From a virus (Duplodnaviria > Caudoviricetes), in IMG/VR virus record IMGVR_UViG_3300025150_000026, positions 1 to 37,144 of that record: 37,144 bases of DNA; one strand, given 5' to 3'. The position numbers and the translations under genes are program-made. Below are positions 1 to 37,144 of the stretch, one piece after another. The notes below the pieces were generated by a model. That model searched no databases and was not told where the DNA came from. It worked only from the letters and a program-made list of their open reading frames with translations. The number at the start of each line of letters is the position of its first letter. Within the stretch, counting starts at the first letter, position 1.

Positions 1-548
1 ACGGGGGTGACAAGACCCTCGACTGCCTTCTCATACATATCTCGCTGTTCGGGGTCTGTGGTCGTGAGGGAGATGTTCCATTGGTCCAACCGAACATAGC
101 CTTCACTGACGATCCACCCGAGAAGGGAAGCAACCTGGGGGGTCAGGTCGAGGGGGATGTTCGTGTCCGAGGTTGCGTTGGTTCGGAAGACTGCCGGGTC
201 ATCCGGGGTTCGGCAGAAAGGGCGCTCTGCAAACATCCCCCAGCGGCGGTCGATGCACACGACATCGCTCTCGGCGAGATCCACGAGGGGCGTCCACTGG
301 ATGGATCCATCTCGGAAGGTCAGAATCTTGTGCGGGCCGGTGCCCTCGATCTCATATCCCTGCCGGGTCACGACCTTGCGGGTCTGGCGGATCCCGTCGA
401 AGTAGATGTGGCTGGTCAGTTCCGGGTTGTTTTTCCCGTGGACGACCACCTCCAAAGGGGCATCCTGTTCGGGTTCGAGACCCTGCCCCAGTTCTCCAAT
501 GGAGATGAAACCCTCTGCGGTCTGGACGAGGGTATCCCCGACGACGCA
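1..548 (-). mobile_element. Intein (partial) in the helicase P-loop, with LAGLIDADG domain
   Basis: GSGK|CVVGDTLVQT (block A), IEGTGPHKIL (block B TxxH), LLGWIVSEG (LAGLIDADG block C). Confidence 0.85.
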
Positions 549-1406
549 CTTGCCCGAGCCCGCCCCGGCGGCGACCACCTTCTTGCCGGTGGCGACCATG
601 GCCGCCTCCTGGTCGGCGTTCAGAGAGAGGCGCTGGCCCGTGTCGGTCCGGTGGCCGGTGTTCGGCTTGAAGGCCGCTGCGGCGGCGGCTTGGAGAGCAC
701 CTTGGTCGCCTCCGGCGTTCTCCTCCATCTTGGCGAGGACGGCTGCCTTCTCCGCCGCCAGGGCGGCAGCCTTCTCGGAGTTCGGGGGAGCACCGGCCAA
801 CTGAAGGTCGATCTGCTGGGCGGTCGTGGCGAGGTTGGCCAGGCTCTCCACGTCGGCCATGGTCGTCTCGGCCCCGGAGATCGAGGCCCCCATCGTCTCG
901 GCCACCTGAGCGAGCCACTTGCGGGGGACCTGGAGGCCGGAGACTGCCGGGATGACCGCTCCCTGCCGGACGACCGACACCGGGTCGTCCTCGTTGAGCA
1001 TCGACATGACGCTCATCCCCGCCTTGCGGGACTTGCCAGAGAACAGGGTGCGGAAGACCGCCTGGTGGGAGCGGAACCACTCGAACAGGAGCTTCAGGAA
1101 GTTGGCCTTGTTCCGAGCCCGGTCGGAGGGGCTCCCAGAGCGCTGCCAGCGGTGGAACGGGGCCTTGAGCCGAGCGGCATCCGACCGCTCGATGATGGGG
1201 GCCAGGTGGACCTCAGCCGCTTCATCCAGGGTGGACAGGTAGCGGCGAGCGAGCATCTCCCCCCGCTTGGCGAGGGCATCCGGTTCGGCTCCCGACTGCT
1301 CCAGCCAGGAGAAAAAGGCGTCGAACCCGATGTAGAACGGGATGAGGTCCATCAACCGCTCGGGCTGGACGACCTTGTCCTCAGCGGCTCGTTTGCGTGT
1401 GCTCAT
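1..1406 (-). CDS. UvrD/PcrA-like superfamily 1 helicase, intein-containing, with long N-terminal extension (runs off the window start)
   Basis: Not in the ORF track because no stop falls inside the window. Manual translation from ATG 1406 (MSTRKRAAEDK...) gives LSLNADQEAAMVATGKKVVAAGAGSGK, the Q motif plus Walker A of UvrD-family helicases, followed directly by an intein start. Frame is open to position 1. Confidence 0.85.
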   Translation of the reverse strand, partial: MSTRKRAAEDKVVQPERLMDLIPFYIGFDAFFSWLEQSGAEPDALAKRGEMLARRYLSTLDEAAEVHLAPIIERSDAARLKAPFHRWQRSGSPSDRARNKANFLKLLFEWFRSHQAVFRTLFSGKSRKAGMSVMSMLNEDDPVSVVRQGAVIPAVSGLQVPRKWLAQVAETMGASISGAETTMADVESLANLATTAQQIDLQLAGAPPNSEKAAALAAEKAAVLAKMEENAGGDQGALQAAAAAAFKPNTGHRTDTGQRLSLNADQEAAMVATGKKVVAAGAGSGKCVVGDTLVQTAEGFISIGELGQGLEPEQDAPLEVVVHGKNNPELTSHIYFDGIRQTRKVVTRQGYEIEGTGPHKILTFRDGSIQWTPLVDLAESDVVCIDRRWGMFAERPFCRTPDDPAVFRTNATSDTNIPLDLTPQVASLLGWIVSEGYVRLDQWNISLTTTDPEQRDMYEKAVEGLVTP

Positions 1407-1473
1407 GCTGGTCGTTTTCTCCGTAAAGCCTTGGCTCCGTTGGGGCCTCACCTGTCGGCCAAGCATAGGCTTT

Positions 1474-2166
1474 CTATTGACGGCCCTGACTTCTGCCGAG
1501 CACCTGACGGCAAATCTCGTAGAACTCCTGCTCGGTTCGAGAACCCTTGGTCGTGTTCATCAGATAGGTGCAGAGAACCACGTTTCCTTTGACGTAGCCT
1601 TTTTGGGGGTCGAGCCGGTCAACCGACATTGACTCGGATGTAGCGTGACCTTTGCCGTAGGAGTCCCAGTCCATTTCGACTCCCGAGTAGTAGCAGAGGC
1701 CCTTCTGTTGATGGAACAACCCGACCAGGTAGTCCGGCTCAAGGTCGAACGGGACCCCCTGTGTCCGAGCCCGCTTGGCGTACCCGCCTTTCTGCCGGGC
1801 GAAGTACCAGCGAAGGGCAACATCACCACCCTCTGTGAGGTTTCGTTCCCGCCATCTGTCGTGCCGGTGGCGGGCTGCGGTCTTCCTTTCGGGGTCGGCA
1901 TGGTACAGCCGGGTTTTGTCCCTGGTGCATGGAATACAATAGGGTTGCCGTCGTTCCCCCGCAGAATACCTGGTGTCCGAATACCAGCGGTAGGACTCAC
2001 GGGACAACCACTCCCCACAGGATGAGCACTTGTAGGTCCCGTCAGGACGTTCCGTCTCAGCCTTCATGCAAACCCTGCTACAATAATAGGTTTTACCCTC
2101 CTTCACTTTGCTGTCATGGCGACGAACAGAGGCTCCACAGGGGCATTTGAGGGTAAGGTATGGCAT
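1474..2166 (-). CDS. Free-standing HNH/His-Me finger homing endonuclease
   Basis: N-terminal Cys clusters; C-terminal QQKGLCYYSG...SVDRLDPQKGYVKGNVVLCTYLMNTTKG typical of phage HNH-like nucleases; lower GC than flanks. Confidence 0.75.
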   Translation of the reverse strand: MPYLTLKCPCGASVRRHDSKVKEGKTYYCSRVCMKAETERPDGTYKCSSCGEWLSRESYRWYSDTRYSAGERRQPYCIPCTRDKTRLYHADPERKTAARHRHDRWRERNLTEGGDVALRWYFARQKGGYAKRARTQGVPFDLEPDYLVGLFHQQKGLCYYSGVEMDWDSYGKGHATSESMSVDRLDPQKGYVKGNVVLCTYLMNTTKGSRTEQEFYEICRQVLGRSQGRQ

Positions 2167-2207
2167 GGATGGTCCTTCGATTCCGTAATACTCATTTGCC
2201 TGGGCCT

Positions 2208-2222
2208 ATAGGAGAAGTACCG
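2208..2222 (-). promoter_or_regulatory. CGGT-N6-CCTAT motif upstream of HNH gene
   Basis: Minus strand reads CGGT acttct CCTAT, about 40 nt upstream of ATG 2166. Confidence 0.6.
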
Positions 2223-2968
2223 TGAGAATCCAATTGATGAGTGACCTCCATTTCGAGTTCCACCCGGACGGGGGCAAGTCTTTCGTGGATTCCCTGGACC
2301 CAGATGGTGTGGATGTCCTCGTGTTGGCTGGGGATATCGGGGTCGTGAAAGGCGGGTCCCTGCACCGAGGGTTTGACCTTTTAGCCACGAAATATCGAGG
2401 AATTCCCATCATTTTTCTGATGGGAAACCATGAACTCTATGGATCCAGCCCTGATTGGGCTGAGGAACAGGTCGACGCCCTGACCAAGGATCACCCCAAC
2501 CTCCACTGGCTGGAGAACAACACCGTGGAGATTGGGGGTCAACGGTTCGTCGGGTCCACCCTCTGGTTCCCCAACCTGCCCGATGGGCAGAATACCCGTT
2601 TCTCCAGGGGTCTCAACGACTTCCATCTGATTTACGACTTCCAGCAGTGGGTCTACGATCACAATGCCGCCTCGGTGGAGTTCCTGACCAGGGAGGTCCA
2701 GCCGGGGGACGTTGTTGTGACCCACCACATCCCAACGGTTCAGGGGGTTCACCCTCGGTGGCTCCATGACGTGCAGGGGTTCGGTCGGTTCTTCCTGTCC
2801 CAGATGCCGGATGATGTGCTCCAGCGCCCAAAGCTCTGGTTCTACGGCCACACGCACGATTCCATGGACTTCGAGATCGGGGGCTGCCGGTTCCTGTGCA
2901 ATCCCTTCGGGTACGTCCGGCGGGAGGAGAACCCGAGATTCAACCCGAAGCTCCTCATGGGGGTGTGA
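2222..2968 (+). CDS. Calcineurin-like metallophosphoesterase
   Basis: Motifs SDLH, LAGD, GNHE, THH and GHTH all present in order. Confidence 0.92.
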   Translation: MRIQLMSDLHFEFHPDGGKSFVDSLDPDGVDVLVLAGDIGVVKGGSLHRGFDLLATKYRGIPIIFLMGNHELYGSSPDWAEEQVDALTKDHPNLHWLENNTVEIGGQRFVGSTLWFPNLPDGQNTRFSRGLNDFHLIYDFQQWVYDHNAASVEFLTREVQPGDVVVTHHIPTVQGVHPRWLHDVQGFGRFFLSQMPDDVLQRPKLWFYGHTHDSMDFEIGGCRFLCNPFGYVRREENPRFNPKLLMGV

Positions 2969-2969
2969 G

Positions 2970-3332
2970 GTGCGGGTCGCCGTCGTGGGCTCCCGGGGCT
3001 ACCCCAACGAAGGGCTCGTCCGGGCCTTCGTTCGGACGCTCGCAGCCCGGGACCCCAAGACCGTCATCATCTCCGGTGGTGCCCGAGGCGTGGACACCTG
3101 GGCAGCCGACGAGGCCCGAAAAGCTGGGCTCGATGTCGAGGAGTACCTGGCCGACTGGGACCGGCTCGGGAGAACGGCGGGCTTTGCCCGGAACACGACC
3201 ATCGTTGAACAATCCGATGTCGTCGTGGCGTTCCACGACGGCCGGAGTCGGGGGACACTGGACACCATCAGGAAGACCCAAGGGGCCGGGAAGCGGCTGT
3301 TCGTCCTCGGGCCTGATTCGGCCCCACGGTAG
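2970..3332 (+). CDS. SLOG-superfamily protein (DUF2493/YspA-like)
   Basis: From GTG 2970: VAVVGSR, IISGGARGVD, ADW...AGFARN, VVAFHDGRSRGT. Confidence 0.8.
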   Translation: MRVAVVGSRGYPNEGLVRAFVRTLAARDPKTVIISGGARGVDTWAADEARKAGLDVEEYLADWDRLGRTAGFARNTTIVEQSDVVVAFHDGRSRGTLDTIRKTQGAGKRLFVLGPDSAPR

Positions 3333-3341
3333 GGTTCCTAT
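3327..3341 (+). promoter_or_regulatory. CGGT-N6-CCTAT motif
   Basis: CGGT agggtt CCTAT, then AGGAG Shine-Dalgarno before ATG 3367. Confidence 0.6.
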
Positions 3342-3366
3342 CGGCCCAGCCGAGTAGGAGAGCCCG

Positions 3367-4137
3367 ATGCTGAACCGCCTGTCGCTCGTCAACTATCGAG
3401 GGTTCCCGGTCACGCCGGACACCCAAGATGCGCTCGTGCGACTGGGGAAGCGGGCTGACGAGGCCGGGAAGTGGGCGCTCACCCTCCTGGGACCCTCACC
3501 CGGGGCGGGGAAAGGGAACATGCTCTCCTTGGCCTCTGCGGGCAGGGAGGTTCACTTTCGACTCAGCCGGTCGGATAGGGATGAGCAGACGGCCCTCAAC
3601 GCCGCCTGGGCTTGCGCCATCCCTTTGGGATTCACGCCGCACGACCGCTGGCCCCGTGTTTCGCCGACCTCCCACATCTACTACTACTTGGGGCCGTGGC
3701 AGACCTTGAACGACCGGCTTCTCGCCGAGGGGCGGGGGCACCTGGCGTGGCCCTCGGTCTGCGCCGCAGCCCAGGCGGACGTGGGGGTCTGGTCGGGGGA
3801 CAAGACCCTCGAACGGTTCGTCCAGGCGCAACTCCATCGGGTCGGGAAGAACATCGGCCCCGTGGACGGGGTCATTGGCCCGAGGACCACAACGGGCGTC
3901 GAGTCCCTCGGGCTCAAACGCCCGACCCTCCCCCAGGTGGCCGAGCATCTCAGGGTAGCATCGCTGACTCCACCCAAATCCCAGGCTCAGAAGCCTCTCC
4001 GGGGCCACTTGTCCGTTCCCGGCTACAACGTCCGGGTCCAGGCGTTCGGAGGGGTGCAGGCCCAGCAGCACGGGGACTCTGGGGCCTTTTTGACCGCCAC
4101 CGGACCAGGTCGCCTGGTCGTCGAGGTGCAGAAGTGA
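3367..4137 (+). CDS. Hypothetical protein with putative peptidoglycan-binding segment
   Basis: VQAQLHRVGKNIGPVDGVIGPRT resembles the PG_binding_1 signature; SD present. Confidence 0.55.
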   Translation: MLNRLSLVNYRGFPVTPDTQDALVRLGKRADEAGKWALTLLGPSPGAGKGNMLSLASAGREVHFRLSRSDRDEQTALNAAWACAIPLGFTPHDRWPRVSPTSHIYYYLGPWQTLNDRLLAEGRGHLAWPSVCAAAQADVGVWSGDKTLERFVQAQLHRVGKNIGPVDGVIGPRTTTGVESLGLKRPTLPQVAEHLRVASLTPPKSQAQKPLRGHLSVPGYNVRVQAFGGVQAQQHGDSGAFLTATGPGRLVVEVQK

Positions 4138-4709
4138 GCGGGTTCCTCCAACGGCTCAAGCGGGAGCATGGGGGTGACCTGGCCCCGCTTGAGAGGCTCG
4201 CCAAGGCTGTGGGCAAAGAGTTGGAGGACTTCGCCTTCTCCCAGGGGAAGATGGTGGTATCCGAGATCCAGAAGGCGGCCCGGAGAGCCAGAGTTCCTTT
4301 GCCCTACCTCTTCTGGACTCTGGTGGAACAGCCTCAGTTGTGGCCCCCGCTGGACCCGAAGAAGAAATCCAGCCTCAATTGGGCCGTATTCCTCATGGAG
4401 GAGAGCAAGGCCACCCCGAACTACGCTTCGGGGTTCCAGCTTCCTGACGAGGGGGATGAGCCTGCCGTCGAGGACGTGATCACGGCGGCAGCCACATGGG
4501 CTCACGGTCCTTTGTGGGGCGGTCTCCTGCGGAAGTACATGGCCATCCTCGACGCCAAGAAGGGCGAGGCCGCCAAGCTGCTCGGAACGAGCACCGATGA
4601 CGCCAGAGCCCGCCTCGAATCCACGTTCCTGGTGGCGGTCAACCGGCATCCGAGGTGGTTCCGGCACACCGACCTCCTGGCCTGGGTCGTCCGGCTCTTC
4701 CTCAAGTAG
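4134..4709 (+). CDS. Hypothetical protein
   Basis: GTGA overlap with the previous stop; host-like codon usage from 4134 within ORF 3612..4709. Confidence 0.65.
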   Translation: MSGFLQRLKREHGGDLAPLERLAKAVGKELEDFAFSQGKMVVSEIQKAARRARVPLPYLFWTLVEQPQLWPPLDPKKKSSLNWAVFLMEESKATPNYASGFQLPDEGDEPAVEDVITAAATWAHGPLWGGLLRKYMAILDAKKGEAAKLLGTSTDDARARLESTFLVAVNRHPRWFRHTDLLAWVVRLFLK

Positions 4710-4764
4710 GGGGCTCCTACTCCTGCCAAGAGGGGTAGTCGGAGGGGAACCAGCGAGGACCCGG

Positions 4765-6534
4765 ATGTCGAAACCGATGAGCCCAGAACTGGATGCGGCG
4801 TACAAGAAGCTGAAGATCCTTCGTACCCGCACGGATCTGAAGCTCAAGCCGAACCCGTACCTCAAGGACACGTTCACCGGGTTCGACGGCAAAGAGCATC
4901 CCCTCACGGTCCGCTACTACCAGGTGCAGATGATCCTTCACCTGGTCGCCATGACCCGGTTCGTCGTCGGGGATGACACGGGTCTTGGCAAGACCCTGGA
5001 GGCCATCGCCGCCCTGACGTTCATCTGGTCCCAGAACCCCAACCAGAAGGTCATCATCCTGACCACGAAGTCGGCGACCCCGCAATGGGGGGCCGAGGTC
5101 AAGAAGTTCACCGATGGCGTCACGCCTTACGTCTGCCAGGGATCTCCGGGCTTCCGGCGGATGATCCGAGACCAGTTCGAGCAGCACGCCGGGAGCCCCG
5201 CTGTGCTCGTGATGGGCTATCGGACAGCCGTGCAGGACTTCAAGCACATTCAGGACTGGGACGGCTACATCCTTATCACCGACGAGGCCACCGCCTACAA
5301 GAACCCGAAGACCCAGGTACATCAGGTGGTCGAGTTCATGGCAAGCGTGAGCAAGCGGGTTTGGGCGCTCACGGCCACCCTCATCAAGAACAACCTCGTC
5401 GAAGGCTACGGCATCTACCGGGTCGTCCAGCCCAACGTGTTCGTCAACGACCAGGGCAAGCCCATGTCGTTGACGCAGTTCATGTACTACTTCTGCATCG
5501 TCGAGATGATGGCCCTCCGCCGTGGACCCCGCATCCCCCGGGTGGTGGGTTATTACCCCGACAAGGTGAAGGAGTTCCGAGAGAAGATCGATGCCTTCTA
5601 CCTCGGGAGGCCCAAGCACGCCGTCGCCGATGAACTTCCGTCCCTCACCCTGCGGACCATCGAGGTCGGCCTCTCTCCCGAACAGGCGGCCAAGTACCGG
5701 GAGGCCCTTGGCGGGCTCCTGACCGTCGGCGAGGCCACGGGAGACGAGAAGACCAAAGAGGTCACCAAGCTCACCGCCATCACCTACTGCCAGCAGATCG
5801 TCAACCACCCGGCCCTTATCGAGTGCAGTGGTGGCAGCGAGAAGCTCGACGCCCTCATCGAGCTTCTGACCGACGGAGACCTGGCCGACGAGAAGGTCAT
5901 CATCTTCACCCGGTTCAAGAAGATGGTGAACCTGCTCATGCCTGTGCTGGAGAAGCGCCTGGGCAAAGGAAAGGCCGTCCGCATCACCGGAGACGAGAAC
6001 GGACAGCAGCGGGAGGAGGCCAAGGCTGCATTCCAGAATCCCGATTCTGGAGTGCAGGTGGTGTGCATCACGATGGCGGGCTCGGACGCCATCAACCTCC
6101 AGGCGGCCAAGGCCATCGTTTTCTTCGACACACCTTTCTCGGCGGGGGACTACCTTCAGATCCTCGGCCGCATGATCCGCATCGGGTCCATCCACGCCGG
6201 TGTCTACGCCATCCACCTGGTCGCCCGGTGGGACCGGAAGACCGTGGACCACCGCATCATGGAGATCCTCACGAAGAAGATGCGCCTGCTCGAAGCGGTC
6301 CTCGGCAAGCGGCTCAAGGGCGAGAGCGTGTCCGATGAGGTGATCTCCGCCACCAGCGACGTGAACGACCTGTTCGACGCCCTCAAGGCGGACGCCAAGG
6401 AGGTCGCTGGGGGCACAGGTTCGGGTAACAAGAAGGTGGACATCTCGAAGGTGCTCCCCTCGGACGAAGCTCCTGCCGCCGTGCAGCGTCCAGAGCCGCC
6501 GGGGGACGAGATCAGCCTGGACGACTGGGACTGA
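4765..6534 (+). CDS. SNF2-family (SF2) helicase/ATPase
   Basis: GDDTGLGKT (I), ITDEAT (II), LTATLIKN (III), KVIIFTRF (IV), INLQAA (V), QILGRMIRIG (VI); start ATG 4765 after GAGGA. Confidence 0.92.
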   Translation: MSKPMSPELDAAYKKLKILRTRTDLKLKPNPYLKDTFTGFDGKEHPLTVRYYQVQMILHLVAMTRFVVGDDTGLGKTLEAIAALTFIWSQNPNQKVIILTTKSATPQWGAEVKKFTDGVTPYVCQGSPGFRRMIRDQFEQHAGSPAVLVMGYRTAVQDFKHIQDWDGYILITDEATAYKNPKTQVHQVVEFMASVSKRVWALTATLIKNNLVEGYGIYRVVQPNVFVNDQGKPMSLTQFMYYFCIVEMMALRRGPRIPRVVGYYPDKVKEFREKIDAFYLGRPKHAVADELPSLTLRTIEVGLSPEQAAKYREALGGLLTVGEATGDEKTKEVTKLTAITYCQQIVNHPALIECSGGSEKLDALIELLTDGDLADEKVIIFTRFKKMVNLLMPVLEKRLGKGKAVRITGDENGQQREEAKAAFQNPDSGVQVVCITMAGSDAINLQAAKAIVFFDTPFSAGDYLQILGRMIRIGSIHAGVYAIHLVARWDRKTVDHRIMEILTKKMRLLEAVLGKRLKGESVSDEVISATSDVNDLFDALKADAKEVAGGTGSGNKKVDISKVLPSDEAPAAVQRPEPPGDEISLDDWD

Positions 6535-6537
6535 GGG

Positions 6538-7365
6538 ATGACAAGGGCGGAAAGCGATTACCCCACGGGGGATGGGCACCCGGGCTGCCTCAAGTGCAAG
6601 GGCCGGGGTGTTGTTCCAGTCCCAGAGAGCGAGCTACCCCGTTTTGCTCTCCCGGGGGCGACCCGGTTCTGCGGGTGTGTCCGTGAGCGGGATCTGTTGG
6701 ACAACCTCAAGCGGGGTTGGGGGACGGCCCTGGTCGAGTCTCCTTCGGCCGTTTCCAGCCCCCTCATGGGGAAACAGACCCGGAACGTCTGGCTCCGTTG
6801 CCCTTTGCCTGACCTCAAGGCCCACCTCCGTTGCGTGGCCATGAAACAGTCGCCGCAGTGGCCGTTTCGGGTCATCACCGACGCCGACCTGATGACCACC
6901 TGGCTGTACTCGGCCGACGAGGTCCACGACGCCGACGTGGAGGTCGCCCGGCAGCGGGGGCAGAACACCCACAGCAGGATTGGAGACCTGGTCGAGCCCT
7001 GGGACCTCCTCATCATCCGCCTGGGGGTCAAGGCGGCCCGGAACCAGGCGTTGCCGGAGGTGTTCTTGGAGGCCCTGTACTACCGAGATCATCTCGGGCT
7101 GCCCACATGGGTAGTAGACAGTGTGGCGAAGCCTTTCCGCCAGGAGCACCGAGCCTGGAGCGACGTTGCCCAGGAGCACCTGGTCGAGAACTTCGAGTTC
7201 ATCGAGATCGACCCCGGGGCCGCCGAGCCCACCCCCCGGACGGAGATCCCAGCACGCTACACCACCACCGGCTTCGACGAGACACCCGAGGAAGAAGACC
7301 AGGACGACCTTCTGGATGAGGGTGGGCACGTCAAGATCAAGAAGCGGGACTGGAGGAACTCGTGA
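6538..7365 (+). CDS. DnaC/DnaI-like helicase loader with degenerate ATPase motifs
   Basis: N-terminal CxxC...CxC zinc site; DLLIIRLG and LPTWVV align with DnaC/IstB Walker B and sensor strands; immediately upstream of DnaB. Confidence 0.55.
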   Translation: MTRAESDYPTGDGHPGCLKCKGRGVVPVPESELPRFALPGATRFCGCVRERDLLDNLKRGWGTALVESPSAVSSPLMGKQTRNVWLRCPLPDLKAHLRCVAMKQSPQWPFRVITDADLMTTWLYSADEVHDADVEVARQRGQNTHSRIGDLVEPWDLLIIRLGVKAARNQALPEVFLEALYYRDHLGLPTWVVDSVAKPFRQEHRAWSDVAQEHLVENFEFIEIDPGAAEPTPRTEIPARYTTTGFDETPEEEDQDDLLDEGGHVKIKKRDWRNS

Positions 7366-8906
7366 AGTACCTCTTGCGCTCTTGCTTCATCGCCGACCCT
7401 GGGGACGACCAGGAGTTGTTCCTGCGGAACTTTCTGGCCCTTCAGGACAGCGGCTTGGGGTTCGACCGGGTCGAGGACATCGTCATCTGGGAGTTCATCA
7501 GGGAGTTCGTCCACACCCACAACCACATCCCGAAGTTCGGCACCATCACCGAGCACTTCACCCGCAAAGGTGAAGACGAGGTGGTGGACCGCCTCCAGAT
7601 GGTGGTCTCCCTGCCGCCCAAGAGCCGGGGAGACTTCCTCAAGCGGCTCGAAGACAAGGCCAACGACCGGCGGCTCCACATGTGGACCGAGATCCTCAAG
7701 GAAGCCGGGACCATCACGACGAGCGGGATGAAGATCAAGCAGGGCAAGGGGGAGATCATCCTCCACGGCCCCATCGACGCCGCCCGCTACGTCGTCGAGA
7801 AAAGCCACGGAATCGTGGCTCCGACCCTGGGGACCAAGCTCTCCGGGGAGGTGACCAGCGACGGGCAGGGGTTCAAGGAACGCTACGAGAGGGTGGAAGC
7901 AGACCCCCTGGCGGGGATCGGTCAACACACCGGCATCATGCAGATGGACGAGGCTCTCTCCGGGGCGAAGAGGGGTGAGCTTTGGATCCATGCCGCTTTC
8001 ACGGGCGGCCTGAAAAGCACCTTCGCCCTCAACTGGGCCTACAACCAGGCCGTCTACTACAAGCACGACTCCGTCTATTTCTCGCTGGAGATGCCCTACG
8101 AGCAAGTGCGGAACATGCTCTACGCCATGCACACGGCCCACCCGAAGTTCAAGGCCGTGCGGACCAGGCTGGGCATCCAGAAGGACCCCGAGGCCACAGT
8201 GGGCCTCCATTACCTCCTCATCCGAGATGGGTCCCTCCCGCCGAACCAGCGGGAGTTCCTGTTCGACTACGTGGTCCCCGACTTCAACGACCCTGGGAAC
8301 CACTACGGCAAAATCCACATCGAGGTCGCCGACCCCGAGAAGCACGATTTCACCATCGTGGACCTGCGGACGAAGGCGGAGTTGATCTACAGCAAGTCCC
8401 CCTTCGCTACCATCTTCGTGGATCACGCTGGGTTGATGGCCCCTCGCAAGTGGGTTTCCTCAACGACCGAGCGTCAGAACGAGGTCATTCGTGACCTCAA
8501 GAAGATCGCCATGGGGTTCCATCGGGGGCTCGGAATCGCTGTCGTCGCCCTGTTCCAGATCAACCGGGAGGGCTACAAGCGGATCCTCAAGATCAAGGAC
8601 ATCAACGACGCCAAGGACAAGGGGGAAGGCAAGCCGCCAGTCTACTCGGAGACCGACCTCAGCTACGCCAACGAAGCAGAGAAGTCCGCAGACATCATCA
8701 CTGCGACTTGGATCGACGACGACCTCAAGGCCAAGAACCGGGTCATCTTCCAGAACCTCAAGTCCCGAGACCAGGCGAAGTTCCGCCCCTTCATGGCCCG
8801 GGTAGAGTGGCCCTGTCGTCGGCTGTACACCGTCGTAGAAGACTTCGGGCAATCCCAGGCCGAGGTGAACGACCAACTCCTTGACCTCAGCGAGACCTCC
8901 TTGTGA
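7362..8906 (+). CDS. dnaB: DnaB-like replicative helicase (SF4)
   Basis: TGIMQMDEALSG...GEL, AFTGGLKST (variant Walker A), YFSLEM, IFVDH, LFQINREG, EKSADII, KSRD. Confidence 0.85.
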   Translation: MKYLLRSCFIADPGDDQELFLRNFLALQDSGLGFDRVEDIVIWEFIREFVHTHNHIPKFGTITEHFTRKGEDEVVDRLQMVVSLPPKSRGDFLKRLEDKANDRRLHMWTEILKEAGTITTSGMKIKQGKGEIILHGPIDAARYVVEKSHGIVAPTLGTKLSGEVTSDGQGFKERYERVEADPLAGIGQHTGIMQMDEALSGAKRGELWIHAAFTGGLKSTFALNWAYNQAVYYKHDSVYFSLEMPYEQVRNMLYAMHTAHPKFKAVRTRLGIQKDPEATVGLHYLLIRDGSLPPNQREFLFDYVVPDFNDPGNHYGKIHIEVADPEKHDFTIVDLRTKAELIYSKSPFATIFVDHAGLMAPRKWVSSTTERQNEVIRDLKKIAMGFHRGLGIAVVALFQINREGYKRILKIKDINDAKDKGEGKPPVYSETDLSYANEAEKSADIITATWIDDDLKAKNRVIFQNLKSRDQAKFRPFMARVEWPCRRLYTVVEDFGQSQAEVNDQLLDLSETSL

Positions 8907-9511
8907 GACACTGGATCGCCAAGAAACCCTCGGAGGACCACCACGACAAGGACGACTGGTCGGATTCCCTTAGCGACCCGACCCGAAGGAAAAACCGTCT
9001 CTGGTTCTACTCGGAGGTGACCCCCGAGACGATCCAGGCGTTCGTGACCCAGCTTCACGAGGCCGAGGTGGAAGCTCTGCGGATGGCTTCCGAACTAGGG
9101 GTCGCCGACATCCCGGTCCATGTTCACATCCACAGCTACGGTGGGGACGTGTTCTCGGGCATGGCCGCCATGGACGCCATCTTGGAGACTCGGAAACGGG
9201 TCCCGGTTCACACTCACATCGAGGGGGCGGCAGCATCAGCAGCCACGCTGATGTCCGTGGCGGGCACCCGGCGGACCATCGGGCAGCACAGCTTCATCCT
9301 CATCCACCAGATCTCGTCGTCCTTCTGGGGCAAGTTCGAGGAGTGGAAGGACGAGATGAAGAACAACGACCTGCTCATGAAAACGGTCGTGGACTTCTAC
9401 GTGGAGCACGCCCGCATGGATGCCCGTCATGTGCGGCAGGTGCTCAAGAAAGACCTCTGGTTCGACGCCAAGCGGGCTCATCGCCTGGGCCTGGTGGATG
9501 AGATCCGGTGA
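8903..9511 (+). CDS. clpP: ClpP-like serine protease
   Basis: IHSYGGDV, AASAAT (Ser), LIHQ (His), DLWFDA (Asp), GLVDEI. Confidence 0.88.
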   Translation: MRHWIAKKPSEDHHDKDDWSDSLSDPTRRKNRLWFYSEVTPETIQAFVTQLHEAEVEALRMASELGVADIPVHVHIHSYGGDVFSGMAAMDAILETRKRVPVHTHIEGAAASAATLMSVAGTRRTIGQHSFILIHQISSSFWGKFEEWKDEMKNNDLLMKTVVDFYVEHARMDARHVRQVLKKDLWFDAKRAHRLGLVDEIR

Positions 9512-9761
9512 AGGTCATCCACGTCGCCAGGGTGCCTCTGGCCGGAACCGTCGCACGTACCGCTCTCCAGTTGATGCACAGCGAGACCCCGCTGTGAGCA
9601 GCGGTGGGCAGGTCGCCAACATCTCGAAGGTGTCGCACATCTACGGCGGGGGCCGAGGGCTCGGAAGGGACATCCCTGTGGAGGAGGCCCGTGGTGACCC
9701 GGGGTACGGTGATGCCGGGGGACCTGCCCGGTATTTCAAACAGGTGCAGGAGCAGCCAACG
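9508..9761 (+). pseudogene. Internally deleted, frameshifted copy of the MTase middle module
   Basis: VKVIHVARVPLAGTVARTALQ (stop at 9595-9597) matches the start of 14559..15275; another frame gives DAQ...GDAGGPARYFKQV, matching LDEQ...GDDGGISRFFKQV of that gene. Confidence 0.65.
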
Positions 9762-11666
9762 ATGTCGATGCCCGAAGACCTGATCGACTACCTGACCAAG
9801 ATGATCGGGACCCCGACCATGCAGGGGCTCTACATGAGCCGCATCGACGACGAGACGCTCCGGGGCTGGAAGAACAACAGCATCCCAGGGCTCTTGGTGG
9901 AGGGGCGGCCAACCGCCGCACAGGCCCAGGAGTTGATGAGGGTCCTCATGCCCGGTGCTCACCTCCTTCTCGTGGCTCCCGATGAGGAGCCGACCGGACA
10001 CACGGGTGCTTGCACCATCGAGGACGCAGGGTTTGAGATCCGTGACGCCATTCTCTGGGCTCGTGAGGGGGGCAAGGCCCACTACGTCCCCAAGTCCAAT
10101 CGCAAGGAGCGGGAGGCGGGCTGCGAGAACCTCAAGGGCAAGGCCGGACACGAGGCGGTCGAGCGGAAAGCGGACACTGCGGGGCTCAACAACCCCCGGG
10201 CCGGGGCCGGTCGGACGGCGGGTCACGTCAAGAACTTCCACCCGTGCCTGCACCCCGATGCTCTGGTGATGACGGAACAGGGGTTCCGTCCGATCTCAGA
10301 GCTTGGGGTCGGCAGCATGGTGTATTCGGCTGACGGCCAGTTTCACATGGTCGAGCACGTCAGCCGTCACCCTTACACCAGCGAGCACCTGTACGAGATC
10401 TTCGTGCAGGGAACCAACTACACCACGCTGGCGTCGGACAACCACCCGTTCCTCATCTGGCGGCCCGCTCGTAAGGGCAACGCCATCGTGGGCGGAGAGG
10501 CGCTCTGGCTGGAAGCTCAGGAGGTCCGCAAAGGCGACTATACGATGACCCCGGTGTTTCCCGAGCCGGACGGAGAGAGCATCGACCTTCGCATCACCCG
10601 TGAAAACGTGGCACAGGGGAGTAACCTGTCAGAGTTGATGTTCCTGTTCGGCCTCTGGCTGGCCGAAGGCGTGGCTCATAGGGCGGGCCACGGGTCGAAT
10701 GTGTACCCCTCGTTCACTCTCAACCTGAACGAGACGGACCTCATCGGGCGAATCGAGACGTTTTTCAGTGGCCGAGGGGTCAACGTCGGAGTGTACCCAA
10801 AGGCTGAAGGGGCGTCGGTGCAGGTGGTGGCCTTCGACCCTCGTGTGGGGGCGGAGTTCGTGCGCTTGGGGGGTTCAGGGGCCTCGACCAAGCGGCTTCA
10901 CCGGGCTGTGTTCGAGTTCCCCGGAGACCTCCGCAAGCAGATCCTTGACGGATGGCTGGCCGGGGACGGCGGACGTGTGCGGACTTGGCGGCAGGGGAAG
11001 ACGGTGAGCCCTGACCTCGCCTCCCAACTTCGGTTGCTGGGGGAGGCCGCTGGATACAAGGCCAACATGCACTGGTTCGATGCAGAGCCGGGGGAGATTC
11101 AGGGTCGTCAATTCAAGGAGACCCTCCCGCATATCCAGCTTCGGTTCTACGAGCGGGACATGGTAGAGAATGGACGGAAGCCTGCCCGCCCCGTGCGGCT
11201 GATTCACGATGGGGTCGAATACCGCCTCTGCTACGTTCAAGCCGTCGTGGAAGTGCCCTACGAGGGCGAGGTCGTGAACTTGTCCGTTCAGGGGTCTCCC
11301 ACGTTCCAGACGGCGGTGGGGATGAGCCACAACACGGTCAAGCCCAAGGAGTTGATGAAACGGCTCCTCTCCGACGTGCCCACCACAGCCGGACCCGTCC
11401 TCGACCCGTTCATGGGTTCGGGCTCGACGGGGGTCGCCTGCCTGGAGACGAAGCACGACTTCGTGGGCATCGAGATGGGGGAGGAGTACCTGGAGATCGC
11501 CGACGCCCGCATCCGGCACTGGAATCAGGTGGGGAACAAGGGCGCATTTGGTGCCCACGATGCCCCCAACGCCACCATCGTGTCCGACCATGAGCCCCTG
11601 CCGGAGGAGTTTGAGCCTTCTGCGGAAGATACCATCTACATCCTATTCGGCGGGGGGGACGAGTGA
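9762..11666 (+). CDS. DNA methyltransferase SAM-binding half (beta-class N6A/N4C), lacking DPPY, intein-containing
   Basis: RVLMPGAHLL, IEDAGFEIRD, KNFHP|TVKP, VLDPFMGSGSTG (motif I), FVGIE; motif IV position reads LLVEGRP. Likely start ATG 9762 after GGAG. Confidence 0.85.
   Translation: MSMPEDLIDYLTKMIGTPTMQGLYMSRIDDETLRGWKNNSIPGLLVEGRPTAAQAQELMRVLMPGAHLLLVAPDEEPTGHTGACTIEDAGFEIRDAILWAREGGKAHYVPKSNRKEREAGCENLKGKAGHEAVERKADTAGLNNPRAGAGRTAGHVKNFHPCLHPDALVMTEQGFRPISELGVGSMVYSADGQFHMVEHVSRHPYTSEHLYEIFVQGTNYTTLASDNHPFLIWRPARKGNAIVGGEALWLEAQEVRKGDYTMTPVFPEPDGESIDLRITRENVAQGSNLSELMFLFGLWLAEGVAHRAGHGSNVYPSFTLNLNETDLIGRIETFFSGRGVNVGVYPKAEGASVQVVAFDPRVGAEFVRLGGSGASTKRLHRAVFEFPGDLRKQILDGWLAGDGGRVRTWRQGKTVSPDLASQLRLLGEAAGYKANMHWFDAEPGEIQGRQFKETLPHIQLRFYERDMVENGRKPARPVRLIHDGVEYRLCYVQAVVEVPYEGEVVNLSVQGSPTFQTAVGMSHNTVKPKELMKRLLSDVPTTAGPVLDPFMGSGSTGVACLETKHDFVGIEMGEEYLEIADARIRHWNQVGNKGAFGAHDAPNATIVSDHEPLPEEFEPSAEDTIYILFGGGDE
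10245..11333 (+). mobile_element. Intein with LAGLIDADG endonuclease (363 aa)
   Basis: HP|CLHPDALV ... ASDNHPF ... FGLWLAEG ... GWLAGDG ... MSHN|T. Confidence 0.92.
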
Positions 11667-12109
11667 TGGCTGGGGGGTCGGTAGCTGCGAGCATCCTCGA
11701 TGGCCTCTTTGAGGCGGATCATCGGGCTCCAATCTCGTGGACCATGCCAGCGGTTCCCTCGTTTCATGCTCACCCAAACCTCAACGGCCTCACGCCAGAG
11801 AACGTAGTCTCGGGCTTTCCTCGACCGCAAAGGGTACTTATCAAGAAGCTCGACCAACCGGAGGCAGTCGGCTTTGGACTGAATCACCCAGGCCATGCAC
11901 GGGTTGCTGTTGCCGCTGCGGGTTCGGTCGGGCTTGAGAACGCCGAAACCCGTCTGTCCCCAGATCTCTCGGAGGACGGGGGTGTCATCATCTCTGAGTT
12001 TGAGGGCAAAATGGGTGGCGTAATAAGCGCCTCTTTTGCCTTTGTGGACTCGGAAACACCCTTCACCGTCGATGAGCCCAGAGAGCCAGTGGCCGAAAGA
12101 TGTATCCAT
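11636..12109 (-). CDS. Free-standing single-motif LAGLIDADG homing endonuclease
   Basis: WLSGLIDGEGCF motif, KYPLRSRKARDY; SD GGAGG upstream on the minus strand. Confidence 0.85.
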   Translation of the reverse strand: MDTSFGHWLSGLIDGEGCFRVHKGKRGAYYATHFALKLRDDDTPVLREIWGQTGFGVLKPDRTRSGNSNPCMAWVIQSKADCLRLVELLDKYPLRSRKARDYVLWREAVEVWVSMKRGNRWHGPRDWSPMIRLKEAIEDARSYRPPSHHSSPPPNRM

Positions 12110-12136
12110 CAACTACCTCCCAGACTTGAGGGGAGT

Positions 12137-12151
12137 ATAGGATGAAAACCC
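12137..12151 (-). promoter_or_regulatory. Variant (GGGT-N6-CCTAT) motif upstream of LAGLIDADG HEG
   Basis: Minus strand GGGT tttcat CCTAT, overlapping the ATG of the divergent MTase gene. Confidence 0.5.
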
Positions 12152-13892
12152 AAACCATCACGCTGCGTCTGGGGGACTCACTTGAGATCCTCAAGACGAT
12201 GGAGGTCGGAGCCGTAGGGGGGGTTGTGACAGATCCCCCCTACGGCTGACTGGCCTTGAGTTCATGGGCAAAGAGTGGGACGCCCCGTGGAAGTACGGGA
12301 TGTCCGAGCACGGGTTCTCCGATGGTGCAGACCGTCGCCCGGCCCCGAGTTTCACGTCGAGCAGGAACCCCACCTGCCAGGCATGTGGCCTCCGGCAGAG
12401 GACCTGGGCAGGGGGTCCCGAGGCGTGCTCGTGTGACGAGCCCGACTTCGACGCCACCATCCACAACATCACCGACCGCCAGAAGTTCCAAGCCTGGTGT
12501 CACGTCTGGCTCACCGAGGTACATCGGGTCCTGCCTTCTGGAGGGGTCGTGAAGATCTTCGGCGGAACCCGGATGTTCCACCGGATGGCCCAGGCGATGG
12601 CGGAGGCCGGGTTCGTGGACATTGGGCTCGAAGCCTGGTGCTTCGGTTGCCTTTCCGACGACACAGAAATCTTGACCGAGCACGGGTGGAAGCTCGGAAT
12701 TCTCGTTGAAGAAGGGGAGCGGGTCGCCTGCTGGGATCCCGCAACGGAGGAAATTCGACTGGAGGTCGTCGAACAAGTCACTGTAGTCCCTTTCGAGGGG
12801 GAGATGGTGGTTTTCCGCAACGATAACACTGACCAGCTTCTCACCCCGAACCACCGTATCTACAAACGGCATCGGATTCGGGAGATGAAGGATGGTATCC
12901 GGGTCTCCACCGTCGAGCCGGACTGGACGGTGGAGCAGGCATCGGCTATCAACAGGTGGAACCCGCTCAAACTTCCCCTGGCTGGCCTGCACGATGGTCC
13001 CGGGGCTGGGGGGGAGGATTGGGTGCGGCTTCTTGGCTGGGTTTGGACGGAGGGCTGCTTCGACCAGTCCGGCACCGGGGTCCGCATCTATCAATCATCC
13101 GTGAACATGGAGCACGTCGAGGAGATCCAAGCGTTGCTCGACAAATTGGTCCCTGGGCACAAGTGCTACACCAGGGAACGGACGTACAAGGACAGGGCAT
13201 ACACTGAATACTGCTGGTTCTTCTCCGGTGAGATTGCAACCCGAGTGCGGGGGGTGATGCCGGAGAAACGACCGACGTGGGCACTCCTCTGGGATATGAG
13301 ATTGGCAGAGAAACGGGTTTTCGTGGATGCGGCTCTCAAGGGGGACGGGACGTGCGGCGGTGGGCGCTGGGCCTTCTATCAGAAACACCCGGATGACCTC
13401 GTGTGGTTCCAGACTCTCGCCCATCTGATGAACAGACAGGGACGCATCAATTTCAACAAACGGGTCGTTGGTCTCCACATGAATCCGACGACAGAACTTC
13501 AGGGTAAACAACTGAAGGCTGCGGAAACGGAGTTCTATCAGGGTGACGTGTGGTGCGTCCGTGTCCCGACCGGAGCGTTTCTCGCTCGACGGAACGATCA
13601 GGTGTTCATCACTGGGAACTCCGGTTTTCCGAAAAGTCTCAATGTTTCCAAGGCCATCGACAAGCACCTCGGCAAGGACGGGGAGCGGCCCGTGGTGGGT
13701 ACGACCCGTGGTGTCTCGGTCGAAGATGACCAGGGCTTCGGTGGAATTGCCCGGGGGGCCGTAGGGGTCAAACAGACCCCTACGGACATCGAGGTTACCG
13801 CTGGGGCTTCCGAGGAGGCCCAGCGTTTTGACGGATGGGGCACGGCGCTTAAGCCTGCCTGGGAACCTTTTCTGGTAGGCTACAAGCCGTGA
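12142..13892 (+). CDS. DNA methyltransferase catalytic half (DPPY), interrupted by stop/frameshift at 12247-12251, intein-containing, lacking FxGxG
   Basis: 12142-12249 encodes MKTQTITLRLGDSLEILKTMEVGAVGGVVTDPPYG*; from 12252 another frame continues GLEFMGKEWD...HRVLPSGG...FGGTRMFHR...FG|SGFPKSLNVSKAID...WGTALKPAWEP and stops without motif I. Confidence 0.82.
12648..13619 (+). mobile_element. Intein with LAGLIDADG endonuclease (324 aa, Gly-Asn C-terminus)
   Basis: FG|CLSDDTEILT ... LTPNHR ... LLGWVWTEG ... ALKGDG ... ITGN|S. Confidence 0.92.
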
Positions 13893-14296
13893 GAGCAGAC
13901 CTGTCTGGCCCGTACTGGGTCAATCACACCACCTGGGCATGTAGGCGGCACGTCCCCTCGGCCAAGTATCACGCCAACGCCGAGCAGTGCCTCCTCGGGT
14001 GCCCGAACATCGTGCGTCCGCCCCTTCAGAACCGGCCAGCCGCCCCGGAGGCCGTCGCCCCACCGGAGCCACCAGTTCTTCCAACCCCGATACCCCAGGT
14101 CTCCCGAGACCCGGAGCCACCACAGGAGTCCTGGCGAGGGTTCGGCCAGTTGGACCCCGGGGTCCTGGCCGAACAGAGCTTGGACCACCTGCGGAAGTAC
14201 GCCGCCAACGTCCTCCAGATCGCCGGGGCCTCGAAGATCCGGGGCGGCAAGACCGCCCTGCTGGAGGTCATCTTGGACCACAGGAAGGCTGCTTGA
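13889..14296 (+). CDS. Hypothetical protein, Pro-rich linker and C-terminal HeH/Rho-N-like motif
   Basis: GTGA overlap; C-terminal SLDHLRKYAANVLQIAGASKIRGGKTALLEVIL. Confidence 0.55.
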   Translation: MRADLSGPYWVNHTTWACRRHVPSAKYHANAEQCLLGCPNIVRPPLQNRPAAPEAVAPPEPPVLPTPIPQVSRDPEPPQESWRGFGQLDPGVLAEQSLDHLRKYAANVLQIAGASKIRGGKTALLEVILDHRKAA

Positions 14297-14314
14297 CCTC
14301 ATGGCACGGGTAGT

Positions 14315-14554
14315 GTGACCCGTGCTGCCGGTCATCCTGGGGTCTTGTGCGACTGGGTCGCCGAGGAGCGCCAGCACGGCATCGAGGCAGGGCAGGTGTT
14401 GGGGGACCTCATGGCCGAGACGTGGGTGTTCACGGACCTCGGCATCTCGAAGGGCATGGAGTACGGCATCAAGCGAGCCGAGGAGAAGGGTCGCCTCATC
14501 CGACGGATCCAGCTTGGCCCCAACGGGGAGACCCGGCTCAAGACGTTCGTGTGA
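14315..14554 (+). pseudogene. N-terminally truncated member of a small phage SLOG-like family
   Basis: PGVL...EERQHGIEAG...FTDLGISKGMEYGIKRA resembles the C-terminal half of a common phage family; no SD and no N-terminal half seen. Confidence 0.4.
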
Positions 14555-14558
14555 GTCG

Positions 14559-15275
14559 ATGAAGGTCATCCACGTCGCCAGGAAACCTCTCGTTGGGACC
14601 GTTGCCCAGACGGCCCTCAAGTACGGGACCGGGGGGCTCAACATCGACCGCTCCCGCATCGGAACCTCGGAGAGCCTCGACGGGGGGGCCTACGCCCAGA
14701 ACCCCTCTCCGAGGCCGAACCCGGAAGAATGGCGGTTCAAGCGTGGTGGGGCTAGGAGCAAGCTCCCGGGGGACGAACGAGAAGGGTCTTCAGCCGGGAT
14801 GTACCAGCCGGGAAGCCAGGTCGAGGGGGAGTTCCAGCAGCCCGCAGGTCGGTGGCCTGCCAACCTCATCCTCGAACACAAGCCTGGCTGCAAGAAGCTC
14901 GGGACACGGAAGGTCGAGGGTCACGTCATCCGCCACTACGAGGGGGACAAGGCGAACCGGGCCTACGGCTTCTACATCGTAGACGAGGAGAACCGTGGGC
15001 AGGACCAGAAGGTCACTACGGTCCTTCAGCAGCCGGACATCGTCGAGGACGTGTACGAGTGCGTCCCCGACTGCCCCTGCGTGATGCTCGACGAGCAGGG
15101 GGAGGCTTCAGGAGCCCACTCTGCCGGGTTTCGCAAATCCAGTGACCCAAATTACGAGTTCCAGGGGATGACAGTGGCTTACCCGCATCATGGGGGGTGT
15201 GCCCGAATCGGTGATGATGGAGGAATTTCCAGGTTCTTCAAACAGGTCGGTGGCAAGCCTATCGACGACCCCTAA
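14559..15275 (+). CDS. Stand-alone middle (variable/TRD-region) module of phage DNA methyltransferase
   Basis: ARKPLVGTVA...YGTGGLNIDRSRIG, GRWPANLILEH, GDDGGISRFFK are segments that normally lie between the catalytic and SAM-binding parts of one-piece phage MTases. Confidence 0.75.
   Translation: MKVIHVARKPLVGTVAQTALKYGTGGLNIDRSRIGTSESLDGGAYAQNPSPRPNPEEWRFKRGGARSKLPGDEREGSSAGMYQPGSQVEGEFQQPAGRWPANLILEHKPGCKKLGTRKVEGHVIRHYEGDKANRAYGFYIVDEENRGQDQKVTTVLQQPDIVEDVYECVPDCPCVMLDEQGEASGAHSAGFRKSSDPNYEFQGMTVAYPHHGGCARIGDDGGISRFFKQVGGKPIDDP
15248..15262 (+). promoter_or_regulatory. CGGT-N6-CCTAT motif
   Basis: CGGT ggcaag CCTAT, about 70 nt upstream of ATG 15333. Confidence 0.55.
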
Positions 15276-15332
15276 ATAGGCGAGCACCTTGAGCTTCCTG
15301 GGCTGGGACCTCTTTCACGGGGGGACCGCCCG

Positions 15333-15653
15333 ATGCGGACTCTGCAACGCCATCACCTGCGGCATCTGCCCCACGGGTCCATCGTCCGGGTGACCCACAA
15401 GGGTAAGCTCTACAGGTTCGCCAAGCTCAATCCTCGTTGGTGGGCTCACACGATGAACCCCAAACTCGGGGTCACCATGGCCGTCATGGAGAACCTGGCC
15501 TCTTTGGGCCGGGTCGAGATGCCTGACCTCCCAGACCACCTCCCCGCCGCCCTTCGGATCGAGGTGCTCGACCGTCCCGTCCCGGTTGAATGGGATGCCT
15601 ATAGCGGGACGTACATGAAGGCCAAGCAGCCCGACGAAGGAGACGAGCAGTGA
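15333..15653 (+). CDS. Hypothetical protein
   Basis: ORF with host-like codon usage, coupled to the next gene. Confidence 0.6.
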   Translation: MRTLQRHHLRHLPHGSIVRVTHKGKLYRFAKLNPRWWAHTMNPKLGVTMAVMENLASLGRVEMPDLPDHLPAALRIEVLDRPVPVEWDAYSGTYMKAKQPDEGDEQ

Positions 15654-17575
15654 TGAGCACTCCCAACCTGAACGGCTACCGGGACGAGCCCGAGAGCGAC
15701 AAGCACTGGACGTTCGAGGACGACTTGGAGCCCCGCATGGGGGCCGCCTCGGGTTCCGGTGACATGGACCTCCGGCCGTTCACGAGCCCCCGGCATGACC
15801 AGCGGAGCACCTCTAGCTGCGTCGGCAACGCCGTGGCCAAGGCCCTGGAGATCAAGCGGATCATGAAGCACGGGCACGACGCCCATGTGGACCTCTCCAG
15901 GCTCGCCATCTACTACCTCGCCCGGGAGTTGATGTTCCCGCCGGAGACCCACATGGACGGCGGGACCTACATCAGCCACGCCTTCGACGTGCTCCGCCGG
16001 TTCGGTGTCCCGCCCGAGGAGGACTGGCCCTGGGACACCGACAAGGTGACGACCCCGCCCTCGTGGAGGGCGATGCGGAAGGCGTACCTGCACAAGATCG
16101 ACTCGTTCTACCGGATCCGGTCTTCGGGCCAGGACCGGGTGGACGCCGTGGTCAAGTGCCTCCAGGCGGGCAACCCGGTGGTGTTCGGGACCAACGTGGA
16201 TGGCACCTGGTTCGGGTATGGGAAGTCGGACGTTCTTCAGCCGGTGCTCGACCGGGACCGGAGCGGACGGCACGCCACGGTCCTCATCGGGTTCAAGGAC
16301 GGCAAGTTCATCGGCGAGAACTCCTGGGGCTGCTATGATGACCAGACGGAGGTTCTGACAAGCGTTGGCTGGAAACCTTGGCCCTCCGTCAAAGGTGACG
16401 AGGAGTTCGCCACCCTCAACCCACAGGACCATACGTTGGAGTACCAGCAGGCGTCCGCCCATCACATCTACCCCTTCGATGGAGAGCTTCATCGTTTCGT
16501 CAGCCAAGGAGTGGACCTGTTGGTGACGCCAAACCACCGGATGTACGTGACCAACCACCACAAGCGTCATCGACCGAACTGGCCCATTATTCGAGCGGAT
16601 GCCATCGACGGCTCCAGACGGGTTTGTTTCAAGAAGGACGCCGAAAACCCGGTCTCCGATGTGGACAAAATCCGGGTTGCAGGGATGGAGGTCCCTTCAG
16701 ATCTTTGGTTGGAGTTCCTGGGTTATTTCCTGTCCGAGGGGTCTACCACATCACGGTCTGGCATTCGCACCCGTGAACGCACTCGCTCATACATGACAAA
16801 GGGGGGAGTGCTGCGTTGTGGAACCACGGGGCAATTCATCGAGAATATGGATCCGGTCATGGAGGAGCGGAGTTGCTCCTACACCGAATCCTACATCGAG
16901 AACTACTATGTCACTGCCCTGAGCCAGGCCGTCGGAGAGGATGCAGACAAGATTGCTGCGTGTACGACCAGGCTGCCGTTCACGTTTGCTGAACACGTTC
17001 AACCGGCCTCGGGCAACCGTCAAGCACGTCGAGTGTGGACGTGTCAGGGCAAGCCGTTGTTCGAGGCCCTCCAGGTCTTCGGCAAAGCCCCAGAGAAGTA
17101 TATCCCAAGGGAGTTCCTCCGGTTGTCCCGGCGTCAGAGCCGTATTTTGCTGGACGGTCTGATGCTTGGTGATGGTACGAGCGAAGGTTCTTGGGTCTAC
17201 TACACCTCCTCTCGACAATTGGCTGATGATGTACAGGAACTTGCCCTTCGTTCCGGGTACGCCGCCGACATCAGCATTACCGACCGGACGAATCAGCCGG
17301 GCTACAATGAGCCTGAGTACGTGGTCGGGATCAAACGAACTCGGATACGACCTGAAGCTCGATATATGCCAATCAGAGTGCCCTACCAAGGCAAGGTCTA
17401 CTGCGTGACTGTTCCCAACGGTCTGTTGTACGTGCGGAGGAATGGTCAGGCCGTTTGGTGTGGCAATTCGGACTGGGGTGACGACGGCTTCTACTGGATG
17501 GACCCGGCCGTGGTCGCCCACAGCGTCAGCAGCAACTTCTGGACGGCCTTGGCCGGTTGGGAGGACTTCCTGTGA
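15650..17575 (+). CDS. Papain-like C1 cysteine peptidase, intein-containing
   Basis: DLR...DQRSTSSCVGNA (Gln, Cys), GRHATVLIGF (His), ENSWG|SDWGDDGFYWM (Asn). Confidence 0.9.
   Translation: MMSTPNLNGYRDEPESDKHWTFEDDLEPRMGAASGSGDMDLRPFTSPRHDQRSTSSCVGNAVAKALEIKRIMKHGHDAHVDLSRLAIYYLARELMFPPETHMDGGTYISHAFDVLRRFGVPPEEDWPWDTDKVTTPPSWRAMRKAYLHKIDSFYRIRSSGQDRVDAVVKCLQAGNPVVFGTNVDGTWFGYGKSDVLQPVLDRDRSGRHATVLIGFKDGKFIGENSWGCYDDQTEVLTSVGWKPWPSVKGDEEFATLNPQDHTLEYQQASAHHIYPFDGELHRFVSQGVDLLVTPNHRMYVTNHHKRHRPNWPIIRADAIDGSRRVCFKKDAENPVSDVDKIRVAGMEVPSDLWLEFLGYFLSEGSTTSRSGIRTRERTRSYMTKGGVLRCGTTGQFIENMDPVMEERSCSYTESYIENYYVTALSQAVGEDADKIAACTTRLPFTFAEHVQPASGNRQARRVWTCQGKPLFEALQVFGKAPEKYIPREFLRLSRRQSRILLDGLMLGDGTSEGSWVYYTSSRQLADDVQELALRSGYAADISITDRTNQPGYNEPEYVVGIKRTRIRPEARYMPIRVPYQGKVYCVTVPNGLLYVRRNGQAVWCGNSDWGDDGFYWMDPAVVAHSVSSNFWTALAGWEDFL
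16331..17467 (+). mobile_element. Intein with LAGLIDADG endonuclease (379 aa, Gly-Asn C-terminus)
   Basis: SWG|CYDDQTEVLT ... VTPNHRM ... FLGYFLSEG ... GLMLGDG ... WCGN|S. Confidence 0.92.
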
Positions 17576-17982
17576 GCGCACCGTTCGATCACCTTCTCCG
17601 ATCCGAGTTCCCCGACATCCTCGGGGACATGCTCCCCGGCCGGGGGGTCGAGTGCGGAGACGGGTGGGTCCCCCTCCTCATGGAGATGCTCCACCAGCTT
17701 CGCTGGGTCGGTGAGAAGGCCGGGGTGAGCATCCGCATCGGGCTCATCAAGGAGAAGCTCGGCGTCCTCGCCGTGCAGGGGATCAAGGTCGGCGAAGGAG
17801 CTACCGAGGTCGTCCAGAACCTCGTCACGGCGATTGTTCGCCAGGCCGAGGCCCGTTCCTGCACCATTCGTGAGGAGTGCGGGGCCTTCGGGAAGCGGCG
17901 GGCCGACCTGGACTACATTCAGACGCTCTGCAACGAGCACTTCACGGCCCACCGTGGCGACCAGGAGGACGACCAGTGCTGA
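17572..17982 (+). CDS. Conserved phage hypothetical protein
   Basis: GDGWVPLL, IKEKLGVL, ECG...TLC pattern typical of a widespread phage family; GTGA overlap. Confidence 0.6.
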   Translation: MSAPFDHLLRSEFPDILGDMLPGRGVECGDGWVPLLMEMLHQLRWVGEKAGVSIRIGLIKEKLGVLAVQGIKVGEGATEVVQNLVTAIVRQAEARSCTIREECGAFGKRRADLDYIQTLCNEHFTAHRGDQEDDQC

Positions 17983-18272
17983 CCCGAACCTTGATGGCCC
18001 TCGTGACCCTCGTGACCCTCTCCTGCGGGCACCTCAAGCCCCCACCCGTGCCCATCGACCCGGGGGACAGCGAGATGTGCCTCGCCGCCTGCTCCCGCAT
18101 GGAGGCCCTCGGCTGCGAAGAGGGCAAGCCTCTCGAAGACGGCACCTCCTGTGTGAAGTTCTGCGTGGAGACCCAGGCAGCCGGGCACGCCCTGAACCCC
18201 ACCTGCCTCTCGAAGATCAACTCGTGCAGCGAGATCGACCACTGCAACGTGAATCGGGAGGGAGGCCGGTAA
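17976..18272 (+). CDS. Cys-rich putative lipoprotein
   Basis: SD AGGAGG, GTG 17976; hydrophobic stretch ending LVTLSC (lipobox); eight further Cys. Confidence 0.65.
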   Translation: MLTRTLMALVTLVTLSCGHLKPPPVPIDPGDSEMCLAACSRMEALGCEEGKPLEDGTSCVKFCVETQAAGHALNPTCLSKINSCSEIDHCNVNREGGR

Positions 18273-18281
18273 GGTCTCCCT

Positions 18282-18860
18282 GTGACTGACGTTTCTCCCC
18301 TCCCGCTGGTCTTGGCCCCCGAGCAGGTGCTCTACACCCGCTGCCCGGCCATCACCGAACTCGACGATGACCTCATCCTGCTTGCCCAGCGGATGGTCGC
18401 CACCATGTACCTGAACCACGGCATCGGTCTCGCTGCCCCCCAGGTGGGTCGCAGCGTCCGGCTCATCGTCGTGGACTGCACGCCCGAGCGGCTGAGCCCA
18501 ATGGTTGCCTTCAACCCGACCATCCTCTGGCGGCAGGGGCAGATCGTCATGGAGGAGGGGTGCCTCTCGTTCCCCGGGGAGACCTTCCAGGTGAAGCGGG
18601 CGGCTCGCATCGGGGTGGCGTTCATGGGGCTCGACGGGAAACACCATCAGGGGACGGCCGAGGGGCTCTGGGCCGTGTGCATCCAGCACGAGATCGACCA
18701 TCTGGATGGGGTCACCTTCGACCAGCGGGCGAAGGGGCAGCGAGTCGCCGGCGTCGAGCCTGGCGGCGGTCACGACAGCTTCCACGTCTTGAACAACCTC
18801 TCCGTTTCCTCCTCACGGGCAGCAGCGGCTATCTGTCGCTGTAGGGCACCGGACTCATAG
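18282..18860 (+). CDS. def: Peptide deformylase
   Basis: GIGLAAPQVG, EGCLS and QHEIDHLDG motifs. Confidence 0.92.
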   Translation: MTDVSPLPLVLAPEQVLYTRCPAITELDDDLILLAQRMVATMYLNHGIGLAAPQVGRSVRLIVVDCTPERLSPMVAFNPTILWRQGQIVMEEGCLSFPGETFQVKRAARIGVAFMGLDGKHHQGTAEGLWAVCIQHEIDHLDGVTFDQRAKGQRVAGVEPGGGHDSFHVLNNLSVSSSRAAAAICRCRAPDS

Positions 18861-18976
18861 CAGGCGTTGTAGGTTCCCGGCCCCATGTCTCCGTGAGGAC
18901 GGTATCTCCCCGTGTACCCGTGCCGGTCGAACTCGAAGTGGTATTGGCCGAGGTTCTGCCAGGCGGAGGATTCCAT
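18770..18976 (-). CDS. Small hypothetical protein
   Basis: MESSAWQ..., SD GGAGG; part of a translationally coupled minus-strand run. Confidence 0.45.
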   Translation of the reverse strand: MESSAWQNLGQYHFEFDRHGYTGRYRPHGDMGPGTYNACYESGALQRQIAAAAREEETERLFKTWKLS

Positions 18977-19173
18977 CACCCCCTCCGTGCCCGAAGGATG
19001 GCCCACAGGCCGAACGGGCAGGCGAAGATCCCAGCGATGACCAGGGTGATGAGGCCGCCGTCCGTGGCCTCCCGATGGATGGAGAGCCCGATACCCCCGG
19101 CGATCCACAGGAAGCCGCCAAGGAACAGCGCCCAGCGAGCGAGGCGGGACTCGAACTTCTGCACCGAGTCCAT
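18976..19173 (-). CDS. Small membrane protein (2 TM)
   Basis: MDSVQKFE...WALFLGGFLWIAGGIGL...LITLVIAGIFACPFGLWAIL. Confidence 0.6.
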   Translation of the reverse strand: MDSVQKFESRLARWALFLGGFLWIAGGIGLSIHREATDGGLITLVIAGIFACPFGLWAILRARRG

Positions 19174-19391
19174 CACGCCACCGCCTGGGGCGTCGCCCAC
19201 ACCTCGAAGTTCCAGTAGCGGTCCGGTCGCCGGTCGATGAGCTTGCGCACGTCGTCCGGGCTCAACGGGTTCGGGCCGCTCTGGATCTCGTTGAACGCCT
19301 TGCAGAGGTCGAGGACCCGCTGGTCCGCCGAGCGCTGCATCCGCTTCTGGCCTTCGGCCGTCGTGTAGTCGAAGTTGGGGGTGGTCATCAT
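19173..19391 (-). CDS. Small hypothetical protein
   Basis: MMTTPNFDY..., SD GGAG; host-like codons. Confidence 0.55.
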   Translation of the reverse strand: MMTTPNFDYTTAEGQKRMQRSADQRVLDLCKAFNEIQSGPNPLSPDDVRKLIDRRPDRYWNFEVWATPQAVA

Positions 19392-19402
19392 CGTCTCCCA
19401 TC

Positions 19403-19738
19403 TCAGGTGTTCTCGTTGCGGAGGTTGCCTTCCGAGTCGCAGGTGAGGGCGAAGACCCGCATCGGCCCCATGTAGGGGTTGGCCTCGGTGGGGCCGTCGT
19501 CGCCCACGATCTTGTTGAAAGCCTCCCGGCAGTCGGCCTCCCCGTCGAACAGGATGATGGCCTCCCCGTCCATTCCCAGAATCGTGGCTTCGTCCCTGGG
19601 CAGGAGGGTGGCTTTTTCGACCTCCCCGAACCAGTCCCACTCCTTCCACTGAGGGGGGCATGTCTCAAGGTAGAGCCCCCACTTGCCCGTGCTCTTGCAC
19701 AGGAGGGCGAAGGCATCGGTGATCCTCATGGCGGTCAT
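19403..19738 (-). CDS. Hypothetical protein
   Basis: MTAMRITDAF..., SD AAGGAG, ATGA overlap with upstream gene. Confidence 0.6.
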   Translation of the reverse strand: MTAMRITDAFALLCKSTGKWGLYLETCPPQWKEWDWFGEVEKATLLPRDEATILGMDGEAIILFDGEADCREAFNKIVGDDGPTEANPYMGPMRVFALTCDSEGNLRNENT

Positions 19739-19869
19739 GCTCCTTTCGAGCGCATCCAGGCGTGGATGGCCAGCGCAATCACCGACCCGCCCGGGATCAG
19801 GAGCATCAGGACCGTCACAGCGACCGGGAACCATTTGCTCTGTGTCAGGGCGACCAGCTTGGCGTTCAT
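19735..19869 (-). CDS. 44-aa membrane peptide (below ORF-track cutoff)
   Basis: MNAKLVALTQSKWFPVAVTVLMLLIPGGSVIALAIHAWMRSKGA*, SD GGAGG, ATGA coupling. Confidence 0.55.
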   Translation of the reverse strand: MNAKLVALTQSKWFPVAVTVLMLLIPGGSVIALAIHAWMRSKGA

Positions 19870-19910
19870 CGCTACCCTCCATGCTCACCCCATCAACCCA
19901 TGGGTCCCTG

Positions 19911-19940
19911 GGACTAAAAGTGAACCTGGCGTTTTAGTCC
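19911..19940. repeat. Perfect 9-bp inverted repeat in divergent intergenic region (candidate operator)
   Basis: GGACTAAAA-N12-TTTTAGTCC. Confidence 0.6.
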
Positions 19941-19981
19941 GGGCGAGTCGCCGGTTGATGAGGTGAAGACGGAGGAACAGG

Positions 19982-20347
19982 ATGAACGCCCAGTACAACG
20001 ACACGACCGAGCATCCCGACTTCGTGCCCCGCAACCAGCGGGTCATGTGGCGCAAGCCGAGCGGGTCCCAGCACTGGACCAACCTCTACACGCCCTCGGA
20101 CGCCTCCAAGGCGTGGGACGGGGCCGAGTGGGCCACGGCCGCTATCGGCATCCGCAACATCCACGATCCCCAGAAGGCCGCCTTCGCCTACGTGGACCTT
20201 CGGGTCACCGGGCGAAAGGAGCGCCTGGTCCCGGGCACCGGAGGCATCAGCGGGTGGTGCTTCGGCATGAAGGCCAAAATCACCTTCGACAAGGGCACCG
20301 ATGACGAGGCCACCATCGACTGCTGGGTGGTCGGGAGTGCCGACTGA
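19982..20347 (+). CDS. Hypothetical protein
   Basis: SD GGAGG; host-like codons. Confidence 0.65.
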   Translation: MNAQYNDTTEHPDFVPRNQRVMWRKPSGSQHWTNLYTPSDASKAWDGAEWATAAIGIRNIHDPQKAAFAYVDLRVTGRKERLVPGTGGISGWCFGMKAKITFDKGTDDEATIDCWVVGSAD

Positions 20348-20538
20348 TGCCCTACCAACCACCCAAGCGCCACACGCCCGAGGAGCTTCGGGCGGCCCTC
20401 ATCGCCGACCTCGAAGCCGACCTGGCCTTCTCCAAGACCAACGACCCGGACACCGCCGAGTGGGTCGAGTACCAGGCGAAGATCGAGGCCGACCTCGCCA
20501 ACCTGCGGGCCGGTGGAGCAGACGACCGCCTCGGGTAA
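20347..20538 (+). CDS. Small hypothetical protein
   Basis: TGATG overlap; acidic helical ORF. Confidence 0.6.
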   Translation: MPYQPPKRHTPEELRAALIADLEADLAFSKTNDPDTAEWVEYQAKIEADLANLRAGGADDRLG

Positions 20539-20546
20539 AGGAGGTC

Positions 20547-21146
20547 GTGGACCTCGACCCCCGGACACAATCCCGCCTCGACCGCATCAAAGCCGAGGTG
20601 GACATCCTCTCCCTCCTTGAGGGGTTCGGGTTCCACGTCCGGGGCGACATGGACCGGGAGCAGCAGTTCCCGTGCAAGCTCCACGGGGACGGCTCCGACA
20701 TGAAGCCCTCGGCCCGTGTCTACCCGGAGACCCATTCTTGGTACTGCTGGGGCTGTCAGAAGTCCCGGGACGCCGTCTCCACCGTCCGTGAGGCCATGAA
20801 CCTCGGGTTCATCGAGGCCATCAAGTGGTTGGAGGACCGGCACAACCTCCCCGCCCTCCCCTACGTCCCGGTGGAGCGACCCAAGGGAGCCGACCAGGTG
20901 GTCGCCGAGGCCCTCCTGCGGCCGGACAAGAGCTTCGAGGACGACGCCAAACGGGTTCACACGCTGCTCGACGCCCTCACCGAGGAGCGGGACCTCCCCC
21001 TCGAACGGGCGACGGCCTTCTGGGATGCCCATGACCGGATCGTCTACATGGTCACCGGCAAGGGGCAGCATTTGCCAGAGGCCAAGGGCCGGGTAGGGTT
21101 GGAGCGGATTCGTACCCGCATTCTCGAAGAGGTCAGGGGCGATTGA
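20547..21146 (+). CDS. Stand-alone CHC2 (DnaG-type) zinc-finger protein
   Basis: IKAEVDI...CKLHGD...KPSARVY...WYCWGC...GFIEAIKWL; no TOPRIM motifs. Confidence 0.8.
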   Translation: MDLDPRTQSRLDRIKAEVDILSLLEGFGFHVRGDMDREQQFPCKLHGDGSDMKPSARVYPETHSWYCWGCQKSRDAVSTVREAMNLGFIEAIKWLEDRHNLPALPYVPVERPKGADQVVAEALLRPDKSFEDDAKRVHTLLDALTEERDLPLERATAFWDAHDRIVYMVTGKGQHLPEAKGRVGLERIRTRILEEVRGD

Positions 21147-21586
21147 TCGAAGAAGGCATCCAGCGCTTCAGCGTCACGACCCCCCGGGGGGAGGAGTTCA
21201 AGATCCTCCGTCCAACCCCAGTCGGTGACGACCCGTGGGGCATTCTTGCACCCCTGCGGGAGTTGGAGATCGGTGGGCTCATCCCCATCGTGCCTGGGGA
21301 GACCATGAGCCACGCCTTGCACGGGAACCACCTCCCCCTGCTCCGGGTCCTTGGGAGGCCACCGCACGCCCAGTTGAAACAGATCAAGGCCGACATGACG
21401 TGTCGCCTGATCAAGACGTGCATCACGGCCGACCGGGCCATCTGTTTCCCGTGCCAGAAGATGCCCCACTGCTACGAGCCTCCCGGCTACAACTTCGAGG
21501 AGGGACGGGTGGTCGAAACCGTGCTCCGGGCCTGGGTGGACGGCAGGTACGTGGTGGTCGTCGAGGGGCCGGAGTTCTCCTTCTGA
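21143..21586 (+). CDS. Hypothetical protein (Cys-containing)
   Basis: TTGA overlap; fills the gap before the polymerase. Confidence 0.6.
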   Translation: MIEEGIQRFSVTTPRGEEFKILRPTPVGDDPWGILAPLRELEIGGLIPIVPGETMSHALHGNHLPLLRVLGRPPHAQLKQIKADMTCRLIKTCITADRAICFPCQKMPHCYEPPGYNFEEGRVVETVLRAWVDGRYVVVVEGPEFSF

Positions 21587-21621
21587 GTGGGTAGAGGTAA
21601 CGACAGGCTGGAGGCTTGTTG

Positions 21622-24486
21622 ATGGATTTTCTCGACTTCGTTGAGGACGCTCGGACGGTCAAGGTGCCCAAGTTTCCGTGGATGGACGAGTGCAAGTTCG
21701 TCCTGGGCACGGAGGCCAACCTCACGGAGATCATCGATCACTGCCTCCAGCACCCCCGGGTGGCTCTCGACCTGGAGACCAGCGGCCTCGACAACCGGGT
21801 CTTCGACGGCAAGACCCGAGATCACATCGTCGGGGCCTGCCTCTCTCCAGACGGCAAGACCGGCTACTACATCCCCATCAGGCACAAGGTCGGCAAAGAG
21901 CACAACGTCTCCTGGTCCCTGTTCGTGCGGGAGTTCAGGCGGCTCGAAATGGCCTGCCTGGACGGCAAGCTGACGTTCATCTTCCATGGGGGGACCTTCG
22001 ACCAGGAGTTCCTCGTCTTCAACGGCAGCGCACCCCTCGGTGAGGAGTGCTGGGACCGGGCCTCATGCTGGGACGACACGGAGATCGAGGTCTACATGCT
22101 CGACTCCCGGCGGAAGGACAAACGCCTCAAGTCCCTCTCCATGGAGGAGTTGGGCATCCGCCAGTTGGAGCTTTCCGACCTTTGGTCGGAGGAGGAACGG
22201 AAAGAGCCAGGCTGGAGGCCGGACTTCTCGACCCTCGACCCGACGTGGGAGGGGACCCTCCTGTACGGCGGCGGCGACGGGATCTCCACCTGGAGGCTGG
22301 ACGAGAAGTTCCACAAGCAGGTGGTGAACCCGGATAAGTTCGGCCACAACCTCAAGAGCATCTATGCCATCGAGAAGTCCTGCGTGGCCTCCACCCGCTG
22401 GATGCGACGGAACCGCCTCAAGATCGACCGGGAGAAGGTCATCGAACTGGTCAAGCTCGGCCAGCGGGAGTGGTTCGACTCGGTCATGGAGGTCTACAAA
22501 GCGGCTGAGTCCATCCTTGGCCGTGATGTGATGCCGGGCTACTACAAGTGGCTCAAGGACACCTTCGTCCCCGACGACCCGAACAACCTCAAGGAAGAGC
22601 AGTTGGAACGGGCCAAGTCGGTGTACCGGACCAAGTACCCTGACCCGGCCGAGAACGTCCAGAAGGTCGTCGGGAAGGCCATCTTAGATTTCCCCTACGT
22701 CTATGACGTGAACAGCGCCCAGCAGTTGGGAAAGCTGTTCCAAGAGATGGGTGTCCCAGGGCTGCGGTTCACGGAGAAGTCCGGCCAGGTGATGACGGCC
22801 AAGGACGAGATCGACCGCATCGTGGAGGAGACGGGGGACCGTTTCCCGTTCATGCTCAAGGTCAAGCGGTTCCGAGAGGTGGACAAGGCCCTCTCGAACT
22901 ACCTGCTCCCGATGCTCAACGAGTCCGAGCCCTCGGACAACACGGCCGCCATCAAGTGGCGAGCCCACAAGATCGACACGGGGCGGTTCTCCACCCCTGC
23001 GAAGGACAAGAACTTCATCCGGGGCTGGCCCCAGATGAACCTCCAGAGCCTCCCGGCGACCTACGACCCAAAACGGCCTGAGTGCATGACCCGGCTGCGG
23101 GAGTGTGTGGTGGGCCGGGATGGCAAGTTCGTCGTGGCCATCGACTTCTCCGGTGTCGAGCTTCGGTTGGTCACCAACCTCAGCCGGGAGCCCAAGTGGT
23201 TCGAGGAGTTCTTCCACTGCTCGACCTGCGACCGGAAGTTCAGCAAGGGAGACGGCACCTGCACCCCCGATCCCCCACCGCCCCGGTGTCCCAACTGCGG
23301 TTCGGACAAGATCGGGGACATCCACACGCTGACCGGCATCTCGGTCTACGGGGCCGATGCCCTGGACAAGCCGGAGTGGAAGCAGCTTCGCCAGCGGGCC
23401 AAGGGGGCCAACTTCGCCCTGAGCTACGGCGGGGGCGGTTCCGCCGTGTCCCGTTCAACTGGGTGCGACAAGAACGAAGGCTGGCGGATCAAGCGTTTGT
23501 TCGACGAGTCCTACCGGGTGTTGCGGTCCTGGTGGGGAGCCCAGCACGCCTTCGCCCGGCAGCGAGGCTACGTCCTCACGGCCTTCGGCCGGAAGTACCC
23601 GGTCCCCGACATCCTTCACGCCGACGGGGGCTTCCGAAGCAAAGCCGAGCGCAACAGCGTGAACGGCCCCATCCAGGGGTCCTCGGCGGACATCACCAAG
23701 CTGGCGATGGCGCTGATCTACAAGGAGGTCAAGAAGCGGGGCTGGCTCAGCAAGTGCCTCATGGTCATCACGATGCACGACGAGTTGGTCTTCGAGATCG
23801 ACGGGGACATTCTCGAAGAAGCCATCGAGATCATCATGAACATCATGTGCCGGAACCAGTTCATCCTGGCACAGAAGTGGCCCGTTCCTCTTACTTCCGA
23901 CGTGGAGATCGGATACGATTGGTCCGTCCCTTGGAACCTCGACGCCATGAGGGCGGGCGAAGTCCGGTTTCACGGCAACAAAAAGGTCAAAAACAAGGAC
24001 AAGGCGGAGGCGATGGGCCTCGACTGGGACACCCTCCCGACGTTTCCCGATGTCCTGGCTCCTCTGTTCCAGCGCAAGACCCTGGCGGACCCGCCCCCGA
24101 AGACCTCCAGCACGGAGAGCCCTCCGCCCGGCAGCCCTCCCCCGGCCGGTCCTCCGCCATCAGAGGAGCCCCTGTCCGAGTCCAGCGAGCCAGAAGAACC
24201 CCCGGTTTCGCCGGAGGCGGTAGCGGCCCGGCCTCGACCTCCCAAGCTCCGAGCCGGGGAGGTCTGCGAATACCGGCTCTCGGTGCCCCTGCATCACAGG
24301 CTGGTGTTCACGGTAGCTGACGTGATCCGCATGTGCTCGAAGGGGGGCACGAAAACGCTGCGGCTCATCAGCAGGAATGGGGTGGTGCTCAACGATCTCC
24401 CCGAGTGGAAGGACTGGGTAGGAGATGAACCCATCCTGGTGAACGAGACCCAGTTTTGGCACCTCGCCCAAGCACATGGTCTCTGA
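21622..24486 (+). CDS. polA: Family A DNA polymerase with 3'-5' exonuclease domain
   Basis: DLETSG (ExoI), TGRFS, NLQS, DFSGVELR (A), RQRAKGANFALSYG (B), NGPIQGSSAD, MHDEL (C); ATG 21622 after GGAGG. Confidence 0.95.
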   Translation: MDFLDFVEDARTVKVPKFPWMDECKFVLGTEANLTEIIDHCLQHPRVALDLETSGLDNRVFDGKTRDHIVGACLSPDGKTGYYIPIRHKVGKEHNVSWSLFVREFRRLEMACLDGKLTFIFHGGTFDQEFLVFNGSAPLGEECWDRASCWDDTEIEVYMLDSRRKDKRLKSLSMEELGIRQLELSDLWSEEERKEPGWRPDFSTLDPTWEGTLLYGGGDGISTWRLDEKFHKQVVNPDKFGHNLKSIYAIEKSCVASTRWMRRNRLKIDREKVIELVKLGQREWFDSVMEVYKAAESILGRDVMPGYYKWLKDTFVPDDPNNLKEEQLERAKSVYRTKYPDPAENVQKVVGKAILDFPYVYDVNSAQQLGKLFQEMGVPGLRFTEKSGQVMTAKDEIDRIVEETGDRFPFMLKVKRFREVDKALSNYLLPMLNESEPSDNTAAIKWRAHKIDTGRFSTPAKDKNFIRGWPQMNLQSLPATYDPKRPECMTRLRECVVGRDGKFVVAIDFSGVELRLVTNLSREPKWFEEFFHCSTCDRKFSKGDGTCTPDPPPPRCPNCGSDKIGDIHTLTGISVYGADALDKPEWKQLRQRAKGANFALSYGGGGSAVSRSTGCDKNEGWRIKRLFDESYRVLRSWWGAQHAFARQRGYVLTAFGRKYPVPDILHADGGFRSKAERNSVNGPIQGSSADITKLAMALIYKEVKKRGWLSKCLMVITMHDELVFEIDGDILEEAIEIIMNIMCRNQFILAQKWPVPLTSDVEIGYDWSVPWNLDAMRAGEVRFHGNKKVKNKDKAEAMGLDWDTLPTFPDVLAPLFQRKTLADPPPKTSSTESPPPGSPPPAGPPPSEEPLSESSEPEEPPVSPEAVAARPRPPKLRAGEVCEYRLSVPLHHRLVFTVADVIRMCSKGGTKTLRLISRNGVVLNDLPEWKDWVGDEPILVNETQFWHLAQAHGL

Positions 24487-24566
24487 TCTCGGTACTGTGC
24501 CGATGGGCAGCGCCCTATTGTAGGGGGCTTGGTTGACCCCCCCCAGGCGGACAGGAGCCGAGAACG

Positions 24567-24992
24567 ATGATGAGACCCATCCGGGTAACCGGCGACGACG
24601 GCAAGGAGACCACCTTCGCCTGCATCCACTGGCGGAACTTCCCGACCAAGTTCGCCAGCGTGACAGAGGACCCGGAGTCCCTGCGTGCTCGCAAGGTCAT
24701 GTCCGACACGGAGTACCAGCGCCATCAGGTCTGGCAACGGGAGTGCGGGATCCTGAAGATGGACGAGAGCAAGTGCCTTCAGTGCCCTCACGTCCGTCGC
24801 CTGGAGATCGTGCCCCACCAGGTCCCCAAGCTCGTCACGCTCGACGGCAAGGAGTGGACTCCGGCCATCGACATGGCATCCTCTGGGGCTCTGGCGGCGT
24901 TCCGGCGGCAGAACATGCCTGCCTCGGCCCGGAACGAGGCCATCCAGGCTCGGGCGGCCGGACACAGCCCCGAGCCCACCAAGAAGGGGTAA
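24567..24992 (+). CDS. Hypothetical protein
   Basis: SD AGGAG; host-like codons. Confidence 0.65.
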   Translation: MMRPIRVTGDDGKETTFACIHWRNFPTKFASVTEDPESLRARKVMSDTEYQRHQVWQRECGILKMDESKCLQCPHVRRLEIVPHQVPKLVTLDGKEWTPAIDMASSGALAAFRRQNMPASARNEAIQARAAGHSPEPTKKG

Positions 24993-24996
24993 CCCC

Positions 24997-25725
24997 GTGC
25001 AGGACTACCTCCAAGACTGCATGGAGGACTTCAGGAGGAAAGCCAGCCTCACCACGGCCGTTTCCCCCTCCGAGTTCAAGGAGCTTTGGTGTTCGAAGTG
25101 CCAGCAGGCGTGCGTGAATGCCCGTTTCGGCGACCCGTTCGTCAACCGCATCGCCTCCCAGTTTGACCGGCTGACCCGACCCAACCAAGCGGACCCCCAC
25201 CAGCCCAAGTACGCCAGCATCGTCGCCAGGGAGTGGGCCGACATGACCCGAGAGGCCCTCAAGCTGGAGGTGGCCGACCGGCGGGGCGACTGGGAGGTCC
25301 CCGAAATCGACATCACCGACGGGACACCGCAGGTGGCGACCCGTGGTGGCACCTCAGTCGTGGACCAGGCCGTCCGCAACCTGGCCCAGGCCCAGGGAAG
25401 GAAAGCCCCGGAACTACCAGAGGTCCCCTCGGACGATGAGGAATTCTCCAGGGATGCTGCGGCTTTGCTCGAAGAGAAAAAGCCTGAGCCGGTGCCACCC
25501 AGGCCCCCAGCGCCCCAGCACTCCAAGAAGAATCCGAGCTTCCGCCCTTCCCAGAGGGGGAACGCCCCGGCCCAAGAGGGTATGTTGGACGGAAGTCCCA
25601 TCCCGAACCAGGAGCCAGAAGACCCCTGGGCAGCCCCACCCAGCACAACGGAAGTGCGGCGGAAAGTTCAGCCAGGGGCGGTCATCAAGTTCGGGGCCGG
25701 AGGAGAGATCGCTGATGACGGATGA
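24997..25725 (+). CDS. Hypothetical protein (N-terminal Cys cluster, Pro-rich C-terminus)
   Basis: ORF in operon context. Confidence 0.65.
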   Translation: MQDYLQDCMEDFRRKASLTTAVSPSEFKELWCSKCQQACVNARFGDPFVNRIASQFDRLTRPNQADPHQPKYASIVAREWADMTREALKLEVADRRGDWEVPEIDITDGTPQVATRGGTSVVDQAVRNLAQAQGRKAPELPEVPSDDEEFSRDAAALLEEKKPEPVPPRPPAPQHSKKNPSFRPSQRGNAPAQEGMLDGSPIPNQEPEDPWAAPPSTTEVRRKVQPGAVIKFGAGGEIADDG

Positions 25726-26791
25726 GATGCAGTTCGAGCCCCCGGTCGCCTCCGGGCTCTCCACGCTCCTCGACCGGATGGCCAAGGAGGTCCCAGAGCT
25801 TCGGGCGGTCATGGACGGGGCCAAGCGGGGCGAGATCTCCGAGCAGGACGCCATGGCCGAGATGCTCCGGCTTGTTCAAGAGAAGCCAGAGCTTTCCGTC
25901 AAGATGATGGAGTTGGCAGCCACGGCGTTCCAACCCGCCCGTGAAGCCCCGATGGTCCCCCAGGTGCCGCCCGACCTCAAGGAGATCGGCGACGAGGCAT
26001 TCTTCACCGGCGTGGGGCTCCCACAGATGAACCCGCTGGTCGAGGCCGCCATCGCCGAGCGGCTCCAGTTTGACGGCGACATCCCCGAGCTTCGGCATGG
26101 CCCGTTGCCCCCGGGGGCGACTCCAGCCTTGGCGGTGAAGACGAACGCCAAGAGCCCTGTCGCCATCGGAGAGATGATGAGCAGGGCATCGGCACGGGTG
26201 GCCAAGGCCCTCAAGGAGGCGGAAACCCGGAAGAACGAGGCCCTCGAACGGATCGCCGAGTCCCAGGCCCTCACCAAGGTGGAGGACGGTGGGACCGCCC
26301 TCACCCAGATGGCGTGGGGGTCTGCCGAGACCGACCTGGCCGAGTACCGCAGGGGTGAGGTTCCTGCCCCGGTGGCTGTCCGAAGGCCAACAGGCAAGAA
26401 GATGGGCCTGATGACCAAGGAGCAGCAGCAGGAGCACGCCTGGCGGTTCCTCTCGACCACCCAGGGGCGACGGACGGCTATGGAGACCTTGCGGTCCATC
26501 ATCTTCGACCACCTGACCGCAGCAGGGATCGATGTCCGTTTGCGGGAGTACAACCCCAGCGTGAGGAAAGCCCCCCTGGCTTTCCACCAGTGGGACGTGA
26601 ACCTCACCGGCCGGGGCTCGGTCCAGCCTGCCTTCAACGTCATCGACACGGCCGGGAAAGCCATCGCAGTGGCGCTCGAACGCCGGGCCAAGATGGAGGA
26701 GGAGCTTCCCAACCCCCTGTTCTTGGAGGTCATTCCCGTGAACACGGTGGATGTTCGGGCCGTGGGTTGGGCGGCTCGTTTAGTCCCCTGA
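25715..26791 (+). CDS. Hypothetical protein
   Basis: ATG 25715 after GGAGGAG within ORF 25343..26791; host-like codons. Confidence 0.7.
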   Translation: MTDEMQFEPPVASGLSTLLDRMAKEVPELRAVMDGAKRGEISEQDAMAEMLRLVQEKPELSVKMMELAATAFQPAREAPMVPQVPPDLKEIGDEAFFTGVGLPQMNPLVEAAIAERLQFDGDIPELRHGPLPPGATPALAVKTNAKSPVAIGEMMSRASARVAKALKEAETRKNEALERIAESQALTKVEDGGTALTQMAWGSAETDLAEYRRGEVPAPVAVRRPTGKKMGLMTKEQQQEHAWRFLSTTQGRRTAMETLRSIIFDHLTAAGIDVRLREYNPSVRKAPLAFHQWDVNLTGRGSVQPAFNVIDTAGKAIAVALERRAKMEEELPNPLFLEVIPVNTVDVRAVGWAARLVP

Positions 26792-26821
26792 CCGGGTAGG
26801 TAGAGGGGCAAGGAGGCGTTC

Positions 26822-27139
26822 ATGAGCCAACACACTGCCCTGGACCTCATCGAGGCCATCAATCATGCCCGGTCTGCCAGGAAGTGGGTGGTCCTGGTGT
26901 GTCCGAACGACGACCAGTTGATGGAGGTCCGCCGGGGTCTGGCGGCGGCCCTCCAGCCGGAAGACCGTTTCTCCGGGCGGACGGCCACCCTGGATGGCGG
27001 CGGGACCATCTCCGCCGTGAGCCAAGAAGACGAGCCTTTCCAGCCTGATGGCCGAGCGATCTCGGTACGGTTCATGGGCGTATGGAAAACCACGACCGGG
27101 ATGGACAAGTGGCGCAAGGTGGCACAGGAAGTCCTCTGA
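26822..27139 (+). CDS. Hypothetical protein
   Basis: SD AAGGAGG. Confidence 0.65.
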   Translation: MSQHTALDLIEAINHARSARKWVVLVCPNDDQLMEVRRGLAAALQPEDRFSGRTATLDGGGTISAVSQEDEPFQPDGRAISVRFMGVWKTTTGMDKWRKVAQEVL

Positions 27140-27384
27140 CAGAGCACAAGCTCTGGACCTTTCTCATCCGAGGCGGAGAGCCCCTCGAACTTCTCATGCC
27201 CCGCACGCCCCGGCTGGAGCACAACGGGGGCACGACCATCTGGAAGATGGTCGGGACGGTTCGCATCGCCGAGTCGATCAAGCTCCTCGTCGAGGAGGCC
27301 GGGGCGTCCGTTGATCTTCACACCGAGGTTCAGACGGAAGAGCAGACCGCCGAGCGTCGGCGACTGCTGGGGATTGAGGACTGA
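27082..27384 (+). CDS. Hypothetical protein (start uncertain)
   Basis: Fills the gap; TGATG coupling to the next gene. Confidence 0.4.
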   Translation: MENHDRDGQVAQGGTGSPLTEHKLWTFLIRGGEPLELLMPRTPRLEHNGGTTIWKMVGTVRIAESIKLLVEEAGASVDLHTEVQTEEQTAERRRLLGIED

Positions 27385-27794
27385 TGCCGATCTACGAATA
27401 CAAGTGCTCGAAGTGCGGGCATTCTTTCGAGTCCATGCAGAAGATGTCCGACCCGAATCCTCCTTGCCCGGCTCCGGCTGGGCTTCCGGGTACAAGCCAC
27501 CCGAACGGGGTCTGGGCGGATTTCTGGGCTGAGGCCAAGAAGAACTTCGAGGCGGGGAAGAAGACGCCGTACCCGGCTGCACCGACCTGGATGGATGTCG
27601 GACCGGAGTACGAGCACAACGTCATCCATATGGAGGGGGTGGACTCCTCCAAGTGGAAGTCCACCAAGAAGACCTTGGCCGACTGGCTCAGCGAGTCACC
27701 GGGGCCGTGTGGTGGGGAGACGGCGAAACAGATCAGCAGATCGAGCTTCCACCTGAAAGGCTCCGGGTGGTACGCCACGGACTACAAGAGGTAG
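27384..27794 (+). CDS. FmdB-family zinc-ribbon protein with large insertion
   Basis: MPIYEYKCSKCGHSFE...PPCP [insert] CGG...ISRSSFHLKGSGWYATDY. Confidence 0.85.
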   Translation: MPIYEYKCSKCGHSFESMQKMSDPNPPCPAPAGLPGTSHPNGVWADFWAEAKKNFEAGKKTPYPAAPTWMDVGPEYEHNVIHMEGVDSSKWKSTKKTLADWLSESPGPCGGETAKQISRSSFHLKGSGWYATDYKR

Positions 27795-27802
27795 CCTGGC
27801 CT

Positions 27803-27817
27803 CGGTAGGCAGCCTAT
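27803..27817 (+). promoter_or_regulatory. CGGT-N6-CCTAT motif
   Basis: CGGT aggcag CCTAT N11 GGTGAG, intergenic. Confidence 0.62.
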
Positions 27818-27871
27818 AACCCGAGGAGGGTGAGGGCCGACAAGACCGCCCACCAACGGAGCCATCACGTC

Positions 27872-28744
27872 ATGAACAAGACTGCCGCACTGGCTGGAAA
27901 GCTGCTCGATGCAGCCACCGATCCCAAGCTCGCCAACCAGGTCATGCCGAAGGTGGCCCGGCTCCTGAAGCAGGGCCATCCGGTGCAGGCGACCGTTCAC
28001 GAGTCCTCCAAGACGGCGGAGGCGGACAAGCAGGCGATGGCCCAGGCGGCTTTCGCCGCCTGGGCCATCGCCCGGGGCAAGACCTACACCGAGAACGAGT
28101 GCAAGGCGATGCTCGACCGCCTCGGCGTACCGTTCGTGACGGCCGAGGAGGGGAAGGCCAAGCGCAAGAGCGGTCCTCTGGCGGTCGGCGAGACGGTCTA
28201 CCCCGACCGCAACCAGAACACCAACGAGCAGAACTCCGACGCCTGCCGCAAGTACCACCTCCAGATCGGCCAGGTGGAGAAGGTGGAGCGGGACGGCGTG
28301 GCGGTCCGGTTCGAGGACAACAGGCTCGTGCGGTTCGAGGGTGGCAACACCCCGGGCAAGGACATCGGCCTTTACCGGGGCACTCCGGCCAACGTGGTCG
28401 AGCAGCGCCCCACCGGCAAGGCAGCCGTCGAGATCGTGTACATCTCCGACAAGAACGCCAAGCCCCCGACGAAGACCCAGGTGGAGCAGGTGCTCGACTA
28501 CGTGGAGAAGGGGGAGGCCCGGGGTGAGAGCCGCAACAAGGCGTACTACACCGGCCTGGCGCTCAAGCAGTCCGAGGGGAAGAACGGCTACTACTTCACC
28601 ATCTTCTCCCAGCAGCGGGATCGATTCCCCCGCAGCATCAACCCCCGGAAGGGCACCGTCCTCTACATCGGACGCCTCGGAGGTCGCCCCGGCGGCTGGA
28701 TGAAGGAGTACGAGAAGATGGTCGCCGGAGTCCAGAGCGAGTAG
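27872..28744 (+). CDS. Hypothetical protein
   Basis: ATG 27872 after GGAG; strongly host-like codons. Confidence 0.7.
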   Translation: MNKTAALAGKLLDAATDPKLANQVMPKVARLLKQGHPVQATVHESSKTAEADKQAMAQAAFAAWAIARGKTYTENECKAMLDRLGVPFVTAEEGKAKRKSGPLAVGETVYPDRNQNTNEQNSDACRKYHLQIGQVEKVERDGVAVRFEDNRLVRFEGGNTPGKDIGLYRGTPANVVEQRPTGKAAVEIVYISDKNAKPPTKTQVEQVLDYVEKGEARGESRNKAYYTGLALKQSEGKNGYYFTIFSQQRDRFPRSINPRKGTVLYIGRLGGRPGGWMKEYEKMVAGVQSE

Positions 28745-28746
28745 CC

Positions 28747-29424
28747 CTACGCCGCCCTCGGCTTCCCCATCCTCCAGCGGAGACGGTTGAACCAAGAAGC
28801 CCGGTTCAGGGCGTCGTAGACCTTCATGGTCATCACGACATCGCCCATGGCCGTGTGCGCCCCGACGATGGGGATCCCCAGGAACTCGCAGATGCCGCCC
28901 TCCTTCGAGAGGGAGAGCTTCTCCAGCCCGAGCGGGCGGAGGTGCTCATAGGCGAGCCCCACGGTGTCGATCTTGTGGTAGGGCAGGCGGAGGGGGACCG
29001 TGTTGCCGTCCCTGTCCTTCTGCGTGAGCCCTGCCCGGAGGACCATCTGGCCGATGAACCCCATGTCGAAGGCCGGGTTCTGGCCGATGATGGTGCAGTT
29101 GTCGATGAAGTCGGCGATCTGACGGGCCGCCTCATCCGGGTGCATCCGGTCTGCGGACCCGAGGTCATCTCGGGAGAGGCCGTTGACCTTGAGGGCGTAC
29201 TCGATGCCACCAGCCCACGACTGCCGGTTGAACCCAGGGAGACCCGCCGCCCACGGCGGGGGCTCGTCGAGGTACAGGGCACGGACCTTGATCTCCAAGG
29301 TCCCGGTGACCCGTCCGGTGGCGTCCCGCTTCACGGCGGCGAACTCGACGACCTCGTTCACTACGGGGTCCAGGCCAGTGGTTTCGCAGTCCAGAAAAAC
29401 TTCAGGCTTGTCGATCAGCCGCAT
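28747..29424 (-). CDS. DEDDh 3'-5' exonuclease (DnaQ-like)
   Basis: [10 protein letters not shown] (ExoI), GQNPAFD (ExoII), [11 protein letters not shown] (ExoIII); ATG 29424 after GGAGG. Confidence 0.9.
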
Positions 29425-29980
29425 GGGGGCATCCTCCAGGGTTGTGGGACTTGGCGAAGTTGCAGTTGTGGCAGAGGATCTGGAACCCTTCGGGGAAATC
29501 GTTCTCCACAAGCCAGCGGTAGAACTTGGTGGACCCAATCATTTTTCCTCCGCCCAACTGGCGACGATGCTCATTACCCCTTCCGCCCACATGATCAACC
29601 GTGAGGAACGCCGGTTCCCGCTCCCCGCAGCAGACGCAAAAGCCGCCGTAGGCCCCCAAGACCTGCTCTCGCCGCCTCTGGTGCCGCTCCTTCGCATACC
29701 TTCGGTTCCTTTTCCGCACCTTCAGGGCTACGTCCGGGTATTTTCGAGCTTCGACCCGCTGACGATTCCTACAGGATCTACAGAGGGTGTCGTGCAAGTA
29801 AAATGGTCCTGGTGCTTTGCAGTTGCGGCACAACCCATCCCAGGAGGCTTTCCGCACAAGTTGACTTTTCAGCGGGTCTCCATTTGCCCGCCAACGGCCA
29901 TAATGAAACACGCACCAGCCTCGTGCCCGAGAAGGGCGGTCGCATCCTTCAATGGAGCAGGTCTTCATGGCCGTCATCAT
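29402..29980 (-). CDS. Free-standing HNH homing endonuclease
   Basis: CSIEGC...GWCVFHY N-terminus; [10 protein letters not shown]...LTVDH...LCHNCNFAK; lower GC; stop overlaps the exonuclease start. Confidence 0.82.
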
Positions 29981-30115
29981 CCTTGACACTGTGGTTGTTG
30001 TCAAGTATCGAGGAACACAACACCACCTCAAACTTTGGCCTTTGGTGAAACTTTGGACGGGGCCTCATTTGGCGTTCGGGTAGGGTAGAGAGTTTCGAGG
30101 ACGGAGGCCCGAGGC

Positions 30116-30688
30116 ATGAGCAAACAGCGCACGTACAGGGAGCCGCTGGATCCGGTGTGGTCCTCGACCCTCCTGTCTGTGCCCTCTACCCGCACCCCCG
30201 ACAAGACGGTCGCTCAGGATCTCCAAGAGCTTCGGGCCGCTTTCGAGGAGACCGTGGCGGAGGCCCAGAAAGTGCTGGATGACCACCCGTTCTCCGAGGT
30301 CATTGCCACCGAGGCAGCCCGCCGGGCGGGGCGACGTGGGGAAGCGGGGTTGGTCGTGGAGGCCGACGGGCAGGTCTATCTGGAGATCCGCTACCACACC
30401 CAGAAGGCAGCGGCCGACCCCAAGGCCCCAAGAACGTGGTCCAGCGACCTCCCCTCCATCAAGGATCTTCGGGACGAGGCGACATCCCTCGGCATCGACC
30501 CGGCCCAGTTCGGCAGGTCCAAGACACGGCTGAAGGCGGCCATCGACGAGGCCAGAGCCCAGGCGTCCAGGCCGAAGATGGTTAAGACCGGGGTTGCCGT
30601 GGGACCTGTCACGGTCTTGAATCCCTCCAAGAGCCCCCTCACCGAGGCCGCCGAAGACGTGGACATCCACGACCTTCTCGCCGACTAG
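30116..30688 (+). CDS. Hypothetical protein with HeH/Rho-N-like motif
   Basis: SIKDLRDEATSLGIDPAQFGRSKTRLKAAI; SD GGAGG. Confidence 0.6.
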   Translation: MSKQRTYREPLDPVWSSTLLSVPSTRTPDKTVAQDLQELRAAFEETVAEAQKVLDDHPFSEVIATEAARRAGRRGEAGLVVEADGQVYLEIRYHTQKAAADPKAPRTWSSDLPSIKDLRDEATSLGIDPAQFGRSKTRLKAAIDEARAQASRPKMVKTGVAVGPVTVLNPSKSPLTEAAEDVDIHDLLAD

Positions 30689-30692
30689 CCAG

Positions 30693-30707
30693 CGGTTTCC
30701 AGCCTAT
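30693..30707 (+). promoter_or_regulatory. CGGT-N6-CCTAT motif
   Basis: CGGT ttccag CCTAT N11 GGTG, intergenic. Confidence 0.62.
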
Positions 30708-30740
30708 AGCCGACCCCAGGTGTAGACGCTGGGAGCGGTA

Positions 30741-31061
30741 ATGGCCGAGTGGTGGTTCAACAACAGCGGGCAGAACATGCTCCAGGGCATCCCGGGAGAT
30801 GAGTCCAACCCGGCCCTTTTGCCCGACGAGAAGATCGCCTCGTTCTTCGACCGGATCCCCGAGGCGAGGGCGAGCTACCTGCGTCTCCGCACGGGCCTCC
30901 CAGAGGCCGAGCGTGAGCGGCTCGACACCCTTCTCCGCATGGCTGATGGGGTTGAACTTGACCCGGTGGTGATCTCCGACGCCATTCAGAGGAACTGGAA
31001 CCAGGCTGGAGTACGGACGGCAGGGAAATACGGCGGGACCCGTCGTGGGGGGAACAGGTGA
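30741..31061 (+). CDS. Hypothetical protein
   Basis: SD GGAG. Confidence 0.65.
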   Translation: MAEWWFNNSGQNMLQGIPGDESNPALLPDEKIASFFDRIPEARASYLRLRTGLPEAERERLDTLLRMADGVELDPVVISDAIQRNWNQAGVRTAGKYGGTRRGGNR

Positions 31062-31390
31062 TGGACGAGCCCGACCTCAAGCCCCCAATGCAGAGCAAGA
31101 AGTTCGTGGCGTTCCTGGTGTCCGAGGTCACCTGGAAGGTCATCGTGGGGCTCATTCTCGTCCTGGGGATGAAGAATGCCAGCGTGGACCTCATGGTGGG
31201 GAGCATCATCCTGGCCTGCGTGCTCATCGCTGGGTTCGTCGAGGTGACTTATATCGGAAAGCAATCGGATTTGGACAAATATACCCGTTTGGCTATGATG
31301 GGCATCAAGGAAACAGCCTCCGGGTTGCGAGGCAAGGAGCCATCTGATGCCAAAACGGTTCGACCTGACAGGGAAAATGTTCGGGAGTAG
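31058..31390 (+). CDS. Small 2-TM membrane protein (possibly holin-like)
   Basis: SKKF followed by two hydrophobic helices and a charged tail. Confidence 0.55.
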   Translation: MMDEPDLKPPMQSKKFVAFLVSEVTWKVIVGLILVLGMKNASVDLMVGSIILACVLIAGFVEVTYIGKQSDLDKYTRLAMMGIKETASGLRGKEPSDAKTVRPDRENVRE

Positions 31391-32362
31391 AGCAGTGCTG
31401 AAGAAGGTGGACATTCCCGGGCGGCAGGCCCACTGGCTTGTCCGCTGCTCCTGCGGGCGTGAGGATGTTGTCCCCTCGCAACGGCTACGCAACGGTCTTG
31501 GCAAATCTTGCCGGGACTGCGGTTCTCGTGGCAACCGCCTGATCGACATCTCGGGTCGATCTTTCGGGTCTTGGACAGCCCTGCACTGGAACCCGGACAA
31601 GGACGGTTGGGCTGTTCGGTGTTCCTGCGGGAACCTCTCCACGGTAAAGGGATGTGACCTCCGAGGAGGTCACAGTACCCAATGTAAGGTGTGTTCTTCT
31701 CGGAAGTATGACTACAAGATGGATCTCACCAACCCGGATTGGTGTTGGTTGTTGGGCCTTTTTCACGGAGACACGCCCGATACAGAATGGGGCATGGGGG
31801 GTCTTTGGACTTTGCCTGCAAGCCCAAAGACCGCCAGGCCGAGATCCTCAAGGGTTTGAAATCGGTTGGGTTGATGGGTGGGATCCACCAGAACCGGAAC
31901 GGGGTCCGGGTGTTCTCCACAACGCTGGCTCTGGACTTTTTGCGGTTCAAGGTTTGTGGCGTTGGCCATGAGTCCTGGGTTTTTGACGAGACACCCCTAC
32001 ACAAGGGCGAGTGGGTGGCTGGGCTTCTTGACGCTGACGGGTCAGTGAGACCCGACGGAAACATTCTGTTCTACCAGAAGCCGCATGGCGGCCTGGGTCT
32101 GCTTTGCGGCATCCTTGACGAGTGGGGGGTTCTCTATACACGCAAACCACAGAGGGGCCGTAACTTGGAGGTCGTGCGAGTGCGGAAACAATCGGTCCCC
32201 TTTTTTGCGAGACGGGTACGCCCCCGGTTCCTTCCGAAGTACACCCGCCTCGCTCAGATCGCCGCCAACAACGGGCACAGCTTGAAGCTCAAAGGTGCCG
32301 AGTTCACGAAGGACGTGCCGGTAGGGACTTCAGACCGGAACGAGCCTGAATCTCACGGGTAG
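31347..32362 (+). pseudogene. Frameshifted free-standing LAGLIDADG homing endonuclease with two N-terminal DLxGxxFG...RCSCG repeats
   Basis: ORF 31347 reaches WLLGLFHGD at 31772; the continuation HARY...WVAGLLDADG lies in the -1 frame (ORF 31739..32362). Confidence 0.75.
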
Positions 32363-32363
32363 A

Positions 32364-32759
32364 ATGAGGCCGGAGAACCGTATGCGACTTGCCCTCTTGG
32401 CTCTTTTTTGCGTGGTCCTTGCCCTCCCGACGGGAGGATGCGTGGCCACGTCCGTTCGGTTGTCGAAGGTGTTGAAGGCCGAGTTGCAGTGGTTCACATC
32501 GGCGGCCGTTCAGCAGGCCAATCACCTCCAGCACTTCGTCGCAACCCACCCCCAGTGTAAGTGCGATGAGGGGAACACCAGATTCCTCGACCCTCAGTGC
32601 CAGAAAGCCGCCAGGGCTCTCCTGACGGCCCTGCACCGAGCCCCCTGGCACCGAGACATGGCGTTGTACAACGCCGGTCTACTGGACGTGCGGCCCCCCA
32701 AGGAGCCTCCGGTCATCCCTGACCCAGCCCTTCTGTGTGAGGGCGGAGAGGTGGACTGA
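32364..32759 (+). CDS. Putative lipoprotein/secreted protein
   Basis: MRLALLALFCVVLALPTGGC signal-like N-terminus (start may be 32382). Confidence 0.55.
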   Translation: MRPENRMRLALLALFCVVLALPTGGCVATSVRLSKVLKAELQWFTSAAVQQANHLQHFVATHPQCKCDEGNTRFLDPQCQKAARALLTALHRAPWHRDMALYNAGLLDVRPPKEPPVIPDPALLCEGGEVD

Positions 32760-33142
32760 TGGACTTGCAAGCCCTGGTCAATACCCTGCTGCCCATCCTT
32801 GGGCAGGTGGGGGTGGACCTCCTGACCAAGGAGGTGGGGGATCTCACGGCAGACGCCAAGGAGCCCTGGAAGAAAGCCATCCTCGGGCTCGTCGCCAACG
32901 CCGTACAGACGTTCGGACCCCAGGGGGTTCAGGTGGCCACCGATGCCATCAATGACCTTCTGAATGGGGAGCAGCCGGACATCTCGTGGGCTGACCTGGA
33001 TGTGGCCAGTGACATCCTTACCCACATGCAGAACGCCGAAGCAGACCGGACCACAGCCGCCAAGGACTTCCTGGCCAAGGTAGGCAAGGTGCTGGGAATG
33101 GTCTTCGGAGGTTTCCTCAAGGGGCTACTTGCCGCTGTGTGA
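32759..33142 (+). CDS. Hypothetical protein, amphipathic/hydrophobic termini
   Basis: TGATG coupling; SD GAGG. Confidence 0.65.
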   Translation: MDLQALVNTLLPILGQVGVDLLTKEVGDLTADAKEPWKKAILGLVANAVQTFGPQGVQVATDAINDLLNGEQPDISWADLDVASDILTHMQNAEADRTTAAKDFLAKVGKVLGMVFGGFLKGLLAAV

Positions 33143-33158
33143 CCTGAAGGAGAAGAAG

Positions 33159-33545
33159 ATGAGCTACCGTCCGCCACATTCACGTATGCGGGAGATCAAG
33201 CAGCGGGCCGTCCCCGAGCGGGGACGACTCGCTTCCGCTGCCGTCGTGCAGCCCGCCAACGTCGAAGAGGCGCTGAAGACCGTCTCCGAGCCTGCGCCGG
33301 AGGCACCGCCCGAGCCGAAGCCGGAGCCGGATCCCATCGTGGACGAGGCCCCGGGGGACGATGCCACCCCTCAGCCCGAAGATGACACCGACACCACCGA
33401 GGTCAGCCTGGACATGAAGCGGGACGAACTCAACACCGTCGCCGTTTCGCTGGGGGTCGAGAACCCCGACAAGCTGCCCAACAAGCAGGCGGTGATCGAT
33501 GCCATCAACGAGGTGAAGGGGGGGAGGCTGACAGGAGGAGCCTAG
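33159..33545 (+). CDS. Hypothetical protein with C-terminal HeH/Rho-N-like motif
   Basis: DMKRDELNTVAVSLGVENPDKLPNKQAVIDAI after a Pro/acidic linker; SD AAGGAG. Confidence 0.6.
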   Translation: MSYRPPHSRMREIKQRAVPERGRLASAAVVQPANVEEALKTVSEPAPEAPPEPKPEPDPIVDEAPGDDATPQPEDDTDTTEVSLDMKRDELNTVAVSLGVENPDKLPNKQAVIDAINEVKGGRLTGGA

Positions 33546-34033
33546 TGAGCACCCCCTCTCACATGAGGGTGCATAAGTACATCCCAGACCGACTTTTCGG
33601 GTTTTGTGTCGATGATTCGGGCAACCAGGTGTTTTTCCACCTCGCTGTGTTCCACCCGGGTGCTGCGACCATCAAGCGATGCCGGAAATGTCCGTCGGAG
33701 GGGTGTTCTTGGGTTGATGCACCACCTCCACCCATCTTGGGTGAAGAGGTGGAAGTCACGCTCGACAGCACCAACCCGCCCCCCGAGGGGCGTGCCCCCA
33801 GAGCAACCCGAGTCGAGCGTGTTTCGGAGCCCTCGGCCGTTGAGGGCCTCGTAGACATGTTCGACGCCCAGCGAGGTTTCGGGTTTGTCGTCGGTGAGGA
33901 TGGGGTCTCCTATCACCTCCACACCAGCGAGATCCTCGACCACAAAATCCCGCTGAAGGGGCAGACGGTCATGTTCTTCCCGGGTGTCCGTCAAGGACGC
34001 CCCAGGGCGTGCCATGTGAAGGTGTGCGGATGA
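33545..34033 (+). CDS. Tandem cold-shock-domain protein
   Basis: Two RNP1/RNP2 pairs: LFGF...VFFH and RGFGF...YHLH. Confidence 0.75.
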   Translation: MSTPSHMRVHKYIPDRLFGFCVDDSGNQVFFHLAVFHPGAATIKRCRKCPSEGCSWVDAPPPPILGEEVEVTLDSTNPPPEGRAPRATRVERVSEPSAVEGLVDMFDAQRGFGFVVGEDGVSYHLHTSEILDHKIPLKGQTVMFFPGVRQGRPRACHVKVCG

Positions 34034-34752
34034 GCGAACCTGCAAAGAAGGGCCTGAACGACAAGGGCCTCATCGACGAGAACACCAAGAACGTCAACGT
34101 CGGTGGTCACAAGGAACTGGTCAGAGAGGGCCAGAACGCCTTCGGTGGCAAGAACCCGGTGGGGCTCTACGTGCCGATGTCGGAGGACGAGCAGGAAGTC
34201 CTCATGCGGCTTCAGGAGTCCCAAGATCTCCAACTGGTCATCCACGGCTGGGGGACCATCCCCAACCCGGTGATGGTCGTCGGGGACCACAGGGTTGGTA
34301 TCAAGTTCCGCATCACCTTCAAGGGTCTCCTCGTCGCCCAGCCGCTTCCGTACCTCGACCTGGAACTGAAGCTCGGCAACGGGATGTCCATCTATCGGGA
34401 CCGCAAGCCCACCCTGATCGACAACAAGCCCATCATGATCTCCGAGGGGATGCACCTCGATCTCCAGTGGGACATCGCCATCCGGCACATGGAGCCGGAG
34501 TTCGTCCGGCTCATCAAGCCGGGGGCCACAGGGCTCACCAGTCGCCGCCAGGACAAGGACACCAAGGAGATGACGGACCTGGGCAACATGCGGCTCGACG
34601 TGGGCCGCCAGGCCCTCCTTCGCAAGGTGGAGGACGGCCAGCGAAGGGTGCGGAAGATGGATGAGGTGGAGGCTATCCGGGCGTCAGCCTCCACCGGCGA
34701 GAAGCTGGTCAAGACCAAGGACGGCGTGGAGTACAACCCCACGGGGTCCTGA
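34030..34752 (+). CDS. Hypothetical protein
   Basis: ATGA overlap; host-like codons. Confidence 0.7.
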   Translation: MSEPAKKGLNDKGLIDENTKNVNVGGHKELVREGQNAFGGKNPVGLYVPMSEDEQEVLMRLQESQDLQLVIHGWGTIPNPVMVVGDHRVGIKFRITFKGLLVAQPLPYLDLELKLGNGMSIYRDRKPTLIDNKPIMISEGMHLDLQWDIAIRHMEPEFVRLIKPGATGLTSRRQDKDTKEMTDLGNMRLDVGRQALLRKVEDGQRRVRKMDEVEAIRASASTGEKLVKTKDGVEYNPTGS

Positions 34753-34754
34753 GC

Positions 34755-34769
34755 CGGTAGCTCTCCTAT
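34755..34769 (+). promoter_or_regulatory. CGGT-N6-CCTAT motif
   Basis: CGGT agctct CCTAT N12 GGTG, intergenic. Confidence 0.62.
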
Positions 34770-34804
34770 CGCCCATCCCAGGGTGGGGCGGTGAGGAGAA
34801 TTCC

Positions 34805-35242
34805 GTGAGCCGAATCGAGCAGAGACGGGCCAAAGCGGAGATGTTCAAGCTGGCGTGCGGAGCCCGTATGTCGCTCTCCGATCCGCTCTTCAACTTCCGT
34901 GAGATCGCCAAGCAGTTGCTCCTGCTGGAGGACCACCTCCTGCACGCATCCAAGCACTGCCCCGACTGCATCCGCAAACACCTCATGACAGTCGAGGCCC
35001 TGGCCGAGGAGGCCACCAGCCTCGACTCGAAGGGGGAGTACACGGAGACCTCGGAGCGCCTGGCCGAAGTCGGCCGGGTCTGGCTCGAACGGGTCATCGA
35101 CTCGGAGCCCTCCGAGTGGGCGGACGTGGGCCAGCAGGTGAGGGCCATCCGCAAGGAACTGGTACAGCAGGTCCACGACCCCAGGGGTCCTGCCGAGAGG
35201 GTTGCATCGCTTCACCTGGCCCGGCACCGACACGTCCACTGA
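34805..35242 (+). CDS. Hypothetical protein (HCxxCxxKH motif)
   Basis: GTG 34805 after GAGGAG; LLEDHL...HCPDCIRKH. Confidence 0.65.
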   Translation: MSRIEQRRAKAEMFKLACGARMSLSDPLFNFREIAKQLLLLEDHLLHASKHCPDCIRKHLMTVEALAEEATSLDSKGEYTETSERLAEVGRVWLERVIDSEPSEWADVGQQVRAIRKELVQQVHDPRGPAERVASLHLARHRHVH

Positions 35243-35288
35243 TCCCCTGGTAGCGGGTATGGTCGCTCGGGGTCACGAGGAGGCTGCC

Positions 35289-35336
35289 ATGCCGAGAGGG
35301 AGCATCGAGGTCATCACCGGCTGCATGTTCAGCGGT
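35289..35336 (+). pseudogene. Abandoned 5' end of thymidine kinase (MPRGSIEVITGCMFSG), in frame with the HEG
   Basis: Strong SD GAGGAGG; 16 codons paralleling MAGRIEVICGSMFSG at 36122. Confidence 0.85.
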
Positions 35337-35347
35337 GGTTTGCCTAT
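35333..35347 (+). promoter_or_regulatory. CGGT-N6-CCTAT motif at the insertion junction
   Basis: CGGT ggtttg CCTAT N11 GGTGGAGG upstream of ATG 35373. Confidence 0.62.
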
Positions 35348-35372
35348 ACCCCTCCGAGGGTGGAGGTGCTCG

Positions 35373-36137
35373 ATGGGGCGGAAGCTGTCAGAGGAAACCA
35401 AGGAGAAGATTCGTCAGGCCAAACTCGGCGTAAAGCTGAGTGCCGAGACGAGAGCCAAGATGTCCGAGGCCCACAAGGGCAAGTCGCATCCTCATTCCGG
35501 GGCCTCGTTTAGGGGTAAAAGCCACACCGAACAGGCCAAAGCCAAGATGTCCCGAGAGCGGAGGGGTCGGGCGGTATCGGACGAGGCCAAAGCCAAGATG
35601 TCGGCTGTCCGGGCGGGCATACCTAAGTCCGAGGAGACCCGACAGCGCATGTCCACCCATCGACAGGATGCTGATCATCCCGCCAACAAAGCACGATCAG
35701 AAGCGACCTCAAGGTCGAATGCACGGCGGAACATCGAGGGCTCCGGCTTCCACGTCAAGGGCCACTATGATGCTGTGAAGGCCAAGAACACGCCGGTGGC
35801 ATACCGCTCGGTCAGCATCGAACTAAGACTGATGGAGCAGTTCGATGCTGACCCCGAAGTGGTGGAATGGCAGTCCCCTGCCTGTATCCGCTACCGGGAT
35901 ACGAGAGGGGTGGCCCGGATCACGCTGCCGGACTTCTTGGTGACCTACCGGGACGGTTCGCAGAGGCTCATCGAGGGCAAAGGCCCCCATCTGCTGAAAA
36001 GATACCTCAACAGCGAGAAGTTCCATGCTGTCCGGGCGTGGTGCATGGAACGAGATATTCCGTTTTGGATCGTCACGTCTGGACCTCATCCAGATTACAT
36101 CCATCAATGGTCGGAGGTCCCATGGCCGGACGCATAG
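35373..36137 (+). CDS. Homing endonuclease: NUMOD3 repeats plus TnsA-like PD-(D/E)xK nuclease
   Basis: Repeated SEETKEKI/SAETRAKMS/TEQAKAKMS/SDEAKAKMS/SEETRQRMS; YRS...E...DADPEVVEW...PDFLVTY...LIEGKG. Confidence 0.82.
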   Translation: MGRKLSEETKEKIRQAKLGVKLSAETRAKMSEAHKGKSHPHSGASFRGKSHTEQAKAKMSRERRGRAVSDEAKAKMSAVRAGIPKSEETRQRMSTHRQDADHPANKARSEATSRSNARRNIEGSGFHVKGHYDAVKAKNTPVAYRSVSIELRLMEQFDADPEVVEWQSPACIRYRDTRGVARITLPDFLVTYRDGSQRLIEGKGPHLLKRYLNSEKFHAVRAWCMERDIPFWIVTSGPHPDYIHQWSEVPWPDA

Positions 36138-36655
36138 AAGTGATATGTGGGTCGATGTTCAGCGGGAAGTCCGAAGAACTGGTCCGCCGTCTTCGCCGGG
36201 CCAGGATCGCCCGGAAGGCCGTTCTGGCCATCAAGCACGCCGCCGACGACCGCTACCACCCGGAGAAGATCGGGTGCCACACGGGGGAGACCTTCGAGGC
36301 CAGACCCTACAAGACCGTGGCCGGGATCGAGAAGGCCGCCCGTGGGGTCGAGGTGCTGGGCATCGACGAGGCCCAGTTCTTCGGGGCCGACCTCATCCCC
36401 TTCTGTGAGCAGTGGGCAGGAGCGGGGGTCCGGGTCATCGTCGCCGGGCTCGACATGGACTCCGAAGGCAAGCCCTTCGGTCCCATCCCGCACCTGATGG
36501 CCATCGCCGAGAGTGTGACCAAGCTCCATGCCATCTGCGTCACCTGCGGGGAGGAGGCTTCCTTCTCCTTCCACAAGGGTAAGAAAGAGGGCCAGGTCGA
36601 GGTCGGGGCTGACCAGTACGAGGCCCGTTGCCGGACCTGTTGGAGAACTCGATGA
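36122..36655 (+). CDS. tdk: Thymidine kinase (type II)
   Basis: GSMFSGKS P-loop, IDEAQFF, VAGLD, CVTCG and YEARCRTC zinc ligands; SD GGAGG. Confidence 0.95.
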   Translation: MAGRIEVICGSMFSGKSEELVRRLRRARIARKAVLAIKHAADDRYHPEKIGCHTGETFEARPYKTVAGIEKAARGVEVLGIDEAQFFGADLIPFCEQWAGAGVRVIVAGLDMDSEGKPFGPIPHLMAIAESVTKLHAICVTCGEEASFSFHKGKKEGQVEVGADQYEARCRTCWRTR

Positions 36656-37140
36656 CTGGAACAGCAGGACAGGCCGCCTACGAAGCGTACTGCAAGACCG
36701 TCAACCATCAGAACCTCCAGCCCTGGGAAGCCCTGTCCATGGACATCCGGGCTGGGTGGGAGGCCGCTGCTCAGGCGAACTCGGAGGCGGATGACCCGCA
36801 GACCATCCGTGAGTGGCAGAAGGCCATCCACGACTACGCCAAGGCGAAGGGCTGGTGGGACCCGGAAAAGCCCCGCACGTTTGGTGACCTCTGCGCCCTG
36901 TTCCACACAGAGATCTCCGAGGCGTTCGAGGAACATCGCAACGGTCACGGGTTGACTGAGGTCTATCAGAACGAGGACAAGCCTGGGAAGTGGGAGGGGG
37001 TTCCCGTCGAGCTTGCGGATCTGGTCATCCGGGTCTTGGACTTCGCCGAGTGGGCGGGCATCGATCTGCAAGAGGTCATGGCCCGTAAACATGCCTACAA
37101 CCTGACCCGCAGCTACCGTCATGGAGGAAAGAGAACATAG
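36652..37140 (+). CDS. MazG-like nucleotide pyrophosphatase
   Basis: LFHTEISEAFE...ELADLVIRVLD...KHAYN. Confidence 0.82.
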   Translation: MTGTAGQAAYEAYCKTVNHQNLQPWEALSMDIRAGWEAAAQANSEADDPQTIREWQKAIHDYAKAKGWWDPEKPRTFGDLCALFHTEISEAFEEHRNGHGLTEVYQNEDKPGKWEGVPVELADLVIRVLDFAEWAGIDLQEVMARKHAYNLTRSYRHGGKRT

Positions 37141-37144
37141 GTTG

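Follow-up and report, generated by a model that had tools for sequence, protein, structure and literature searches.

Layout of the split thymidine kinase locus

The window (the whole stretch of 37,144 nt that was analysed) carries a thymidine kinase gene, tk, that is split by an 830-bp insert inside the glycine codon of its P-loop. The insert consists of a 37-nt leader, an intact gene for a nuclease with NUMOD3 repeats and a TnsA fold, a new ribosome-binding site and 14 tk codons, and the distance between the two copies of the tk P-loop is also 830 bp. The features of the locus are as follows.

35278..35283, plus strand: ribosome-binding site AGGAGG of the native tk start, read from the sequence.
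35289..35335, plus strand: native tk 5′ stub MPRGSIEVITGCMFSG, with ATG at 35289, ending inside the P-loop Gly codon before Lys; 32-34 of 35 nt identical to the empty alleles L002, L003 and L004.
35333..35347, plus strand: promoter-like motif CGGT-N7-CTAT across the left junction, its CGG matching tk codons and the rest belonging to the insert; seven window matches against 0.2 expected per strand, putative function.
35336..35372, plus strand: insert leader with the nuclease ribosome-binding site GGAGG at 35362-35366; absent from the empty alleles.
35373..36137, plus strand: gene for a 254-aa nuclease, NUMOD3 repeats followed by a TnsA-fold PD-(D/E)xK domain; assigned from Pfam, the repeats, a structure model, a PDB fold match and invariant residues.
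36113..36117, plus strand: ribosome-binding site GGAGG for the rebuilt tk, within the last nuclease codons; comparable sites at L091, L106, L107 and L109.
36122..36165, plus strand: replacement tk start MAGRIEVICGSMFSG, overlapping the nuclease end by 16 nt; 23-26 of 35 nt identical to the empty alleles, with two ATA codons against none of 182 in core genes.
36166..36655, plus strand: native tk body from the P-loop Lys onward; groups with L002, L003 and L004 at 99/99 support and 69-72% identity.

A preliminary description of this DNA had placed a tk start with a strong Shine-Dalgarno sequence at 35289 and a break just before the P-loop Lys. Both readings hold, as AGGAGG and ATG are read there and identity to the empty alleles stops at 35335. 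The NUMOD3 and TnsA-like nuclease that it saw between the two tk copies is supported by Pfam (NUMOD3, E 1e-17; Tn7_TnsA-like_N, E 2e-10). The second start at 36122, with its own GGAGG, does open an intact TK of 177 aa that covers positions 1-176 of 176 in the Pfam TK model, and the nuclease stop overlaps this start as described (nuclease end 36137, tk ATG 36122). Two other points hold for the window but do not extend to all of the related loci introduced below. The stretch ATGTTCAGCGG is shared by the two tk copies, but this 11-bp repeat is absent at L091, L106 and L107, and a target-site duplication was rejected on this ground. The stub is in frame with the nuclease, but this is found in only two of five loci (the window and L092) and is incidental.

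The tk insert is not an assembly artefact, because a second assembly (L001) is 99.98% identical to the window over 5,023 bp and contigs from run X2 span both insert junctions without differences, in a comparison that covered four of the seven listed runs. All seven runs that list the stretch carry a groundwater or aquifer label, three of them at a small share. The gene content of the window includes a DNA polymerase, two helicases, methyltransferases, a pyrophosphatase and several nucleases. The window probably represents part of the genome of a large uncultured phage, since relatives of the gene upstream of tk sit on viral contigs of up to 536 kb.

Several other features were observed in the window. 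A perfect 18-bp inverted repeat with a 4-nt loop (28033-28072) lies inside a 304-aa ORF (27830-28744). A methylase ORF with a weak Hint match (9420-11666) and a papain-like ORF with a LAGLIDADG-like domain (15650-17575) are likely to bear inteins, judging from these domains. Two overlapping nuclease-like ORFs lie between conserved genes at 31347-32362, and they are another optional insert because L003 joins the flanks directly (window 31287 to 32237).

The stub, not the used start, resembles the empty alleles

Among the 79 tk loci that we recovered, four are syntenic and uninterrupted at 69-73% identity: L002, L003, L004 and L018, the last equal to L004. Up to the junction, the stub is identical to L002, L003 and L004 at 33, 34 and 32 of 35 nt, respectively, against 26, 25 and 23 of 35 nt for the replacement start. 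The preliminary description had expected unbroken empty alleles, and the syntenic ones read IEVITGCMF(S/G)GK continuously, matching the first copy and not the second. This agrees with its proposal that the first copy is native and the second is cassette-borne. The window tk body clusters with the same three alleles at 99/99 support in a tree of 30 rows from which L115 was left out.

The codon argument first offered for this proposal is less telling. The counts of A/T-ending codons (2 of 16 in the first copy, 9 of 24 in the second) are correct, but the CGT and CTT codons fall after the junction, and the test is weak because genes native to this DNA also have many A/T-ending codons at their 5′ ends (2-6 of 11-14 in 12 core genes). 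The use of ATA, found twice in the replacement and in none of the 182 Ile codons of the 12 core genes, is the stronger sign of a foreign replacement. The residues point the same way. Of 24 TKs at 61-77% identity, 22 have a whole start, with T-G in 18, A-G in 4 and C-G-S in none. The C-G-S motif of the replacement occurs in 92 of 93 weaker, bacterial-type TK matches, a ranking biased by the query, which itself carries C-G-S. From the identity to empty alleles, the grouping of the body, the distribution of C-G-S and the use of ATA, we conclude that the stub and the tk body are native and that the 44 nt between nuclease and body are not.

The replacement had been called recoded. We believe it is better read as brought from another tk, as 2 of its 10 codons aligned with the stub differ by amino acid and none of the 22 close TKs has C-G-S; it looks donor-derived rather than recoded in place. 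The exact crossover points cannot be placed because the closest empty alleles share only 69-73% TK identity, and no near-identical phage with an empty allele is among the 79 tk loci. A relative co-occurring in run X1 carries an empty allele; since it could be identical with a phage already listed among the empty loci, it is not given a count of its own. A pattern scan of viral contigs for a TK P-loop without the following Lys gave one match, the phage of the window itself, with a pattern too strict for the other stubs.

The arrangement recurs among relatives

Scans with an alignment of nuclease relatives gave six distinct full-length nuclease loci: the window, L091 (= L108), L092, L106, L107 and L109. 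The other 8 of 9 loci of one scan and 11 of 14 of another are partial or weak matches with no tk nearby and were left out. A tk stub lies upstream of the nuclease in five of the six loci, L109 being the one without, and in these five the stub breaks at the same codon position. The break falls after the first base of the Gly-position codon in L091, L092 and L106, after the second base in the window, and is ambiguous in L107; at each of the five loci the insert can be read as starting with TG. A complete tk follows the nuclease in all five loci with downstream DNA, starting 1-28 nt inside the nuclease end. The replacement tk starts differ among all loci, and the TK bodies of the filled loci share at most about 46% identity in the listed pairs. 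We note that these loci are not fully independent, as the window, L106 and L107 are syntenic with one another, and so are L091 and L092.

The closest tk relative of L091 (P0376, 94%) starts like the L091 stub and not like the L091 replacement, and P0377 has the same M-K-A-G start as P0376; no DNA relatives of the L091 tk were found beyond L091 itself. The stub of L092 resembles the starts of P0383 and P0384. The stub is thus native in a second lineage too, that of L091. At L106 and L107, residues of lineage type (TGCMF and VGCMFAG) are common to stub and replacement, so that a close donor or a duplication in place would fit as well as a foreign donor. A wholly foreign tk at L106 was considered and set aside, since the body nearest to it is that of a family member, L116 (54%). 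The tk body of L107 forms a long branch in the tree.

We also sampled loci by the gene upstream of tk. Of 53 such loci, tk lies within 3 kb in 10 and is absent from that range in 43. The 10 tk-bearing loci comprise the phage of the window, six distinct empty alleles and an allele with an intein, L119. Occupancy of this one site is thus optional among relatives, with filled alleles also in the syntenic L106 and L107. Wherever the DNA can be read, the nuclease family lies directly before tk; the window nuclease has an intact frame and catalytic motif, and two further nuclease relatives (P0013 and P0015) start with tk-like stubs. These findings suggest a nuclease family apparently devoted to tk. 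Two side observations concern TK proteins. P0382-P0397 form a TK subfamily akin to that of L091, in which A/S-E-K replaces G-K of the P-loop in most members. P0267 is a TK with a short G-S-M start and, together with the nuclease P0003, likely represents another filled allele.

An intein at the same P-loop and a candidate resistance base

The tk of L119 (4116-5717) contains a 349-aa intein (4167-5213) with a Hint domain (E 1e-11) in frame with both exteins and a LAGLIDADG domain (E 5e-7). It is inserted between Phe and Ser of the P-loop motif. Because this is 5 nt upstream of the window's break, the P-loop site of tk is the target of another mobile nuclease as well. In the literature covered, no paper on an intein in a phage thymidine kinase P-loop was found. 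The insert in the window is of a different kind: it has no Hint match, and its nuclease stops in a frame other than that of tk.

The P-loop Gly codon is GGR in all five replacements and GGY in all six empty alleles and the intein allele (Fisher 0.001). The Gly wobble base is a candidate resistance base, but as a lead only, since the split was spotted post hoc, the rows are related and GGR is used in 28 of 54 background P-loops. Other candidate differences lie in ACC-GGC-TGC of the empty against TGT-GGG-TCG of the rebuilt allele, and L004, whose P-loop deviates, may be resistant by nature.

These codons bear on another explanation, namely that the same mobile nuclease is at work but the replacement is a local duplication of the host's own first codons, respelled under selection against cutting. 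The shared P-loop residues of L106 and L107 would suit it, given that 4 of 5 and 3 of 6 of the same-residue codons nearest the junction, respectively, differ synonymously, and so would the Gly-codon split, under the reservations just given. The window replacement, with its two amino-acid changes and two ATA codons, argues against it, as does the distribution of C-G-S, with the query bias noted above. We therefore consider a local duplication unlikely and retain a donor-derived start for the window.

A conserved nuclease with a TnsA-like fold

The predicted model of the nuclease has a mean pLDDT of 85. Its best fold match in the PDB is Tn7 TnsA (E 2e-5), and all four matches with E <0.001 are Tn7 TnsA; TM-scores are ~0.33 over the whole length, as only the C-terminal half aligns. 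The residues E150, P186-D187, E201 and K203 do not vary among the 16 aligned relatives and are present in all six loci, and from the PD-(D/E)xK pattern we take E150, D187, E201 and K203 to be catalytic. Within a 63-codon core, 17-25 of the 34-44 identical residues of each pair are spelled by different codons, which fits selection on the nuclease protein and points to a conserved enzyme. A nuclease domain with an intact catalytic motif joined to a DNA-binding module is the composition of a free-standing homing endonuclease.

By the catalytic region, the nuclease has ~19 strong relatives (P0002-P0020). A sequence search of the PDB gave no matches, and a scan of genome contigs gave none either. 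Among 18 records from isolated phages none covers 80% of the query, so that no full-length relative was found there, and a scan for the distant subfamily P0017/P0018/P0020/P0122/P0124 found no loci. A T4-style hairpin masking the nuclease ribosome-binding site was considered and is unsupported (z -0.09 and 0.71). A perfect 15-bp inverted repeat lies at 35810-35853 of the window, in the conserved catalytic codons of the nuclease; it is not kept at the other five loci, though partly in L107.

The likeness to Tn7 TnsA (PDB 1t0f, 1f1z) lies in the catalytic fold and motif. Unlike TnsA, the window nuclease is joined to NUMOD3 repeats and lacks transposase partners and transposon ends. The 830 bp hold one ORF and no inverted repeat pairing both ends, and TnsB or TnsC partners, terminal repeats and a target-site duplication, as expected of a Tn7-like transposon, were not found.

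The nuclease could instead be a passenger beside tk with another job, the stubs being remnants of ordinary recombination at what is the best-conserved motif of tk. The domain does match a phage head-closure family (phrog_218, E 1e-9), L109 has no stub, and conserved motifs are natural crossover sites. However, presence is patchy among close relatives, NUMOD3 repeats are typical of homing endonucleases, the breaks of five loci agree to within one base, and an intein targets the same codons, which makes a passenger very improbable. Removal of the insert from RNA as an unrecognised intron, rejoining stub and body, is barely credible: a U at the stub end and a G at the insert end would give an in-frame G-K join in the window alone, but such boundaries yield none at L091 or L106, no ribozyme core of group I or II was found (no Rfam match at E up to 1 in any of the six loci), the non-coding part is just 37 nt, and every locus whose downstream DNA is available already has a complete tk with its own start.

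A promoter-like motif across the left junction

The motif CGGT-N7-YTAT was first suggested by comparing leaders by eye. The window has seven copies, against 0.2 expected per strand, and spacings one base shorter or longer occur near chance. Six copies lie 27-85 nt before ORF starts (3327, 15248, 27803, 30693 and 34755 on the plus strand, 2222 on the minus strand). The remaining copy, at 35333-35347, lies across the junction, 40 nt ahead of the nuclease ATG. In L106, L107, L115, L117 and L119 the motif is likewise found before the gene upstream of tk, and it likely represents a phage-specific promoter class conserved across the phage family.

Two free-standing genes of the opposite strand lie behind this promoter-like motif. 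An endonuclease VII-like gene (1474-2166, minus strand) is preceded by one of the six copies, and a LAGLIDADG gene (11636-12112, minus strand), located between two DNA methylase-like ORFs, by a one-base variant (12150, minus strand).

The motif straddles the left junction in three of five loci (the window, L091 and L092). Neither L106 nor L107 has it at the junction, and none of the six distinct empty alleles has it at the P-loop. The junction of the window and that of L091/L092 lie one base apart, a shift that leaves CGG adjoining T. Either the target would complete the promoter, or the element's own CGG may have served as microhomology.

A second motif, approximately CGGGTAG, often occurs shortly before gene starts in the window (1988, 14308, 21589, 26794, 30078 and 32357) and upstream of tk in L002, L003, L004 and L116. 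It has 21 matches on the plus strand, against 10.8 expected, and is possibly another promoter class.

A model for the cassette

Taken together, we think it probable that the insert is a tk-specific, non-splicing homing endonuclease cassette that sits in the P-loop codons and carries a substitute gene start. The nuclease is predicted to cleave tk alleles that lack the insert, in the P-loop codons or close to them. It would be expressed from the promoter-like motif that spans the left junction and, during co-infection, would cut the tk of the other phage near the P-loop. Repair would copy the donor's leader, nuclease gene, ribosome-binding site and first tk codons into the recipient, with the left join at the cut and a right crossover that returns to the tk sequence of the recipient. 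This would strand the first 15 codons of the recipient gene, and TK would be made from the new start overlapping the nuclease stop. The rebuilt P-loop may escape cutting through the different spelling of the donor. The stub-less L109, in which the nuclease lies directly before tk, may represent the simple donor arrangement. One-sided, microhomology-guided repair of homing breaks has been described for T4 (PMC2988022, in the part covered). Repair of this type could turn the arrangement of a simple donor such as L109, with the nuclease before tk, into the stub layout, in an order of events that we infer.

A fuller reading joins these parts, and we offer it tentatively, as possible but on balance doubtful. 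It holds that a TnsA-fold homing endonuclease family parasitises phage tk without splicing. Its left end would complete a promoter with the P-loop letters of the target, so that correct insertion switches the nuclease on, and its right end would be a selected, cut-proof tk start with a purine at the Gly wobble. The element would compete with an intein for the same five bases.

Relation to known systems

The closest design we found is in fungal mitochondria, where mobile endonuclease ORFs make gene hybrids in Allomyces macrogynus atp6 and in Glomus atp6, atp9, cox2 and nad3 (PMC3630166, PMC4019555, as far as these texts were covered). In both cases a non-intron endonuclease is inserted in a gene and brings a foreign terminus, and the stranded copy is nearer to close relatives than the used copy. 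A duplicated terminus with a native stranded copy and a foreign used copy is found in the window and L091. The fungal hybrids, however, have an exchanged C-terminus and nucleases of the LAGLIDADG or GIY-YIG type, whereas in the window, which is phage DNA, it is the N-terminus that is exchanged, together with a new ribosome-binding site, and the nuclease combines NUMOD3 with a TnsA fold. In nuclease type, exchanged terminus and kind of genome the window thus departs from the mitochondrial hybrids, and by analogy the tk cassette appears to work like one of them mirrored to the 5′ end without being a member of that class. Free GIY-YIG genes duplicated along with the atp9 N-terminus are also described, with no mechanism given (PMC7487136, in the part covered).

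Among phages, the cassette resembles the intronless homing of T4 Seg and Mob endonucleases in having no intron or intein, in its conserved site in a gene of nucleotide or DNA metabolism and in starts and stops that overlap neighbours. The T4 enzymes cut hundreds to thousands of bp from their genes, whereas the window nuclease gene lies at its presumed target and leaves a stub. Aeh1 mobE in nrdA and T4 mobA in a topoisomerase gene are likewise endonuclease genes inside a host gene, tolerated without splicing. There, however, the enzyme is split into two reassembling polypeptides, and here one whole polypeptide would be made from a substitute start (PMC2988022 for these comparisons, in the part covered). 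Small fragments of essential genes in nuclease-flanked islands (PMC10055350) and fragmented gene calls (PMC8351571) have been treated, and the covered parts of both sources do not describe the tk-cassette layout. Across the part of the literature covered, we found no phage report of a homing endonuclease replacing a gene's 5′ end, and none in tk. Within the same partial coverage, no TnsA-fold homing endonuclease family was found.

Homing endonucleases are classically described as living harmlessly in conserved motifs by means of introns and inteins. The cassette suggests a third way in phages, in which the homing endonuclease brings a spare gene start. The fungal precedent for this design limits the surprise; particular to this case are the family apparently devoted to tk, the TnsA fold, the promoter-like motif at the junction and the rival intein. 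Gene callers will mis-start such genes and hide their chimeric 5′ ends. The stub would narrow down the probable cut site to one or two bases, and target and putative resistant allele can thus both be read from the genome. Because a single phage family has the cassette, the intein and empty alleles all at the same P-loop, competition between these strategies may be testable.
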